Source: Dehalococcoidia bacterium (GTDB lineage: Bacteria; Chloroflexota; Dehalococcoidia; UBA2979). From it: a stretch of DNA of 64,000 nucleotides. Location of the stretch: the NCBI GenBank assembly GCA_964291495.2, contig OZ219871.1:896001-960000 (forward strand), given 5' to 3'. This document shows positions 1 through 64,000 of this stretch, one piece after another. Below the pieces are notes generated by a model. That model searched no databases, had not been told where the DNA came from, and saw nothing but the letters and a program-made list of their open reading frames with translations. The position numbers and the translations under genes were made by a program. Position 1 is the stretch's first letter. Every line of letters begins with the position of its first letter.

Positions 1-5
1 CTGCC

Positions 6-554
6 GTGCGGCTGCTGCTGGGGATGATGATCGCCGTCGAGGTCCTGGGCATCTCGTTCGCAAGCATGCTGCCCGCCGTCGCCGAGCGCGTCCTCGAGGT
101 CGGCCCGGAGCGCCTCGGCGTGCTCACCGCCGGGGTGGCCGTGGGCGCGATGTTCGGCACCGCGCTGCTCGTGTTCACGGCCGACAGGCTGCCGCACGGG
201 CCGCTGCTGGTCGCCGTGTTCGTGACGTTCGGCCTGCTCGTGGTCGTGCTCGGCAACTCGACGGTCTTCTGGCTCTCGGTCGCGGCCACCGCCGGAATCG
301 GCGCCTCGGCGGCGATGGTCGACGCGCTGCAATGGATCATGCTGCAGCTCAACGTGCGCGCCGAGGAGCGCGGGCGCGCCCTCGGCGGCTGGAACTTCGC
401 GATCGGCTGGGGCTGGCTCGGTCCGCTCACGCTCGGCGCGGTGGCCGAGGCGAGGAGCGTGCCGCTGGCGCTGACGCTCAACGGGACGCTGCTCGTGGTC
501 GTCGCGGTTGCGGCGTTCGCCGCATCGGCGACGCTGCGGCAACGGCGGCGCTGA
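6..554 (+). CDS. MFS transporter, C-terminal part (probably truncated by window start)
   Basis: Several hydrophobic helices; MFS-type motif LQLNVRAEERGRALG. Confidence 0.8.
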   Translation: MRLLLGMMIAVEVLGISFASMLPAVAERVLEVGPERLGVLTAGVAVGAMFGTALLVFTADRLPHGPLLVAVFVTFGLLVVVLGNSTVFWLSVAATAGIGASAAMVDALQWIMLQLNVRAEERGRALGGWNFAIGWGWLGPLTLGAVAEARSVPLALTLNGTLLVVVAVAAFAASATLRQRRR

Positions 555-653
555 GGCCGAATGGCGGCGTCCGCCGGGGTGGCGCTACCCTCGCGGCAGC
601 CGATCGGCGCGGCCGGGGCCCTCCGGGCCGGGCGAGCAGAGGAGACGAGCCGC

Positions 654-944
654 ATGCCTCGATACGTCGTGCTCTACCGCTTCACCGACTCCGGGCGGAA
701 GCACCTGAAGGAGACGGTGCACCGCGCCAGCGAGATCCGCGAACTGAACGAGGCCGCGGGCTTCGACGTGCTCGCCCACTACTGGACGCAGGGCCACTAC
801 GACCTCGTAACGGTCGTAGACGCGCCGAGCGAGGAGGCGATGATGAACGGCCTGTTCAGCATCGCCGAGGCGGGCAACGTCTCCAGCGAGACGCTGCGCG
901 CCTTCACGGACGAGGAGATGCAGCGAATCATCGGCCCCGCCTAG
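654..944 (+). CDS. GYD domain protein
   Basis: MPRYVVLYRFT...YWTQGHYDLV...SETLRAF; GGAG RBS before ATG 654. Confidence 0.85.
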   Translation: MPRYVVLYRFTDSGRKHLKETVHRASEIRELNEAAGFDVLAHYWTQGHYDLVTVVDAPSEEAMMNGLFSIAEAGNVSSETLRAFTDEEMQRIIGPA

Positions 945-977
945 CACGCCCGCAGGCGGCGCAGGCGCTGGGGCTGC

Positions 978-1463
978 TCAGCCCGACGCCACCGCCGCGG
1001 CGTCATGAGGCTGAACGGCCGCCCTGTCCTCGACCACCAGTGAGCGACCGAGGCTCTCGAGGGCCTTCTCGACCGACGTGATGTGGGATCGGTGCCCGGG
1101 ATCGAGCAGCCGGCGTACGGCGTTCTCCTGCAAGCCGAGGCGGGCGGCGAGGGCGACGTTTGTCACGCCCTGCTCGCGCATGGCGGTATAGAGGGCCAAC
1201 TTCGCCGCGATGATCGGCGAGACGGAAACCAGCACCTGACCCTCGGCCAGCGCGCTGGGAGCCGGGATGTCCTCGCGGGCCTTCACGCACATGCCGAGGG
1301 CAACTTCGAGGCAGTCCCTGGCCAGTTCGATCGCTTCCGCCCGGGACCACCCGCCCGAGTTGGCTCCGTACACGTCGGGGAAGCTCACCGTGTAGGCTTC
1401 TCGCCCGGTCGCTCGCGCCTCCTTCTCATCGAGCAGGATGTTGCATGGATAGGCGTAGCGCAT
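978..1463 (-). CDS. hicB: HicB family antitoxin with C-terminal HTH
   Basis: YTVSFPD...EAIELARDCLE...IPAPS, then HTH LAARLGLQENAVRRLLD. Confidence 0.9.
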   Translation of the reverse strand: MRYAYPCNILLDEKEARATGREAYTVSFPDVYGANSGGWSRAEAIELARDCLEVALGMCVKAREDIPAPSALAEGQVLVSVSPIIAAKLALYTAMREQGVTNVALAARLGLQENAVRRLLDPGHRSHITSVEKALESLGRSLVVEDRAAVQPHDAAAVASG

Positions 1464-1466
1464 GAC

Positions 1467-1673
1467 CTACAGCTCCCCCCTGTCGATGTGCAGGTCCCGC
1501 AGCATCGACGCCAGCGTCCCCGCCGGAATCTCGCCGTGCGGGACAGTGGTCCTGTAAGGGCCCAGACGGACCTCCGAGTGGCTGCCCTTCCCACGGCTGG
1601 GGGAGTAGTCGAAGTCGAGCGCGTGCCTCCGGGCGTATCGACGGGCGCGCCTGACGAACTCCCTGCCGTTCAC
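1467..1673 (-). CDS. hicA: HicA family mRNA interferase toxin
   Basis: 68 aa; GKGSH motif, TTVP, EI..GTL.SMLRDL; directly upstream of hicB. Confidence 0.9.
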   Translation of the reverse strand: MNGREFVRRARRYARRHALDFDYSPSRGKGSHSEVRLGPYRTTVPHGEIPAGTLASMLRDLHIDRGEL

Positions 1674-1684
1674 TGCTCATTCCA

Positions 1685-1698
1685 GCACAAATTTGTGC
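1685..1698. promoter_or_regulatory. Perfect palindrome, candidate hicAB operator
   Basis: GCACAAATTTGTGC just upstream of the hicA start. Confidence 0.55.
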
Positions 1699-1739
1699 GA
1701 TCAGGCAAGCTGCGCTGCGGGCCCTCGAGCGGGCTGCGC

Positions 1740-2165
1740 TCAGCCGGACTGCGGCTCCGGGTCGTGGTTGAACTGCCAGTTGATGCCGAACTTGTCCGTG
1801 CAGGCCCCGAAGTAGGAGCCCCAGAACATCTCCTCAAGCGGCATCGTCACCACGCCGCCCTCGGAGACCCCTGCGAAGAGCTCGTCCGTCTCCTCCCGGG
1901 TGGCGGGCATGCAGGAGATCGAGAAGTTGTTGCCCGGCTGCGTCGGCTCCGGCGACCAGGACGGCGTGTCGCTGCCCATCAGCACGCTCGACCCGATCGG
2001 ATACGAGACGTGCATGACGAGGTCGCGCTCGCCCTCGGGAACCGGCATGTCGTCCGGCCCGTCGCCGAAGGTCATCATCTCGAACTCGCCGCCGAAGACG
2101 GAGCGGTAGAACTCGAAGGCCTCGCGGCATTCGCCGTTGAAGCGCAGGTAGGTGTAGAGCGTCAT
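1740..2165 (-). CDS. VOC/PhnB (glyoxalase-like) family protein
   Basis: YLRFNGECREAFEFYRSVFGG...MPLEEMFWGSYFGACTDKFGINW. Confidence 0.9.
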   Translation of the reverse strand: MTLYTYLRFNGECREAFEFYRSVFGGEFEMMTFGDGPDDMPVPEGERDLVMHVSYPIGSSVLMGSDTPSWSPEPTQPGNNFSISCMPATREETDELFAGVSEGGVVTMPLEEMFWGSYFGACTDKFGINWQFNHDPEPQSG

Positions 2166-2376
2166 GGGTGCTTCTCCGTTCGCCGATGTCCCGTTTTGAG
2201 CCGGATCCCGGCCCCTGGCACAGCGATGTTACTCCAACCGTCGCGGTAGCAACAGCAGCAAGCCCCACTGCCGGGCTGGTTGGCAGACGGTGCGGCCCCC
2301 GTATAATCCGGCCCACGAGGCGCCACAGCCGCGGCTCCGCCGGCCGGAGCGCATCGCAAGCCTCGAGGGGGCGTGG

Positions 2377-2952
2377 ATGAGCGAAGCACGAGACACGAGT
2401 TGCCGCGACGAGTGCGCACCGCACTTCGGCCAGCGAGGACCGTCCAAGTTCTCGCGGGCCGCGTTGAACGCGCCGATGATCTGGAACTTCGCCGAGTCCG
2501 TCCACGACGCCAACCCGGTCTACTGGGACGAGTCCTACGCGAAGCAGACGCGCTTCGGCCGCATCATCGCCCCGCCCCACTCGATCATGACCATGTCCGG
2601 CGGCCACTGGTGGGCGCCCGACTACATCCTCGAGCGCGAGGAGCAGGAGATCGAGGCCCAGGGCGAGGATCCGACCGAGACGATCCGCGAGATCGTCGCG
2701 AAGTACGGCTACGCAACGGCCACCAACGTCACCCGCGAGGACGAGTTCCTCCAGCCCTACGGCCCGGGCGACGGCCGCATCAAGCAGACCAGCTACGTTG
2801 ACGACGTCAGCGAGGAGAAGCAGACGGCCGTCGGCAAGGGCGTCTTCATCATCACCATCATCGAGTACCGGCGCGAGGTCGACGACGAGATGATCGCCCG
2901 CGCCCGCAACGTGCTGCTGATGTACGACTCGAGCCAGCCGCGGGAGAGCTAG
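2377..2952 (+). CDS. MaoC/FAS1-like hotdog dehydratase, N-terminal-type subunit
   Basis: FAESVHDANPVYWDESYAKQTRFGRIIAPP. Confidence 0.8.
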   Translation: MSEARDTSCRDECAPHFGQRGPSKFSRAALNAPMIWNFAESVHDANPVYWDESYAKQTRFGRIIAPPHSIMTMSGGHWWAPDYILEREEQEIEAQGEDPTETIREIVAKYGYATATNVTREDEFLQPYGPGDGRIKQTSYVDDVSEEKQTAVGKGVFIITIIEYRREVDDEMIARARNVLLMYDSSQPRES

Positions 2953-2978
2953 CCCGCTAGCACCAAAGGAGCGAAACC

Positions 2979-3410
2979 ATGGCCTTCTTCGAGGACCGCG
3001 ATTGGGACACCGTGTCCGAGGGCTCCAGCCTGCAGCCGCTGGAGTTCGGCCCGATCACCATGACCACCCAGGTCATGGACGCCTCGGGCACGCGCGACCT
3101 CTACCCGATCCACCACGACCGGGAGTTCGCGAAGGCGAACGGCGCGCGCGACATCTTCCTCAACACGATGTGGTACCAGGGCCTGCTCGGCCGCTTCGTC
3201 AACGAGTGGGGCGGGCCGGAGTCCTTCATCCGCAAGCTCAGCTTCGACATGCGCGCGACGAACTGCCCGGGCGACCTGCTGACCGTGCGCGGCACGGTCA
3301 CGAAGAAGTACGAGCAGGAGGGCCAGAAGCTGGTCGACCTGGACGTGCGAATCGACAACCAGATCCAGCCCGACACCGTGACCGCGCGGATCACGCTTGA
3401 GCTCGTCTAG
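2979..3410 (+). CDS. MaoC-like (R)-hydratase subunit
   Basis: DLYPIHHDREFA hydratase motif; AAGGAG RBS. Confidence 0.85.
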   Translation: MAFFEDRDWDTVSEGSSLQPLEFGPITMTTQVMDASGTRDLYPIHHDREFAKANGARDIFLNTMWYQGLLGRFVNEWGGPESFIRKLSFDMRATNCPGDLLTVRGTVTKKYEQEGQKLVDLDVRIDNQIQPDTVTARITLELV

Positions 3411-3466
3411 CCTCGCGGGCCCTGCGCCAACGACGCGCCCCCGGGCCTGAGCCGGGAGGAATCACC

Positions 3467-5842
3467 GTGAGCATCCTCGCAGGCGTGCGTGTCGTCGCGA
3501 TCCCCGGCTCGATGGGCGCCGCCGCCTGGACGGCGAAGCACCTCGCCGACTGGGGCGCGGACGTCACGCTGCTCGAGCCCCCCGAGGGCGCGGCCTTGCG
3601 CGAGGCGCCGCCCTGGTACGAGGTAGACGGCGAGCGGCGCAGCGCGACCTGGACCTGGGTCTCGCGCGGGGCCACCTCCGTGCGCGTCGGCGATGGCCTG
3701 GCCACCACCCCGGCCGACGCCCGCACCGCCTGCGAGCAGGCCGACATCGCGGTGGTCGACGCCGATATGGCGGAGCGCATGCTGGGACTCGCACCCACCG
3801 AGCTGCGCGGCGCCCTCGAGGGCCGGACGACTGCGCTGCTGATCACGCCGTTCGCCACGGACGGGCCGTACGCGGACTACCGCGCGTCCGACCTGGGGGT
3901 GAACTCGCTCGGCGGCTGGACCGGGATGCTCGGCGAGCCGGACCGGGAACCGCTGCGGCCGGGCGGGGACATGAACGCGCGCGTGACCGGGGTCTACGGC
4001 TTCGACTCGTTGCTGATCGCGCTGCACCACCAGGCGCGCGGCGCGGCGCCTGCATTCATCGAGCTCTCGCAGCAGGCGGTCGCCGCCGCGAGCCTGACCG
4101 CGCCGTGGATGGTCTACAGCATGACCGCCGGCGCGGGGGCGATGCAGCGGCGCCCGTCGCAGTGGCCGCACAGCGTGCTGCCCTGCAAGGACGGCTGGGC
4201 GGCGATCTCGCCCCTCACCTTCCAGCACTGGGAGCTGCTCTGCCAGCTGCTCGGCATCGACGACATCCTCGAGGAGCCGTGGGGGCGCGACCCGGCGTGG
4301 CGACAGGAGCACGGCAACGAGCTGCTGCCGCGCGTGGAACCGTGGTTCGCGGCGCGCACGCGCGAGGAGATCTACACCGAGTCGCAGGCGTGGCGGCTGC
4401 CGGCCGGGCCTGTCGACACCGTCGCACAGCGCGAGGACTGCCCCCAGCTCAACGCGCGCGGCTTCTTCATCGACCAGGAGATCGAGGGCGCGACGGTGAA
4501 GGCGCCGCGCGTCCCCTACCTGCTCAGCGCGGGCGACCCGATCGAGCGCGGTGACCTGGTCGAGGCGGAGCGGCCCGCCCTCGCCGGAGGTGAGACTCCG
4601 CCCGGTGGTGGGGGACCCTCGCGGCCGTTCGAGGGCGTGCGCGTGGTCGACCTGACGTGGTTCTGGTCGGGGCCGCACTGCACGATGACGATGGGCGCGC
4701 TCGGCGCCGACGTGATCAAGGTGGAGTCGATCCAGCGGCCGGACTCCTACCGCTACACCGCCGTCGACGCATCGGCGGAGCGCTGGTACGAGCGCGGCGC
4801 GCTCTGGAACGACACGAACCCGAACAAGCGCAGCGTCACGCTGAACCTGGAGAGCGAGACGGGGATGGCGTTCCTCGTACAGCTGCTCCAGCAGGCGGAC
4901 GTGGTGGTCAGCAACTTCTCGAACCGCGTGCTGCCGAACCTCGGGCTTACGGTCGAGCGCTTCCACGAGATCAATCCGCGCCTGGTCGTCGCGCTGCTGC
5001 CCGGCTACGGACCGGACGGGCCGTGGGGCCACTTCGTTGGCTACGGCGTGAGCTTCGAGCAGGCCGTGGTCGCGCAGCTGACCGGCTATCCGGACGACCG
5101 ACCGCTGATCAACGGCGGCTTCTCCGACACGCTCGTCGGCATGCACGCGCTCGCGGCGATCACGCTCTCGCTGCGCGCGCGGGAGCACACAGGCAAGGGC
5201 AGCTACGCCGAGGTGCCGCAGTGCGAGGTCCTCGACAGCCTGCTTGGGCCCGAGCACATCGCCGTCGGCCACGGCGAGCCCTCGCGGATGCGGATGGCGA
5301 ACCGCCACGAGTCGATGGCGCCGCACAACGTCTACCCCGTCGCCGGCCAGGACGAGTGGATCAGCATCGCAGTGGCCGGCGACGAGGAGTTCGCCGCCCT
5401 CGCGACGGCGATCGACGCGCCGCACCTCGCGGAGGACGAGCGCTTCGCGACGGCGGAGGGCCGCAAGGCGCACGAGGACGACCTCGACGCGGGGATCGCG
5501 GCGGCCGTCCGCGATCGCGACCTGGTGAAGCTGGAGCGCACGCTGCAGGCGGCGGGCGTGATGGGCTGCCGCGTCTCCAAGCCCTACCTGCTCACCGAGG
5601 ACGAGAACCTGGTGCACCTCGACTTCTTCCAGAGGCTGGACCGCGAGCTGACGGGCACGCACCCGTTCAAGACCTTCCCCTTCCGCTTCAGCACCTTCGA
5701 CCTGCGGCACCGCATGCCGCCGCCGCTGCTCGGCCAGCACAACCACGAGGTGCTGACGGAACTCGGCGTGGACGACGACGCGATTCGCGCGCTCGAGGAG
5801 CAGCAGGAGATCGGCATCGAGCCGCTCGGCTTCAACGCCTGA
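3467..5842 (+). CDS. Family III CoA-transferase (CaiB/BaiF), fused tandem domains
   Basis: Two CaiB-like halves (LADWGADV; GVRVVDLTWFWSGP...LGADVIKVE...NKRSVTLNL...PPPLLGQHN). Confidence 0.9.
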   Translation: MSILAGVRVVAIPGSMGAAAWTAKHLADWGADVTLLEPPEGAALREAPPWYEVDGERRSATWTWVSRGATSVRVGDGLATTPADARTACEQADIAVVDADMAERMLGLAPTELRGALEGRTTALLITPFATDGPYADYRASDLGVNSLGGWTGMLGEPDREPLRPGGDMNARVTGVYGFDSLLIALHHQARGAAPAFIELSQQAVAAASLTAPWMVYSMTAGAGAMQRRPSQWPHSVLPCKDGWAAISPLTFQHWELLCQLLGIDDILEEPWGRDPAWRQEHGNELLPRVEPWFAARTREEIYTESQAWRLPAGPVDTVAQREDCPQLNARGFFIDQEIEGATVKAPRVPYLLSAGDPIERGDLVEAERPALAGGETPPGGGGPSRPFEGVRVVDLTWFWSGPHCTMTMGALGADVIKVESIQRPDSYRYTAVDASAERWYERGALWNDTNPNKRSVTLNLESETGMAFLVQLLQQADVVVSNFSNRVLPNLGLTVERFHEINPRLVVALLPGYGPDGPWGHFVGYGVSFEQAVVAQLTGYPDDRPLINGGFSDTLVGMHALAAITLSLRAREHTGKGSYAEVPQCEVLDSLLGPEHIAVGHGEPSRMRMANRHESMAPHNVYPVAGQDEWISIAVAGDEEFAALATAIDAPHLAEDERFATAEGRKAHEDDLDAGIAAAVRDRDLVKLERTLQAAGVMGCRVSKPYLLTEDENLVHLDFFQRLDRELTGTHPFKTFPFRFSTFDLRHRMPPPLLGQHNHEVLTELGVDDDAIRALEEQQEIGIEPLGFNA

Positions 5843-5861
5843 GCCGCCGGAGGGCCAGCCA

Positions 5862-6305
5862 GTGGTCATCGACGAGTCCGGACCGATGCGTCCGCTGCCC
5901 CTCCCGACGGATGACTCCGCCCCCTACTGGGAGGCGATGAACCGCCACGAGCTGCTGCTGCAGCGCTGCCTCGACTGCGACCGCGTGGTCTACCTGCCCG
6001 CCCCGATGTGCGACGAGTGCCAGTCCTTCAACCTCGAGCACTTCGTCTCCAGCGGGCGCGGGCACGTCTACAGCTGGACGGTGGTGCACAACATGGGGCA
6101 CCCCGCCTTCGTGCCGCCCTACGCCGTGCTGCTCGTCGAGGTCGAGGAGGGCCCGCGCATCCTCGCCCAGTTGCACGCACCCGAGGGCAACGAGTGGGAG
6201 CGGCTGGAGGTCGGCATGCCGGTGCGTGTCGCCTGGGACGAGAGCGAGCCGGAGCAGACCTTCGCGATCTTCGAGATCGACACCGAGGCGATCGAGGCGG
6301 CCTGA
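5862..6305 (+). CDS. DUF35 Zn-ribbon/OB-fold protein
   Basis: PYWE...LLLQRCLDC...CDEC...SGRGHVYSWTVV...GMPV. Confidence 0.9.
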   Translation: MVIDESGPMRPLPLPTDDSAPYWEAMNRHELLLQRCLDCDRVVYLPAPMCDECQSFNLEHFVSSGRGHVYSWTVVHNMGHPAFVPPYAVLLVEVEEGPRILAQLHAPEGNEWERLEVGMPVRVAWDESEPEQTFAIFEIDTEAIEAA

Positions 6306-6347
6306 TCGCCGCGCCGAGGAGCCCGCCGTAGCGACGGGGGAGCATCG

Positions 6348-7313
6348 ATGCACGTCCTGATCATCGGCGGCACGCGCTTCGTCGGACGGCACATCGGCGA
6401 GGAGCTGTTGGAGCAGGGGCACACGATCACGCTGCTCAACCGCGGCGTGACGCCGGACACGTTCCCGGCCGGGGTGGAGCGGCTGCGCGCGGACCGCAAC
6501 GAGCCGGAGCAGGTGCGAGCCGCCCTCGAGGGCCGCGACTTCGACGCGATCGTGGACTGCATCGCCTACCAGGCGGCGGAGGTCGCGCTGGTGATCGAGT
6601 TGTTCGCCGGCCGGATCGGGCGCTACGTCTACATCAGCAGCAGCTCGGTCTACCGGCCGAGCGATCTGCTGCCGATCGAGGAGACGCACCCGCTCAACGA
6701 CGGCACGGGCTGGGACTACGCGCGTGGCAAGATCGAGGTCGAGCGGCTGCTCGAACGGACGGCGACGGAGGCCTTCCCCTGGGTGAGCCTGCGGCCTGCC
6801 TACATCTTCGGCCCCTACAACAGCGCGGCGAACGCGGAGTTCTCGCTCTTCCAGCGGATCGAGCAGGGACGGCCCGTGCTGGTGCCGGGCGACGGCTACT
6901 TCTTCTTCCACCAGAGCCACGGCCGCGACCTGGCGCGCGCGACGATCGCGGCAATCGAACGCGACGAGGCCGTCGGCCACGCCTACAACATCAACGGGCG
7001 TTACGCGCAGTCCGGCAACGAGCTGGTGCAGGCGGCCGCGGCTGCGGTGGGCCGGGAGACGGAGATCGTCTACCTGCCCGACGCTACCCGGCGCAGCGAG
7101 GTGGGGCGCTACTTCTACTGGCAGACGCGCCCGGCGCAGGTCTACTCGACGGAGGCGGCGCGGCGCGACCTCGCCTGGGAGCCGCGCTTCGACATCCACG
7201 AGGGCATGCGCGACGCCTACCGCTGGTACCTCGAAAGCAACTACGCCGAGGCGCACCCGTACGACTTCAGCGCCCACGACGAGCTGCTGGAGCGCATGGC
7301 CGCGGAGGGGTAG
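6348..7313 (+). CDS. NAD-dependent epimerase/dehydratase (extended SDR)
   Basis: VLIIGGTRFVG, YISSSSVY, YARGK. Confidence 0.9.
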   Translation: MHVLIIGGTRFVGRHIGEELLEQGHTITLLNRGVTPDTFPAGVERLRADRNEPEQVRAALEGRDFDAIVDCIAYQAAEVALVIELFAGRIGRYVYISSSSVYRPSDLLPIEETHPLNDGTGWDYARGKIEVERLLERTATEAFPWVSLRPAYIFGPYNSAANAEFSLFQRIEQGRPVLVPGDGYFFFHQSHGRDLARATIAAIERDEAVGHAYNINGRYAQSGNELVQAAAAAVGRETEIVYLPDATRRSEVGRYFYWQTRPAQVYSTEAARRDLAWEPRFDIHEGMRDAYRWYLESNYAEAHPYDFSAHDELLERMAAEG

Positions 7314-7365
7314 GCGGGGCGGCTCAGGCGCTGCTCGGCGCTCGGCGCCCAGTCATGCTCCGTGG

Positions 7366-8295
7366 CTAATCGGTGCCTCGCAGGCGCGGGTCGAGCACGT
7401 CGCGGAGGGCGTCGCCGAACATGTTGAGGGCGTAGACGGAGATCGAGATCGCGAGGCCGGGGAAGAGCGCCAGGTAGGGGTGCAGCAGCATGTCCAGCTG
7501 CGCCTCGTTCAGCATCCGCCCCCACGACGGGTACGGGGGCTGCACCCCGAAGCCGAGGAACGAGAGCGCCGACTCGATCAGGATCACGGCGCCGAGCTGC
7601 ACCGAGATGTTGATGATGATCACGGTGAACACGTTGGGGAAGACGTGGCGGACCATGATCCGCCTGTTCGTCGCACCGACCACGCGAGCCGCCTCGACGT
7701 AGGTATTCTGCACCGTCGAGATCGTCTGGCTGCGCACCACGCGCGAGGAGCCGGCGCTAAACAGGAAGCCGAGGGTGAGCGCGAGCACCACCTGGCTGGC
7801 GAAGGAACCGCGCGCCACCGCCGTGAAGACCGAGAACAGGAAGATGATGAAGATCAGGCCGGGGAAAGCCTGCACGATATCGACGAAGCGCTGGAAGGTG
7901 AGGTCTACCTTCCCGCCGTAGTACCCGGACGAGATACCGACGAGACTGGAGAGGACCGCGGCGATGCCGACCGCGGCGAAGCCGATCAAGACCGAAGTGC
8001 GTGCGCCGAACAGCACGCGGCTGAACACGTCGCGCCCCTGCTTGTCGCTGCCGAAGAAGTGTTCCTGCGACGGTCCCTGGAGCCGGTTCAGCAGATCGAT
8101 TTCGTCGTACGCGGCCGTCGCGAAGGTACTGGGTGTGAGTGCGATGACGAACAGCGCGATCAGGACCAGCGCCGCGAACGTGCCGAGCGGCTTGCGGCGA
8201 ATGAAGGAGGACAGGGCGCGCCGGATGCGGGTGAATATGCCCTCGGTGGGACGGGCGAGGCCGATCGACCCGTTTGCGGTTTCGCCGGCAGCCAT
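7366..8295 (-). CDS. Peptide/nickel ABC permease (DppC/OppC-like)
   Basis: FGSDKQGRDVFSRV, YVEAARVVGA, ESALSFLGFG. Confidence 0.92.
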   Translation of the reverse strand: MAAGETANGSIGLARPTEGIFTRIRRALSSFIRRKPLGTFAALVLIALFVIALTPSTFATAAYDEIDLLNRLQGPSQEHFFGSDKQGRDVFSRVLFGARTSVLIGFAAVGIAAVLSSLVGISSGYYGGKVDLTFQRFVDIVQAFPGLIFIIFLFSVFTAVARGSFASQVVLALTLGFLFSAGSSRVVRSQTISTVQNTYVEAARVVGATNRRIMVRHVFPNVFTVIIINISVQLGAVILIESALSFLGFGVQPPYPSWGRMLNEAQLDMLLHPYLALFPGLAISISVYALNMFGDALRDVLDPRLRGTD

Positions 8296-9245
8296 TAGCT
8301 GTACCGGATCCGCGGGTCGATGAAGGCGTAGGAGAGGTCGACGATGAGGTTCGTGACCAGCACGAGCAGGGCGGCCAGCAGCACGATCGCCTGCACGGTC
8401 GGGTAGTCGCGTAGCCCGAGGGCTCCGATCAGGTAACGGCCCATTCCCGGCAGCGAGAAGATCGTTTCGAGCACGACGGTGCCACTGATCAGCACGCTGA
8501 CCTGCAGACCGATCACCGTGATCACGGGCAGCATGGCGTTGCGCATCGCGTGCCGCGCGATGACGATGCGTTCCGTGAGCCCCTTCGCCCGTGCCGTGCG
8601 GACGTAGTCCTGGCGCATTTCCTCCAGCATCGTCGAACGGGTAAGACGCATCACGGAGCCGGAGAGGAACGAGCCGAGGATGATGGCGGGCACCACCATG
8701 ATCTTGAAGTTCTCCAGCGGGTCATCCCAGGGGGTCTCATAACGCAGGGGCGAGGTCCAGTTGAACCACTCGAAGCCGTAGACGATCACCATCTGCCCGG
8801 CCCAGAAGCTGGGAATGGACAGCGCGAGGATCGCGAAGCTGCGCGTGATGTAGTCGATCGGCGTGTCCTGTTTGACGGCGGAGAGCACGCCGATCGGGAT
8901 CGCGATCGTGATCGAGTAGATCATCGCCATGATCCCAAGCTCGAAGGTGACGGGGATGCGATCCGTGAGCTGCTCCGTGACCGGCCGCCCGCTGGAGAAG
9001 GATGTGCCGAAGTCGAACCGGACCAAGCCGAACAGCCACTCCGCATAGGCCTGCGGGACACCCTGGTTGAGTTTCAGTCGTTCCTCCACGGAGGCGCGGA
9101 ACTCGGGCGAGGGATCGGCCTGATCCGAGATGATCTGATCGATGATGTCGCCCGGCAGCAGGCGCACGACGATGAAGACCGCGAGGGTGACCCCGAGGAA
9201 CGTGGGAATCAGCAGCAGGATGCGGCGCAGGATGTAGACGTGGAT
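8295..9245 (-). CDS. Peptide/nickel ABC permease (DppB/OppB-like); probable ATC start
   Basis: DYVRTARAKGL, ETIFSLPGMG, DPRIRY; frame extends 26 codons past the ORF-track start to xHVYILRRILLLIPT. Confidence 0.88.
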   Translation of the reverse strand: MHVYILRRILLLIPTFLGVTLAVFIVVRLLPGDIIDQIISDQADPSPEFRASVEERLKLNQGVPQAYAEWLFGLVRFDFGTSFSSGRPVTEQLTDRIPVTFELGIMAMIYSITIAIPIGVLSAVKQDTPIDYITRSFAILALSIPSFWAGQMVIVYGFEWFNWTSPLRYETPWDDPLENFKIMVVPAIILGSFLSGSVMRLTRSTMLEEMRQDYVRTARAKGLTERIVIARHAMRNAMLPVITVIGLQVSVLISGTVVLETIFSLPGMGRYLIGALGLRDYPTVQAIVLLAALLVLVTNLIVDLSYAFIDPRIRYS

Positions 9246-9410
9246 AGCGCGTCCCCTGTCTTGCCGGCGGCAGGCCGGCGCATTCTACCGGATCGCGGCG
9301 CTACCGACGCGCGAAGGCGCACTCGCAGTGCGCCGGAGCGCGCGGACGAGGAGCGACCCCCGTGAGTGGGGGCCGCTCCGCCATCGCCTCAGTCGGGTCG
9401 CGTCCGCGTC

Positions 9411-11273
9411 CTAGGCGTCTTCGTCGATCCACCACCACGGCCAGGCGAAGACCTGCTCGCCGCCGCGCCCGTTGCCGTTCCAGGCCTCGGGCTGCTGGAT
9501 GCGCTTGTTGAAGCCCTGCCAGCCGAGCTGCCAGACCACGCCCGGGATGTACCACATCGGCTCGATCAGCAGATCGCGCTGCATGTTGCGGATCTTCTCG
9601 TTGCGCGTCTCGGTGTCGATCTCGCTGTTGATGTCCGCCGCCGCGTCGAAGATCGCCTGGTCGTCCACCTTGCTGTGGTTGCGACCGGGGTCCTGCGGGT
9701 TCGTGAACATCGCCGTGAGGTAGTCCCCGTGGTCCGGGAACGCCTGCAGCTGGAAGGCGACACCGTCGAAGTCGCCGTGGAACGTCTTCGGCTGGTAGAC
9801 CGAGCGGTAGTCGTCGACCGTGGTCTGGAAGTCGATGCCGATCTCCCGCACGAGCTGCGGGATGATCTCCGCCTCGAGCTTCCAGGCCGTGCCGTACACC
9901 GTCGTGTAGTGGTACGGCACGGAGAAGCCGTCGCCCTGACCGGCGGCGTCGAGCAGCTTCTTCGCCTCGGCCAGGTCGTGGCGGACCCACTTGCCGATGG
10001 CCGGGTCGGTCTGCGGGTCGACCGACTGACCGGGGTAGCCCGCCGGGAGTGCGCCGTGCCACCCGACGCGGTTGGCGACGTCGAGGCCGATCGCCTCAAG
10101 GCCGCTGACGTTGTAGACCGCCTCGACCATGTCCTCTCGCTTGAGGGCGAGCGAGATGGCGTGGCGCACGCGCGAGTCGTCCCACGGCGCGGAGCCGTCG
10201 CGCGGCTCGCCGCGCGAGATGTAGCCCCAGCCGAGCTGCTTGCGCGGCTCGATGCGGCCGTCCGGGAAGCCCGAAATCAGGCCGGGAATGGCGTCCGGGC
10301 CGATCGTGCTGGCGTGGTCGATGTTCCCCGCCTGGAACTGGGTCAGCACCTGCGCCCGCTCCAGCACGAGATCCTCGACGGCGTCGAAGTAGGGCAGTGG
10401 GGCGTGGTAGTAGTTGGGGTTGCGGGCAACCTTCCAGTTGACGTCAACCCTGAACTCGTCCATCACGAACGGCCCGGTGCCGACCATCTCCACCGTCGGG
10501 TCGAAGGCCGTGCCGGTCTCGCGCGGCATGATGCACATGTTGAAGACATCGGCCATACGCCAGAGGGCGCGTGCGAACCTCGTGTTGAACCCGAGCACCA
10601 GGCTGTAGTCGTCCGGCGTCTCGACCGTCTCGACGAAGCCGAGCTGCTTGTGGTTCGGGGCAGGCTCGCCGCCCCCGGTGCCAAGGAAGCGCTCGAACGA
10701 GAAGGCGACGTCGCCGGAGTCGAGGCCGCGGTCCACCGGCGGCGAGAAGTGCGCGTCCTGGCGGAGGGTCGCACTCATGGTCAGGCCGTCCGGGGTGAAC
10801 TCCCACGTGTCGACGAGGTCACCCGTGTGCTCCGGATTCGGCGCGTTCTCGAACGTCGACGCGATCTGCTTGAACAGCATGCTGTAGATCATCGTCGAGG
10901 CGCCCTTGGTGGCGTGGCTCTGCGTGCGATACGGGTCCATCGTCTCGGGCGAGGCGCTGGCCGAGCGGCGGTAGGTCCCGCCCAGCCTGTCCAGACGGGC
11001 GTCCGGCGTCGGCGTCGCCGTGGTGGGCGGCGCCGGAGTAGCGGTCGCAGCCGCAGTGGCAGCGGCCGTCGCAGCCTCAGTCGCCGCAGCCGTTGGCGCG
11101 GCGGTCGCCGCAGCCGTCGGCGCGGCGGTGGCGGCCGGGGCGGGCGCCTCATCGTCGTCGTCGCCGCAGCCGATCAGGGCTGCGGCCGCGAGGCCGGCGC
11201 CGCCGATCACGCCGCCGCGCAGCGCGGTGCGCCTCGAAATGCGTGTGTGCAAGAAGCCGGGTCCTTCTGTCAT
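9411..11273 (-). CDS. ABC family 5 substrate-binding Tat lipoprotein
   Basis: SRRTALRG Tat motif, LIGC lipobox, PTAT linker, VGTGPF, RVRHAISLA. Confidence 0.9.
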   Translation of the reverse strand: MTEGPGFLHTRISRRTALRGGVIGGAGLAAAALIGCGDDDDEAPAPAATAAPTAAATAAPTAAATEAATAAATAAATATPAPPTTATPTPDARLDRLGGTYRRSASASPETMDPYRTQSHATKGASTMIYSMLFKQIASTFENAPNPEHTGDLVDTWEFTPDGLTMSATLRQDAHFSPPVDRGLDSGDVAFSFERFLGTGGGEPAPNHKQLGFVETVETPDDYSLVLGFNTRFARALWRMADVFNMCIMPRETGTAFDPTVEMVGTGPFVMDEFRVDVNWKVARNPNYYHAPLPYFDAVEDLVLERAQVLTQFQAGNIDHASTIGPDAIPGLISGFPDGRIEPRKQLGWGYISRGEPRDGSAPWDDSRVRHAISLALKREDMVEAVYNVSGLEAIGLDVANRVGWHGALPAGYPGQSVDPQTDPAIGKWVRHDLAEAKKLLDAAGQGDGFSVPYHYTTVYGTAWKLEAEIIPQLVREIGIDFQTTVDDYRSVYQPKTFHGDFDGVAFQLQAFPDHGDYLTAMFTNPQDPGRNHSKVDDQAIFDAAADINSEIDTETRNEKIRNMQRDLLIEPMWYIPGVVWQLGWQGFNKRIQQPEAWNGNGRGGEQVFAWPWWWIDEDA

Positions 11274-11456
11274 GTTCTTCCCTCCCCGCGGGCGGCGGCG
11301 ACGGACTCTCGCCGCCAGTAGCGCAGAATCATACACGATACGCACCGCAGCGGGCAGCGGATCTGCGGGCCGCTTCAGGCACGGGGAACCGCATCCCCAC
11401 GCAGGGAAGACGGCCAGCCCTCGCGCGCGATGGGCAGCGCGCCCTCATGGGGAGCG

Positions 11457-13319
11457 CTACTCCTCGTTGACCCACCACCAGGGGAAGCCATAGGCCTGGT
11501 GGTCGCCGCGTCCGTTGCCGTGCCAGGCGTCGGGGATCCCGGCCCGCGGGCTGAGACCGACCCAGTCGAGCTGCCACCCAACAGAGGGAACGAACCACAT
11601 CGCGTCGGCCAGCAGATCGCGCTGGATGTTGCGGACCTTCTCGTTGCGCTCGTCGATGTCGAAGGTGGTGTTGATGTCGTCCACCGCAGCCCCGATCGCA
11701 GCGTCCTCGACCCTGTGGAGGTTGCCGCCGCTGGCGCCCGGGCTGGCGTAGAGGTCCGTCAGGAAGTCCTCCAGGCCGGGAAATACCTGCAACTGGAGGG
11801 CGATGCCCTCGTACACGCCCCGCGAGGTTTCCGGCACGTACTCGGAGGCGTAGTCCACGACGTTCGTCTTGAATGTGATGCCAATATCGCTGACGAGTTG
11901 CGGAATGATCTCCGTTTCCTGGATCCAGGCAGGGCCGAACGCCGCCGTGTAGTTGTATGGAACCTCGAAGCCGTCGCCGTATCCGGCGGCCTCCAGCAGT
12001 TTCCGCGCCTCCGCGACGTCGTACCTGATCCAGCGGCCGGTCTTCGCGTCGGTTCGCGGGTCCACCGATTGGCCCCTGAATCCGGCGGGCAGGATGTTGT
12101 GCCAGCCGACGCGGCTCGCGACCTCGAGGCCGACCTCCTCGAGCCCCTCGACGTTGTAGAGGGCGGTGATCATGTCGGCCCGGTTGAGGCTGAGTGAGAT
12201 CGCGCGGCGCACGCGCGCGTCGGCCCACGGCGCCGAGCCGTCGCGCGGCTCGCCGAACGAGAGGTAGACGAAGCCGAGCGCCTTGCGAGGCACAATGCGG
12301 CCCTCGGGATAGTTCTTGACGAGGGCGGGCACGAAGTCCGGGGTGGGCGTGATGAGCAGGTCGATCCCGCCCGCCTGGAACTGCGTGAGCGCGGTCAGCG
12401 GCTGAACGATCAGCTCGTGGACCGCGTCGAGATAGGGAACGTCGGGTCCGTTGAACCAGCCGGGGTTGCGGACCACCTTGAAGCTCACGTCCTGGACCAG
12501 CTCGTCCCAGATGAACGGGCCGCTCCCGACCATGGTCTGGGTGGGATCGAACGCGCTGCCCGTCTCGCGCGGCATGATGTGCATGTTGAACATGTCGGCC
12601 AGCCGCCAGAGGACGCGCGCGAGCGGCACCATGTTGAACGTCATGGTGCGCGCGTCCGGCGTCTCCATTCCCTGGATGAAATCCAGCTGGGAGGCGTTCG
12701 GCGCAGGATCGTGTCCGTTGAGGCCACGGAAGCGCTCGACCGAGAAGCGCACGTCCTCCGAGTCCACGGTGCGGTTGAGCGGGTTGGTGAACGTCGCGTT
12801 GGGAACAAGCGTCAGGTTCAGCCGGGCGCGGTCCGGTGTGAACTCCCAGGACTCGACGAGATCGCCGGCCATCTCCGGATTCGGCGCCTCGTCGAAGACC
12901 ACCGGGATCTGCGTGAAGAGCTTGCTATAGATGTAGGAGGCGGCGCCCTTGGTGGAGAAGTCCAGCGTGCGATGGGGGTCCAGGCTCGGGGGCGTGAACC
13001 ACTGGTGGATCCGGAAGATCCCGCCCCGCCGCGGTCCATCGGCGGCGACCGCCGGGCTCGGGGCCGCCGCCGGGGTCGCGGTCGGCGTCTCCGACCCCGA
13101 CTGGGTCTGCGTCGCCGTCACCGTCGCCGTCGAGGTCGCCGGCGCTGCCTGCCGCGTCGGGGCCGGTAGCGCGGCCGGCCCCTCGTCGTCGCCGTTGCCA
13201 CAGCCGATCAGCGCCGCCGCCGCGAGTCCGGCGCCGCCGATCGCACCGCCGCGAAGCGCCGCCCGCCTCGAGAGTCTCGAGTGCCAGAGCCCAAACAGGC
13301 GACTGCTGCCGGCGGTCAT
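11457..13319 (-). CDS. ABC family 5 substrate-binding Tat lipoprotein, paralogue of the preceding gene
   Basis: SRRAALRG, LIGC, VGSGPF; many blocks shared with 9411-11273. Confidence 0.9.
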   Translation of the reverse strand: MTAGSSRLFGLWHSRLSRRAALRGGAIGGAGLAAAALIGCGNGDDEGPAALPAPTRQAAPATSTATVTATQTQSGSETPTATPAAAPSPAVAADGPRRGGIFRIHQWFTPPSLDPHRTLDFSTKGAASYIYSKLFTQIPVVFDEAPNPEMAGDLVESWEFTPDRARLNLTLVPNATFTNPLNRTVDSEDVRFSVERFRGLNGHDPAPNASQLDFIQGMETPDARTMTFNMVPLARVLWRLADMFNMHIMPRETGSAFDPTQTMVGSGPFIWDELVQDVSFKVVRNPGWFNGPDVPYLDAVHELIVQPLTALTQFQAGGIDLLITPTPDFVPALVKNYPEGRIVPRKALGFVYLSFGEPRDGSAPWADARVRRAISLSLNRADMITALYNVEGLEEVGLEVASRVGWHNILPAGFRGQSVDPRTDAKTGRWIRYDVAEARKLLEAAGYGDGFEVPYNYTAAFGPAWIQETEIIPQLVSDIGITFKTNVVDYASEYVPETSRGVYEGIALQLQVFPGLEDFLTDLYASPGASGGNLHRVEDAAIGAAVDDINTTFDIDERNEKVRNIQRDLLADAMWFVPSVGWQLDWVGLSPRAGIPDAWHGNGRGDHQAYGFPWWWVNEE

Positions 13320-13493
13320 GGCGCCCCCACCGAAGAAGTTACTACTGGGACAAGGTACCGCAATCGGGGACGCCTCACGTGGGTGGGCTGCAGCCAGGTG
13401 GCCGCAGCTGCCTCCTGCAGCGTTCGGTTGAGGCTCCGGCACCCCTGCGAGCGCCCGCTGCGCTAGCATGGCGCCCTCGCGAGAGGAGCGGCC

Positions 13494-14303
13494 ATGACCA
13501 GCGATGACAGCGCCAACTGGATCACGTTCGAGCACCGCGGACCGGTGACCATCATCCGGCTCAACCGGCCGGAGAAGCTCAACGCCTTCCACTTCACGAT
13601 GGACGAGACAATCGTGCGTTTCGTGCAGTCGCTCAACGCGGGGGAGTACGACACGCGCTGCCTGATCCTGACCGGCGAGGGTCGCGCCTTCTGCTCGGGC
13701 GCGGATGTCGGCTCCCTGGAGCAGCGCAGCAGCCTCAACACGGAGCGCAAGCCGCCCTGGCGGCCGCCGCACAGCGAGGTCAAGTCGCCGCGCGCGCTCC
13801 GCGACTGCGATGTGCCGGTGATCGGTGCGCTCAACGGCTACGCGGTGGGGCTGGGCTTCGGGCTCGCCCTCGCGACCGATCTGCGCATCGCCGGTGACGA
13901 CGCGCGCTTCCAGGTGGCTCAGCTCAAGCGAGGGCTCTTCGGTGACCACGGACTCGGGCACTTCCTGCCCCAGCAGCTGGGCCACCAGCGCGGTCTCGAA
14001 CTGATGCTGACGGCGCGGATGATCGAGGCGCAAGAGGCGCTGGAGCTCGGCCTCGTGCTCAAGGTGGTGCCGAAGGACGACTTGCTTGACGCGGCTCTGG
14101 AGCTGGCCGAGCAGATCGTGAGTGGCCCGCCGCTCGGCATCGCGGCCAGCAAGCGGGTCACCTACATGAACGACAACGACGACCTGCACCGCGTGATGGA
14201 CTACACCAGCCTCGCGATCGGGCACCTCTTCAACTCGGAGGATAACGCCGAGGGCATCCGCTCGTTCATGGAGCGGCGCGAGCCGCAGTTCCAGGGACGC
14301 TGA
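13494..14303 (+). CDS. Enoyl-CoA hydratase/isomerase family protein
   Basis: LNRPEKLNA, TGEGRAFCSGAD, NGYAVGLG, EGIRSFMERREPQF. Confidence 0.92.
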   Translation: MTSDDSANWITFEHRGPVTIIRLNRPEKLNAFHFTMDETIVRFVQSLNAGEYDTRCLILTGEGRAFCSGADVGSLEQRSSLNTERKPPWRPPHSEVKSPRALRDCDVPVIGALNGYAVGLGFGLALATDLRIAGDDARFQVAQLKRGLFGDHGLGHFLPQQLGHQRGLELMLTARMIEAQEALELGLVLKVVPKDDLLDAALELAEQIVSGPPLGIAASKRVTYMNDNDDLHRVMDYTSLAIGHLFNSEDNAEGIRSFMERREPQFQGR

Positions 14304-14348
14304 CGCCCGCGAGCGCCGCGGGCGGGTGTGATGCCCGCCCGCCGCTTG

Positions 14349-15149
14349 TTAGCCTCGCGTCTGCCTCCGCTGGCGCAGCCCGAAGCGCCAGACCAGCGCC
14401 AGCGCGGCGATCAGCCCCGCCGTGACGATCGCCACGGGAGCCGCGCCCGCAGCCCGGTCGGACCAGTCACCCTGCGCGGCGTCGCCCTCGAGGAGCGCGG
14501 GGCCGTGGCCGGACTTCGGCGGCGCCGGGGCGGCGGCCGTCGTGCGCGCCATCAGTTGGCGCGGCTCGGTGGAGCTCAGGTCCAGCTCCCAGACGAGCGC
14601 GCCGTCCTCGATGCGATCGGCGTTGTGCTCGGCCAGCGCACCCGGCAGCGCGATGCGGATCCGGAAGAAGGCGCCCTCCAGCAGCTCCGCGGGTGGAGGC
14701 TCGGCCGGCGCCGTTCCCTCGCCCGCCGCGACGGCAGCGACCATCGCGAAGGTCCAGCCGCCGGCGTCGTTGCGCTCGAGCGTGATGTCGCCGGACTCGC
14801 CGGCGCCCGCCCCGGCGCTCATCCCCGCGGTGATCAGGCCGAGTTGCGCCTCATTCGCGAACGGGATTCCCAACTCGATGCCGGTGAAGCCGTCCTGGCT
14901 GTACTGGCGTACCTCCACGTTGGGCGGCAGCTCCTCGGTCGGGACGAGCTCCTCGCTGCTGGCGCCGGTGAGCTCGGTGAACGCGTCGCTGATCGCAACG
15001 ACCGTGCCCACCACGCCCGAGCCGTCGTCGTTGATGCTGATCGAGAGTTCGTAGCGAAGGCACCCCGTCATCGCGAACGCCGTCATCGCCAAGAGCAGTG
15101 CGAGCCCCCGCAAGCGACGCGCTCCAGTCCCGATCGGTAACCGCGCCAT
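14349..15149 (-). CDS. Lipoprotein with C-terminal TM helix (LppM/DUF3153-like)
   Basis: MTGC lipobox, ISINDDGSG, LPG...HNAD...LVW, C-terminal TM plus basic tail. Confidence 0.65.
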   Translation of the reverse strand: MARLPIGTGARRLRGLALLLAMTAFAMTGCLRYELSISINDDGSGVVGTVVAISDAFTELTGASSEELVPTEELPPNVEVRQYSQDGFTGIELGIPFANEAQLGLITAGMSAGAGAGESGDITLERNDAGGWTFAMVAAVAAGEGTAPAEPPPAELLEGAFFRIRIALPGALAEHNADRIEDGALVWELDLSSTEPRQLMARTTAAAPAPPKSGHGPALLEGDAAQGDWSDRAAGAAPVAIVTAGLIAALALVWRFGLRQRRQTRG

Positions 15150-15246
15150 GGTCAGCCCCTCCCTGCCCCCGCTGCGCTTCCATCGTACGACGGGCGGGCG
15201 CCTCGATGGTTCGATGGCCATGGACAGCCCGGCGGGCGGAAGGAAG

Positions 15247-16581
15247 CTACGCGGCGCCGGCGTCCACCGCAGCCGCTGCCGCGAGGCCGCTGCGCACCGC
15301 CGACTCCATCGTCGCCGGCCAGCCGGTGTCCGTGTAGGCGCCGGCGAGGAAGAGGTTCGCGATCGGCGTGCGCGGGCCGGGGCGCTCGAGGCCCGGTGAT
15401 GGCACGAACGTCGCCTCCGGCTCCTTCACCACGCGCCAGTGCAGCAACTCGGCGCCGCGCGCGGCGGGGAGGGCGGCGCGCAGCTGCGGCAGCAGCCGCT
15501 CGCGCAGCTCCTCGCCGCCGAGCGCGAACAGCTCGCCCGGCGCGCTGATCGAGACCACGAGGTGCTGACGCGCCGCTTCATCCTCGCCACCTGCGCGGCT
15601 GCGGTTGAAGACCCACTGCACATCCGAGCGGACGAAGGCTGCGAAGTCGAAGCCAGCCACCGGGCGGTCGAACCAGAGATGCACGTTGAGGATCGGCGCG
15701 GGCTCGAACCGCGCGAGCGTGCCGAGCGCGCCCTCGCCACGCGCGTCCTCCGGCAGCAACGGCAGCAGCCGCCAAGGCGCGAGGGCGCTCACGCAGGCAT
15801 CGAACTCGCGCCGCTCGCCGCCGCGCAGGACGAGCGCCTCGACGCGCCCGCCCGCGACCTCGATGCGCTCGATCGGCGTGCGGGTGGAGACGGTCCCGCC
15901 GCGCGCCTCGATGGCGCGCGTTGCAGGGTCGACGTGCAGCTCGGAGAGTCCGACGGCAGAGACGGCGAGCGCGGCGGAGGTGGGGCTGTGCTGGAACCCC
16001 TCCTCGATCACGAAGAGCGCCTGGCTCGCGCTCGCCTGGTCGGCGCGGCAGTTGAGTGTGGGGATCACGAGGAAGTCCCAGAACTCGCGGATCGTGTCGC
16101 TCGCCTGACCGCGCTCGCGCAGCCACTGAGCGAACGTCAGGTGCTCCATGCGCTCGCGCTCCTCGCTGCTCAGGCGGCGGATCGCGAGGAAGGCGCGCAC
16201 GATCTGCACCTTCTGCCGCCAGCTGAGGTGGCGGTAGCGCAGCAGCGAAGGCGCGAGGTGCAGGCCAAGGGGCAGCTTCGCGGCCCGCAGGTCGGAGCGC
16301 GTGCCGGCCTCGTCGAAGACCGGGACGCTCAGCCGCATCTGTCTCCTCGTGAGATCGAGTGTGCCGAGCCGTTCGAGGAAGGCCGCGTAGGCCGTGGTGC
16401 ACTGCATGAAGACGTGCTGGCCGTTGTCGATCTCGTCGCCGGTCTGCTCGTCGCGGAAGGAGTAGGTGGCGCCGCCGGCCCAGGGACGGCGCTCGAGCAG
16501 CTCGACCTGGTGGCCGCGATCGGCGAGTTCCACGCCCGCGGCGAGGCCGGCGAGCCCGGCGCCGATGATGCCGATCCGCAC
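15247..16581 (-). CDS. hpnE: Hydroxysqualene dehydroxylase
   Basis: GAGLAG, IDNGQHVFM, TGWPATMESAVRSG; downstream of hpnC and hpnD. Confidence 0.9.
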   Translation of the reverse strand: MRIGIIGAGLAGLAAGVELADRGHQVELLERRPWAGGATYSFRDEQTGDEIDNGQHVFMQCTTAYAAFLERLGTLDLTRRQMRLSVPVFDEAGTRSDLRAAKLPLGLHLAPSLLRYRHLSWRQKVQIVRAFLAIRRLSSEERERMEHLTFAQWLRERGQASDTIREFWDFLVIPTLNCRADQASASQALFVIEEGFQHSPTSAALAVSAVGLSELHVDPATRAIEARGGTVSTRTPIERIEVAGGRVEALVLRGGERREFDACVSALAPWRLLPLLPEDARGEGALGTLARFEPAPILNVHLWFDRPVAGFDFAAFVRSDVQWVFNRSRAGGEDEAARQHLVVSISAPGELFALGGEELRERLLPQLRAALPAARGAELLHWRVVKEPEATFVPSPGLERPGPRTPIANLFLAGAYTDTGWPATMESAVRSGLAAAAAVDAGAA

Positions 16582-16594
16582 GGCGGCGCCGGAG

Positions 16595-17515
16595 TCAGCC
16601 CGAGCGCGCGGGCCCGAGCAGGGCGGCCCCTGCCCAGAGGCGCGCGATCGCGGTCAGCTTCTCGATGCCGCTCAGGCTCACCCGCTCGTTGAGCACGTCG
16701 TAGCCGCGCGCCTCGATGCGCTTGAGCAGCTCGAAGTAGACGCCCTGCAGCACGTTGACGCACATCCGCGAGCGCAGGTCGAGCAGCGGCAACAGTCCGC
16801 GCCCGAGGCGGAAGTAGTGGTGGGCGCGCTGGCCCTGCGCCGCCATCAGCGAGACGAAGCGGTGGTCGTACTGGCAGGCGAGGATGTCGTCGGCGGTCAG
16901 GCCGTGCGCGCTCAACTCATTGGCCGGGAAGTAGACGCGCCCGCGCGCGGCGTCCTCCTTCACGTCGCGCATGATGTTCACGATCTGCAGCCCCAGGCCC
17001 ATGCTCGCGGCGAACTCCGTGGCGCGCGGGTGCGGCCTGGCCCCGAAGATCGAGACGCAGATGTGGCCGACCATCGAGGCGACGCGGTTGCAGTACTGCT
17101 GGAGATCCGCCCAGGTCTCGTAGCGGTCGATGGTGAAATCCATCTCCACGCCGTTGACCAGCTCCTCGAAGTGCTCGCGCGGCGTCCCGAAGCGGTCGAT
17201 CGCGTCACCGAGCGCGATGAACAGCGGTCCCCGGCGCGCGCCCTCGTAACAGGCCGCGAGGCGCTCGCGCGCCCTCGCGATCTCCTCTTCCTGGCGCGAC
17301 CGCTCGGTCAGCTCGTCGGCGATGTCGTCCACGTAGCCGCTGAAGGCGTAGGCGGCGTAGATGGCGTTGCGCTTACCTGGAGGAAGAATCGTGAAGGCGT
17401 AGTAGAAGTTCGAGGCGCGCGCCTTCGTGAAGGTCCGGCACCAGGCGTAGGCGTCTTCCGGCGTGTAGCGCTCGTCGCCGTGCGCCTCCAGCTCGGCCAG
17501 GACATCGAACGTCAC
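16595..17515 (-). CDS. hpnD: Presqualene diphosphate synthase
   Basis: SNFYYAF, DDIAD, LQIVNIMRDVKEDAARGRVY; GTG start after GGAGG. Confidence 0.85.
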   Translation of the reverse strand: MTFDVLAELEAHGDERYTPEDAYAWCRTFTKARASNFYYAFTILPPGKRNAIYAAYAFSGYVDDIADELTERSRQEEEIARARERLAACYEGARRGPLFIALGDAIDRFGTPREHFEELVNGVEMDFTIDRYETWADLQQYCNRVASMVGHICVSIFGARPHPRATEFAASMGLGLQIVNIMRDVKEDAARGRVYFPANELSAHGLTADDILACQYDHRFVSLMAAQGQRAHHYFRLGRGLLPLLDLRSRMCVNVLQGVYFELLKRIEARGYDVLNERVSLSGIEKLTAIARLWAGAALLGPARSG

Positions 17516-17535
17516 GCCGTCCTCCGTTCGAGCGA

Positions 17536-18423
17536 TCAGATGCGCAGCGCGACGCGCAGGCCGTGGACGATCGCCAGGCGCAGCTTCACGGCGCGCGTCA
17601 CCCGAGGCCGCGCGCTGAGCGTGTCGTAGCCGGCGCGTTCGATCGCATCGAGGATCGCCTCGCCACCCAGCCGGAAGAGCCGGATGTCGGTGCGCACCGC
17701 GCGCGGGACCAGCGCCTCGAGGGCGCTGCCCTGGGCGAAGAGCGCCCGCGCGCGGTCCACCTCGAAGCGCATCAGCTCCCGGAAGTTCGCATCGAAGCGC
17801 CCTTCGATGATCTGCGCGTCGTCGCAGCCGAAGCGGCGCAGATCCTCCTGCGGCAGATAGATGCGCCCCTTCCCGATGTCGACCGAGACGTCCTGCCAGA
17901 AGTTCGCGAGCTGCAACCCGATGCAGGTCGCGTCGGACAGCGCGATGCGCTCGGGGTCCTGGTAGCCGAGGACGGCGAGCACCATCCGGCCGACCGGCGT
18001 CGCGGAGTAGCTGCAGTAGTCGAGCACGTCCTCGTAGGTCTCGAAGCGGGAGACGCGCTGGTCGATGCGGTTCGCCTCGATCAGGCGCAGGAACGGGTCG
18101 AGCGGGATCTCGCGGTCCTCGATGGTCCGGGCGAGGGCCGTCAGCAGCGGCCGCGCCGGTTCGCCCGCGACCGCCTCGCGCAGTTCGCGCTCCCAGTCGT
18201 CGAGCAGCGCGAGGCGGTCGCCCTCCGCCTCGTCGCCGAGGTCGTCGGTGTAGCGGCAGAAGGCGTAGACGGCGAAGAAATGGCGGCGCAGCTTGCGAGG
18301 CAGGAACCACGAGACGACGGTGAAGTTCTCGCCGTGGCGGCGGGCGTAGCGCTGGCACCAGCGGTACGCCTCGCGAGTGTCGGCGGGGCCGCCCCGCAGC
18401 TGTTCGCCGGTGTTCGCGCTCAT
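17536..18423 (-). CDS. hpnC: Hydroxysqualene synthase
   Basis: HGENFTVVSWFLP, DDLGDE, LQLANFWQDV. Confidence 0.9.
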   Translation of the reverse strand: MSANTGEQLRGGPADTREAYRWCQRYARRHGENFTVVSWFLPRKLRRHFFAVYAFCRYTDDLGDEAEGDRLALLDDWERELREAVAGEPARPLLTALARTIEDREIPLDPFLRLIEANRIDQRVSRFETYEDVLDYCSYSATPVGRMVLAVLGYQDPERIALSDATCIGLQLANFWQDVSVDIGKGRIYLPQEDLRRFGCDDAQIIEGRFDANFRELMRFEVDRARALFAQGSALEALVPRAVRTDIRLFRLGGEAILDAIERAGYDTLSARPRVTRAVKLRLAIVHGLRVALRI

Positions 18424-18520
18424 CGCGGGCGATCCGTTCGGGACGGGACGAGGCGTCGCGCGCGACCCGTCCGGCGTTCGTGATGGAGTTTCAAGGACAG
18501 GGTATCAAGTCTCCGACGGC

Positions 18521-19012
18521 TCAAACCTCGTCGCGCAGGTAAGCCGTCGCCAGCGCGTCGGCGTACTCGTTCCAGCGGGCGCCGTCGTGGGCGCGGATCC
18601 AGCGGATGCGGACGTGCGGGCGCTCCTGCACGAGCGCCCAGGCGCGCTGCACGAGATCGAGGTTCTTGACCGGCCCCGCGCGGCGCTTCCAGCCCCGCCG
18701 CTCCCAGCCGGCGGCCCACTCGTTGAGCGTCCGCACCACCAGATCGCTGTCGCTGTACACGTCCTCCGCCTCGGACGGGTCGATCATCTCGAGGCCGACG
18801 ATCATCGCTTCCAGCTCCATGCGGTTGTTGGTCGTGGAGGGGTGCGAGCCGTGGCGCTGTTGGAGGACGGCGCCGTCGCGCACCCGGACCGCGCCCCAGC
18901 CGCCGGGGCCGGGGTTCCCGAAGCAGGAGCCGTCCGTGAAGACGCCGCTGGCCGGGCCCGCGCTGAATTGCGCGAGCACCTGCTGCGTCGTCATCGAGCC
19001 CTCGCGCGGCAT
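18521..19012 (-). CDS. rnhA: Ribonuclease HI
   Basis: TDGSCFGNPGPGGWG, TTNNRMEL, SDS, KNLDL, NEYADALA. Confidence 0.92.
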   Translation of the reverse strand: MPREGSMTTQQVLAQFSAGPASGVFTDGSCFGNPGPGGWGAVRVRDGAVLQQRHGSHPSTTNNRMELEAMIVGLEMIDPSEAEDVYSDSDLVVRTLNEWAAGWERRGWKRRAGPVKNLDLVQRAWALVQERPHVRIRWIRAHDGARWNEYADALATAYLRDEV

Positions 19013-19053
19013 CGGCGCTCCCTTGTCCGGGCGGTTCTCATCCGCGAGCCCGG

Positions 19054-20598
19054 CTATTGCACGGCGATCCCGTTGTAGAGCATCACGGGATCCCCCTGAA
19101 AGACGTCACTCTCGAGGTTGGCGATCACGATGATCGGGCGATCGGCGATCACGACGGCGCCGCCGACCCAGCCGTCGGGGAGAGTGTCGTCCTCCCACTG
19201 GCGCAGCGTGCGGAAGTGATCGACCGTGGCGCCCGGGGAAAGCCGGCCCGTGGGGAAGTGCCGCGAGAAGTAGAGCACGTTGACGCGCGCACGCGAGCCG
19301 TCGAAGGCAACCACGCGGAACCATGAGTTCCAGCCGTCGAAGCCGCCCCAGGGGCCGAAGTTCTTGTTGAGCACCGGCAGCACGATTTCGCGTGCGGCCT
19401 CGGAGGGGGTGAAGCCGCGGTAGTCGGCCAGCGCTCCGTCGGCGGAGAGGCGCTGCGCGACCACGGCGACCGGGTACTCGGCGCGGATCCGCACCGTCCC
19501 GAAGAAGGTGTCGGGCAACGAGACGTCTTCCGGCAGACATCCGGCGACGCCGTCGAAGCGCTGGTCGCAGGTCAGGCCGGAGAGGACCGTCACCTCGTGC
19601 TCGATCTCGATCTCGCCGCCGTCGGCGTTGTGGCCGGCGAAGAGGAGCTGCAGCTCGTTGGGCACGGGCGGGATGCTATTGAAGATCCGGAAGCGCGTCG
19701 TCCAGGTGGTCTGGCCCTCGCTGGCGTTGCGGTCGACGACCGGGAGCACCACGTCGCGGCTCATCTCGGTGTAATCGATGCCGCGGTAGGTCGAGAGCCC
19801 GGGGCCCTCGCGTTCGCGCGTGTCCACCATCATCGCCGGCATCTGGTCCTGCGCGGGCACGCCCGAGGCCGTCGTCAGGCCCTGGACCACGGCCGAGCCG
19901 TCGAAGCCCTCGGGCACGGGCAGGCTGTGCTCGTCGCGCAGCAGCGTGCCGCGGGGCGGCACCAGGGCGCCGCCGCGCGGGCAGCCCTCCGTGGCCCCCG
20001 GAGGATCGATCGCGGTCGGTCGCGTCGCGCCCTCGTCGTAGTAGACGATCTGAAAGCAGCCCTCGTGCGTGTCGCTGGTGTTCTCGACGGAGATGCGGGA
20101 GACGTACTTGGCGGTGCGCTGGACCACCGGCGCGAAGTGCGTCGCGCTCCCCGGCGCGAGGCTGAGCGCGTCGCCGCCGATCCGGAACAGCCCGTCCTGG
20201 AAGACATCGCGGGCGAGCAGGGCGACGAAGGGTTGATCGACCGAAACCACCGCGGAGCCGCGATAGCCCTCGTCCAGGGGCTCGTAGCCCTGCTGGAAGA
20301 AGGACCAGCCCGAGCCTGGCGCCAGCGCCTCGCACTCACCCCGGCGCGGGCAGCGGTCGCTGCCCACGAGGTCGCCGTCGAGGTCGAAGAACTGGACATC
20401 GATGTTGGCGGCGCGGCGTCCGATGTTCTGGACGCGCAGCCACGAGTTCTCGTCGCCGAGGTCGAGCGGATCGGCTTCGCTGCGCGGAGCGTCGGCGAGA
20501 GAGGCGAGGGCGAACGCGGCGGCGAGCAGCGCCAGCAGCGCGAGGGGCCGCAGTCGCGGAGGCGCGAGAATCCAGAAGCGCACGGGCGCGCCCTCCAC
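19054..20598 (-). CDS. Secreted protein with about four internal beta-rich repeats
   Basis: Signal peptide; recurring lvLPvv..N...W.t.frv.N blocks. Confidence 0.7.
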   Translation of the reverse strand: MEGAPVRFWILAPPRLRPLALLALLAAAFALASLADAPRSEADPLDLGDENSWLRVQNIGRRAANIDVQFFDLDGDLVGSDRCPRRGECEALAPGSGWSFFQQGYEPLDEGYRGSAVVSVDQPFVALLARDVFQDGLFRIGGDALSLAPGSATHFAPVVQRTAKYVSRISVENTSDTHEGCFQIVYYDEGATRPTAIDPPGATEGCPRGGALVPPRGTLLRDEHSLPVPEGFDGSAVVQGLTTASGVPAQDQMPAMMVDTREREGPGLSTYRGIDYTEMSRDVVLPVVDRNASEGQTTWTTRFRIFNSIPPVPNELQLLFAGHNADGGEIEIEHEVTVLSGLTCDQRFDGVAGCLPEDVSLPDTFFGTVRIRAEYPVAVVAQRLSADGALADYRGFTPSEAAREIVLPVLNKNFGPWGGFDGWNSWFRVVAFDGSRARVNVLYFSRHFPTGRLSPGATVDHFRTLRQWEDDTLPDGWVGGAVVIADRPIIVIANLESDVFQGDPVMLYNGIAVQ

Positions 20599-20720
20599 CC
20601 CGCCACCAGAGATGATACGTGAGACGGGTCACTCGGCGTGAAGTCCACGCCTCGTCGTGGCGGGAGTTCCGGCGCTCCGCGCGCGAACTCTGGGTTATAC
20701 TATCAACCAGAGGTAATACC

Positions 20721-20996
20721 ATGCCCTATCTGGTTGGACCCAAGGGTCAGGTCGTGGTCGCGAAGGAGATTCGCGACCGGCTCGGGATTGGTCCTGGGTG
20801 GGTCGCGATCCAGCGCCTGGCCGGCGACCACGTCGAGATGCACTTCCTGCCGCCCGATCACAACGAGTCCTTAAAGGGCAGCCTCGCCCCGTACGTGCGG
20901 CGCGCATCACGTCCCGAGGACTGGGACGGAGCGAGGGAGCGCGCCTGGCGCTATGCCGCAGAGGAACGTGAACGCGAGCCCGATCCTCCCCAGTGA
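20721..20996 (+). CDS. AbrB/MazE-type antitoxin
   Basis: VGPKGQVVVAKEIRDRLGIGPG; overlaps the PIN gene. Confidence 0.85.
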   Translation: MPYLVGPKGQVVVAKEIRDRLGIGPGWVAIQRLAGDHVEMHFLPPDHNESLKGSLAPYVRRASRPEDWDGARERAWRYAAEEREREPDPPQ

Positions 20997-21403
20997 TCGC
21001 ACTGCTCGACACGTCGATGCTCGTTCGGTATCTCACAGGCGATCCACCGGACCTCGCCGATGCCGGCGCGCGGGTGATCGACGGCGAGGACCAGCTCCTG
21101 ATCACGGATGTCGTGCTCGTCGAGGCGGCGTACGTGCTCCGCTCCGTGTACGACGTGCCGAGGGAAGCGATCGTCGATCACCTGATCGCCCTTCTCCGCA
21201 AGGCGAACATCGCTACCTTCCGTCTGGACAAGCACCTCGTGATCGAGGCGTTACTGCTGTGCCGGCCTTCGGGCCGTGTCTCGTTCAGCGACGCGCTGGT
21301 CTGGGCGGCGGCGCGGTCGGAGCCGGATTCGATCGTCTACTCGTTCGATCGGCGCTTCCCGGACGATGGGATCACGGTCCTGGATTCGGCGGCGGGTCAG
21401 TAG
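20993..21403 (+). CDS. vapC: VapC/PIN-domain toxin
   Basis: LLDTSML, VLVE, SFSDAL, SFDRRF. Confidence 0.85.
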   Translation: MIALLDTSMLVRYLTGDPPDLADAGARVIDGEDQLLITDVVLVEAAYVLRSVYDVPREAIVDHLIALLRKANIATFRLDKHLVIEALLLCRPSGRVSFSDALVWAAARSEPDSIVYSFDRRFPDDGITVLDSAAGQ

Positions 21404-21497
21404 CGGGACGAACCGGATCGCACCTTTCGGGACCGCCAACTCGACGCCCGGATCGGGGCGGTGCTACGATCGCGGTCCTGGCGCCTCGCGGCGCCGT

Positions 21498-21574
21498 CGG
21501 GGTGTAGCTCAGCTTGGCAGAGCGCGTCGTTCGGGACGACGAGGTCCGCAGTTCAAATCTGCGCACCCCGACCA
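21498..21574 (+). tRNA. tRNA-Pro(CGG)
   Basis: Cloverleaf CGGGGTG...CACCCCG-ACCA; anticodon arm CGTCG-TTCGGGA-CGACG; GTTCAAATC T-loop. Confidence 0.97.
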
Positions 21575-21615
21575 TCCCCCTCCACTTCTGACCCCGCGAC
21601 GAAGGGCTCGGCACG

Positions 21616-22356
21616 GTGACCACACCCTCCGCCGCCGGCCGCACGCGCCGCCCTCGCGTCCTGGTCACGCGCGCCGAGGAGGTGCCCGGCGAACGCTGGG
21701 ACGACTACGCCGACTGCCTCGAGGCTGCGGGCGCGGACTGGGAGGCCTACGACCTCGCCGACTGGCAACCCGGCGCGCGCATCGAGGACTACGACGGGTT
21801 GATCATCAGCGGCGGGGTCGACATCGACCCCGCCTGCTACGGCGAGGCGCCCTCGAGCTACGTGACCGACACAAACGCAGCCCGCGACGAGTTCGAGCGC
21901 GCGCTGCTGCGGGACGCCCTCGATCACGACCTGCCGGTGCTGGGGATCTGCCGAGGGCATCAGCTCCTCAACGTCGCGCACGGCGGTTCGCTGCTGCAGC
22001 ACATCGCCGAGCGCGAGCCGCACCGCGCCCGCAGCGGCGAGGACGGCGCGATCGACTCCGGCTGGCACGACGTCGCGCTGGCGGAGGGCTCGCTGCTCGC
22101 AAGCCTGTTCGCCGCGCCCTCGCTGCGCGTCAACTCGCGCCACCACCAGGCCGTCACGCTCGACCGCCTCGCGCCCGGCCTGCGCGTGGCGGCGACGACC
22201 CCGGACGGCGTCGTCGAGGCGCTGGAGCGCCCCGACCGGCGCTGGGTGGTCTCCGTGCAGTGGCACCCGGAGCGCAAGGAGGACGCCGCGAGCCAGCGCC
22301 CGATCTTCGAGGCATTCGTGGAGGCCTGCGCCGCGACCGCGCAGCAGGACGGGTGA
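21616..22356 (+). CDS. Gamma-glutamyl-gamma-aminobutyrate hydrolase family (peptidase C26)
   Basis: LGICRGHQLLNV, VNSRHHQ, VQWHPE. Confidence 0.9.
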   Translation: MTTPSAAGRTRRPRVLVTRAEEVPGERWDDYADCLEAAGADWEAYDLADWQPGARIEDYDGLIISGGVDIDPACYGEAPSSYVTDTNAARDEFERALLRDALDHDLPVLGICRGHQLLNVAHGGSLLQHIAEREPHRARSGEDGAIDSGWHDVALAEGSLLASLFAAPSLRVNSRHHQAVTLDRLAPGLRVAATTPDGVVEALERPDRRWVVSVQWHPERKEDAASQRPIFEAFVEACAATAQQDG

Positions 22357-22826
22357 CGGACGCGCCGCCCGGCGTCCGCTACTTCGCCTACGGCTCCAAC
22401 CTCAGCGAGTCCCGCCTGCACGAGAACTGCCCATCCGCTCGCCTCGAGGCAGTAGCCCGGCTGTCCGGCTACCGGCTGGCGTTCACGCGCCGCAGCGAGC
22501 GCTGGGACGGCGGCGTGGCCGACATCCGCCCCGACCCCGACGGCGAAGTGTGGGGCATCGTCTGGCGCATCGCCGCCGCTGAGGGCGACGCCCTTGATCG
22601 GCAGGAGGGCGTGCACGCCACGCCGCCGCGCTACCGGCGGATCGAGGTCACCGTGACCACACCTGGCGGTGCGGCCCTGGACTGCCTCGCCTACCAGGTG
22701 GTCGAGCCGGAGGCGGAGCACATCGCGCCGTCCGCCGCCTACCTCGGGACGATGCTGCGGGGCGCGCGCGCGGCGGGGTTGCCGGAGGAGTACATCAGGC
22801 GGATCGAGGCGATCGCGGCCGGCTGA
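22353..22826 (+). CDS. Gamma-glutamylcyclotransferase
   Basis: [26 protein letters not shown]. Confidence 0.88.
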
Positions 22827-22911
22827 CGGGGGCGCCGCTGCGGGTTCCTGACCCCTCCCGCTGGTACAATAGGAATACGGACGTTCCCGCACTCCCCGTC
22901 CGAGGCAGACG

Positions 22912-25701
22912 TTGGTTCAAGAGACCCCTGACCGCATCCAGACCACGCGCATCGAAGACGAGATGCGCGACTCCTACCTCGACTACGCGATGTCGGTCAT
23001 CGTCTCGCGCGCGCTGCCCGATGTGCGTGACGGGCTCAAGCCGGTGCAGCGCCGCATCCTCTTCGGGATGCAGGAGCTGGGGGTCGGCCCCAACTCAGCG
23101 CTCAAGAAGACCGCCCGCGTCGTCGGCGAGGTGATGGGCAAGTTCCACCCCCACGGCGACCAGGCGATCTACGACACGCTGGTGCGGATGGCGCAGGACT
23201 TCACGATGCGCTACCCGCTCGTCACCGGGCAGGGCAACTTCGGCTCCGTCGACGGCGACCCGCCCGCGCAGATGCGCTACACAGAGGCGCGACTCGCCCC
23301 GATCGCGAGCGAGCTGCTTGCCGACCTCGACCGCAACACGGTGGACTTCCAGCCGAACTTCGACGACTCGGTCAACGAGCCTGTGGTGCTGCCCTCGCGC
23401 ATCCCGAACCTGCTGCTCAACGGCGCGAGCGGGATCGCGGTCGGCATGGCGACGAACGTCCCGCCGCACAACCTCAACGAGATCTGCGATGCGCTGACGC
23501 TGCTCATCGACAAGCCCGAGGCGGGCATCGACGAGCTGATGGAGCACGTGCAGGGGCCTGATTTCCCGACGCGCGGCCGCATCTTCGGCCGCGAGGCGAT
23601 CCGGCAGGCCTACGCCAGCGGGCGCGGCAAGGTCACGATGCAGGGCGTGATCAGCGCCGAGCAGACCGAGGCGGGCCGCATCCAGCTCGTCGTGACCGAG
23701 CTGCCCTACCAGGTCAACAAGTCGACGCTGATCCAGCGCATCGCCGACCTCGTGCGCAACAAGCGCATCGAGGGCGTCTCCGACCTTCGCGATGAGTCCG
23801 ATCGCGACGGGATGCGGATCGTGATCGAGTTGGCGCGCAACGGCACGCCGGCTGCGGTCGAGGCGCAGCTGTTCAAGCTCACCGCGCTGCAATCGACCTT
23901 CGCCGTCAACATGCTCGCGCTCGTCGACGGCCGCCCGAAGACGGTCAGCCTCAAGGAGGCGCTGGAGGCGTTCATCGACCACCGGCGCGATGTGATCCGG
24001 CGGCGCAGCGAGTTCGACCTGCAGAAGGCCGAGGAGCGCGCGGAGATCCTCGACGGCCTGCTCAAGGCGATCGAGCAGCTCGACTGGGTGATCGCCACGA
24101 TCCGCGCCTCGGAGTCCGCGGACGCGGCGAAGGGCGCGCTGATGGCGGGCCCGGAGGCGGACGCCGAGGAGCCGTGGCTGTCGGAGCGGCAGGCGCAGGC
24201 GGTGCTGGACATGCAGCTGCGCCGCCTCGCCGCCCTCGAGCGGAAGCGCATTGAGGACGAGCACGCCGAGCTGGCCGAGCAGATCGCGTGGCTGCGGGAT
24301 CTGCTCGCGAACCCGGAGAAGATCGACGGGCTGATCAAGGAGGACTGCGCGGAGCTGAAGGAGCAGTACGGCGACGCGCGCCTCACACGGGCCTTCGCGC
24401 AGCCCGCCGAGGAAATCTCGGCGGACGACCTGGTGCCGCACCAGCGCATCGTCGTCACGATCTCGGACGCCGGCTACATGAAGCGCGTGCCGCTGGAGAC
24501 GTACCGCCGCCAGCGGCGCGGCGGCCGCGGCATCACCGGCGCGCCGACGCGCGACGAGGACGCCGCCAACCACCTCGTCGTCTGCGACACGCACGACTCG
24601 CTGCTGCTCTTCACCCAGCAGGGCCGCGTCTACTCGCTGCGCGGCTACGAGGCGCCCGAGGCGACGCGCCAGGCGCGCGGCATCCCGGTCGTGAACCTCG
24701 TCGAGATGGAGGCCACGGACCGCGTCACCGGCGTGGTCGTGGTGGCCGACTTCAGCCGCGACTCGATGGTCCTCGCGACCGCGGGCGGCGACGTGAAGCG
24801 CACGCCGCTGGAGCAGTTCGAGTCCGTGCGCCGCGCCGGGCTGATCGCGATGAAGCTGAAGCGCGGCGACAGCCTGATCGCGGCGCACGCCGCCGCCGAC
24901 GGACACGACGCGCTCCTCGTGAGCAGCGGCGGCCGGGCGATCCGCTTCCCGGTCGGCTCGCTGCGTGTCGCCTCGCGCGCCTCGGGCGGGGTGCGCGGGA
25001 TGCGGCTGCGCAACGGCGAGCAGGTGATCGGACTCCTGATCGACACGGACGGCGAGGACCTGCTCGTGGTCTCGGAGCAGGGCTTCGGCAAGCGCACGCC
25101 GATCGAGGAGTACCCGACGAAGGGCCGCGGCGGCCAGGGCATGCTCACCTTCCGCGTCATGGAGCGCACCGGACCGCTCGCCGTGGCGCGTGCCGTGACG
25201 GCCGGCCAGGAGATCATCCTCGTCTCGCGCGATGGCATCGTAATGCGCACGCAGGCGGAGACGATCAGCCAGCAGGGACGCGGCACCCAGGGCGTAGCCG
25301 TGATGAACATCGGCGAGGGCGACACCCTCGCGGCGCTTGCCCTGATCGATCTCGACGAGGACAGCCCCCGGCGGCGGCGCGCACCGGAGCCCGAGGACGA
25401 AGACGAGGCTCCCCCCGCCGCCGCCGAGGACGAGCCGACCGAGCAGCCCGGGAAACGGAAGGCCGCCGACGTCGGCAGCGTGACGGACGCAGAGCTGCGC
25501 GAGGCCCTCGAGGCGGCGCTGCCGGCCGGGGAATGGACCCCGCATCTGCAGGTGCTGAAGACGGCGGCCCGTCTGCTGCGCTTCGCGCGCCTCTCGCAAG
25601 CCCTCCAGAAGGCCCTCGGACGGGCGATCCACGCGGCCGTCGTCGAGGGCTGGATCGAGGAGAACGGGGAGACGCAGGAGCTGCGCCGGCCGGGCGCCTG
25701 A
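22912..25701 (+). CDS. gyrA: DNA gyrase subunit A with extra C-terminal domain
   Basis: [29 protein letters not shown], GyrA box QRRGGRG, pinwheel repeats. Confidence 0.97.
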
Positions 25702-25723
25702 CGCGGTCCGGGAGCGCGCGCCC

Positions 25724-26722
25724 ATGAGCCTCAGCGACCTCGGCGAGTTCGGGCTGATCGAGCGCATCATCGAGCGCTTGGGCGAGGCCGCCGCCCACGA
25801 CATCCTGGTGCCGCCCGGCGACGACGCGGCGGCCTGGGCGCACGAGGGCGCGGCAGCCGTCGCCACGGTCGACAGCCTCGCCGAGGGCACGCACTGGCGG
25901 CGCGACACGATGTCGCCGGCGGACGTCGGCTGGCGGTGCGCCGCGACGAGCCTCTCCGACCTCGCAGCGATGGGCGCCGAGCCGGGCCCGCTGCTGATCG
26001 CGGCGCAACTCGGCCCCGATGTCTCGCTCGAGGACCTCGACAGCTTCGTGGACGGACTGGCGGCGGCCTGCCGCTGCCTCGGCGCGCGCATCGCGGGCGG
26101 CAACATCGCCCGTGCGGCGAGCACGAGCTTCAGCGCGACGGCGATCGGGAGCGCGCGCGACGGAGATGCGCTGCTGCGCCGCGACGCGGCCCGGCCCGGT
26201 GACGCCGTCGCCGTCTCCGCGGCGCCGGGCGCCGCGGCCGCCGGCCTCGCGCTGATCGAGGCGGGGCAAGCAGCCGAGCCGGAGGCGGCGGCGCTGGTCG
26301 CCGCACATCGCAGGCCGCCTGCGCGGCTCGCACTCGGCCGGGCGGCGGCCAGCGCCGGGCTGCGCTGCGCCATCGACCTCTCGGACGGGCTGCTGCAGGA
26401 CCTCGGCCACGTCGCCGCGGCCTCGGGCGTCGCCATCGAGATCGAGGCGACGGCGCTGCCGCTGCACCCGGCGGCGGTGGCGCTGCTGGGCCGCGATCGC
26501 GCGCTCGCGCTGGCGCTCGGCGGCGGCGAGGACTACGAACTGGCGCTTTGCGGGCCTGCTGCTACGCTCGATGCGCTCGGCGCGGACGCCGCCGCAGAGG
26601 GCCTTCCGCCGCTGACGCGCATCGGCCGGGTCACGGCGGGGCCACCCGGCGACGTGGCGGCCATCGACGAGTCGGGCGGGCGCATCGACCCGACATCCAC
26701 GGGCTGGGACCAGTTGCGCTGA
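25724..26722 (+). CDS. thiL: Thiamine-monophosphate kinase
   Basis: GEFGLI, GDDAA, SDLAAMG, IDLSDGL, GGEDYEL. Confidence 0.95.
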   Translation: MSLSDLGEFGLIERIIERLGEAAAHDILVPPGDDAAAWAHEGAAAVATVDSLAEGTHWRRDTMSPADVGWRCAATSLSDLAAMGAEPGPLLIAAQLGPDVSLEDLDSFVDGLAAACRCLGARIAGGNIARAASTSFSATAIGSARDGDALLRRDAARPGDAVAVSAAPGAAAAGLALIEAGQAAEPEAAALVAAHRRPPARLALGRAAASAGLRCAIDLSDGLLQDLGHVAAASGVAIEIEATALPLHPAAVALLGRDRALALALGGGEDYELALCGPAATLDALGADAAAEGLPPLTRIGRVTAGPPGDVAAIDESGGRIDPTSTGWDQLR

Positions 26723-26750
26723 GCCGCCCGCCGGCGACGGAGTACGACAC

Positions 26751-27269
26751 GTGCACACCGCCAACCGCATGCTCGTGACGACGAAGGGCGCGGCGCGCAC
26801 GCGCGCCCTCGGGCGGCGGCTCGCGCGGCTGCTGCGCCCCGGCGACGTGGTGCTGCTGCAGGGGCCACTTGGCGCGGGCAAGACCACGCTCGTGCAGGGC
26901 GTCGGCACCGGCCTCGGCGTCGAGGGGCCGGTCAACAGCCCCACCTTCGTCCTGCTCGCCCGCCACGACCTCCAAACCCCCGAGGACGGCGGCGCTCGGC
27001 GGGCCGAGCGCCCGGACGCGCTGCACCACGCCGACCTCTTCCGCCTCACCGAGATCGAGGAGGTCGAGGAGCTGGCGCTCGCCGAGCAGGCCACGGACGG
27101 CGCGCTGCTCGTCGAGTGGCCGGAGCGCGGCCTCGAGGCGCTGCCCAGCGAGCACCTGCTCGTCGCGATCGAGTTCTCGCCCGAGCGCGACGACGAGCGG
27201 CGGCTCACCTTCGTCGCCGTCGGCGAGCGCTACCACCGCATCCTCGACGGCCTCGGAGGCCGCGGCTGA
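26751..27269 (+). CDS. tsaE: t6A biosynthesis ATPase
   Basis: [26 protein letters not shown]; exact start uncertain. Confidence 0.93.
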
Positions 27270-27952
27270 TGCGCCGTATAGAGCTGGGGATCGACAGCGC
27301 CTCGAGCGAGGCCGCCGTCGCCCTCCTCGACGGCGACGAGGTGCTGGCGGAGCGGCGCTGGACGGTGGAGACGAACTACTCACGCGAGCTGCTCGGCGGC
27401 ATCGACGCGGCGCTGGCCGAGGCAGGCGTGGAGCGCGGCGAGCTGGCCGCGATCGCGGTCGACGCCGGGCCGGGCGGCTACTCGGGGCTGCGCAGCGGCG
27501 TGGCGACGGCGCAGGGCCTCGCGCTCGCGCTCGGCATCCCGCTGGCGGGCGTCTCGCGCCTCGAGGCGGCGGCGTTCCCGCACCTCGCCGGCGGCCGGCC
27601 GGTCGTCGCCACGCACCAGGCGGGCGGCAGGCGCATCGCCTGGGCCGCCTACGGGGCCGGCGGCGGCGGGGCCCCGGCGATCCTCGAGGCGCCGCGCCTC
27701 GAGGAGCTCGACGCCTGCCTGCGCGCCGCCCCAACCGGCGCCCTCTGGTGCGGCGAGCTGAGCGAGGAGCTGCGCGCCGCCCTCGATCGTGTCGAGGGGA
27801 CGGCGCAGGCGGCCTCGGAGAACGTCCGCCGCGCCGCGGACCTGGTGCGGCTGGCGAGGCTGCACAACGCCTACGGCGACCCGGCGCTGGTCGACGTGGT
27901 CTACCTGCGGCCGCCGCCGATCACCCGGCCGGCGGGAACGAAGGCAAACTAG
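27269..27952 (+). CDS. tsaB: t6A biosynthesis protein
   Basis: [20 protein letters not shown]; ATG overlaps the tsaE stop. Confidence 0.9.
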
Positions 27953-27984
27953 GCACGGGCTCGAGGCGCACGGAGGGAACACGG

Positions 27985-28434
27985 ATGGAACGCACGCTGA
28001 TCCTGGTAAAGCCGGACGCCGTCCAGCGCGGGTTGATCGGCGAGGTGCTGGGCCGCCTCGAGCGGCGCGGGCTGCGGCTGGTCGCGCTGCGCCTGATGCA
28101 GGTCGACGAGGCGCTGGCGCGCCGCCACTACGGGGAGCACGAGGGCAAGCCCTTCTTCGCCGGCCTCGTGGACTACATCACCTCGAGCCCGCTGATCGCG
28201 GCGGTGTTCGAGGGTCCGGACGCAATCGCGGCCGCGCGCCAGACGATGGGCGCGACAAACCCCGTCGAGGCCGCGCCCGGCACGATCCGCGGCGACCTCG
28301 CCCTCGAGGTGGGGCGCAACCTGGTGCACGGATCGGACGGCCCGGAGAGCGCGGCGCGCGAGATCGCGCTCTTCTTCGGCGACGAGGCGGCGCCCTCCTG
28401 GGAGCGCGACACAGACCGCTGGATCCTCGAGTAG
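27985..28434 (+). CDS. ndk: Nucleoside diphosphate kinase
   Basis: [30 protein letters not shown]. Confidence 0.97.
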
Positions 28435-28483
28435 CGCCCGTTCAATCCAGCCCGGCCTGCCCTGGTTGATAATCGGGAGCGAC

Positions 28484-28495
28484 CAGACTAGTCTG
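28484..28495. promoter_or_regulatory. Palindrome, candidate TA operator
   Basis: CAGACTAGTCTG in an AT-richer stretch upstream of the antitoxin. Confidence 0.5.
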
Positions 28496-28526
28496 ATATC
28501 TAGTCATATTAGCCACGGAGGGTCGC

Positions 28527-28787
28527 GTGGGCGCAACCTGGCAAGTCCAAGAAGCCAAGGCTCGCTTCAGCGAATTGCTTGAGATGAGCCTCGCCGAGGG
28601 GCCGCAGATCGTCACCAAGCGGGGCGTCGAGACCGCCGTGCTGGTCCCGATCGAGCAGTGGCGCCGGATGGAGCGCTTGACGAGGCCGAACATCAAGGAG
28701 TGGCTGCTCGCGGCCGGGCCCCGCACCGAGACGCTGACCCCGCCCCGACGCGAGTTCCGACGCCGCCCGCCGCCGCGGCTCGACTAG
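28527..28787 (+). CDS. Phd/YefM antitoxin
   Basis: WQVQEAKARFSELL...GPQIVTKRG...AVLV. Confidence 0.9.
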   Translation: MGATWQVQEAKARFSELLEMSLAEGPQIVTKRGVETAVLVPIEQWRRMERLTRPNIKEWLLAAGPRTETLTPPRREFRRRPPPRLD

Positions 28788-28794
28788 CCCCTAC

Positions 28795-29217
28795 GTGTAC
28801 CTGCTCGACACGAACGTCGTCTCCGAGTTGCGTCGCCCGCGCCCACATCCGCCGGTGCTGGACTGGATCCGCGATGTACCGGCGGAGCGACTGCATGTTT
28901 GCGCGGTCACGATCGGTGAGGTCCAGGCTGGTATCGAGATCACACGCGAGCAGGACACTGCGAGGGCGCGAGAGCTGGAGGCCTGGCTCGAGGATCGCCT
29001 ACTCGGCGACTTCGACATTCTGACGCTCGACGCCGCCGTCTTTCGTGAGTGGGGGCGGCTGATGCATCGGCGCTCGCACACGTTGATCCAGGACGCGATG
29101 ATCGCCGCGGTCGCCGTCGTTCACGGGCTGACCGTGGTGACCCGCAACGTTCGCGACTTCGAGCAGTTCGGCGTGCCGGTGCTCGACCCGTTCGCGGAGC
29201 ACGACGGGACCACCTGA
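28795..29217 (+). CDS. vapC: VapC/PIN-domain toxin
   Basis: YLLDTNVVSE, DAMIAA, VVTRNVRDF. Confidence 0.92.
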   Translation: MYLLDTNVVSELRRPRPHPPVLDWIRDVPAERLHVCAVTIGEVQAGIEITREQDTARARELEAWLEDRLLGDFDILTLDAAVFREWGRLMHRRSHTLIQDAMIAAVAVVHGLTVVTRNVRDFEQFGVPVLDPFAEHDGTT

Positions 29218-29221
29218 CGCA

Positions 29222-30472
29222 TCAACCGAAGTCGCCGCGCGGGCGGCCGGCGACGACGACGAAGACAGCCGCCAGCGCCGTCAGCGGCGCGTAGATCGTG
29301 AAGATCAGCACGTAACTGCCGAACTCGTCGAAGGCCAGCCCGGCGAGGAACGGCCCGAGCATCCCGAACGGCATCGTGAGCGTCGAGGCCAGCCCCTGCA
29401 GGGTGCCGAAGCGGCGCGGGCCGAAGTGGTCGGCGACCGCAGTGATGAAGAGGATCACCCAGATCGCGTGCCCGGTCGCGTACGTCAGGTAGTAGAGCGG
29501 CAGCAGCCACAGCCGGTCCGTGTTGAGCTGCGCGAAGAAGACGAGCCCCACCCCCTGCAGCAGGAACGAGGCGATGTAGAGCTGGTGCCGCCCCACGAGG
29601 TCGGCGAGCCAGCCAACCGCGGGCCGCATCGCAACCTGCACCACTCCGTAGATCGCCACGATCAGCCCCGCCTCCGGGAGCGAGAACCCGGAGTGCGTCA
29701 TGTGCGGCACCTGGTGCACCGTCCAGGCGATCGACTGGCCCGCCGTGAACCCGGTCGAGAGCGTGAGCAGGTAGAAGACGCGGCCTCTCAGCGCCTCGGA
29801 CACGCTCACACCCACGAGCGACGACGTCGCCGCGCGCGAGGCATCCGAGCGGGGGGCGGCCTCGCCGTCGGGGAGCAGGCCGGACTGCTCCGGGCGGTCC
29901 CGCACGATCAGGGCGAACACGATCCCGACGGCGAAGATCAGGAGCGCGGCGGCCACGAGCGCCTCGCGCCAGCCCGCAGCGGTCACGAGCAGCGCGAACA
30001 GCGGGACGATGAAGTAGCCGGCGCCGCGGCCCGCCGCGACGATCCCCATCGCCCTTGCCCGCTTGCGCTGGAACCAGTTCATCATCGTGGCGTTGATCGG
30101 CACGCCCATGCAGAGGCTCTGGCCCAGCGCCGCGATCACGCTCGCCGCGTAGTAGACGAGCAGCGAATGCGCCTGCGAGAAGAGCAGCAGGCCTCCCGCG
30201 AGCAGCAGCACGCCGCTGAGGATCATCCGCCTCGGACCGAGCCGGTCCACGAGCACACCACTGATCGGGGCGAGCAGCCCTTGCTCGAAGCTTCGCAGCG
30301 AGAACCCGAGCGAGATCGCAGCGATGCTCCAGCCGAGCTCCTGCTGCATCGGCTCGATCAGCACGCCCAGGCCGAGCGAGGCGATCCCGAAGGCGATCAG
30401 GCTCAGCGCGCCGCCGCCGGCCGCGATGTACCAGCCGTAGAAGACGGGGCCCGCCGGCCTCGCCGCGCGCAC
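29222..30472 (-). CDS. MFS transporter
   Basis: FYGWYI, GVLVDRLGPR, WFQRKRARAMG; about 12 TM helices. Confidence 0.9.
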   Translation of the reverse strand: MRAARPAGPVFYGWYIAAGGGALSLIAFGIASLGLGVLIEPMQQELGWSIAAISLGFSLRSFEQGLLAPISGVLVDRLGPRRMILSGVLLLAGGLLLFSQAHSLLVYYAASVIAALGQSLCMGVPINATMMNWFQRKRARAMGIVAAGRGAGYFIVPLFALLVTAAGWREALVAAALLIFAVGIVFALIVRDRPEQSGLLPDGEAAPRSDASRAATSSLVGVSVSEALRGRVFYLLTLSTGFTAGQSIAWTVHQVPHMTHSGFSLPEAGLIVAIYGVVQVAMRPAVGWLADLVGRHQLYIASFLLQGVGLVFFAQLNTDRLWLLPLYYLTYATGHAIWVILFITAVADHFGPRRFGTLQGLASTLTMPFGMLGPFLAGLAFDEFGSYVLIFTIYAPLTALAAVFVVVAGRPRGDFG

Positions 30473-30475
30473 GGG

Positions 30476-30832
30476 CTACTGGATGTGGACAACCTCGCGG
30501 GCGCGCTGCCACAGGCCCTCGAGGTTGTAGTAGGCGCGCTGCTCGACCGAGAAGATGTGCACGACCGTGTCGCCGAGGTCGGCAAGCCGCCAGCCGTCCT
30601 CGTTGCGGCCCTCCCAGAGCGGGCGGTTGGCGCGGCGGGCGCCCTCGTGCGTCGAGGCGATCTCGTCGACGGCGGCGGCGAGCGCGCGCATCTGGCGCTC
30701 GCTGTCGGCGCTGGCGATCACGAAGTAGTCGGTGAAGGTGGAGAGGCCGGCGAGGTCCAGCAGCACGACGTCCGACGCCTGGCGATCGACCAGGGCATCG
30801 ACGACGTCGCGCGCAAGCTGCAGCCCGTCCAG
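30476..30832 (-). CDS. rsfS: Ribosome silencing factor; probable CTG start
   Basis: DYFVIAS, WRLADLGDTVVHIF, RAYYNLEGLW; N-terminal extension (L)DGLQLARDVVDAL after GGAGG. Confidence 0.92.
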   Translation of the reverse strand: MDGLQLARDVVDALVDRQASDVVLLDLAGLSTFTDYFVIASADSERQMRALAAAVDEIASTHEGARRANRPLWEGRNEDGWRLADLGDTVVHIFSVEQRAYYNLEGLWQRAREVVHIQ

Positions 30833-30924
30833 ACGCGCATCCCTCCCTGGAGGCCTGCGGCCGTCACGGCCACGAGGCGCATGGAGTATAGAGGAGACGG
30901 GCTTGCCTGACCGACCCCCGCAAC

Positions 30925-30954
30925 GTGACCATGATCGCCTATGATAGTGGTCAC
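30925..30954. promoter_or_regulatory. Inverted repeat enclosing a -10 box, candidate TA operator
   Basis: GTGACCA...TATGAT...TGGTCAC. Confidence 0.55.
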
Positions 30955-31006
30955 ATGAACGTGTGTCCGGGGCCGGGTGGGTCTGGCGAACCTCAGGAGC
31001 GGTGCG

Positions 31007-31258
31007 ATGCGGGCAATGAAGGCTTCAGAGTTCAAAGCGAAGTGCCTGAAGCTCATGGACGAAATCGCCGACAGCGGCGAGGAAATCGTGATCACAAAGC
31101 GCGGCCGGCCGGTGGCGAAGCTGGCGCCCCTTCATGAGACGACGAAGGGCTGGTTCGGACGGGATCGGGAGATCATCCGCATCCACGGTGACATCACGAA
31201 ACCCCTCGACGAGGTGTGGGAAGCAGAATCGGATGCGGATCGAGTGCTCGGCCCGTGA
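31007..31258 (+). CDS. Phd/YefM antitoxin
   Basis: ASEFKAKCLKLMDE...IVITKRGRPVAKL. Confidence 0.9.
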   Translation: MRAMKASEFKAKCLKLMDEIADSGEEIVITKRGRPVAKLAPLHETTKGWFGRDREIIRIHGDITKPLDEVWEAESDADRVLGP

Positions 31259-31653
31259 TCCTGCTCGATACACACATCCTGATCTGGAGCAGGTCCGGCG
31301 ACGCGCGGCTCGGGCCGCGCGCCCGGGAGCAAATCGAACAGGCCCTGGCCGAGGGCGACCTCGCGGTGTCCGCGATCTCGTTCTGGGAAGCGGCGATGTT
31401 GCACGAGAAGCGCCGCTTCACGCTGCTGCGCGACGTAGCCTCCTGGCGAGACGCCCTCATTGCCGAAGGGCTCGCGGAAATCCCCATCGATGGCGCCATC
31501 GCCGCCCGCGCCGGCCGGCTCACAGCCATGCACGGCGACCCGGCCGACCGCCTGATCGTCGCGACGGCGCTCGAGGGGCACCGGCTGCTCACGGCGGACC
31601 AGCCGATCCTCGATTGGCCGGGTAGCCTCGACCGGCTCGACGGACGCGCCTAG
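31255..31653 (+). CDS. vapC: VapC/PIN-domain toxin
   Basis: ILLDTHILIW, SAISFWE, HGDPADRLIVATA, LLTAD. Confidence 0.92.
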   Translation: MILLDTHILIWSRSGDARLGPRAREQIEQALAEGDLAVSAISFWEAAMLHEKRRFTLLRDVASWRDALIAEGLAEIPIDGAIAARAGRLTAMHGDPADRLIVATALEGHRLLTADQPILDWPGSLDRLDGRA

Positions 31654-31699
31654 CGAGGTGCTCGCCCGGCTACGGCGCACGCCGTCCTACAATGGATCG

Positions 31700-32806
31700 A
31701 TGAGCGATTCGCGCATCATGGTGGCGATGTCCGGCGGCGTCGATTCGGCGGTCGCGGCTGCGATCCTGCATCGCGAGGGCTACGACGTGGTCGGGGTGAC
31801 GCTGCGCCTCTATACCGAGGCGGACCCCTCGGCCCTGCGCTCGAAGCGCGCCTGCTGCGGTGTCGAGGACGTCGCTGACGCCCGGGCCGCGGCGCAGCGC
31901 ATCGGCATCCCGCACTACGTGCTCAACATGGAGCGCGAGTTCGAGCGCGACGTGATCGAGGTGTTCGCCTCCGCCTACCGCAACGGGCGGACGCCCAACC
32001 CCTGCCTCGAGTGCAACGACCGCGTGAAGTTCCGCACGCTGCTCGATCGCGCCGACGCACTCGGCTTCGAGTTGCTGGCGACCGGGCACTACGCGCGCAT
32101 TCGCGAACGGCCGCCCGCCGGGTTCTCCCTGCACGCGGCGGCGGACGAGGCGAAGGACCAGTCCTACGTCCTCTACACGCTGGGAGAGGGGCAGCTTGCG
32201 CGGCTGCGCTTCCCGCTCGGCGATCTGCCGAAGTCCGAGACGCGGCGGATCGCCTCGGAGCTGGGTCTCGGCGTGGCCGACAAGCCCGACAGCGCCGACA
32301 TCTGCTTCGTGCCGGGCGGCGACTACCGCGAGCTGCTGCGCGCACGCGGCGAGTCCTCGCGCGCCGGCGTGATTGTCGACGCCGACGGCAGCACGCTGCG
32401 CGGCCACGACGGCGTCGCCGCCTTCACCGTCGGCCAGCGCCGCGGCCTCGGCGTCGCGACCGGCGAGCGTCGCTACGTGACCGAGATCGACGCGGCAGCG
32501 GGCACGGTGCGCCTCGGCGCGGCCGACGATCTGCTCACGAGCGCCGTCGAGGCGTCCGCGCCGCGCTGGGTGTGCGCGGCGCCGCAGCCCGGTGAGCCGC
32601 TGCTCGCCCGCATTCGCGCGCACGGGCCGCTCGTCCCGGCGCGCCTCGAGGAGCTCGCAACCGACGGCTTCCGCGTCGACTTCGAGCAGCCGCTACGCGC
32701 CGCCGCGCCCGGACAGGCGATCGTGCTCTACCGTCCCGACGCGGAGCACGGGCACGAGGTCGCCGGAGGCGGCACGATCGAGCGCGGACGCCCGCCCCTG
32801 CGTTGA
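31700..32806 (+). CDS. mnmA: tRNA 2-thiouridylase
   Basis: AMSGGVDS, TPNPCLECN, ATGHY, KDQSY, DICF, TVGQRRG, PGQ. Confidence 0.96.
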   Translation: MSDSRIMVAMSGGVDSAVAAAILHREGYDVVGVTLRLYTEADPSALRSKRACCGVEDVADARAAAQRIGIPHYVLNMEREFERDVIEVFASAYRNGRTPNPCLECNDRVKFRTLLDRADALGFELLATGHYARIRERPPAGFSLHAAADEAKDQSYVLYTLGEGQLARLRFPLGDLPKSETRRIASELGLGVADKPDSADICFVPGGDYRELLRARGESSRAGVIVDADGSTLRGHDGVAAFTVGQRRGLGVATGERRYVTEIDAAAGTVRLGAADDLLTSAVEASAPRWVCAAPQPGEPLLARIRAHGPLVPARLEELATDGFRVDFEQPLRAAAPGQAIVLYRPDAEHGHEVAGGGTIERGRPPLR

Positions 32807-32880
32807 GCCTCGGTAGCGGCGCGGGCTACGATCTACGATGCGGCGAGGCGCGTTCGGGCGCCGGGAGGCTGGGAGCTCGG

Positions 32881-33297
32881 GTGCGCTGGATCCTGATCGT
32901 CATCGGCGTGGTGGTCGTGGCCGTGATCGCGGCGGCCGTGTGGGCGCTCGCCGCCGGCGTCGTCGAGATCACCATGGACGAGGCGCGCGACACCGTGATC
33001 ATCGTCTACGGGCTGCTCGGCATCGTCTTCTTCCTCGTCGCCATCGTCGTCGCCCTTGCGATCTTCCTCGCGGTGCGCATGGTGACCGGCCTCGCCCGCG
33101 ACGCCTACGAGGAGCAGGCGCGCCCGCTGGTGGACGACGTGCGCGGCACGGTGCAGTCCGTGCGCGGCAGCGTCGAGTTCGTATCCGACCAGGCGATCTC
33201 CCCGATGATCCGCGTCATCGCCGTCGCGCGCGGCGTGCGCCGCGGCTTCGAGGCGCTGGGCGGCATCGCCCGGCGCGGCCGCCGGCCAGGCTCCTGA
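32881..33297 (+). CDS. Membrane protein (DUF948-like)
   Basis: Two TM helices followed by an amphipathic helical tail. Confidence 0.55.
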   Translation: MRWILIVIGVVVVAVIAAAVWALAAGVVEITMDEARDTVIIVYGLLGIVFFLVAIVVALAIFLAVRMVTGLARDAYEEQARPLVDDVRGTVQSVRGSVEFVSDQAISPMIRVIAVARGVRRGFEALGGIARRGRRPGS

Positions 33298-33698
33298 TGC
33301 GGCCGCGCTGGCCCTCGCGCCGCGCCACGAGCGAGCGTGAGCCGCGCTACCAGGTCGTCGAGGTGATCGGCGGCTCCGACCAGCTCGAAGAGGCCGTTGG
33401 GCACGCCGCCGAGCACATTGCGGAACGGCGCTCCGCGGGCGCGGCAGGCGGCCGCCGCGGTCTGCGCTCGCTGGCGCTGCTGGCGGCGGCGGTGGCGGGG
33501 CTGGCAGCCGCCGGGTACGCGGCAGCCCGCGTGCTGCTGGGCGGCGATACCGCGACCACCCGTCCCGACGGCACGAGCGCCGAGCCGCAGTCGGCTCGCG
33601 ACATCCTCGCGGCCGGCATCGCGGAAGGGCGGCGCGCGAGCGCGGAGGCCGAGCGCGAACTGCACGAGGATCTGCAGCGGCGTCGCGAGGGCGGCTAG
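33297..33698 (+). CDS. Small membrane protein (YtxH-like)
   Basis: Central TM helix, tail GIAEGRRAS.EAEREL; coupled to the previous gene. Confidence 0.5.
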   Translation: MRPRWPSRRATSEREPRYQVVEVIGGSDQLEEAVGHAAEHIAERRSAGAAGGRRGLRSLALLAAAVAGLAAAGYAAARVLLGGDTATTRPDGTSAEPQSARDILAAGIAEGRRASAEAERELHEDLQRRREGG

Positions 33699-35290
33699 CC
33701 GGCCTCCGCCGCGCGCACCTCGGCCGGGCCGCTCACGCGATCGAACAGCTCCGAGACCTCGCCGCTCGGTGGCGGCGTCAGCAGCGTGACCAGCACGGCC
33801 GCCGGTGTCGCAATCAGGAAGCCGGGCGTGGCCGGCTGCATTGTCCAGATGCCGCCCGCGTCCGCCTGCATCACGGCCCACAGGCCATCGAGAGCGCCGA
33901 TCGGCGCGCTGGCCTCGGCGCCGAGGGGCAGATACCACCAGAGGGTGGCGACCGCCGTGCCGACCGTGATGGACGTCAGGGCGCCCCAGAAGTTGAAGCG
34001 CCGCCAGTAGAGCGCGAGCAGCGTTGCCGGCCCGAAGGCCGCGCCCATCCCTCCCCACGCCAGCGAGACGAGATTGAAGACCGAGTCCGGATGGTAGATC
34101 GAGAGCAGCGCGGCGATCCCGCCGACCACGAGGAGCATCAGGCGGCCCATCCAGACCCGGGCATGCGTCCGCAGCGAGTCCGTGAAACGCTTCAGCAGCG
34201 GCACGTCGCCGGTCGCAATCGCCGAGGCGAGGAGCAACTGGGAGTCGGCGGTGCTCATGACCGCGGCGACCACCGCCGTCAGGAGCAGGCCGGCCACGAG
34301 CGGGTGGAAGAACTCCGTGGAGGTGACCAGGTAGACGCGCTCCGGGTCGGCCGTCACCTGGTCCAGCAGACCCCGCTCGGTCAGCGCGGGCACGGCCACC
34401 ACGCCCAGCAGCAACCCGAAGCCGAACATCAGGGCCACCCAGGAGACCCCGATGTTGCGGCTGCGGGGGATGTTCTCCTCGCGGTCCACGGCCATCAGGC
34501 GCGCGAGCACGCGCTGCGATCCGAGGGCGCCGAGGCCCCAGCCGGCGCTGGAGAGGATGAAGACCACGCCCACCAGCTCGCCGGACTGGTCGGTCAGGGG
34601 GTTCCAGAAGCCCTCGCCGGTCGAGCCCAGCCCCCGGAACGGATCGTCGGTCATGACGATCAGCATCAACGGCAGCAGGACGAAGCCCCCGAGCATCATC
34701 AGCGACTGGAAGACATCGGTGCGGGACACCGCCAGGAAGCCCCCGATGAAGGTGTAGGTGGTGATCGCCGCGAGGGTGATGAGGACGCCCAGCCAGTGGT
34801 ACTCCGCGTGGCTGATGTCGAAGACTTCCTCGAGGAGCTTGGCTCCGGCGATCAGGCCGGAGCTGACATAGAAGACGATGAAGAAGACGGTGATGAGCGC
34901 GGCGAGGGTGCGCAGCGTTCCGGTGCGGTCCAGGAAGCGCTTCTCGAAGAACTCGGGGATGGTGAGCGAGTCGTCGGTGGCGACGGTGTAGCGGCGCAGT
35001 CGCCGTCCCAGCAGCGTCCAGACCAGCCAGTGGCCGGAGGCGATGCCGACCGCGGTCCAGAGGTGGATCAGCCCGGCCGCGAATGCCAGGGCGGGGAAGA
35101 CCAGCATGGTCCAGCCGCTGGCCGCCGAGGAGGCCGAACTCAGCGCCGAGGTGAACGTCCCCATCTTGCGGCCGCCCAGCACGTAGTCGGACATGTCGTC
35201 CATGTGCCGGGCGCGGACGATCGCGATGCCGATCAGGACTGCGAAGTAGGCGATGAAGACGAACAGCACCCAGTAGGCGAAGGTGGTCAC
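33695..35290 (-). CDS. putP: Sodium/proline symporter
   Basis: DYVLGGR, SGW, GGFLAVSRTD, AVMSTADSQLL, AWGGMGAAFGP. Confidence 0.9.
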   Translation of the reverse strand: MTTFAYWVLFVFIAYFAVLIGIAIVRARHMDDMSDYVLGGRKMGTFTSALSSASSAASGWTMLVFPALAFAAGLIHLWTAVGIASGHWLVWTLLGRRLRRYTVATDDSLTIPEFFEKRFLDRTGTLRTLAALITVFFIVFYVSSGLIAGAKLLEEVFDISHAEYHWLGVLITLAAITTYTFIGGFLAVSRTDVFQSLMMLGGFVLLPLMLIVMTDDPFRGLGSTGEGFWNPLTDQSGELVGVVFILSSAGWGLGALGSQRVLARLMAVDREENIPRSRNIGVSWVALMFGFGLLLGVVAVPALTERGLLDQVTADPERVYLVTSTEFFHPLVAGLLLTAVVAAVMSTADSQLLLASAIATGDVPLLKRFTDSLRTHARVWMGRLMLLVVGGIAALLSIYHPDSVFNLVSLAWGGMGAAFGPATLLALYWRRFNFWGALTSITVGTAVATLWWYLPLGAEASAPIGALDGLWAVMQADAGGIWTMQPATPGFLIATPAAVLVTLLTPPPSGEVSELFDRVSGPAEVRAAEAG

Positions 35291-35523
35291 CCGAACTCCC
35301 CCGAAAGCCTCGCGCGCGCCTGAGTCGTGCTGCCGGCAGGCGGTGGAACAGAGATAGGGTATCGATCGAGGAGCCCTCGCGCGACGCCCGATCTTCCTTC
35401 GCCATCCGATTTGTGCGATCGTTAATTGCGTGCGGACCGGGGGGACCGCCGCAGGCGCGGTTGGGACAGGATGGCTGCGCGCGCCGGCTACGAACGCGGC
35501 GCCGCACGACCCCCGGAGACGGC

Positions 35524-36465
35524 ATGAACGCCCTTCGAGAGATCATCGATACGACGACTCGCACGATCGGCCACGTCCTGGCGTGGTGGGACCAGCAGTC
35601 GCCGACCGTGCGCTTGTCCGCCGTCGCCGTGGCGCTCGGCGTCCTGGTCGGCGTCGTGATCGCCTTCGCGGTCTCGGGGGGCGGAGGCGGCCCCGCCGTC
35701 GTCGTCACCCCCGTCACGCCGACGTCGACTCCCGTCGTCGCCACGACCGCGACGCCCGCGGCGACGCCGACCCCCACCGCCGAGGCGACCGCGACCGCGG
35801 CGCCGACAACCGCGGCCACACCGCCGCCGACCCCCACGCCTGCGGCAACCGAGACTGCCACCCCGGCGCCGACCGCGACCCCGACCGCGACGCCCGCGGC
35901 GACGGCGACGCCCGAGCCGACAGTCCCCACCTACTTCACGCTCGACTCGCTACACGCGGCCCACGGCGAGGCGCCCGACGCGACGCTGGGGCGGATGCGC
36001 ATCCCGATCATCGGGGTCGACGCCGCGCTGGGGCAGCGCCTCGTGTCCGGCGGCCAGATGCAGAACCCGACGGGGCCGAGCGACGTGGTCTGGTACGACC
36101 TCTCGCTCTGGGAGGGCCTCGGCGGAGCGCCGGGAGCGGGCGGCAACGCCGTGTTCTCCGGGCACGTCGACTACCACGCGAGGATTTCGTGGGCGAACGC
36201 GCGCTACCGCGGCGACGGCATCTTCCGGAACCTGCCACTCCTGGCCACGGGCGACGTGATCGAGATCGAGATCGGCGGCCAGACGCTGCGCTACGCGGTG
36301 GTGTGGCAGCGCCAGGTCGAGGCCAACTCCAGTACGGCGGAGATCCTCAGTTCGGACGTGCCGGTGGACAGCATCACGCTGATCACCTGTGGCGGGGACT
36401 TCGACACGACAACGAGGAGCTACGCAGACCGCATCGTCATCCGCGCGGAGCGCATCAGGACGTAA
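35524..36465 (+). CDS. Class F sortase with TM anchor and Pro/Thr/Ala linker
   Basis: PG..GNAVFSGHVD, LITCGG.F, DRIVIRA (His-Cys-Arg triad). Confidence 0.88.
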   Translation: MNALREIIDTTTRTIGHVLAWWDQQSPTVRLSAVAVALGVLVGVVIAFAVSGGGGGPAVVVTPVTPTSTPVVATTATPAATPTPTAEATATAAPTTAATPPPTPTPAATETATPAPTATPTATPAATATPEPTVPTYFTLDSLHAAHGEAPDATLGRMRIPIIGVDAALGQRLVSGGQMQNPTGPSDVVWYDLSLWEGLGGAPGAGGNAVFSGHVDYHARISWANARYRGDGIFRNLPLLATGDVIEIEIGGQTLRYAVVWQRQVEANSSTAEILSSDVPVDSITLITCGGDFDTTTRSYADRIVIRAERIRT

Positions 36466-36516
36466 GCCGGACGAGGCTCCGGCGAGCACGGACCTGCTTC
36501 GGAAACGTGAGACAGC

Positions 36517-36607
36517 TGGCGGAGAGGGTGGGATTCGAACCCACGAGAGGGTGTTGCCCTCTACCCGCTTTCCAGGCGAGCCTGATCAGCCACTCCAGCA
36601 CCTCTCC
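36517..36607 (-). tRNA. tRNA-Ser(GGA)
   Basis: GGAGAGG...CCTCTCC-GCCA, long variable arm, anticodon loop CTGGAAA. Confidence 0.96.
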
Positions 36608-36637
36608 GCGAGGTGAACGCTCGGGTTGCGCGCGGGC

Positions 36638-36723
36638 TGGCGGAGAGGGTGGGATTCGAACCCACGAGGCTTTCGCCTACCGCTTTTCGAGAGCGGCACC
36701 TTAAACCACTCGGACACCTCTCC
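36638..36723 (-). tRNA. tRNA-Ser(CGA)
   Basis: Cloverleaf with anticodon loop CTCGAAA and encoded CCA; TATACT -10 just upstream. Confidence 0.96.
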
Positions 36724-36838
36724 GTGGACCAGTATATGGGACCGGCCCCCTAGCGCCCGCGCCGCCGCTTGTGCTGCGGGCCTTCCCGCTTCTGCTAACG
36801 TGTTTGCAGGCCGAAGCGTCGATCGAGGACGCCTGCAA

Positions 36839-38245
36839 GTGACGAACCACGACTACGACATGGTGGTCATCGGCTCCGGCCCGGCCGGCCAGCACGCCGC
36901 AATCCAGGCCTCGAAGCTCGCCGGGCGTGTGGCCGTGATCGAGCGGCTTCCCGACATCGGCGGGATCGACCTCTCCGCCGGCACCCCGGCCAAGACGCTG
37001 CGCGAGGCCGCGATGCACCTCACCGGCTACCGCGAGCGCAACGTCTACGGCAGCTCCTACGTCGTGAATCAGAACGTCTCGATGAGCGATCTGCTGGTCA
37101 GGACGAACTACGTCATGGAGCATCAGGCGCAGATGCAGCGCGCCCAGCTCGCCAGAAACCGCCTGGAGATGATCACCGCCGAAGCCTCGTTCGTTGATCG
37201 CAACTGCCTCAGGCTCTCCGACGGCACGGACGACCCGGACCGGACGATCACCGCGGAGAAGATCGTGATCGCCGTCGGTACGTTCTCCACGCCGCCCCCG
37301 GTGGTCCAGCCCGACGGACGGCTGATCCTCGTGAGCGACGACGTGCTCACGCTCCCCGATGTGCCCCGCACGCTCACGGTCGTCGGCGCCGGGGCGATCG
37401 GCCTGGAGCACGCCAGCACCTTCGCGGCGCTCGGAACACGCGTGACGATCGTGGACCGGGGGAGCCGCCTGCTGCCGTTCGCCGACGACGAAGTGGCCGA
37501 GTCGCTCACGTACCAGCTGCGACAGCACGGCGTGACGTTGCGCCAGACCGAAACCGTGTTCGACATCGAGTACGTGATCGGCGAGGCCGAGCCCCGCGTG
37601 CGCGTGATGCTGGAGAGCGGCAAGCAGATCGTCAGTCACGCCGTCATGTACTGCGTCGGGCGCACCGGTAACACCGAGTCGCTCAACCTCGAGGCCGCGG
37701 GTCTCGAGGCCGACGACCGCGGGCGCCTCAGCGTCGACGAGAACTACGAGACCGAGGTGGAGGGCATCTACGCGGTCGGAGGGGTGATCGGCTTCCCGGA
37801 CCTCGTCTCTACATCGCACCTGCAGGGCCGCATCGCCGCCTGTCACGCCTTCGGTGTGCCCGTCGAGGACTACTCGCGACTCTTCCCCTACTCGGTCTAC
37901 ACGATTCCCGAGATCGCGATGGTAGGGAAGACGGAGTCCGAGTTGACCGACGAGGGCGTCGCCTACGAGGTGGGGAAGACCAGCTACCGCGAGTCCGTGC
38001 GCAGCATCGTCATGGGCGACGTGTGGGACGGCTTCCTGAAGCTGCTCTTCGAGATCGAGTCGCGGAAGCTGCTCGGCGTGCACATCATCGGCGAGGGCGC
38101 CTCGGAGATGATCCATCTCGGCCAGGCGGTGATCGCCCACGGCGGGACCGTCGACTACCTGGCCGAATCCGTGATCGCCCACCCGACGTTCGCCCAGTGC
38201 TACGCCGCCGCCGCCCTGGACGGCCTCGACCGCCTCGGGCTGTAG
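36839..38245 (+). CDS. sthA: Soluble pyridine nucleotide transhydrogenase-like flavoprotein
   Basis: VIGSGPAG, PAKTLRE, VVGAGAIG, YTIPEI, IHLGQAVI, AALDGLDRL. Confidence 0.78.
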   Translation: MTNHDYDMVVIGSGPAGQHAAIQASKLAGRVAVIERLPDIGGIDLSAGTPAKTLREAAMHLTGYRERNVYGSSYVVNQNVSMSDLLVRTNYVMEHQAQMQRAQLARNRLEMITAEASFVDRNCLRLSDGTDDPDRTITAEKIVIAVGTFSTPPPVVQPDGRLILVSDDVLTLPDVPRTLTVVGAGAIGLEHASTFAALGTRVTIVDRGSRLLPFADDEVAESLTYQLRQHGVTLRQTETVFDIEYVIGEAEPRVRVMLESGKQIVSHAVMYCVGRTGNTESLNLEAAGLEADDRGRLSVDENYETEVEGIYAVGGVIGFPDLVSTSHLQGRIAACHAFGVPVEDYSRLFPYSVYTIPEIAMVGKTESELTDEGVAYEVGKTSYRESVRSIVMGDVWDGFLKLLFEIESRKLLGVHIIGEGASEMIHLGQAVIAHGGTVDYLAESVIAHPTFAQCYAAAALDGLDRLGL

Positions 38246-38360
38246 CCATCGAGGCGCCTCGAGCCGTGGTCCCGCCTCGCTCGCCCGCTGGAGGCGGCCC
38301 GCCACGACCGCAGGGCAAACCGAGTAGACTGCCCGCGCAGCGGAGCGAAGGAGCAACACC

Positions 38361-39440
38361 ATGAGAGCAGCAATCCTCCACGAGATCGGCGCGCCACTGG
38401 TCGTCGAGGACGCCGACATCGACGACCCCCGCGACGAAGAGGTGCTGGTGCGCACCGCGGCCAGCGGCGTCTGCCACTCCGACTGGCACAACATCATCGG
38501 CGACTCGCCGATGCCCGTGCCGGCCCTGCTGGGCCACGAGGCGGCCGGCGTCGTCGAGGCCGTCGGCAGCAACGTGAGCTACGTGAAGCCCGGCGACCAC
38601 GTCATCGCGCGCGGCTCGTTCTGCGGCGCCTGCGAGATGTGCCTGCGCGGACACGCGAACCTCTGCCCCGAGAAGCCCGGGCGCGACCTCGACCTCAAGC
38701 CGTGGCGCATCAGCCTGCACGGCGAGCGGCTCAACACCTCGCAGTCGAACATCTCCAGCTTCGCGGAGCAGATGCTGCTCCACGAGAACGGGGTCGTGAA
38801 GATCCGCGAGGACATCCCGCTCGACGTCGCGGCGCTGGTCGGCTGCGGCGTGATGACCGGCGTCGGCGCGGCGCTGCGGACGGCGGCGGTCGAGCCGGGC
38901 TCCACGGTCGCTGTGTTCGGCCTCGGGGGGATCGGGCTGTCCGTGGTCCAGGGCGCGCGTATCGCCGGCGCGCTGCGCATCATCGCCGTCGACCTGATCG
39001 ACGAGAAGCTGGACGTCGCCCGCGAGTTCGGCGCCACCGACACGGTGAACGGAAAGACCGAGGACGCCGTCGCTGCGATCCGGGCGCTGACCGGGGACGG
39101 TGTCGACCACTCGTTCGACGCGATCGGGCTGTCGAGCGTCGCGCAGCAGTGCGTCCAGGTCCTGCGGCCTCGAGGGACGGCGACCCTGATCGGCGTCATC
39201 CCCGACGGTCAGACGATCCCCCTCGACTGGCGCATGCTGGGCGGCGAGAAGCGCGTCCAGACCTGCAACATGGGCTCGACGCGCTTCCGCATCGACATGC
39301 CGATGCTGCTCGACCTCTACAGCCAGGGCCGCCTCATGATCGACGAGATGATCACCCGTCGCGGCCCGATCGATGACATCAACGAGATGTTCGATGCGAT
39401 GGCCTCGGGTTCGGTCACGCGACAGGTGATCATGTTCTGA
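38361..39440 (+). CDS. Zn-dependent alcohol dehydrogenase (class III-like)
   Basis: GVCHSD, GHE, CGACEMC...C, FGLGGIG. Confidence 0.93.
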   Translation: MRAAILHEIGAPLVVEDADIDDPRDEEVLVRTAASGVCHSDWHNIIGDSPMPVPALLGHEAAGVVEAVGSNVSYVKPGDHVIARGSFCGACEMCLRGHANLCPEKPGRDLDLKPWRISLHGERLNTSQSNISSFAEQMLLHENGVVKIREDIPLDVAALVGCGVMTGVGAALRTAAVEPGSTVAVFGLGGIGLSVVQGARIAGALRIIAVDLIDEKLDVAREFGATDTVNGKTEDAVAAIRALTGDGVDHSFDAIGLSSVAQQCVQVLRPRGTATLIGVIPDGQTIPLDWRMLGGEKRVQTCNMGSTRFRIDMPMLLDLYSQGRLMIDEMITRRGPIDDINEMFDAMASGSVTRQVIMF

Positions 39441-39466
39441 TCGCAGGCGCCGATCGGCCGAGCGAA

Positions 39467-39491
39467 TGAAGCCCCGCGGTCGCGGGGCTTC
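39467..39491. terminator. Hairpin after the ADH gene, possible terminator
   Basis: GAAGCCCCGC-GGTC-GCGGGGCTTC. Confidence 0.55.
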
Positions 39492-39524
39492 GTGCCCTCG
39501 AGGACGACCAGGGAGCGACGGGCC

Positions 39525-40943
39525 ATGAGCGACCACCCGCTAGAGCAGGTCTTCCGGCCTCGATCGGTCGCGCTCTACGGCATCTCGCGCAACATGCAGA
39601 ACCGCAGCAACCAGTTCTTCCTCAAGGGGTTGCTCGACCAGCGTTTCCACGAGGCGGCGCCGCTCTACCTCGTGAACCCGAACGCCGATGAGATCGACGG
39701 GCTGCGCTGCTACCCCAGCCTCTCGGACTGCCCGGACCCGGTCGACTACGTGATCTCGCTGGTCCCGGCGCCGACGGCCGAGGGCCTCGTCGAGGAGTGC
39801 ATCGCGAAGGGCGTCCGCGCGCTGCACCTCTACACCGGCGGCTTCGCGGAGAACCTCGACCCCGAGCGGGCAGCGCTCGAGCGGCGGCTGATCGAGAGGG
39901 CGCGGAGCGGCGGCCTGCGCGTGATCGGGCCGAACTGCATGGGCCTCTACCACCCGGCCGCACGGATGGCGTTCATCCCCGGCCATCCGAGGGAGGCGGG
40001 GGACGTCGGCGTCGTCTGCCAGTCCGGTGGCAACGCGATGGACATCATCAGCGGGCTCGCCCAGCGCGGCGCGCGCTTCGCCAAGGTCGTCTCCTTCGGC
40101 AACGGGACGGACCTCGGAGCGGCCGAGCTGCTCGACTACGCGGCCGTCGACCCGGAGGCGCGGATCGTGCTCGCCTACCTCGAGGACACGAGCGACGGCC
40201 GCGCGCTCTACGAAGCGCTGCGGACCTGTGCCCGCGCGAAGCCGACGATCGTGCTCAAGGGCGGAATCTCCTCGGCTGGCGCGCGCGCGGCTCGCTCCCA
40301 CACCGCCTCGCTCGCCGGTTCGCACGAGGTGTTCGTGGCGGCCTGCCGCCAGGCGGGCGCGGCCGTCGTGCGTTCGCTGGACGAGATGATCGACCTGGCC
40401 GTGGCGCTCAGCACGCGCCTGAACAGGGCCGCAGGGCCTCGCGCGGTGCTGCTCGCCGTCGGCGGCGGCTACTCCGTGCTCACGACCGACGCGCTCGCCG
40501 GGCACGGCGTCGACCTCCCGGAGCTCGACGGCGCGACGCTCGAGCGCCTTCGCGGGGTCGTGCCCACGGACGGCAACAGCATCGAGAACCCGATCGACAC
40601 CGGCTACATGGGCGAGGACGCCGAGGAGGCGCTGCGCGAGGTGACGGAGGCCGCCGCGCGCGACGCGAGCACGGACTTCGTGATCACCATGCTGCGCGGG
40701 CGGGACGTACCCCTCGAGGAGCAGCGCCGCACCATCGAGGAGCTCGCGGAGCTACAGGAACGGACGGACAGGCCGATCGTCGTCGCGGCGCGGCGCGACG
40801 TCGCGGAGCTGGCGGAAGAGACGTTGCGCCTCGCCTACGAGCGCGGCGTCGCGGTGTTCCCGGGCCCGGTGAGCGCCGGGCGCGCCGTTGGCCTGCTGCT
40901 GGCGTGGCGACGCCAGCGCGAGGGCCTGCCCTCGCTGCCGTAG
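39525..40943 (+). CDS. CoA-binding protein, NDP-forming acyl-CoA synthetase alpha-like
   Basis: FRPRSVA, GPNCMG, QSGG, SFGN, SHTASLAG, NPID. Confidence 0.88.
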   Translation: MSDHPLEQVFRPRSVALYGISRNMQNRSNQFFLKGLLDQRFHEAAPLYLVNPNADEIDGLRCYPSLSDCPDPVDYVISLVPAPTAEGLVEECIAKGVRALHLYTGGFAENLDPERAALERRLIERARSGGLRVIGPNCMGLYHPAARMAFIPGHPREAGDVGVVCQSGGNAMDIISGLAQRGARFAKVVSFGNGTDLGAAELLDYAAVDPEARIVLAYLEDTSDGRALYEALRTCARAKPTIVLKGGISSAGARAARSHTASLAGSHEVFVAACRQAGAAVVRSLDEMIDLAVALSTRLNRAAGPRAVLLAVGGGYSVLTTDALAGHGVDLPELDGATLERLRGVVPTDGNSIENPIDTGYMGEDAEEALREVTEAAARDASTDFVITMLRGRDVPLEEQRRTIEELAELQERTDRPIVVAARRDVAELAEETLRLAYERGVAVFPGPVSAGRAVGLLLAWRRQREGLPSLP

Positions 40944-40969
40944 CGCCCGTCCGCCGACAGGCGCTGTCC

Positions 40970-41575
40970 TCCGCGGGGGGCTGCGCCCCCCACACCCCCA
41001 TCCCGGACAAGCACGCGCTACGCGCGGCTCGTCTGGATTCCGGCTTTCGCCGGAATGACGGACGGGAGTCCGGCCCCTCTCCCCCAGGAGAGGGAGCCGG
41101 ATCGGCGCACCAACCTATAGAGGACGGATCCGGCCCCCTCTCCCCTCGCCGCGGGAGAGGGCGGGGGTGAGGCGGCGCCGCGCGCCAGCGCGGCCAGCGA
41201 GAACCATCGAGGGCGCAACGAGCCTTCGAGGCAGCGTGTCACTCCGGCTCACCCCTCCCCGTCATTCCGGCGAAAGCCGGAATCCAGACGAGCCGCGCAG
41301 CGCGCTCGCTCCGACGCACGCCGGGCACGAGGTTCCGAGGGCGCAACAACCCTTCGAGAACGGCGGCGGCCCGGCGAGCCCCCTCACCCGCGGGGGGTGT
41401 GGGGGGAGTCCCCCCACAGAGCACTGGCTCTCCCCCAGGAGAGGGGGCCGGATCGGCGCAACAGAGTTCCGAGGGAGGATCCGGTCCCCTCTCCCCCTCG
41501 CGGGGGGGGGGGCGCCGCGCACCAGCGCGGCCAGCGAGAACCACCGAGAACGCACACGGACTCCCGAGGGCGCTC
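40970..41575. repeat. Mosaic intergenic palindromic repeat cluster 1
   Basis: CCCTCTCCC-n-GGGAGAGGG hairpins, CGTCATTCCGGCGAAAGCCGGAATCCAG, GAGGGCGCAAC and GGGGTGTGGGGG..CCCCC modules. Confidence 0.9.
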
Positions 41576-41580
41576 CGGCG

Positions 41581-42000
41581 CTACGGGTCCATGTGGATGG
41601 CGCGCTTCGCGAAGCGCCAGCCGTCGGGGGTCTTGCGCCACTCGTCGTGGTAGACGCCCGTGCCGCTCACCTGAGGCCCGCTCTCGCCGGGGTAGCGGCG
41701 CGTGCCGAGCAGCATCGTCCGCGAGCGGGCGGTGTCGGGGCCGAGCTCCTCGAAGATCGTGCTGGTCTGGTGGTGGCGGCTCTGGTAGCCCTCGGGCATC
41801 TCCTCGTGGAGGCCGCGCGCCCACTCGCGGATCGCCTCGCGGCCCTCGTTGTGGACCAGCGGCTTCTCGCGCCCGGCGTAGACCTCGAAGACGGCGTCCT
41901 CCGTGAACAGCTCCGCGTAGGCGTCCGCGTCCTGGCCGTCGTAGCTGTACGAGTAGTTGGCGATCACCTCGAGGATCGCGAGCCTGTCTTCGGTGCTCAT
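41581..42000 (-). CDS. SnoaL/NTF2-like protein
   Basis: EDRLAILEVIANY...D...LFTEDA...RHH...GVYHDE...DGWRF. Confidence 0.88.
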   Translation of the reverse strand: MSTEDRLAILEVIANYSYSYDGQDADAYAELFTEDAVFEVYAGREKPLVHNEGREAIREWARGLHEEMPEGYQSRHHQTSTIFEELGPDTARSRTMLLGTRRYPGESGPQVSGTGVYHDEWRKTPDGWRFAKRAIHMDP

Positions 42001-42021
42001 CGCTGCCTCCCTCCGGAGCGG

Positions 42022-42981
42022 TCAGTCCTCGTCACGTACGCAGCGGAAACCGGTGTTGCCGGCCGAGCTGTCCGGCGTGTTCGAGCTGCGCGCGGCCACA
42101 CGATAGCGGTTGCAGTACGAGCGGTGGCAGAGGTACGAGCCGCCTCGAATCACGCGCGAGGCGCCCTCGGGAGGACCGAGGGGGTTCTCGGCCGCGCCGT
42201 GGCCGCCGCCGTTGCGATGGAAGTCCGGGCTGAACCAGTCCGCGCACCACTCCCAGACGTTGCCCGAGGTGTTGTAGAGGCCGAAGCCGTTCGGCGCGAA
42301 GGCGCGCGCGGGCGCGGTCCCGAGGTAGCCGTCGTTCGCCGTGTTGCGGCCCGGGAACTCGCCCTGCCAGATGTTGCAGCGGTGCTCGCCGTCCGGCTGC
42401 AGCTCGTCGCCCCACGGGTAACGCCGGCCCTCGAGGCCCCCGCGCGCCGCGTACTCCCACTCCGCCTCCGTCGGCAGGCGCGCGCCGGCCCACGTGCAGT
42501 ACGCCGTCGCGTCCTGCCACGAGACGTGCACCACCGGGTGGTCCATGCGGCCCTCGAGGCGCGAGGCGGGGCCCTCCGGGTGGCGCCAGTCCGCGCCGAA
42601 CACCTGCCGCCACCACGGCGCCGAGGCCAGCGCGCGCGTCGGCGGGAAATCGTCCGGCAGGAACTGGCCGAAGACGAACGACCAGCCGTAGCGCTCGGCG
42701 TCCGTGCGATAGCCCGAGGCGGCGACGAACTGCTCGAACTGCGCGTTGGTGACCGCCGCCACGCCGATCGCGAAGGGGCGCAGCGCGACGCGCCGCACGG
42801 GGCCCTCGCCGTCCTGCGGGAAGCCCTCGGCGTCGTCGCTGCCCATCAGGAACGCGCCGCCCGGCAGCCGCGCCAGCTCGCCCGAGCCGCTCGAGGACGG
42901 CGCGGCGAGCGGCGGGTCTGCCGAGGGCGCACCCTCGCCCGGCGGCGAGGCGCGGCCGGGGCTGCAGCAGGCGGCGCTCAC
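42022..42981 (-). CDS. Formylglycine-generating enzyme
   Basis: RLPTEAEWEYAARGG, GNVWEW, RGGSYLCHRSYCNRYRVAAR. Confidence 0.95.
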   Translation of the reverse strand: MSAACCSPGRASPPGEGAPSADPPLAAPSSSGSGELARLPGGAFLMGSDDAEGFPQDGEGPVRRVALRPFAIGVAAVTNAQFEQFVAASGYRTDAERYGWSFVFGQFLPDDFPPTRALASAPWWRQVFGADWRHPEGPASRLEGRMDHPVVHVSWQDATAYCTWAGARLPTEAEWEYAARGGLEGRRYPWGDELQPDGEHRCNIWQGEFPGRNTANDGYLGTAPARAFAPNGFGLYNTSGNVWEWCADWFSPDFHRNGGGHGAAENPLGPPEGASRVIRGGSYLCHRSYCNRYRVAARSSNTPDSSAGNTGFRCVRDED

Positions 42982-42991
42982 GAGGGCGACC

Positions 42992-44506
42992 TCACAGGCC
43001 CTCGCCGAACTCGGCGGCCTCGCGCTCGCGCAGCCACTCGAAGCGCTCGCGCAGCTCGAGGCGGCGGGAGCGGTCGTTGGCGAGGTTGACCAGCTCCAGC
43101 GGGTCCTCCTGCAGGTCGTACCACTCGTGGTCGTGGTCCTCGAAGGCGGCGTCGATGTCGAAGGCCTTGCGGGTCCAGAGGCCGAGGCCGCCGTCGGCGC
43201 GCTCGATGCCGACGCCGTAGTAGCGGGCGTACTTGTGGCGGCCGTCGAAGATGCAGCGCATCGCGTAGCGCAGCCGCAGGCAGTTCGGAAAGTCCGTCGC
43301 GCTGCCCAGGTCCTGCGCGAGCAGCACGTAGTCGCGCACGCTCGCCGAGGGGTCGCGCAGCACCGGCGTCAGGTCCACCCCACGGAACGTCGGCGCCTCC
43401 TCGACCCCGCCGAGGGCGAGAATCGTGCTGGCGAGGTCCACCGACGTGCCGAGCGCGGCGGTCTTCGACCCGGGCGTGGTGATGCCGGGCGCGCGGATGT
43501 AGAGCGGGATGCGCATCTGCTCCTCGTAGACGAACGGGCCCTTGTTGCGCAGCCCGTGCGCGCCGCACATGTCGCCGTGGTCCGTCGAGAAGATCACGAT
43601 CGTCTCGTCCGCCTGTCCCGAGGCGTCGAGCGCGTCGAGGATGCGGCCGAGGTAATGGTCGTTCTCCTGGTGCATCCGCCAGTAGTAGTCGAGCTGGCGG
43701 ATCCAGGCGCGCGTATCGGAGCGCTCGATGCGGCCCCAGGGCCCGCGGTTGGTGTCGAGCTCGTACTGGCGCTGGATGGCGGGCTTGGTGAAGAGATCGT
43801 CGTCGAGGTTGGGCGGCGGGGCGTCGAAGATCTCCTCGTAGGGCTCGTCGTAGGCGGGGTAGATGTCGCCCTCGCGCCAGCGGTTGAGGGTCTCGCGCCT
43901 GCGCTCGATCGTCTCGGCGTTGGCGGCCTGGTAGTCGGGCTGGTCGCCGGGGAACCACATCACGTCGTGCGGGTTGAGCATGCCGACGACGAGCAGCCAC
44001 GGCTCCTCGCGGCCGGCGTTGTCGCGCAGCCAGCCCTCGGCCTGCGCGGTGATCAGCGGGTCCGAGTGCAGCCCGGCCCCGGCGAGCCCGCGGAACGTCA
44101 GGTCGTCCCCCTGCCAGTCGCTGAACCCGTGCGCCTCGAGGTCCGGCGAGCGCGTGCGCGAGAGGTGCCACTTGCCGATGTAGGCGGTGTAGTAGCCCTC
44201 GGCGCGGAGTGCGTGGCCGATCGTCGGCACGTCCGGCTCGAGGTGCGGGACCTCCGGCTCGCGGCCCCAGTCGACGTTGCGGGTGACGCCGTGGTTGGGC
44301 AGGTACTGGCCGGTGAGGAGGCTGGCGCGCGAGGGCGAGCAGGGGTTGGTGTGGGTGTAGTAGCTGGCGAACTCGAGGCCCTCGTCGATCAGGCGCTGGC
44401 GGGCGGGGAGCGTGAGTCCGGCGGGGATCCAGTCGCGCTGGCGTTCCTCGTCGCTGAGCAGCAGCAGGATGTTGGGTCGGCGGTCGGAGCCCGTGTCGTC
44501 AGCCAT
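42992..44506 (-). CDS. Cys-type sulfatase
   Basis: PNILLLLSDE, CSPSRASLLTG, GKWHL, STDHG; adjacent to the FGE gene. Confidence 0.95.
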   Translation of the reverse strand: MADDTGSDRRPNILLLLSDEERQRDWIPAGLTLPARQRLIDEGLEFASYYTHTNPCSPSRASLLTGQYLPNHGVTRNVDWGREPEVPHLEPDVPTIGHALRAEGYYTAYIGKWHLSRTRSPDLEAHGFSDWQGDDLTFRGLAGAGLHSDPLITAQAEGWLRDNAGREEPWLLVVGMLNPHDVMWFPGDQPDYQAANAETIERRRETLNRWREGDIYPAYDEPYEEIFDAPPPNLDDDLFTKPAIQRQYELDTNRGPWGRIERSDTRAWIRQLDYYWRMHQENDHYLGRILDALDASGQADETIVIFSTDHGDMCGAHGLRNKGPFVYEEQMRIPLYIRAPGITTPGSKTAALGTSVDLASTILALGGVEEAPTFRGVDLTPVLRDPSASVRDYVLLAQDLGSATDFPNCLRLRYAMRCIFDGRHKYARYYGVGIERADGGLGLWTRKAFDIDAAFEDHDHEWYDLQEDPLELVNLANDRSRRLELRERFEWLREREAAEFGEGL

Positions 44507-44523
44507 GCCGGCACTATACCGCC

Positions 44524-45056
44524 CCTCCGGTCCCCTCTCCCCGAGGGAGAGGGAGCCGGACGGGAGCGGGGACCGGAGGGGCGCACCGGACGTCCGAGGC
44601 CGGATCCGGTCCCCTCTCCCCCGGAGGGAGAGGGTTAGGGTGAGGGGGAGGCGGGCGCAGCCCGCCCCCGAGGGCACAACGAGCCTTTCGAGGACGGCGA
44701 CGTCGAATCCCCCTCACCCCCCGCCCTCCCCCGCCAGGGGGGAGGGAGCCGGATCCGGACCCCCTCACCCCCCGCCCTCTCCCGCGAGGGGAGAGGGAGC
44801 CGGAACCGGACCCCCTCACCCCCCGCCCTCCCCCGCCAGGGGGGAGGGAGCCGGATCCGGACCCCCTCACCCCCCGCCCTCTCCCGCGAGGGGAGAGGGA
44901 GCCGGAACCGGACCCCCTCACCCCCCGCCCTCCCCCGCCAGGGGGGAGGGAGCCGGATCCGGACCCTCTCACCCCCGCCCTCCCCCGCCGCAAGGGGGAG
45001 GGAGCCGGACTCCGGTCCCCTCTCCCCCGGCGGGAGAGGGTTAGGGTGAGGGGGAG
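44524..45056. repeat. Repeat cluster 2, including a 51-bp tandem array (six units from 44709)
   Basis: Units start at 44709, 44760, 44811, 44862, 44913 and 44964. Confidence 0.95.
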
Positions 45057-45406
45057 TCCGGAGCTGACTCGCGTAGCGCCAGCGCGATCGCCTCCAGCAC
45101 GGAGGTCGGACGCAGCAGCACATCGTCGTTCCAGAATCTCAGGACCGTGTAGCCGCGCGACTCCAGCCACCGCGTTCGCCGAGCGTCGTATGCCCGGCGG
45201 TCGGCGTGTTGCCCACCGTCCAGCTCGACGATCAGCTTCCGCTCGTGACTGACGAAGTCGGTGATGTACGGGCCGATCGGGGCCTGGCGGCGGAACCTGA
45301 CGCCTCCGAGGCGGCGATCCCTGAGCCTCGACCAGAGGGCTTGCTCAGCGTCCGTGGAATCCCGCCTGAGGCGCCGCGCCCTGGCCTTCGACCGGTCGTC
45401 CGCCAT
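45041..45406 (-). CDS. DUF559 (Vsr-like) endonuclease
   Basis: ARRLRRDSTDAEQALWSRLR, FRRQAPIGPYITDF, VELDGGQH, DARRT..LE..GY.VLRFWN; stop codon lies inside the repeat. Confidence 0.93.
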   Translation of the reverse strand: MADDRSKARARRLRRDSTDAEQALWSRLRDRRLGGVRFRRQAPIGPYITDFVSHERKLIVELDGGQHADRRAYDARRTRWLESRGYTVLRFWNDDVLLRPTSVLEAIALALRESAPDSPSP

Positions 45407-45476
45407 CGTCTGCCCTCGCTGTCCGATCCCCTCGCGAGGGTAGCCCCTGCCCTCGTTGGCCGCGCTGTCGCGCGGC

Positions 45477-45850
45477 TCCCCCTCACCCCCCACCCTCTCC
45501 CGCGAGGGGAGAGGGAGCCGGATTCCGATCCCTTGCCTCCGGTCCCCTCTCCCCCGGCGGGAGAGGGTTAGGGTGAGGGGGAGGCGGGCGCAGCCCGCCC
45601 TCGAGGGCACAACGAGCCTTTCGAGGACGGCGACGTCGGATCCCCCTCACCCCCCGCCCTCCCCCGCCAGGGGGGAGGGAGCCGGATTCCGATCCCTTGC
45701 CTCCGGTCCCCTCTCCCCCGGCGGGAGAGGGTTAGGGTGAGGGGGAGGCGGGCGCAGCCCGCCCCCGAGGGCGCAACGAGCCTTTCGAGGACGGCGACGT
45801 CGGATCCCCCTCACCCCCCCTCTCCCCCAGGAGAGGGGGCCGGATCCGGA
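45477..45850. repeat. Repeat cluster 3, with a 164-bp direct duplication
   Basis: GGTCCCCTCT.. at 45541 and 45705; a near-identical block at about 44607-44755. Confidence 0.95.
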
Positions 45851-45853
45851 GGG

Positions 45854-45963
45854 AGCGCCTGCGGGCGACAGCCCGCAGCCCACCCGGCACAAACCCCCAC
45901 ACCACGCCGCCAGCCTCAAGAATCCCAGGTGGATCGTGCTGGCGGGCGTGGGGGGACCCCCCC
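45854..45963 (+). repeat. Left ~110-bp inverted repeat, partner of 49099-49213
   Basis: AGCGCCTGCGGGCGA..AGCCCGCAGCCCACCC.GCACAAA..CACACCAC..GTGGATCGTGCTGG..GTGGGGGG. Confidence 0.88.
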
Positions 45964-45969
45964 ACGGCT

Positions 45970-46003
45970 TAAACAGAAGCGCCCCCGTTTCCGGGGGCGC
46001 TTC
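45970..46003 (-). terminator. Rho-independent terminator
   Basis: GAAGCGCCCCCGG-AAA-CGGGGGCGCTTC followed by TGTTT on the minus strand. Confidence 0.8.
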
Positions 46004-46057
46004 GCAATCGGCTGGCGCCGGGCCGCCCGAGGGCGGTCCGCGGCGGGTGGCCGAAGG

Positions 46058-46600
46058 TTAGCTCACGCGGCGCGTCGCCACGCGGGCGCCGGCGATGCCG
46101 GCAACCGCGAGGAAGCCGAGCGCCAGCGCCGCAAGCGCCGAGCTCGACGAGCCGGTGACGAGACCGGCGTTGCCGGTGTCCGGCATGCCGACGCCGTCGC
46201 CGTCGCCGGGCATGGCCTCGCCGTTGTCGTCGCCGTCGCCAGGCATGGCCGCGACGGTCAGGCTGACCTCGGACACGTCGCCGCCGGACCACATCGCGGT
46301 CTCCTCGGCGGCGTCGCCGTTGATCGAGAAGCTGACGGTGTCGGCGTCCTCGGGCGAACAGTCGCCCGGGCCGACCTTGAGGGTCCACTGACCATCGGCG
46401 TTGGCCGTGGTGCTGGAGCACTCCGTGCCGTCGATCGAGGCGGCGACGGTGTCGCCTGCGTCGAGGCCGGTGCCCCAGTACTGGGCCGTGTCCGGGCCCT
46501 GCGCGTGTGCGGTGTGGAAACCGAGCGCAAGCGGGCCGAGCAGCAGCGCGAGGAGCGCCGCGGCGAAGCCGAGCCTGGCCGGTCCAATCGTTCGATTCAT
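46058..46600 (-). CDS. Secreted protein with an LPXTG-like sorting signal
   Basis: Signal peptide ending AHA-Q; MPDTG, TM helix and TRR tail; AAGGAG RBS. Confidence 0.8.
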   Translation of the reverse strand: MNRTIGPARLGFAAALLALLLGPLALGFHTAHAQGPDTAQYWGTGLDAGDTVAASIDGTECSSTTANADGQWTLKVGPGDCSPEDADTVSFSINGDAAEETAMWSGGDVSEVSLTVAAMPGDGDDNGEAMPGDGDGVGMPDTGNAGLVTGSSSSALAALALGFLAVAGIAGARVATRRVS

Positions 46601-46771
46601 TCGTTTCTCCTTGCCGGGCTTGTTTGCTTCCGAGCCCGCCGCTCGGAGTGTGCCTTACGAGGTTCCGACGCCGGGGAGCGGAATACGGTTCCCCGGGACC
46701 CGGCCGAAGCCGGGATCCCGGGGTCCGTCTCTATTCCATCGGCGTCTGGCCGACCAGAGCGTTCAGACGCT

Positions 46772-48712
46772 CTAGCCGCCCATCGCCCCCTCGCCCTCCA
46801 TGGCGTCGGCCTCACAGCTGGAGACCCAGACAGCCGCCGGGCCAGCGATGCCATCCGCGAAGGCCGCGTTGAACGTGGTGTTCACGATCGCGACGGCAGT
46901 GGTGCTGTAAACCTGCCAGCTGGAGCCGTCGTGGATCCAGATGGCCGCGCCACCGGGGCAAGCCGTCTCGGCAGCCGCGTGGAGGTCCTCAACCGAGCCG
47001 CCGCTGAAGATCATCAGCGGAGCGGTACCACTGAGAGTGGCGTCGTCGCTCGGCATCGGCTCTTCCGGCTCTTCCATCGCCTCGCCGATGTCCAGCGCGA
47101 CGCGGTGGTTCACGTCGCCGGCGGAGATCAGGATCTCCGACGAACCCGGGTTCGAGGGAGCGATGAACGTGAACTTGGACTGACCGTTGGAGGTCATCTC
47201 CGAGCCGCCCTCGCCCTCGTCCTCGATGAGGCCACCGCCGTCGACCTTGCGGACCTTGACGGCGGTGATGCCGACGAGCACGTCCTCGTCGTCCCACACC
47301 GAAACCGTGATCGTGGTAACGCTGCCCGGCTCAACCATGGCCGGAGCATCAGTCGTGATGCTGTTCGGCTTGCCGGCGACCTCGATCACGGCCGAAGCCT
47401 TGATCGTGCCGATCGCGAAGTTGAGCGTGTGCGGACCGCGCGTCGCGTCGTCGTCGGTTCCCGCTGCATCCGTAGCCGTCACGTGGACGACACACTTGCC
47501 GTCGGCATTGGTGCCATCGTCCGCGAAGACCTCGGTGGACGGGCTCGCGAGGTCGCCGACAGCGTCGTTACCACACGCCGGGATGTTCTTCGACGAATCC
47601 GTGGGGTGGATGAAGTCCTTGCTGTACCCGGTGCCCACGCTGTCGGTGGCCGCGTCCGCCGCCGGCGTGTCCTTCTCGGTCACGACGAGATTGGCGTCGT
47701 CAGTGGGACCTTCCACTTCCTTGGCCGGCGACGTGACAGGCGCGACAACCTGGCCGGAGACCGGGTTGCTGGCGCCGTCGGTGACGGTCAGCACGACGTA
47801 GACCGACCCGCCGATCTCGACAGAGCCCTGCATCGGCTCGGCCGAAAGGTTCTTGGCCTTGCCGTACATCGTCACGTCGAGCTGATCGGTGAGGCCGCCC
47901 ACGGTCACCGTGACGGTGGCCACGCCCTCACGACCGGCGCCGTCCAGCCTGACGGTGGCAAGGCCGGCAACGGTGGTGGTCTCGGTAGTAAGCGGGTTGT
48001 CGATGGTATCGGTCCAGATCGAGCAGACCTGGACACCAGACACCGCGACGGTGTCAGTGCCACCGGACGGGGCCGTTGTCGCGGGACAGGCCAGCGTGCC
48101 GAGCGTGGTGACGAAGGTCACCCGCTGCTCGTCGAGGCCGGTCGGCGTCGACGCGGCGTTCTTGACCGTGGCCACGATGTCCGCCTCGTTCGGGCCGCCG
48201 TCGTCCGCGGTGTTGTTGTCGTCATTCGCCGCGATCGTCTTGCTGCTCGTCGCCGCCTTAAGCGACCCCAGCAGCGTGCCCTTCGAGACGGTGATGACCT
48301 TGGTAACCTGGGCCGTAGGCGAGCTTCCGGCGACGCCCTCGACGCTCACGAGGATGTACCCCTCGCTAGAGTCCTCGTCCACGTTCAGGTCGACCTGAAT
48401 GGTGTTGGCGGTGTCGCTCTCGTCGCACCCTGTGCCGTCGGCACAAGAGATCGACTGACCGTCGTTCGCGGCGAAGCTCGCTCCGACGCCGTCGCCCGTG
48501 CCGGTGATGCTCACCTGCGCGAGCGCGCCTTCCACCAGAATCTGGACCGTGTCGCCCGGCGCCGCGGTTGCCGAGTTAGCGGCCGCAGCCAGCTCGACAT
48601 CGGCGGCCTCGGCCGTCGGAGTCGAGGAGACCGATACGAGCACCGCGAGCGCTACCGCGAAGGCGGCGGCGACGGCGAGGCCGTAGGCTCCCAACTTTGT
48701 TACGTAACTCAA
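46772..48712 (-). CDS. Large acidic Ala/Thr/Val-rich secreted protein (S-layer/Ig-like)
   Basis: TTG start after AAAGAGGG; signal peptide ending AEA-A; Ig-like motifs (VLTVTDGASNPVSG). Confidence 0.78.
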   Translation of the reverse strand: MSYVTKLGAYGLAVAAAFAVALAVLVSVSSTPTAEAADVELAAAANSATAAPGDTVQILVEGALAQVSITGTGDGVGASFAANDGQSISCADGTGCDESDTANTIQVDLNVDEDSSEGYILVSVEGVAGSSPTAQVTKVITVSKGTLLGSLKAATSSKTIAANDDNNTADDGGPNEADIVATVKNAASTPTGLDEQRVTFVTTLGTLACPATTAPSGGTDTVAVSGVQVCSIWTDTIDNPLTTETTTVAGLATVRLDGAGREGVATVTVTVGGLTDQLDVTMYGKAKNLSAEPMQGSVEIGGSVYVVLTVTDGASNPVSGQVVAPVTSPAKEVEGPTDDANLVVTEKDTPAADAATDSVGTGYSKDFIHPTDSSKNIPACGNDAVGDLASPSTEVFADDGTNADGKCVVHVTATDAAGTDDDATRGPHTLNFAIGTIKASAVIEVAGKPNSITTDAPAMVEPGSVTTITVSVWDDEDVLVGITAVKVRKVDGGGLIEDEGEGGSEMTSNGQSKFTFIAPSNPGSSEILISAGDVNHRVALDIGEAMEEPEEPMPSDDATLSGTAPLMIFSGGSVEDLHAAAETACPGGAAIWIHDGSSWQVYSTTAVAIVNTTFNAAFADGIAGPAAVWVSSCEADAMEGEGAMGG

Positions 48713-49098
48713 ATTGTTCCCTCTTTCTTGGAGGTACTCATTTCGTTGTTGCGTTCCACTTCTCGCTGCCCGATCGCCCTCCTTGTACGGGGCTTCCGCT
48801 TGCGGGTGGGCCGTATCCGGGGGGCTTGCGCCGCCGCTCGAGCTGGACGCCGCAAGCAAATCGCTCACGCGGGGGATACCCCGCTGGCGCCGTCCCGCCG
48901 GCCCGTTCCGCTGGAAGCCTGTCCTTCCTCCCGCGCCTGCCTCGACGCGCACGGGACGCCTCGCGCCCCGGACGGCAAGGCCCGGCACATGGGGAGTAAC
49001 GCGCGGGGACGCCCTCGGGTTAACTCCGGGGCCGCCCCGCGAGCGGTCCTCGCCACCCCCGTTTGTAGCGAAGGCGTGGGTTGCCGTCCACTCGGCAA

Positions 49099-49213
49099 GG
49101 GGGGGTTCCCCCCCACACCCCCCCAGCACGATCCACTCTGGCTTCGTGGGGCTGCGGGGGTGGTGTGTGGGTTTTGTGCAGGGTGGGCTGCGGGCTCATC
49201 GCCCGCAGGCGCT
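49099..49213 (-). repeat. Right ~115-bp inverted repeat
   Basis: Reverse complement aligns along 45854-45963. Confidence 0.88.
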
Positions 49214-49214
49214 T

Positions 49215-49785
49215 GCCCGGGGCGGGCTGCGCCCGCTCCGGTCTCCTCTCCCCTTCCGGTCCCCTCTCCCCGAGGGAGAGGGCGGGGGGTGAGGGGGTCC
49301 GGTTCCGGCTCCCTCCCCCCTCGCGGGGGAGGGCGGGGGGTGAGGGGGAGCGCGCGCAGCGCGCCCTCCGGCCCCGCCGGAGTCCCCCTCACCCTAACCC
49401 TCTCCCTCCGGGGGAGAGGGGACCGGAGGCGGAGGCGCGCGGGAGTCCTCCCCCTCACCCCCGCCCTCTCCCTCGGGGAGGGGACCGGACCCGTCCCCTC
49501 CGTCATTCCGGCGAACGCCGGAATCCAGGCACCGCCGGCCAGCGCCATCCTCGGAAGTCTCGTGCGCCCTCGGGGGCGGGCTGCGCCCGCCGGAGTCCCC
49601 CTCACCCTAACCCTCTCCCTCCAGGGGAGAGGGGACCGGAGGCGGAGGGGACCGGGATCCGGCTCCCTCTCCCCTCGCGGGAGAGGGCGGGGGGTGAGGG
49701 GGAGCGCGCGCAGCGCGCCCTCCGGCCCCGCCGGAGTCCCCCTTACCCTAACCCTCTCCCTCCGGGGGAGAGGGGATCGGAGGGT
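49215..49785. repeat. Repeat cluster 4
   Basis: Several CCCCTCACCCTAACCCTCTCCC..GGGGAGAGGGG copies and a CGTCATTCCGG palindrome. Confidence 0.92.
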
Positions 49786-49800
49786 TGGGTGCGGCGGCGG

Positions 49801-51006
49801 CTACTCCCCGCCGGCGACGATGCAGACGAGGTCCTCTTGCTCGAACGAGGAGTAGCCCTCGCAGACGTAGCCGTCGCCGTCGTGGTCGAACTCGAGCGGC
49901 ACGCGGAAGTCCGGGAAGCCGCCGCCGGCGGCGAGCGCGCGGGCCGGGATGTAGCGCGCCGCCTCCAGGCAGGAGCCGTAGGCGAGCGCCAGCATGTTCG
50001 CGCGCTCCCGCTCCGCCCAGGTCTCGAACTCCGAGTAGAAGCGCACCAGCTCCACCCCGAACGCCGCCTCGAACGCCCCGTGCAGCTCCGCGCCGGCGAG
50101 GACGTCCTCGTAGAACTCCAGCCAGTCCTCGAACGTCCCGTAGTTCTCGACGGCGAACAGCATCGCCGCCGCCATCAGGTCGTCGTGCGCGCGGCCGGCG
50201 CGGAAGTCCGTGGCGAGCTGGTGGAAGATCGCCGAGCGGTAGCGATCGTCGCGCACGCTGGGCCGCTCGCCGTTCAGGTACCAGAACCAGTAGTACTCGA
50301 AGGTGGCGACGCCGACCCAGCGCACGGGCACGTAGGGGACCTCCACGGCGCGGATCAGCCACTCCCTGGCGATCGCCGCCGTGTCCGTGCGGCACTCCGG
50401 CCCGAAGAACATGTGCTGCCCGTGCTGGAAGGAGCAGGTGCTGGGCAGCTCCTCGAGCTTCTCGCCGAAGGCGTCCTGATAGCGCACGTTGAGGCCGCCG
50501 GTGGAGTAGGCGATGTTGAGCGTGATCGGGCCCTGGTGGGTGAGGCCGAACCGCGTGTTGGCGTCCTTGATGATCGCGCGCAGCTCGGTGGTGATGGCGC
50601 GTTGCGCCGAGCGCTGGTCCGACATGCCGCGCACCGAGCAGCAGCTCGCGCGCCCGGTCGGCGCCTCGCCGGGCGGGAAGAACGGCGTGGCCGCCGGCCC
50701 GACGACGAAGGTCGGTTGCCGGACCTCGTCGACCTCGAAGGTCACGGGCACGGAGAAGCTGACGGGGTCGCTGACGAGCAGGCCGTCGGCCTCGGGGGAC
50801 TCGTGCAGCGAGACGAGGTAGTCGTGTGTGGTCCACTGCTTGCCTTCCTGGCGAGTGCTGACGAAGGCGGCGCGGATCTCGGGAGCGAGCCAGAACTGCA
50901 GCTCGAGGGTGGTGCTGGTCTCGATGGTGCGGGTGGCGGCGAAGGCGCTGAGCCCTCCGGCGATGGTCAAGATGGCGGCGAGCGCGGCGATGACGGCGTG
51001 TTTCAT
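49801..51006 (-). CDS. Secreted protein with C-terminal Excalibur calcium-binding domain
   Basis: Signal peptide; YGSCLEA...DHDGDGYVCE. Confidence 0.75.
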   Translation of the reverse strand: MKHAVIAALAAILTIAGGLSAFAATRTIETSTTLELQFWLAPEIRAAFVSTRQEGKQWTTHDYLVSLHESPEADGLLVSDPVSFSVPVTFEVDEVRQPTFVVGPAATPFFPPGEAPTGRASCCSVRGMSDQRSAQRAITTELRAIIKDANTRFGLTHQGPITLNIAYSTGGLNVRYQDAFGEKLEELPSTCSFQHGQHMFFGPECRTDTAAIAREWLIRAVEVPYVPVRWVGVATFEYYWFWYLNGERPSVRDDRYRSAIFHQLATDFRAGRAHDDLMAAAMLFAVENYGTFEDWLEFYEDVLAGAELHGAFEAAFGVELVRFYSEFETWAERERANMLALAYGSCLEAARYIPARALAAGGGFPDFRVPLEFDHDGDGYVCEGYSSFEQEDLVCIVAGGE

Positions 51007-51105
51007 GGTTCCAGCTCCCTCGCAGGGTCGCGTCGAGCGTAGCGCTCCGCGCCCCGCCGGACCCTGACCCATCGAGGGCAGCGCAGCGCTGTCTGCCTGT
51101 CTTGG

Positions 51106-52125
51106 GCCCCTCCGGTCCCCTCTCCCCGAGGGAGAGGGTTAGGGTGAGGGAGGATCCCGGCGGGTGGCAGGTGAGGGAGGATCCGCCCTCTGGAGTTCCG
51201 TTGCGCCCTCGGGCGTTCTTGCCCGGCGGGCGCCGGACGAGCGCGCTGCGCGGCTCGGCTGGATTCCGGCTTTCGCCGGAATGACGGGGAGAGGGAGCCG
51301 GAATGACGGGGAGAGGGAGCCGGAATGACGGGCGCCCTCGTCCGGCCCCTCTCCTGGGGGAGAGGGAGTGCTTCGTGGGGGGAGACCCCCCACACCCCCG
51401 CGGGTGAGGGGGCTCGCCCGGCCGTCGCGATCCTCGAAGGGTTGGTGCGCCCTCGGGGCGGGCTGCGCCCGCCTCCCCCTCACCCTCCGCCCTCTCCCGC
51501 CGGGGGAGAGGGGACCGGATCCGGCTCCCTTTCCGTCATTCCGGCGAATGCCGGAATCCAGGCTCGGCAGACACGCGAGCGCCCTCGGAAGGTTGTTGCG
51601 CCCTCGAGGGCGGGCTGCGCCCGACTCCCTCTCACCCCCGCCCTCTCCCGCCGGGGGAGAGGGGACCGGATCCGGCTCCCTTTCCGTCATTCCGGCGAAC
51701 GCCGGAATCCAGGCTCGGCAGACACGCGAGCGCCCTCGGAAGGTTGTTGCGCCCTCGAGGGCGGGCTGCGCCCGACTCCCTCTCACCCCCGCCCTCTCCC
51801 GCGGGGGGAGAGGGAGCCGGACCGGCCCTCGGAAGGTTCGTGCGCCCTCGGGCTGGCGCGCCGGCGGCGCGCTCCCCCTCACCCTCCGCCCTCTCCCGCC
51901 GGGGGAGAGGGGACCGGACCGGCCCTCGGAAGCTCTGTGCGCCCTCGGGAGCTCCGGGTGGGGGTGTGGGGGCGTGGCCCCCACGAAGGGGGGCGCGGGG
52001 CGCAGCCCCGCTGCCGTTGAGGGCGGGTGGGTGGGGCGAGCCGCGCGCCGCGCGCGCGCTCTGTCCGGCGTGCGCCTCCCTCACCCTCCGCCCTCTCCCT
52101 CGGGGGGAGGGGACCGGAGCCGGCC
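51106..52125. repeat. Repeat cluster 5 (~1 kb), with a 151-bp tandem duplication
   Basis: AGGTTGTTGCGCCC at 51590 and 51741; all module types present. Confidence 0.92.
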
Positions 52126-52149
52126 TCGGCACGTGGTGACATGGGCGGC

Positions 52150-52181
52150 TTGACGCGTCCTTGGCACATCTGTTCTAGTAC
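52150..52181 (+). promoter_or_regulatory. Candidate promoter with LexA-box-like site
   Basis: TTGACG at 52150; GCAC-ATCT-GTTC at 52164-52175; no clean -10 at 17-bp spacing. Confidence 0.35.
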
Positions 52182-52320
52182 GCGCCGCCGGGACGCCCTC
52201 GCGTCTCCCCTGCACGCGGAGGGCGTCCCGGCAGCGGGCGAGGCGGGAGGAGGCGCGAGGCGCGATGAACGCCGGAACGGGTTCGGGACACCACAGGCAG
52301 GGCGGAACGGAAGGAACGCA

Positions 52321-52620
52321 GTGTCGATCTTCTCGGGGCTCGCGATTGCGGGCGAGCTGGCGACCGCGGGAAGCGGAGCGGCGAACGCCGCCTGGTTCGC
52401 GCATCGCGCCGCTGCTGCGGCGGGGCCGCGGCGCCTCGCGGCGTTGCTGCTGATGCTGCTCTTCGGCGCGGTGGCGCTGGACGCGGCGGCGCACGTGCTG
52501 CCCGGGGCGCCCTCGTGGCCCTCGCTGCAGGGCGCGCTGCTGCGGCTGCCGCTGCTGGCGGCGAACGTGCTGGCCGGGATCGCGATCCTCGCGGGCCCGC
52601 GCCGGGAGCGCGCGCAGTGA
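52321..52620 (+). CDS. Small membrane protein (about three TM helices)
   Basis: GTG after AAGGA; hydrophobic; GTGA overlap with the next gene. Confidence 0.6.
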   Translation: MSIFSGLAIAGELATAGSGAANAAWFAHRAAAAAGPRRLAALLLMLLFGAVALDAAAHVLPGAPSWPSLQGALLRLPLLAANVLAGIAILAGPRRERAQ

Positions 52621-52784
52621 GCCCCGGGGCCGGCCCGCTCGCACTCGCGCTGCACGAGGAGCGCTACGAGGCCGCCGCGCTGCGGCTCGCGCTCGGCGTC
52701 CTCGCGGCGCTCGCGCGGGCGGCGGAGTCGGCGCCCGGCACGCGCGAGGAGCTGATCGCGCTGCTCGCCTCGGAGGGCGCGTGA
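52617..52784 (+). CDS. Small hypothetical protein
   Basis: GTGA overlaps at both ends; host-like codons. Confidence 0.55.
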   Translation: MSPGAGPLALALHEERYEAAALRLALGVLAALARAAESAPGTREELIALLASEGA

Positions 52785-53116
52785 GCGCAGTTGCGTCCGG
52801 AGGAGCCGGGGCGGCCGCCCGGGAGGGCTTCTACGAGTCGGCGCTGGCTGCGGCGGACGCCGCGGCGCTGCGCGAGGCGCGGACGTTGTCCGGCCTCGAC
52901 GACGAGGTTGCGCTGCTGCGGGTGCAGCTGCGGCGCGCCTTCGCGGACGCGGAGGCGGACCCGCGCACGGTGCAGGCGGGCGTGCGGCTGCTGGTGCAGG
53001 CGCTGCTCGCGCAGCACCGCCTCTCGCCGCAGCAGGCGGAGCACCTCGGCGAGGCCGTCGCGAACGTCCTCGAGGAGTTCGGCGAGGTGCTGGGCGCGGC
53101 CGGGGCGGCGGCGTGA
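52781..53116 (+). CDS. Helical protein, candidate small terminase subunit
   Basis: GFYESAL...GLDDEVALLRVQLRR; size and position upstream of terL. Confidence 0.55.
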   Translation: MSAVASGGAGAAAREGFYESALAAADAAALREARTLSGLDDEVALLRVQLRRAFADAEADPRTVQAGVRLLVQALLAQHRLSPQQAEHLGEAVANVLEEFGEVLGAAGAAA

Positions 53117-53117
53117 G

Positions 53118-53380
53118 CCTCCGAGGGCGCAACAACCGATCGAGGCGGCAGCCCCGCCGGCGAGCCTGGATTCCGGCTTCCGCCGGAATGACGGGAAGGG
53201 AGGCCGGAATGACGGGGAAGGGACCCTCCGGCCCCCTCTCCTGGGGGAGAGGGTTGGGGTGAGGGGGCTCGCCGGCCGGACTGCCGGCTCGAAGGGTTGT
53301 TTGCCCTCGGGGGTTGGGTGCGGCGGGCTGCGCCCGCCCTCCCTCACCCTCCGCCCTCTCCCTCGGGGAGAGGGGACCGG
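53118..53380. repeat. Repeat cluster 6, inside the packaging operon
   Basis: Same modules as clusters 1-5. Confidence 0.9.
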
Positions 53381-53416
53381 AAGGGACATGGAACGAAGCC
53401 GATGGAGGTAGCGGAG

Positions 53417-53650
53417 ATGGAGCGAGTGGAGACGGACCAGACGGAAGGCGCCGGCGAGCGGCTGGCGCTGGTGTTGCGGCGCATCGCGGGCGTCGAGACG
53501 CGCGACCGGCCGCCGGAGCACGACCTGCGCGCGCGCATCGACTACCTCGAGCGCGACGCCGGGGAGATGCGGATGCGGGTCAACGGCCTCTTCTTCGGCC
53601 TGATCGCGCTCGCCGCCGGCGAGATCCTGCTGCGGGCCCTGGCCGGATGA
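53417..53650 (+). CDS. Small coiled-coil protein with C-terminal TM helix
   Basis: RIDYLERDAGEMRMRVNGLFFGLIAL; GGAGGT RBS; ATGA overlap with terL. Confidence 0.6.
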   Translation: MERVETDQTEGAGERLALVLRRIAGVETRDRPPEHDLRARIDYLERDAGEMRMRVNGLFFGLIALAAGEILLRALAG

Positions 53651-55122
53651 GCGCGACGACAACGCTGGACGCGCCCGCATCCGTACCCGCCGAGACGGGG
53701 CCGCCCTCGGAAGGCGCGAGCGGGCTGCCGCGACTGCGGCCCTACCAGGCCGCGGTCGCGCGCGCCGTCCTCGAGCGCGTGTTGGGCGGCGAGGGCGGCT
53801 CGATCTCGGTGCAGATCGCGCGCCAGGGCGGCAAGAACGAGCTCTCGGCGCAGCTCGAGCTGGTGCTGCTGCTGACGCGCCAGCGCGCCGGCGGGACGAT
53901 CGTGAAGTGCGCGCCCACCTTCGAGCCGCAGGCCGCGATCTCGCGCGATCGCCTGCTGGCGCGTGCGGACGGCGCGCGCCTCGGGGCGATCGTGCGCCGC
54001 GAGGGCGCGGCGTCGGTGCGCTGCGGTCGCGCCGCCGCGCGCTTCCTCTCGGCGGGGCCGGGCGCCTCGGTGCTGGGTCACACCGCGGACCTGCTGCTGG
54101 AGGTCGACGAGGCGCAGGAGGTGCCGGCCGAGAAGTTCGACCGCGACTTCCGCCCGATGGCCGCCTCGGCCAACGCGCCGGTCGTCTTCTACGGCACGCC
54201 GTGGGGGCCTCGATCGCTGCTGGCGCAGGCCGAGGCCGCGCATCGCGAGGCGGAGCGCGCCGACGGCCGCCGTCGCTGCTTCCGCTTCGACTGGGAGCAG
54301 GTGGCGGCGCACAACCCCTCCTACGGCGCGTACGTGGAGGAGGAGCGGCGGCGGCTCGGTGAGCGCCACCCGCTGTTCCGCACGCAGTACCTGCTGGAGG
54401 AGCTGCACGAGCAGGACCGCCTGCTCGACGGGGCCGCCCTCGCGCAGATCGAGGGCGCGCACGAGCGCGTGCGCACGCCCGTGCGCGGCGAGCGCTACGT
54501 CGCCGGCCTGGATCTCGCCGGACCCGCGTTGGAGGGCGGACGAATAGCGGAACAACACGACTGGACGGTGTTGACGATCGCGCGCGTGCGCGCGGGCAGC
54601 AGGGGCGGAGCCGCCCTGCCGCTGATCGAGGTCGTCGAGCACCAGGCCTGGCAGGGCGCGCCGGCGGGCGAGCTGCTGGACGCGCTGGCGGACCGCCTCG
54701 CGCGCGTCTGGCGCGTGCGCCGCGTCGTCGTCGACGCGACCGGCCTCGGCGGCCCGGTCGCCGATCTGCTGGCGCGGCGCCTGCCCTCGGGGCGGGTCGT
54801 GCCGCTCACGTTCACGGCGGAGCGCAAGTCGCAGCTCGGCTTCGGGCTGCTGGCGGCGGTGCACTCGGGCCGGCTGCGGCTCTATCGCATCGACGGGTCG
54901 CGCGAGGCGGCGGAGTGCCGCGTGCAGCTGGAGCGTGCTCGGGCGGCCTACGGCGAGCGCGGGCAGATGCAGTTCTCCGTGGACCCCTCGGAGGGCCACG
55001 ACGACTACCTGATGAGCCTCGCGCTGGCCGTGCACGCCGCGCGCGACGAGGGCGGAGCGCGCACTGCGCGCGGCCGCACGCCGACCGACGCGATCGAGGC
55101 GGCGACGGCGGTGGCGGCGTGA
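53647..55122 (+). CDS. Phage-type terminase large subunit
   Basis: LRPYQ, Walker A ARQGGKN, Walker B LLEVDEAQ, coupling motif YGTP, nuclease GLDLAG / VVDATGLG / HDD. Confidence 0.88.
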   Translation: MSATTTLDAPASVPAETGPPSEGASGLPRLRPYQAAVARAVLERVLGGEGGSISVQIARQGGKNELSAQLELVLLLTRQRAGGTIVKCAPTFEPQAAISRDRLLARADGARLGAIVRREGAASVRCGRAAARFLSAGPGASVLGHTADLLLEVDEAQEVPAEKFDRDFRPMAASANAPVVFYGTPWGPRSLLAQAEAAHREAERADGRRRCFRFDWEQVAAHNPSYGAYVEEERRRLGERHPLFRTQYLLEELHEQDRLLDGAALAQIEGAHERVRTPVRGERYVAGLDLAGPALEGGRIAEQHDWTVLTIARVRAGSRGGAALPLIEVVEHQAWQGAPAGELLDALADRLARVWRVRRVVVDATGLGGPVADLLARRLPSGRVVPLTFTAERKSQLGFGLLAAVHSGRLRLYRIDGSREAAECRVQLERARAAYGERGQMQFSVDPSEGHDDYLMSLALAVHAARDEGGARTARGRTPTDAIEAATAVAA

Positions 55123-55499
55123 GGGCCTCGGAGGAGCCGCAGCCGGAGCTGGTGCGCGCGGACGCGCTGCCGGAGCAGGTGGAGTACCGGGACCAGGGCT
55201 GCGACCTGTTCCCCTCATGCCTGCGCTGCCCGCTGCCGCGCTGCCGCTACGACGAGCCGGGCGGGGCGCGGGCGATGCTGAATCGCATCCGCGATCGCGA
55301 GATGCGGCGGCTGCGCCGCGAGCACGCACTCCCGGTGGACGAGATCGCGCGCCGCTACCGCGTCTCGCGCCGGACCGTCTTCCGCGCCCTGCAGCACGGC
55401 CCCGCCTCGCGAGGGCGTCGCGGCGCCTCCGGAGGCGCGCACGGTCCTCGCGGCGCACGCCGGGCAGACCACGCCGATCGGAAGGAGATCGAACGATGA
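55119..55499 (+). CDS. Cys4-motif plus HTH protein
   Basis: CDLFPSCLRCPLPRC followed by VDEIARRYRVSRRTVFRAL. Confidence 0.8.
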   Translation: MRASEEPQPELVRADALPEQVEYRDQGCDLFPSCLRCPLPRCRYDEPGGARAMLNRIRDREMRRLRREHALPVDEIARRYRVSRRTVFRALQHGPASRGRRGASGGAHGPRGARRADHADRKEIER

Positions 55500-56722
55500 C
55501 ACAGGCAGCAGTCGCGCCGGCCGGCGCCACCCCGTTCCCTCGCACCCTCGCCCAGCGCGACCGGGAGCGCCTCGCCCGCTACCGCGAGTTCCTCGACTAC
55601 TACGAGGGGCGGCGGGGCGCGGCGCCGGGCGGCCCGCGCGAGCGCTCGCTGAGCTTCAACTACGCGCGCGCCTTCGTGGAGAAGGGCGCCTCCTACCTGA
55701 TGACCTCCCACCGCCCGACCGTGGTCGAGGCGGACGGCGGCAGCACCGCCGAGGCGGAGCAGGCGCTGCTCGAGCTGTGGGAGGCGAACGACCTCGAACG
55801 GCTCGACCTCGAGAGCGAGTTCGACACGGCGACGCTCGGCGACGGCGCGTTCAAGGTGAGCTGGGACGAGCAGGAGCAGCGCGTGGTGGTGAGCGCGCCG
55901 GACGTGCAGGGCCTGTACGTCTGGTGGCTGGGCGACGACGTGCGCCGCATCCGCCGCGTGGCCGCCCGCTACGAAACGCCCTCGGAAGACGCGGAGGCGC
56001 GGACGGGCCGGCTGCCGCGCGGCCCCGGCGGCCGGACGCCCGAGCGCGTCACGCTGACCGAGGTGTGGACGGCGGAGCGCTTCGAGTTGTGGGTGGAGGA
56101 CGAGCCCGTCGAGGCGCGGGCCAACCCGTACGGCGTGATCCCGTTCGTGATCTTCCCCAACACCCCGCGTCCGAAGCAGTTCTGGGGCATCTCCGACATC
56201 GAGCCGCTGCGCGAGTCGATCGTCGAACTGAATCGCGCGATGACCCAGCTGAGCCGCATCCTCGAGCTCTCCGGCAACCCGATCGCCGTCCTCGAGAACG
56301 TCGAGGAGTCACGCGGCATCGCGGTGCAGCCGGGGGCGGTCTGGGAGCTGCCGGAGGAGGCGCGCGCGTACCTCCTCGACCTGCTGCAGGGTGGCGGCGT
56401 GCGGCTGCACGCCGACTACCTCGGGCAGGTGTACCGGACGATGCACGACCTGGCGGAGATGCCGCGTATCGCGTTCGGAGACGGATCGGGCGACCGCTCC
56501 GGCGTCGCGTTGCGGCTGGAGCTGGATCCGCTGCTGCGCAAGGTCGCACGCAAGCGGTTGATCCGCAGCGCTGCGATGCGCAAGCGCGACCGGCTGATGC
56601 TGCGCGTCCTCGCGCACCACACGGGCCGCCGCTTCGAGGGCGTCCGCACCGAGATCGCCTGGTCCGCCATCTTCAGCGGCGACGAGACGGGGCTGCTCGA
56701 GGCGGCGCGAATCGCCTCGTAG
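55496..56722 (+). CDS. Phage portal protein (SPP1 gp6-like)
   Basis: DYYEG, FNYARAFVE, LGDG, NPYGVIPFVIFPN, GISDI, SGVAL; follows terL. Confidence 0.85.
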   Translation: MTQAAVAPAGATPFPRTLAQRDRERLARYREFLDYYEGRRGAAPGGPRERSLSFNYARAFVEKGASYLMTSHRPTVVEADGGSTAEAEQALLELWEANDLERLDLESEFDTATLGDGAFKVSWDEQEQRVVVSAPDVQGLYVWWLGDDVRRIRRVAARYETPSEDAEARTGRLPRGPGGRTPERVTLTEVWTAERFELWVEDEPVEARANPYGVIPFVIFPNTPRPKQFWGISDIEPLRESIVELNRAMTQLSRILELSGNPIAVLENVEESRGIAVQPGAVWELPEEARAYLLDLLQGGGVRLHADYLGQVYRTMHDLAEMPRIAFGDGSGDRSGVALRLELDPLLRKVARKRLIRSAAMRKRDRLMLRVLAHHTGRRFEGVRTEIAWSAIFSGDETGLLEAARIAS

Positions 56723-56736
56723 CCCGGCGAGGCGGA

Positions 56737-58107
56737 TTACCCGCCGGCGGACGCGACTGGGGTGGCGTAGAGGGCCTCCCGGTAGGCCTCGAAGGCGTCG
56801 TAGAAGTCGTCGGCGGAGATGCCGAAGACCTTCTCGAACGCATCCTCCCAGTCCTCAGCGGCCGCGAGCCGCCGGTAGTACTCGATGTAGGCGGCAGTCT
56901 CCGTGAAGCTGTCCGGCCACCCGACCGCCTGCGGCGCGAACTCCGCCTCGTCCCCGGCGAAGGCGACACGCCCCTCCAGCCACTCGATTGCGACGGCGGC
57001 CAGGCTGTAGGCGGGCGCCTCACTGCCGTAGAACACGCGGATCAGCACGAGGTCGCCGAGCGGCTCCGTGATGTGCTTTGAGTGCCGCCAGCGAGCGTTG
57101 CGCAGTTGCTCGCCCGTGATGTTCCAGACCCCGAGCCGGTAGAGGCCGCCCGCGTACGTCGCGGTGCCCTCGGTCATCCAGGCCGGCGAGCGCGTCCTCC
57201 CGGCAAGGTGGCGTTGCAGGATGTGGAAGTACTCATGCGCCAGCGTCACCGCGCGCAGCGGGTAAGCCATGACGCTGCTGCTCAGCAGGATCCGGCCTGC
57301 GAGAGCTCCCGCGAAGATCTCCAGGTCCGGGTGGTACTCCACCGCGAACGGCGGAGGTTTGATCCCGTAGCGCTCGGCGAAGAACGTCACCACGGCGGTC
57401 ACGTCGTCGCGAAGCGATGCCCGCTCCTCCTCGGTCAGCTCATCCCCGAGCTCGAACGTCGTCCCCACGAGCTCCGACTGCCACCAGCGCGCTTCGTCGC
57501 TCAGCCTGATCCAGAACGCGTCGCCGCGATTCAGCTCGCGTAGCGTGTTGGCCGAGTCTTGCGCGTCCGGCCGGTACCGCTCGTACCGCCGCGTGACCGC
57601 GTTCCAGCGCCTCGCCTCCAGCAGTGCATCGCCGAAGCGTTCGGCCGACTCGGGGAACGGCGCTCCGTCTCGCCCTCCCCAGCCGACGAGGTTCCAGCCC
57701 GCCGCAAGGGAGACCAGCACGCCACCCTCGGACGGCGTGAGGGTCCACTCGACGATCGAGTCGCCGCCGATGTAGAGCCACAGCCCCATGCCCGTGCTCA
57801 CCTGCCTCAACGCATAGCGAGGAATGCTGGTTGGGAACGCCCGCAAGTAGCGCTCCGCCTCGTTGTCCCACGCGTAGACGCGCTCCAGTTCCGGAATCGC
57901 GTCGAAGACATCGGAGACGGGACCATCGGGCCCGAGCCAGGCGGCCATGTTCCAGCCGGGCTGCAGCTGCGTCGTCAGCGTGCCCGTCCCGGACTCTGCC
58001 CCCGGCTCCTCCGCCGAGGCAGTGGCGGATGTCAGCGCAAGCGAGGCGCTGAGCGCGACCGCAAGGAACAGACCGACAAGGGACAGACGAAGACGCCTCG
58101 GCAACAT
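56737..58107 (-). CDS. Secreted zincin-like metallopeptidase with two N-terminal GWN repeats
   Basis: Signal peptide; LAHEYFHILQ, WMTEGTA. Confidence 0.8.
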   Translation of the reverse strand: MLPRRLRLSLVGLFLAVALSASLALTSATASAEEPGAESGTGTLTTQLQPGWNMAAWLGPDGPVSDVFDAIPELERVYAWDNEAERYLRAFPTSIPRYALRQVSTGMGLWLYIGGDSIVEWTLTPSEGGVLVSLAAGWNLVGWGGRDGAPFPESAERFGDALLEARRWNAVTRRYERYRPDAQDSANTLRELNRGDAFWIRLSDEARWWQSELVGTTFELGDELTEEERASLRDDVTAVVTFFAERYGIKPPPFAVEYHPDLEIFAGALAGRILLSSSVMAYPLRAVTLAHEYFHILQRHLAGRTRSPAWMTEGTATYAGGLYRLGVWNITGEQLRNARWRHSKHITEPLGDLVLIRVFYGSEAPAYSLAAVAIEWLEGRVAFAGDEAEFAPQAVGWPDSFTETAAYIEYYRRLAAAEDWEDAFEKVFGISADDFYDAFEAYREALYATPVASAGG

Positions 58108-58293
58108 GCGGCCTCCCGGTGCGGAACGGGACTCGGCCGTCCCGCTCCCGAGCAGCCGTAGGCTATCCGATGCCGCCCATGGCCGCGCGTGAGCGGCGCG
58201 GCGCCCTGGGGTCGGACGGCGCGCCGGGGAGCCCGCGCAGGCGCGGCCGGGCTCCCGGTGCGGCTACGATGAGCGGACGCGACGGGGGTACCG

Positions 58294-60060
58294 ATGCGCC
58301 TGCTGCTTGCCGCCGCCCTGCTCGTCGCCGTCTCCACCCTCGCAGACCGCGCCGCAGCCCCCGCCTCAGCCTGGCCACCCGCAAGCATCGACGTCTCACC
58401 GGTCGTGCGGCTGGACGCCGGGGTCGGAGTGTTCGCGGATCCGGGGGGCGCGCCGGTCGCCCCGGAGGCGGCGCCGCGCCTGCACGCCGGCCTCGACGAG
58501 CCGTTCGAGTTCGCGCGGCTCGGTCCGGCCTCGCTCCCGCCGCCGGGGGAACACCCGGAACAGTCCTTCGCCGGCGTCGCCGTCCTGGTGGGCGCGGACA
58601 TCTGGCACGAGGCGGGCTTCAGCGGCCACGGCGTGCGCGTCGCCGTCATCGACGTCGGCTTCAGCGGCTACGAGGAGGCGTTCGCCGAGGCCGCTGCACT
58701 CGTGCGCGCGCGCTCGTTTCGTGCCGACGGCAGCCTCGACGGCGGCTCCGGGCACGGGCTTCGTGCGGCATCGATCGTGCATGAACTGGCGCCGCGCGCC
58801 GAGCTGCTGCTGCTCAGCTTCTCCGGCACCGAGACGTTGGCCGCCGCCGTCGAGTACGCCATCGAGGAGGGCGTGGACATCATCTCCTTCTCGATCGGCT
58901 TCGTGCATAACGGCCCGGGCGACGGGACCGGGCCCGTCAACGAGATCGTCGATCGCGCGGTTGAGGCGGGGGTGCTCTGGGCCGCGGCCGCCGGGAACTG
59001 GGCCCGGCAGCACTGGGCCGGGCCGTTCAGCGACCCCGACGGCGACGGCGTGCACGAGTTCAGCCCGGGCGAGCCGCTGAACGGCCGCCACTACGCAGCC
59101 GGCGACCTGATCAGCGCCTCGCTGCGCTGGGACGACCAGTGGGGCGCTGCCTGCAGCGACTACGACCTCGAACTGGTCGGCCCGGAGGGGACGCTCGTGC
59201 AGGCCTCGCGGGGCGTCCAGGACTGCGACGACAACCCCGTCGAGGGGTTACGCGTGCTCGCGACGACGAGCGGCCGCTACGCGGCACGCGTGGTCGCCGC
59301 ACCCGGGACGTCCGAGTCGTCGAACGGGGAACACGCGCTCAGCCTGCTGCTGCTCGGCACACCCGGTCGGGACGAGCGGCTGGACTGGTTCGAACCAGCC
59401 GGCTCAATCTCGCAGCCGGCCGATCACCCCTCAGTGGTCGCGGTCGGCATACTCAGCAGCGCCGGCGAGGTCGCCCGCTTCTCCTCGCGCGGTCCGGCGG
59501 CGGACGGCAGGCTCAAGCCCGATCTGCTCGCGCCGACCGTGCTCCCCGACGCAGACGCAACCGGTCCGACGTTGGGGGGCACCTCGGACGCCGCGCCGAT
59601 CGTCGCCGCCGTCGGCGCATTGCTGATCGAGGCGATGCCGGAACTGTCAGGCGAGGAAGTGGCCGCGGCGCTGCGCGAACGCGCCCGGCAGCGTGGGGCA
59701 ACGCCGCCGGACCTCGAACGCGGTCCGGCGATCGTGCAGCTCGGCGCGCTCGACGGCCTCGGCCCGCTGCTGCCCCCGGGCGGCCGCGAGGCGACGCTGA
59801 GCGGCGAGCGCGACCCCGAGGGCGGTTACACGGCGTTCAGCTTCAGCGGCCCGGACGGCTACCCGCTGCGCTTCCTGCACCTGCTGCTGGACGACCCGCA
59901 GCCCCTCGCGATCTGGCGCTACAACGCCAACGAGGAGCGCTGGATGCTCCACGTCGCCGGCGCCCCGGACTGGGTGAACGACCTCGAGAGCTTCGATGGC
60001 GGAGACGAGCTGTGGATGCGTTTCCCGGTCGCGGAGGTTCCGGTCACGGAGGACAACTGA
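58294..60060 (+). CDS. Secreted S8 subtilisin-like protease
   Basis: AVIDVG, GHG, AAAGN, SSRGP..KPD, GGTSDAAP. Confidence 0.9.
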   Translation: MRLLLAAALLVAVSTLADRAAAPASAWPPASIDVSPVVRLDAGVGVFADPGGAPVAPEAAPRLHAGLDEPFEFARLGPASLPPPGEHPEQSFAGVAVLVGADIWHEAGFSGHGVRVAVIDVGFSGYEEAFAEAAALVRARSFRADGSLDGGSGHGLRAASIVHELAPRAELLLLSFSGTETLAAAVEYAIEEGVDIISFSIGFVHNGPGDGTGPVNEIVDRAVEAGVLWAAAAGNWARQHWAGPFSDPDGDGVHEFSPGEPLNGRHYAAGDLISASLRWDDQWGAACSDYDLELVGPEGTLVQASRGVQDCDDNPVEGLRVLATTSGRYAARVVAAPGTSESSNGEHALSLLLLGTPGRDERLDWFEPAGSISQPADHPSVVAVGILSSAGEVARFSSRGPAADGRLKPDLLAPTVLPDADATGPTLGGTSDAAPIVAAVGALLIEAMPELSGEEVAAALRERARQRGATPPDLERGPAIVQLGALDGLGPLLPPGGREATLSGERDPEGGYTAFSFSGPDGYPLRFLHLLLDDPQPLAIWRYNANEERWMLHVAGAPDWVNDLESFDGGDELWMRFPVAEVPVTEDN

Positions 60061-60138
60061 TCCCAGGGCTGGGGAGACAGCAAAGCGCCCGGGCCGCAGC
60101 CCGGGCGGAGTCGCACATCCGGAGCCGGGAGCCGCTGC

Positions 60139-61140
60139 CTAGTAGTGCTCGCGGATGTAGTGGGAAGCGACCACCACGCCGTCCTGGGCGGCCCGGCGGG
60201 CGGCGCCGAGCGCGCGGCCGTTCTCCTCGTCCGCCCGCGCCGCCGCGAGCAGCGTGCGGCCATGCGCGGTCTGGGTGAGGAAGCTGATCACCTGCTGCTT
60301 GGAAACCACGTCGGGCTGCACCTCGAGCTGCTCCGCCACGAGCGCGATCGACTCGGTGATGTCCCGGAGCATCGCCGGATCCACCGGCTGACTGTGGTAG
60401 ACGTCGAAGGCAATCGCCGCGATCAGCGCGTCGATGCGCTCGATCTCCAGCTCGATCATCCGCGCGACGTACTGCGCCTCTTCACCGGGCACGACCGGAC
60501 CGAGATCAACCGGCGGCGGGACCGTCGGCCCGACCCTGCCGCCACCGAACACCTCGATGGCGTCGAGCTGCGGGCCAACCTCGTAGTCCCTGAAGAACCA
60601 GCCCCGGGCCAGGGGGGTCGGCTGCGGGACAAAACCGTCCTCCTGCAAGAGGGGACCGGGCTCCGCCTCAGCAGGGTCCAAGATCCGAACGGGGATCGTG
60701 ACTGTCTCCACCGGCGGGTAGTCCGCGGACGGCTCGACGACCGCGGCGGTCTGCGGCGGCGTCGAGTCCAGCTGCGTGGCGACGACGAACGCGAGCACGA
60801 GCACCGCCGCCGCCGCCGCGCTGAAGACGGGCGTCAGGACGTTCCAGCGGAAGATGAAGAACGGCTTCGGCTCCTCGCGAGGCGCGCTGTCGTCGACCTG
60901 CTGCGCCCGGCGCCTCGCCCCGAGGCGGTTCAGTACGTAGGTTCGCGAGCGCTCACGGTAGGACTCGAAGCGTGGCGAGCGGGTGGCGGCCTGCTCCGTG
61001 TCGTACAGCTCGGCCGCGAGCGCCGCGAGTGAGAAGAGGGTGGGATCCTCGCGCGGGTCGAGGTCCGGCTCCGCCAGCGCCTCGATCGCGTCGAGGGCCT
61101 GGGCGAATCGTTCGGCCTCCACCATCTCGAAGTCGGTCAT
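60139..61140 (-). CDS. Membrane-anchored putative anti-sigma factor
   Basis: Overlaps the ECF sigma stop (ATGA); single central TM helix. Confidence 0.65.
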   Translation of the reverse strand: MTDFEMVEAERFAQALDAIEALAEPDLDPREDPTLFSLAALAAELYDTEQAATRSPRFESYRERSRTYVLNRLGARRRAQQVDDSAPREEPKPFFIFRWNVLTPVFSAAAAAVLVLAFVVATQLDSTPPQTAAVVEPSADYPPVETVTIPVRILDPAEAEPGPLLQEDGFVPQPTPLARGWFFRDYEVGPQLDAIEVFGGGRVGPTVPPPVDLGPVVPGEEAQYVARMIELEIERIDALIAAIAFDVYHSQPVDPAMLRDITESIALVAEQLEVQPDVVSKQQVISFLTQTAHGRTLLAAARADEENGRALGAARRAAQDGVVVASHYIREHY

Positions 61141-61760
61141 GACTTCCTCGCCTCGCGGATCCCGGACGGTTCGGCAAGCAGTTCACGCAGGCGCTGCACG
61201 CCCTTGTGCTGCAAGACCTTCACGTTCGGCACGTGCTTCCCGAGCGCTTCCGCCGTCTCCCTGACGGAGAGGCCGGATGCGAAGCGCAGCAGGATCACGT
61301 CGCGCTGCGCTTCCGGAAGTTCTCGCACCGCCCGGAACACCTCCTCGATCGTCAGCTTCGTTTCTGTCAGCTCCTGAGGGCCGCGGCCCTCATCGCGGAG
61401 ACGCTCGGCGACGAGGTCGGAGAACTCCGCCCGCCGCGGTCGCGCCGCCGCCCGGCGCTGGAACGATGCCACCTCGTTGCGGGCGATGCGGAAGATCCAC
61501 GCCCCGAAGGGGATGCGCTGGCCCTCCGCGCCCGGCCGCCACTCGAAGCGGTCGATCGCTCCCAGGACCTTGACGAAGATCTCTTCCGTCAGATCCTCGG
61601 CCTCGGTCTCGTCGCCGACGCGGGTGAGGCAGTAGCGATACAGCCTCGCCACGTAGGCGTCGTAGAGGCGGCCCATCGCCTCGTTCTCACCTGCCTTGGC
61701 GCGGTCGACGAGCGACCGCTCCTCTTCAGGCGAGAGACCGAACAGTGGTGGAGTTGACAT
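61137..61760 (-). CDS. ECF RNA polymerase sigma-70 factor
   Basis: AEDLTEEIF, WIFRIARN, LPEAQRDVILLRF..GLS..ETA. Confidence 0.93.
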   Translation of the reverse strand: MSTPPLFGLSPEEERSLVDRAKAGENEAMGRLYDAYVARLYRYCLTRVGDETEAEDLTEEIFVKVLGAIDRFEWRPGAEGQRIPFGAWIFRIARNEVASFQRRAAARPRRAEFSDLVAERLRDEGRGPQELTETKLTIEEVFRAVRELPEAQRDVILLRFASGLSVRETAEALGKHVPNVKVLQHKGVQRLRELLAEPSGIREARKS

Positions 61761-61952
61761 GCAGCCGCTCCGCGCGAGCCCCCGACTGTCTGGTCCCGCC
61801 GAGGCCAGCGCAAGCCGGAATGGAACCCAGTATAGCCCCCTCCGGCGTGCGGGACGGCTATCCGCCGCATTCCCACCACACTCACAAGAACGCTCTGAAC
61901 CCGTAACCGGTTAACGACGCGTTTCCCGTGTCCGGCAACCGTGCCGGCGCCG

Positions 61953-62573
61953 TCAGCGCCGGCCCAGCACCGCCCCGAGCGCCTCCCGCGTCTCGATCGC
62001 CTGCGGGTGCAACTCGAATGCCTCGCGCTCCGAGCGCTCCACCTCCAGTTCGAGATAGGCGAGCGCCGCCGCCTCCAGCGAGTCCTCGGCGAGGTCGACC
62101 ACGCGCTGCAGCTCCGGCCGCCGGGCCAGCTTCGCCGGCTCGATCTTGTCGGCGACGAACATCGCCCACGCCTCGGGCCCGAACGCCGGGTGCCCCGGCG
62201 TGTGCCAGTGGATCGCGTGCAGCACCAGTTCGTCCGTGACGCCGAAGCGCTCCGCGAGTTCGATGGCGCCGAGCGGCCCGTGCAGCAGCACCGGCCGCGC
62301 CTGCTCGACCGGCAACAGCTCGAGGCCCCGCGCCTCCGCGCGCGCCAGCCACTCGTCGTCCGTGAGCGCGCGCAGCAGGTCGTGCCCCTGGGCAGCGAGC
62401 AGCGTGCGCTCGACGTCGGCGCCGTGGGCCCGCGCCAGCGGCTCGGCCGCCGCGACGACCCTGTCGATGTGCGCGATCATGAAGTCCGGGACCTCGGCTG
62501 CCATCCGCTCGCGCAGCGCCAGCCTCGCCGCCGCGCCCTCGGCTGCGTGGCCGCGTGCGTCGCCTTCGCTCAT
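61953..62573 (-). CDS. yqeK: YqeK-like HD-domain Ap4A hydrolase
   Basis: AHIDRV, GHDL, LLHGP, AIHWHT, FVADKIEP. Confidence 0.8.
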   Translation of the reverse strand: MSEGDARGHAAEGAAARLALRERMAAEVPDFMIAHIDRVVAAAEPLARAHGADVERTLLAAQGHDLLRALTDDEWLARAEARGLELLPVEQARPVLLHGPLGAIELAERFGVTDELVLHAIHWHTPGHPAFGPEAWAMFVADKIEPAKLARRPELQRVVDLAEDSLEAAALAYLELEVERSEREAFELHPQAIETREALGAVLGRR

Positions 62574-62604
62574 CGCGGTGCGATTCCGGCGCGACGCCGA
62601 GGCG

Positions 62605-63432
62605 CTACTGCGGGTAGCCGGCCATGCGGCGCAGCCGCTCGATGCGCTGCTCCATCGGCGGATGCGTGGAGAACAGGCCGGAGACGCTGTTCCCGCCCAG
62701 CGGGTTCACGATGTAGAGGTGCGCCGTCGACTCGGAGACCTCGCGCGGCATCAGCTGCGCGCCCTGTTCGAGCTTCGCCAGCGCCGAGGCCAGCGCGATC
62801 GGATCGCCGACGTAGTTCGCGCCGTCCGTGTCGGCCTGGTACTCGCGCGAGCGGCTGATCGCGAGCTGGATGAGCGAGGCCGCGATCGGCGCCAGCAGCG
62901 CCGCCAGCAGGGCGAGCAGGCCGCCGCCGTCGCGCCGCCCGCCGAACCAGAGGGCGAAGAACGAGAGGAACGAGATCGCCGAGGCCACCGTCGCGACCAC
63001 CGAGGAGGTGAGGATGTCGCGGTTGGCGACGTGCGCGATCTCGTGGCCGATCACGCCTCGCAGCTCGCGGTCGGTGAGCAGCCGGCGGATGCCGGTGGTC
63101 ACGGCGACGGCGGCGTGCTTCGGGCTGCGGCCGGTGGCGAAGGCGTTGGGTTGCGGCGAGTCCATGATGTAGACGCGCGGCATCGGCAGCCCGGCCCCGT
63201 TCGCGACCTGCTCGATCATGCGGAACAGGTCCGGGTCGTCCTCGTAGCCGATCTCCTGCGCGCCCGAGGTCTTGAGCACGATGTCGGCGGAGAACCAGTA
63301 GGAGCCGACGTTCAGCGCCAGCGCGATCACGAGCGCGATGATCAGGCCACCCAGCCCACCGACGCCAAACCCGATCAGCATCAGCAACCCGCTGATCGCG
63401 GCCAGCAGCACCACCGTCTTGAAGTTCTGCAT
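62605..63432 (-). CDS. htpX: Zinc metalloprotease HtpX
   Basis: PNAFATGR, HEIAH, SRSREYQAD, STHPP..RI. Confidence 0.93.
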   Translation of the reverse strand: MQNFKTVVLLAAISGLLMLIGFGVGGLGGLIIALVIALALNVGSYWFSADIVLKTSGAQEIGYEDDPDLFRMIEQVANGAGLPMPRVYIMDSPQPNAFATGRSPKHAAVAVTTGIRRLLTDRELRGVIGHEIAHVANRDILTSSVVATVASAISFLSFFALWFGGRRDGGGLLALLAALLAPIAASLIQLAISRSREYQADTDGANYVGDPIALASALAKLEQGAQLMPREVSESTAHLYIVNPLGGNSVSGLFSTHPPMEQRIERLRRMAGYPQ

Positions 63433-63512
63433 CACCCAGTCCCGGTCTATGGAGTCCCGCCTGTGAGGCGCTGCAACACGCCTCGGATCGATCTTATTCG
63501 ATCTGGGGTCGC

Positions 63513-63745
63513 GGGGTGAGGGCTCGCGCATCGGTCGCTCGTGGGGGCTGCGCCCCCCACACCCCCCTCGGCTCCGCCGCATCGGTCATTCCGGCACCCT
63601 CTCCCCCCGCGGGAGAGGGTGGGGGTGAGGGGGAGCGGACGCAGCCCGCCCGGCGCGCAGCGCCGCTTCGAGCACGCACCGACGCCCCGAGGGCGGATCC
63701 GGCCCCCTCTCCCCGAGGGAGAGGGCGGGGGTGAGGGAGGCGCAC
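63513..63745. repeat. Repeat cluster 7
   Basis: CCCTCTCCC..GGGAGAGGG.GGGGGTGAGGG copies and GGGGGCTGCGCCCCCCACACCCC. Confidence 0.88.
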
Positions 63746-63810
63746 GCCCGCGAGAGTTCCGAGGGGCGCGGCGCCGCCCGGAGGGCGATTCAGCCTTCCG
63801 GCGGCAACGA

Positions 63811-63838
63811 AACGGGCCGCCCTCGCGGGCGGCCCGTT
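63811..63838 (-). terminator. Terminator hairpin
   Basis: AACGGGCCGCCC-TCGC-GGGCGGCCCGTT downstream of the minus-strand gene. Confidence 0.7.
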
Positions 63839-63861
63839 GGCTGCGTAGCCCTCGAGGGCGG

Positions 63862-64000
63862 CTAGATGCCGAGCTGGTCGGCCACCAACTCGCGGTGGTG
63901 GTCCGTGTCGCCCCAGGCCAGCTCCGCCCGCTTCTGGCGGCGGTAGTAGAGCTGGATCTTGTAGTCCTTCGTGAAGCCGATGCCGCCGTGGATCTGCTGG
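63862..64000 (-). CDS. Acyl-CoA dehydrogenase, C-terminal fragment cut by window end
   Basis: Manual translation QQIHGGIGFTKDYKIQLYYRRQKRAELAWGD. Confidence 0.85.
   Translation of the reverse strand, partial: QQIHGGIGFTKDYKIQLYYRRQKRAELAWGDTDHHRELVADQLGI

Follow-up and report, generated by a model that had tools for sequence, protein, structure and literature searches.

A terminase–portal operon in a Dehalococcoidia genome as the packaging half of a candidate domesticated, gene transfer agent-like particle system

Why should a bacterial chromosome carry an operon for a phage-type terminase and portal protein outside any recognisable prophage? The operon lies in the window, the whole stretch of 64,000 nucleotides of Dehalococcoidia DNA (contig OZ219871.1) that was analysed. 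Our preferred answer, to which we assign a probability of roughly 0.55, is that it forms the packaging half of a nine-gene phage-derived kit, a vertically inherited, domesticated particle system resembling gene transfer agents (GTAs). That the module is phage-derived, vertically inherited and selectively maintained is much the firmer part of this reading and we consider it highly probable. Whether it is a GTA in the strict sense is evenly balanced. There is no evidence of particles, packaged DNA or transfer.

The packaging operon and its surroundings

51100..52140, no strand: dispersed short repeats (REP/MITE-like), upstream intergenic, bounding the operon and outside the machine
52321-56722, + strand: terminase–portal operon, 7 co-oriented ORFs
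52321..52620, + strand: g1, 99-aa membrane protein, GTG start after a GGAAGGA Shine-Dalgarno sequence
52617..52784, + strand: g2, 55-aa ORF, 4-nt GTGA overlaps with g1 and g3
52781..53116, + strand: g3, candidate small terminase subunit (TerS), from PHROG matches of its orthologues
53117..53390, no strand: the same dispersed repeat family inserted between g3 and g4, from a repeat search of the genome
53402..53650, + strand: g4, 82-aa ORF, 4-nt overlap with the TerL start
53647..55122, + strand: TerL, large terminase (packaging ATPase and RNaseH-like nuclease), from Terminase_6C and PHROG matches
55119..55499, + strand: Cys4 and helix-turn-helix (HTH) protein between TerL and portal, from an HTH_23 match
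55496..56722, + strand: portal protein (SPP1 gp6-like), from SPP1_portal (1.7e-13) and phrog_64 (1.7e-20)

The seven genes are linked by five 4-nt overlaps, GTGA at 52617, 52781 and 55119 and ATGA at 53647 and 55496, as the original prediction had described. It had also called the composition host-like, and GC3 is indeed 0.88-0.96 in the operon genes versus 0.92 +/- 0.02 in 18 other window genes.

TerL, present in a single copy in this genome, matches Terminase_6C (1.5e-7) and the PHROG TerL families phrog_5909, 5713, 38 and 9. The retention of its ATPase and nuclease motifs, inferred earlier from this one sequence, extends to an alignment of 34 genomes, in which RQxGKN, LLExDE, YGTxW, GxDxxG, DATGxG and GHDD are conserved (with gaps in 1-2 rows and a variant Walker B in two). 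The Walker A motif, RQxGKN, carries Asn where Ser/Thr is usual. The predicted internal regulator is the Cys4-HTH protein, which matches HTH_23 (5e-5) and phrog_836, ‘late transcriptional activator’ (6.5e-6), and is a candidate transcriptional activator of the module. Its C28, C37 and C42 are invariant and C34 nearly so (C-x5-C-x2-C-x4-C), and a helix with the sequence SRRTV.R is conserved.

Constraint was estimated as dN/dS (NG86, close pairs, reference G000), with dS probably underestimated at a GC3 of ~0.95. The portal gene is the most constrained of the set at 0.02-0.12 and is present in 73 of 99 related loci; the HTH gene, in 74 of the 99, gave 0.10-0.32, and TerL 0.20-0.33. For g3 most close pairs fell at 0.05-0.18, with a single pair (L002) at 0.36. 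This gene is conserved directly upstream of TerL across the class (80/99 loci), with the motif FY..AL..AE..GLD.EIALLR, and its orthologues match the PHROG ‘terminase small subunit’ families phrog_1889 (4/23 members, best 4.1e-7), phrog_370 (3/23) and phrog_509 (3/23), none of which is matched by the window copy.

Hydrophobic segments in g1 and g4 agree with the two small membrane proteins noted originally. The 2-3 segments of g1 lie at residues 35-62 and 71-92. This gene has homologues in 24/99 related loci, all close relatives, with dN/dS of 0.11-0.42 and no Pfam or PHROG match; it is a lineage-specific accessory gene, and only speculatively a holin-like release factor. Support for g2 and g4 as genes is weak, because dN/dS climbs to about 1 in more distant pairs. 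The coding status of g2 (26/99 loci, dN/dS 0.35-1.03, no Pfam or PHROG family match) is uncertain, while g4, whose N-terminus is charged and whose C-terminus has a hydrophobic segment at residues 59-82, gave 0.16-0.73 in close pairs and ~1 in distant ones. Other families have a small ORF at the g4 position, for which homology to g4 was not shown.

A dispersed genome-wide repeat makes up the g3–g4 spacer and 1 kb upstream of g1. When 51100-52320 was compared with the genome by blastn, 1145 hits resulted, at 30-180 copies per 40-nt bin as far as ~52140 and with translated motifs recurring in several frames; the spacer gave 463 hits and 36-184 copies per bin. The flanking genes encode secreted or unknown proteins, an S8 protease, an ECF-type sigma factor, a sulfatase and a DUF559 protein, so that their earlier description as envelope genes fits only loosely. 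The reported absence of integrase, structural and lysis genes beside the operon was upheld within the searches made: no integrase family match was found within 100 kb (the nearest is at 107 kb), no tRNA within 15 kb, and no PHROG structural or lysis match in flanking ORFs, only the flanks of the window locus having been scanned.

The head-and-neck locus

The search for a solitary HK97-type capsid locus, proposed originally as a check, was successful:

G000:C5:1,251,529-1,255,903: head-and-neck locus with scaffold, major capsid protein (MCP), adaptor, hub and OB-fold genes, 303 kb from the window operon

It is flanked by ruvB, rimI, clpB and dnaJ and holds the only PF05065 match of the genome. 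The MCP is of HK97/SU10 type (phrog_212 1.4e-71; PF05065; SU10_MCP at 28.3 bits, cut-off 24.1), and the adaptor is of SU10 type (PF24175 1.1e-9; SU10_adaptor at 39.5, cut-off 27). In a model with a pLDDT of 92, the 656-aa protein of this locus joins a beta-propeller to a baseplate hub of the gp27/Mu gp44 type. In Foldseek its C-terminal ~330 residues match the hubs of contractile injection systems, Mu (gp44) and P1 (E 6e-15 to 1e-12, TM to target 0.6-0.7). The neighbouring 68-aa protein is an OB barrel. P2 gpV and Mu gp45 are among its matches, though none of these is strong (E above 0.01) and unrelated OB folds match as well. No tail tube, fibres or tail needle were found, and no nozzle-family match was seen for the 656-aa protein. 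Beyond the propeller domain we identified no tail fibre, receptor-binding function or lysis gene, the last in a PHROG search limited to the flanks of the window locus.

Distribution, descent and selection

In a sample of 201 genomes of the class, TerL was found in 137 and MCP in 119; 116 have both, 21 TerL only, 3 MCP only and 61 neither. TerL is present in 18/18 genomes of the same genus and 21/24 of the same family, and MCP in 17/18 of the genus, mostly as single copies. At least 453 relatives were found among genome contigs; the 80 listed are all titled Dehalococcoidia or Chloroflexota save one record labelled only ‘Bacterium HR24’. Whole families lie among the 64/201 genomes without TerL (f23, 0/11; f24, 0/6; f28, 0/5).

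These counts bear on the other suggestion of the original prediction, a membrane DNA translocase that works without a capsid and consists of TerL, portal and small membrane proteins. Its attractions are the two small hydrophobic proteins of the operon, the absence of a capsid gene within the window and the 21 genomes with TerL but no MCP. However, 116 of the 137 genomes with TerL also have MCP, scaffold, adaptor and hub genes, which lie next to TerL in many families; g1 and g4 occur only in close relatives, and we know of no precedent for a translocase of this kind. The suggestion is thus unsupported and we find it barely credible.

Across families with 41-57% TerL identity the gene order is conserved as TerS-TerL-HTH-portal-[variable]-scaffold-MCP-[0-3 genes]-adaptor-hub-OB, which substantiates, class-wide, the original remark on similar terminase/HTH/portal genes in Dehalococcoidia. 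In one locus (L104) the cluster ends after the OB gene, with an MFS transporter next. The nine genes are contiguous in many families, occupy two loci in several and four in one (f16), where every gene is intact amid housekeeping genes. TerL and MCP are 3-6 kb apart in many families, 12-33 kb in sister genera, and 49-190 kb in families f6 and f27 (~0.6 Mb, circular, in G078 of f27). In this genus the distance reaches 345-783 kb in eight complete or near-complete genomes and ~0.7 Mb (circular) in G013, against 303 kb here. The operon is therefore an ‘orphan’, as it had been called, in this lineage only, since it adjoins capsid genes in many families. Host neighbours are also conserved, with ruvB beside the hub gene in several genera and M48 peptidase neighbours recurring in another family.

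Congruence with the host phylogeny had been proposed as a further check, and a concatenated tree of TerL, portal, MCP, adaptor and hub largely follows RpoB. Six of the seven GTDB families with more than one member are each set apart by a single branch, the exception being f34, which is not monophyletic. The two trees have 17 of 28 splits in common and differ in 11; their RF distance is 22, compared with a shuffled mean of 55 (0/1000 as low), and the Mantel r is 0.65 (0/2000). The genomes were chosen for having both genes, RpoB is a single host marker and tree searches were quick. The kit thus appears to have been passed down with its host across much of the class. Together with the distant capsid locus, the class-wide homologues and the dN/dS values, this supports the original prediction of a packaging machine that is inherited vertically and whose capsid genes lie at another place.

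Could the module nonetheless be a non-functional relic, an ancient prophage fragmented by rearrangement whose pieces are kept by chance and slowly decay? Decay, named beforehand as grounds for refutation, was seen in a minority of cases. TerL is disrupted in 5/18 genomes of the genus: in G009 the N-terminal ATPase half is missing; G014 and G017 are without the C-terminus of TerL and the portal, G014 also lacking the HTH gene, of which a displaced partial match remains in G017 (L033); G011 is probably frameshifted; and G016 has one internal TGA. Single internal stops occur in several class-level matches, and some of these stops may be assembly errors. In genus g55 TerL is kept in 3/3 genomes, but the one locus examined (G070) is a deletion remnant in which a truncated portal stands directly before a truncated hub ORF, scaffold, MCP and adaptor having been lost by deletion. 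The genomes retaining only TerL or MCP or neither, and the repeat inserted within the operon, could be read in the same way.

Against decay by chance, dN/dS is well below 1. It is 0.13-0.27 for MCP, 0.20-0.28 for adaptor, 0.20-0.35 for scaffold and 0.02-0.35 for the core genes overall (apart from the TerS pair L002), at or below two flanking host genes (0.27-0.33 in the closest pairs, up to 0.54 in more distant ones). Between families, MCP identity is still 54-84%, where that of RpoB is 59-86%. Full-length frames are kept open at the four separate loci of f16, the TerL catalytic motifs are conserved across the 34-genome alignment, and the module is retained in genomes of only 0.8-1.5 Mb. We therefore regard the relic as quite improbable.

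An active mobile element, either a common temperate phage or a capsid-forming satellite (cf-PICI-like) of Dehalococcoidia, would account for the 213 IMG/VR contigs that carry the kit capsid gene and are classed as viral, for the 2-5 TerL copies of genus g33, for related MCP, TerL and portal genes in 14/221 other Chloroflexota genomes and for the split family f34. Yet the best 80 of the 213 contigs are short fragments of the same nine-gene module (median length 6.2 kb), and the extra g33 copies are solitary genes among fabD, fabG and nusB. Among isolate phages, the nearest MCP shows 42% identity and the best TerL ~30%. The nearest relatives do not lie inside complete prophages; had they done so, this would have told against the original prediction. 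Neither an integrase nor an att/tRNA site was found near the loci, and genome searches for the tape-measure (PF10145), PF04860 portal and PF03354 TerL families gave no match, and no second prophage was found; these negatives cover no replication or lysis families, the PHROG scan having been confined to the window-locus flanks. Moreover, with genes spread over 2-4 loci hundreds of kb apart and housekeeping genes between, an excising element could not survive, and the agreement with RpoB and the conserved chromosomal neighbours also speak against mobility. An element of this sort is, in our view, highly improbable.

Proposed working and known systems

Under the preferred, GTA-like reading, the host would switch on both loci, probably through the embedded HTH protein. 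Scaffold and capsid protein would assemble into procapsids on the portal, and TerS and TerL would cut DNA and pump it in. Adaptor, hub trimer and OB-fold cap would then close the portal. The result would be a tail that is very short and has no tube, with a propeller domain for binding a recipient cell. The particles would carry host DNA, as GTAs do, and could not propagate the element itself, because its genes are scattered and no integration, replication or att functions were identified with them. Co-expression, particle formation, DNA content, release and delivery are all inferred, in the absence of expression data.

A domesticated particle with another job, in which host-made capsids are filled or empty, is possible though unlikely. 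Such particles might release DNA outside the cell, store or repair it in starvation, act as decoys or competitors against related phages, or serve as propeller-and-hub-tipped killing or adhesion particles. The evidence for vertical inheritance, selection and dispersal fits equally well here, and with a tail of only adaptor, hub and OB cap, for which neither tube nor tape measure nor fibres were found, there is no guarantee of delivery into a recipient cell. On the other hand, the intact TerS-TerL-portal set with its conserved nuclease and ATPase motifs implies packaging of DNA; in every solved system that was matched, a gp27-type hub carrying an OB cap serves to penetrate membranes; and the lectin-like propeller suggests binding to target cells.

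Inheritance of the split kit with its host across the class makes it a candidate new GTA-like system. In the literature searched there was no account of a GTA or of a conserved terminase/capsid module from Dehalococcoidia or Chloroflexi, nor any report of a GTA-like particle system for the phylum Chloroflexota. RcGTA has its parts at several chromosomal loci, a dedicated activator, no integrase or replication genes, and a history of purifying selection. The kit resembles it in being a phage-derived head and packaging set, vertically inherited in a class-level clade under purifying selection, with several loci, no integrase or replication genes identified and a dedicated activator (here a candidate). 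RcGTA-type agents of Alphaproteobacteria (Rhodobacter capsulatus, Caulobacter) are treated in PMC10883770, PMC11841831 and PMC6363796. The kit differs in host phylum, in its SU10-like capsid and adaptor, in having 9 core genes versus ~17, and in a tail of adaptor, propeller-hub and OB cap without a tail tube or tape measure found (PF10145). An independent origin is likely, although no direct sequence comparison was made with RcGTA proteins.

Bartonella BaGTA, Desulfovibrio Dd1, Brachyspira VSH-1 and Methanococcus VTA are independent domestications of tailed-phage structural modules and package host DNA. The kit would share that domesticated character, as judged without sequence comparison, but none of the four comes from Chloroflexota. 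Elements of the GTA type are classified as viriforms (PMC9662315). Polydnavirus-type viriforms of parasitoid wasps (treated in PMC9953437) have viral structural genes dispersed in the host genome. Their scattered but intact genes resemble those of f16, by analogy of architecture only, given a eukaryotic host, an unrelated virus lineage and a known function.

Among phages, SU10 (Kuravirus) is approached by the MCP and adaptor, which pass the SU10 family cut-offs, and by the podovirus-like order portal-scaffold-MCP-adaptor-tail protein. After the adaptor, however, the kit has the hub–propeller fusion, no nozzle-family match and no needle or fibre genes were found, and its MCP is at most 42% identical to that of any isolate phage. 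In Mu/P2-type phages, contractile injection systems and T6SS, baseplate hub and spike are made of a gp44/gpD hub and a gp45/gpV/VgrG OB domain. The C-terminus of the 656-aa protein and the OB barrel of the next gene resemble these. Unlike them the kit has no sheath, tube, wedge or beta-helical needle, its OB protein has only 68 aa, and its hub follows directly after a podovirus-type adaptor.

The packaging operon and its distant capsid locus

The DNA of the window is 71% G+C and genes were therefore called from third-position GC, with the junctions inspected by eye. Seven co-oriented ORFs make up the operon, four of them (g1 to g4) being small and lying upstream of the large terminase gene (TerL).

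Packaging operon in the window
52321-52620, + strand, small ORF g1
52617-52784, + strand, small ORF g2
52781-53116, + strand, g3, read as the small terminase subunit (TerS)
53402-53650, + strand, small ORF g4
53647-55122, + strand, TerL, matching Terminase_6C and four PHROG terminase families
55119-55499, + strand, helix-turn-helix (HTH) protein, resembling a PHROG 'late transcriptional activator' family (6.5e-6)
55496-56722, + strand, portal (SPP1_portal, 1.7e-13; phrog_64, 1.7e-20)

The original prediction had described 4-nt overlaps at five junctions of this operon, and these were confirmed at sequence level, the overlaps being GTGA or ATGA. TerL scores 31.9 bits with the Pfam family Terminase_6C (cut-off 22.6) and satisfies the criteria for a Terminase_6-type large terminase, comprising an N-terminal Walker A/B ATPase and a C-terminal RNaseH-like nuclease; its motifs are kept across 34 aligned genomes. 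The Walker A motif (residues ~58-65) reads RQxGKN in all 34, with Asn replacing the usual Ser/Thr. A Ser or Thr normally follows GK in the canonical P-loop, and judged from the alignment the RQxGKN loop is a family-wide departure from it.

The position of g3 directly upstream of TerL is conserved in 80 of 99 related loci. Among 23 orthologues of g3, 4, 3 and 3 match, respectively, three PHROG families annotated as 'terminase small subunit', with E values down to 4.1e-7. The copy in the window matches none of these families, and in a profile search against PDB sequences no match to g3 was significant (E 0.016 at best). The reading of g3 as TerS is a putative one. The HTH protein carries a C-x5-C-x2-C-x4-C pattern, with three of the cysteines invariant and one nearly so, followed by a conserved helix-turn-helix. 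These cysteines may form a zinc or iron-sulfur site, which could turn the protein into a redox- or metal-sensing switch. Both g1, with two to three hydrophobic segments, and g4, with a single C-terminal one, are restricted to close relatives, and a role for them in release is only a guess. On the basis of dN/dS, g2 and g4 are doubtful as genes. Pfam gave no match for g1-g4, nor for the scaffold, hub or 68-aa proteins described below.

The 1 kb upstream of g1 (51100-52140) and the 270-nt spacer between g3 and g4 (53117-53390) consist of a short G+C-rich dispersed repeat, which has about 100-180 copies genome-wide, for the most part on contigs C5 and C6. The operon itself contains one copy, in the g3-g4 spacer. 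When translated, this repeat yields recurring 'PLSPGGRGRRVRG' and 'IPAFAGMT' peptides in many spurious ORFs.

The operon is flanked by genes for a sulfatase, a DUF559 protein, three proteins without a family, a secreted 456-aa protein, an S8 protease, an ECF-type sigma factor, an HD protein and an M48 peptidase, and none of these flanking genes has a phage structural or lysis match. Three of the neighbours are placed as follows.

Selected genes flanking the operon
45041-45610, - strand, DUF559 gene (Vsr-like endonuclease fold), 7 kb upstream of the operon
60139-61140, possible anti-sigma partner of the ECF-type sigma factor
61137-61760, - strand, ECF-type sigma factor, 4.4 kb downstream of the operon

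The genome of the window (G000; 3.08 Mb in 8 contigs, 93.7% complete) contains one copy of TerL of this type. A solitary HK97 capsid locus elsewhere in the genome, which the original prediction had proposed looking for, is indeed present; the only match to the HK97 capsid family in this genome lies on the same contig as the operon, 303 kb downstream. This second locus (L022; G000 contig C5, 1,244,000-1,263,900) holds five co-oriented genes between rimI and ruvB, with clpB, dnaJ and hsp20 close by. Operon and second locus are both flanked by host genes.

Genes of the second locus
scaffold-like protein, 161 aa, weak PHROG scaffold matches
major capsid protein (MCP), 296 aa, PF05065 (Phage_capsid) 47.1 vs 24.2, PF17236 (SU10_MCP) 28.3 vs 24.1, phrog_212 1.4e-71
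SU10-type adaptor, 201 aa, PF24175 (1.1e-9)
hub protein, 656 aa, assigned from an AlphaFold model and Foldseek
OB-fold (OB) protein, 68 aa, assigned from a predicted structure

By the Pfam gathering-score criterion, which it meets, the MCP is predicted to be an HK97-fold major capsid protein; its fold was not modelled. An AlphaFold model of the hub, built from 28 orthologues (pLDDT 92.2, pTM 0.88), has a beta-propeller as its N-terminal half. The C-terminal ~330 residues are structurally similar to central baseplate hubs, namely those of contractile injection systems, phage Mu gp44, P1, T4 gp27 and VgrG (Foldseek E values from 6e-15 to 1e-9, with TM to target reaching 0.7). A profile search of the hub against PDB sequences found nothing significant, only weak sialidase Asp-box matches (0.03). 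The 68-aa protein is modelled as a five-stranded OB barrel (pLDDT 92.8). Its structure matches are weak (E above 0.01) and include unrelated OB folds as well as P2 gpV and Mu gp45, and hence its position is the main support for reading it as a hub cap.

About 20 nt ahead of the ribosome-binding site of the scaffold gene is a palindrome, TCCGG-N4-CCGGA (~3010-3030, - strand, of the fetched region L123 on G000 contig C5), which is kept in eight close relatives. It is possibly an operator. Upstream of g1 and g4 we saw no clear counterpart that would make it an operator common to the two loci.

Distribution and dispersal of the module

TerL was detected in all 18 genomes of the same genus and in 21 of 24 of the same family, and the capsid gene in 17 of the 18 congeneric genomes, the exception being an assembly of 210 contigs. 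A scan with one genome per species returned at least 453 stretches that encode a relative of TerL, and among the 80 matches listed all are titled Dehalococcoidia or Chloroflexota/Chloroflexi MAGs, bar one record named 'Bacterium HR24'. Across a sample of the class restricted to genomes at least 85% complete (n=201), TerL occurs in 137 genomes and in 89 of 133 genera, and the capsid gene in 119 genomes; 116 genomes have both, 21 TerL only, 3 the capsid only and 61 neither. About one third of the sampled genomes lack the system. Presence tracks clades, being complete in some GTDB families (f6 12/12, f21 11/11, f29 7/7) whereas others have none (f23 0/11, f24 0/6, f28 0/5). The MCP is single-copy and, at 54-84% identity between families, more conserved than TerL (41-72%). 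Several single-contig genomes of the sample, 98-100% complete, have the full set of nine genes.

Beyond the Dehalococcoidia, a capsid relative was found in 14 of the 221 Chloroflexota genomes sampled (47-56% identity). Four such regions were fetched from other classes of the phylum (L280-L283, from genomes G369, G427, G416 and G329). Their capsids are 50-55% identical, with TerL and portal nearby in some and one capsid standing alone, and adaptor and hub were undetected in all four. One genome of the survey, G011, has two capsid copies, one 94% identical and in two pieces on its contig C1, the other intact, 81% identical and on a small contig, which may reflect strain mixing in the bin (contamination 4%) or replacement.

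Gene order was compared over 40 regions from 34 genomes, selected for having both TerL and capsid matches. The conserved order is TerS-(small ORF)-TerL-HTH-portal-[variable]-scaffold-MCP-[0-3 genes]-adaptor-hub-OB. The variable stretch 3' of the portal holds opposite-strand genes of host type, for example those for a methyltransferase and a PD-(D/E)XK nuclease. In several families, two or three additional genes in the same orientation separate MCP from adaptor (L105:9424-10110, with equivalents in regions L103, L106, L054 and L056); the window's family lacks them. One of these genes encodes a protein with a ConA-like lectin domain (Laminin_G_3, 3e-11), possibly a head decoration or a fibre. 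The cluster ends with the OB gene, and in region L104 genes for an MFS transporter and a protease-like protein come next.

The distance between the packaging and capsid genes varies widely.

TerL-MCP distances
Many families: 3-6 kb
Sister genera of the same family: 12-33 kb, with inversion
Genome of the window (G000): 303 kb
Eight complete or near-complete genomes of the window's genus: 345-783 kb
G013, a further genome of that genus: about 0.7 Mb (circular)
Families f6 and f27: 49-190 kb
G078 (f27): about 0.6 Mb (circular)

By these distances, the split into two loci is as old as the genus, with both halves kept since. Dispersal has gone further in family f16, where hub, portal, MCP and TerL were all present in five of five genomes tested. 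In a closed 2.7-Mb genome of this family these genes lie at 1.213 (hub), 1.288 (portal), 1.4006 (MCP) and 1.404 Mb (TerL), each a full-length open frame amid housekeeping genes, and the MCP gene sits between those for a sulfate permease and a diguanylate cyclase. In region L108 (f16 genome G071) this second neighbour is a CHASE-PAS-GGDEF protein and TerL adjoins a gene for a 1730-aa surface protein, with portal and hub 112 and 187 kb away and every gene intact, the module having been dismantled one gene at a time. Genomes of genus g33 have one capsid gene and one to five TerL copies (most 2-5). In one of them, G044, the extra TerL paralogues (L118:9122-10516 and L120:8147-9532) are full-length and ~48-50% identical to the TerL of the window. 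The extra g33 copies are solitary amid yceD, fabD, fabG, nusB and a ubiA-family prenyltransferase gene, and neither a portal nor a capsid gene adjoins them.

Descent, selection and decay

The original prediction had envisaged a vertically inherited packaging machine, with tree congruence and dN/dS as checks, and both came out in its favour. A maximum likelihood tree was built from concatenated TerL, portal, MCP, adaptor and hub of 32 genomes (G212 and G071 were excluded, the portal being missing from the fetched stretch) and compared with one of RpoB, for which 31 of these genomes served, no RpoB match having been found for G034. Six of the seven multi-member GTDB families fall on one side of a branch of the module tree with full support, the seventh (f34) being split. 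The two trees largely agree, having 17 of 28 splits in common and 11 discordant, and their Robinson-Foulds distance of 22 compares with 55 on average, and never less than 50, in 1000 label shuffles. Patristic distances correlate with r = 0.65 (Mantel), a value reached in none of 2000 permutations. The disagreements concern single long rows (families f6, f29, f4 and f34) and deep nodes. Because these were quick searches with one marker and a self-selected genome set, the trees are evidence of broad co-divergence and do not exclude transfers. Within those limits (31 chosen genomes, one marker, quick trees) the module appears to have been inherited vertically, co-diverging with its host.

Pairwise dN/dS (NG86) was calculated against G000 for pairs of 85-99% protein identity, without the hub and 68-aa OB genes.

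Pairwise dN/dS against the genome of the window
Portal: 0.02-0.12
TerS: 0.05-0.18 (one pair 0.36)
HTH: 0.10-0.32
MCP: 0.13-0.27
TerL: 0.20-0.33
Adaptor: 0.20-0.28
Scaffold: 0.20-0.35
Two flanking host genes: 0.27-0.33 in the closest pairs, up to 0.54 in more distant ones

Apart from the single TerS pair, the core genes tested fall between 0.02 and 0.35 and are under purifying selection. The true values are likely lower, as dS is probably underestimated at a GC3 near 0.95. The GC3 of the module genes is 0.88-0.99, compared with 0.92 +/- 0.02 for host genes.

A dead relic is the alternative to which the losses within the class lend some support, together with the third of sampled genomes that lack the system. 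The packaging locus is damaged in 5 of the 18 genomes of the same genus; one lacks the N-terminal half of TerL, one is probably frameshifted, one has an internal TGA, and two lack the TerL C-terminus and the portal, of which one is also without the HTH gene and the other has a displaced partial HTH match. The capsid genes of these five genomes are still intact (93-96% identity). In g55, a genus of small, closed genomes, TerL is present in three of three and a capsid gene was not found in any of the three genomes sampled. In one g55 locus (L117:6676-11203, genome G070) the HTH gene precedes a portal fragment of 188 aa, immediately after which come a hub fragment of 481 aa and the OB gene, with TerS and TerL on the opposite strand; from the sequence of this single locus, the portal-hub junction is an internal deletion remnant. 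Against a relic, however, the nine frames and the catalytic motifs remain constrained across lineages in which RpoB identity is down to 59-86%, and on this ground we consider it unlikely.

Possible gene transfer agent and rival readings

The genomic hallmarks of gene transfer agents (GTAs) are viral structural and packaging genes, vertical descent, purifying selection, no self-propagation, dispersed loci, an embedded regulator and loss in some lineages. Beyond the descent and selection already described, the module brings phage-derived head and packaging genes (TerS, TerL, portal, scaffold, MCP, adaptor and hub) into the host chromosome. Means of self-propagation are also lacking, as far as a search without replication families shows. 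No integrase gene lies near the loci, the three tyrosine-recombinase matches in the genome being on other contigs or 107 kb away. No tRNA gene occurs within 15 kb of the operon (the nearest of the window's three is at 15.7 kb) and the loci are 303 kb apart, or 345-783 kb in relatives of the genus. Neither lysis nor fibre genes were found. Searches of the whole genome for a tape measure (PF10145), a PF04860 portal and a PF03354 terminase gave zero matches; a helper prophage would be expected to show up through a further portal, TerL or tape-measure family of this sort.

Neither a prophage nor a satellite can work as a mobile element with its genes hundreds of kilobases apart. Specifically, an integrated temperate prophage, a contiguous element with integrase/att, lysogeny control, replication, lysis and complete virion genes, is contradicted by the lack, near the loci or in the genome, of an integrase, tRNA/att site, tape measure and second portal or TerL and by the distribution of the genes over distant loci (lysogeny families, like those for replication, were outside the search). 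A capsid-forming satellite of the cf-PICI type, which has an integrase, a replication/primase module and capsid and packaging genes of its own and relies on a helper phage for tails, is contradicted by the lack of a nearby integrase and of any sign of a helper prophage and by the non-contiguous module.

Based on its match to the genomic GTA hallmarks, our reading of the module is that of a domesticated particle system, GTA-like, in which adaptor, propeller-hub and OB cap form a very short tail. This reading is by analogy, as there are no data on particles, packaging of random host DNA, transfer or expression, and its main rival is a domesticated particle serving another use. In its full form, to which we assign a probability of roughly 0.4, the GTA-like reading would make the module an independently evolved GTA of the Dehalococcoidia and the first in Chloroflexota, derived from an ancient SU10-like short-tailed phage that was domesticated and cut to nine genes. 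The delivery end would be a single propeller/gp27-hub fusion, OB-capped and seated directly on the portal adaptor; the genes would remain functional even where they are scattered singly, as in some families, and the system would be a main gene-exchange route of the class.

The module differs from RcGTA-like GTAs, which have a siphovirus-type tail (tube, tape measure, distal tail, hub, megatron) encoded in a head-tail cluster of ~15 kb. Here there is no PF10145 match, no tube gene was seen between adaptor and hub, and the cluster ends after hub and OB; the proteins were not compared directly. In the literature accessible to us, with subscription journals and supplements outside its scope, we found no description of a GTA or of a conserved terminase/capsid module in Dehalococcoidia or Chloroflexota, and on this literature basis the module is probably independently derived and lies outside every described GTA family.

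Other particle types were also considered. An encapsulin-type nanocompartment is ruled out by the presence of TerL and portal, and a tailocin by the presence of a capsid and the absence of both sheath and tube. The IME1 elements of Dehalococcoides lack tailed-phage hallmark proteins according to the abstract of a 2026 preprint, whose text contains neither the word terminase nor the word portal; as far as this source goes, membership of the IME1 budding-virus family is ruled out.

To our knowledge only a handful of independent GTA lineages exist, and mechanistic work has nearly all been on the alphaproteobacterial one. If the GTA-like reading is true, a class-wide, vertically inherited and minimal head-neck-hub system would add a lineage in a phylum poor in genetic tools and cultures. 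The series from contiguous to two-locus to four-locus arrangements would provide natural material on how a host dismantles and absorbs a virus, and the unusually small delivery apparatus would be of interest for structural study. Dehalococcoidia are abundant in subsurface, marine and sponge-associated communities. Gene exchange via the module could, if it occurs, include the genes of organohalide-respiring relatives that have the full set, and virome fractions from Dehalococcoidia-rich habitats may hold host DNA packaged in such particles.

Among 50,697 isolate-phage records, capsid matches number 293, none reaching 60% identity and the best at 42%, and TerL matches number 6, the best being about 30% identical. 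In IMG/VR, 213 contigs have a close capsid relative. The best 80 of these 213 are short (median 6.2 kb, the largest contig 27 kb) and carry the same portal-to-OB genes with nothing more recognisable. By their gene content they look like this module flagged by virus predictors, which would explain why prediction pipelines mark short Dehalococcoidia contigs as viral.
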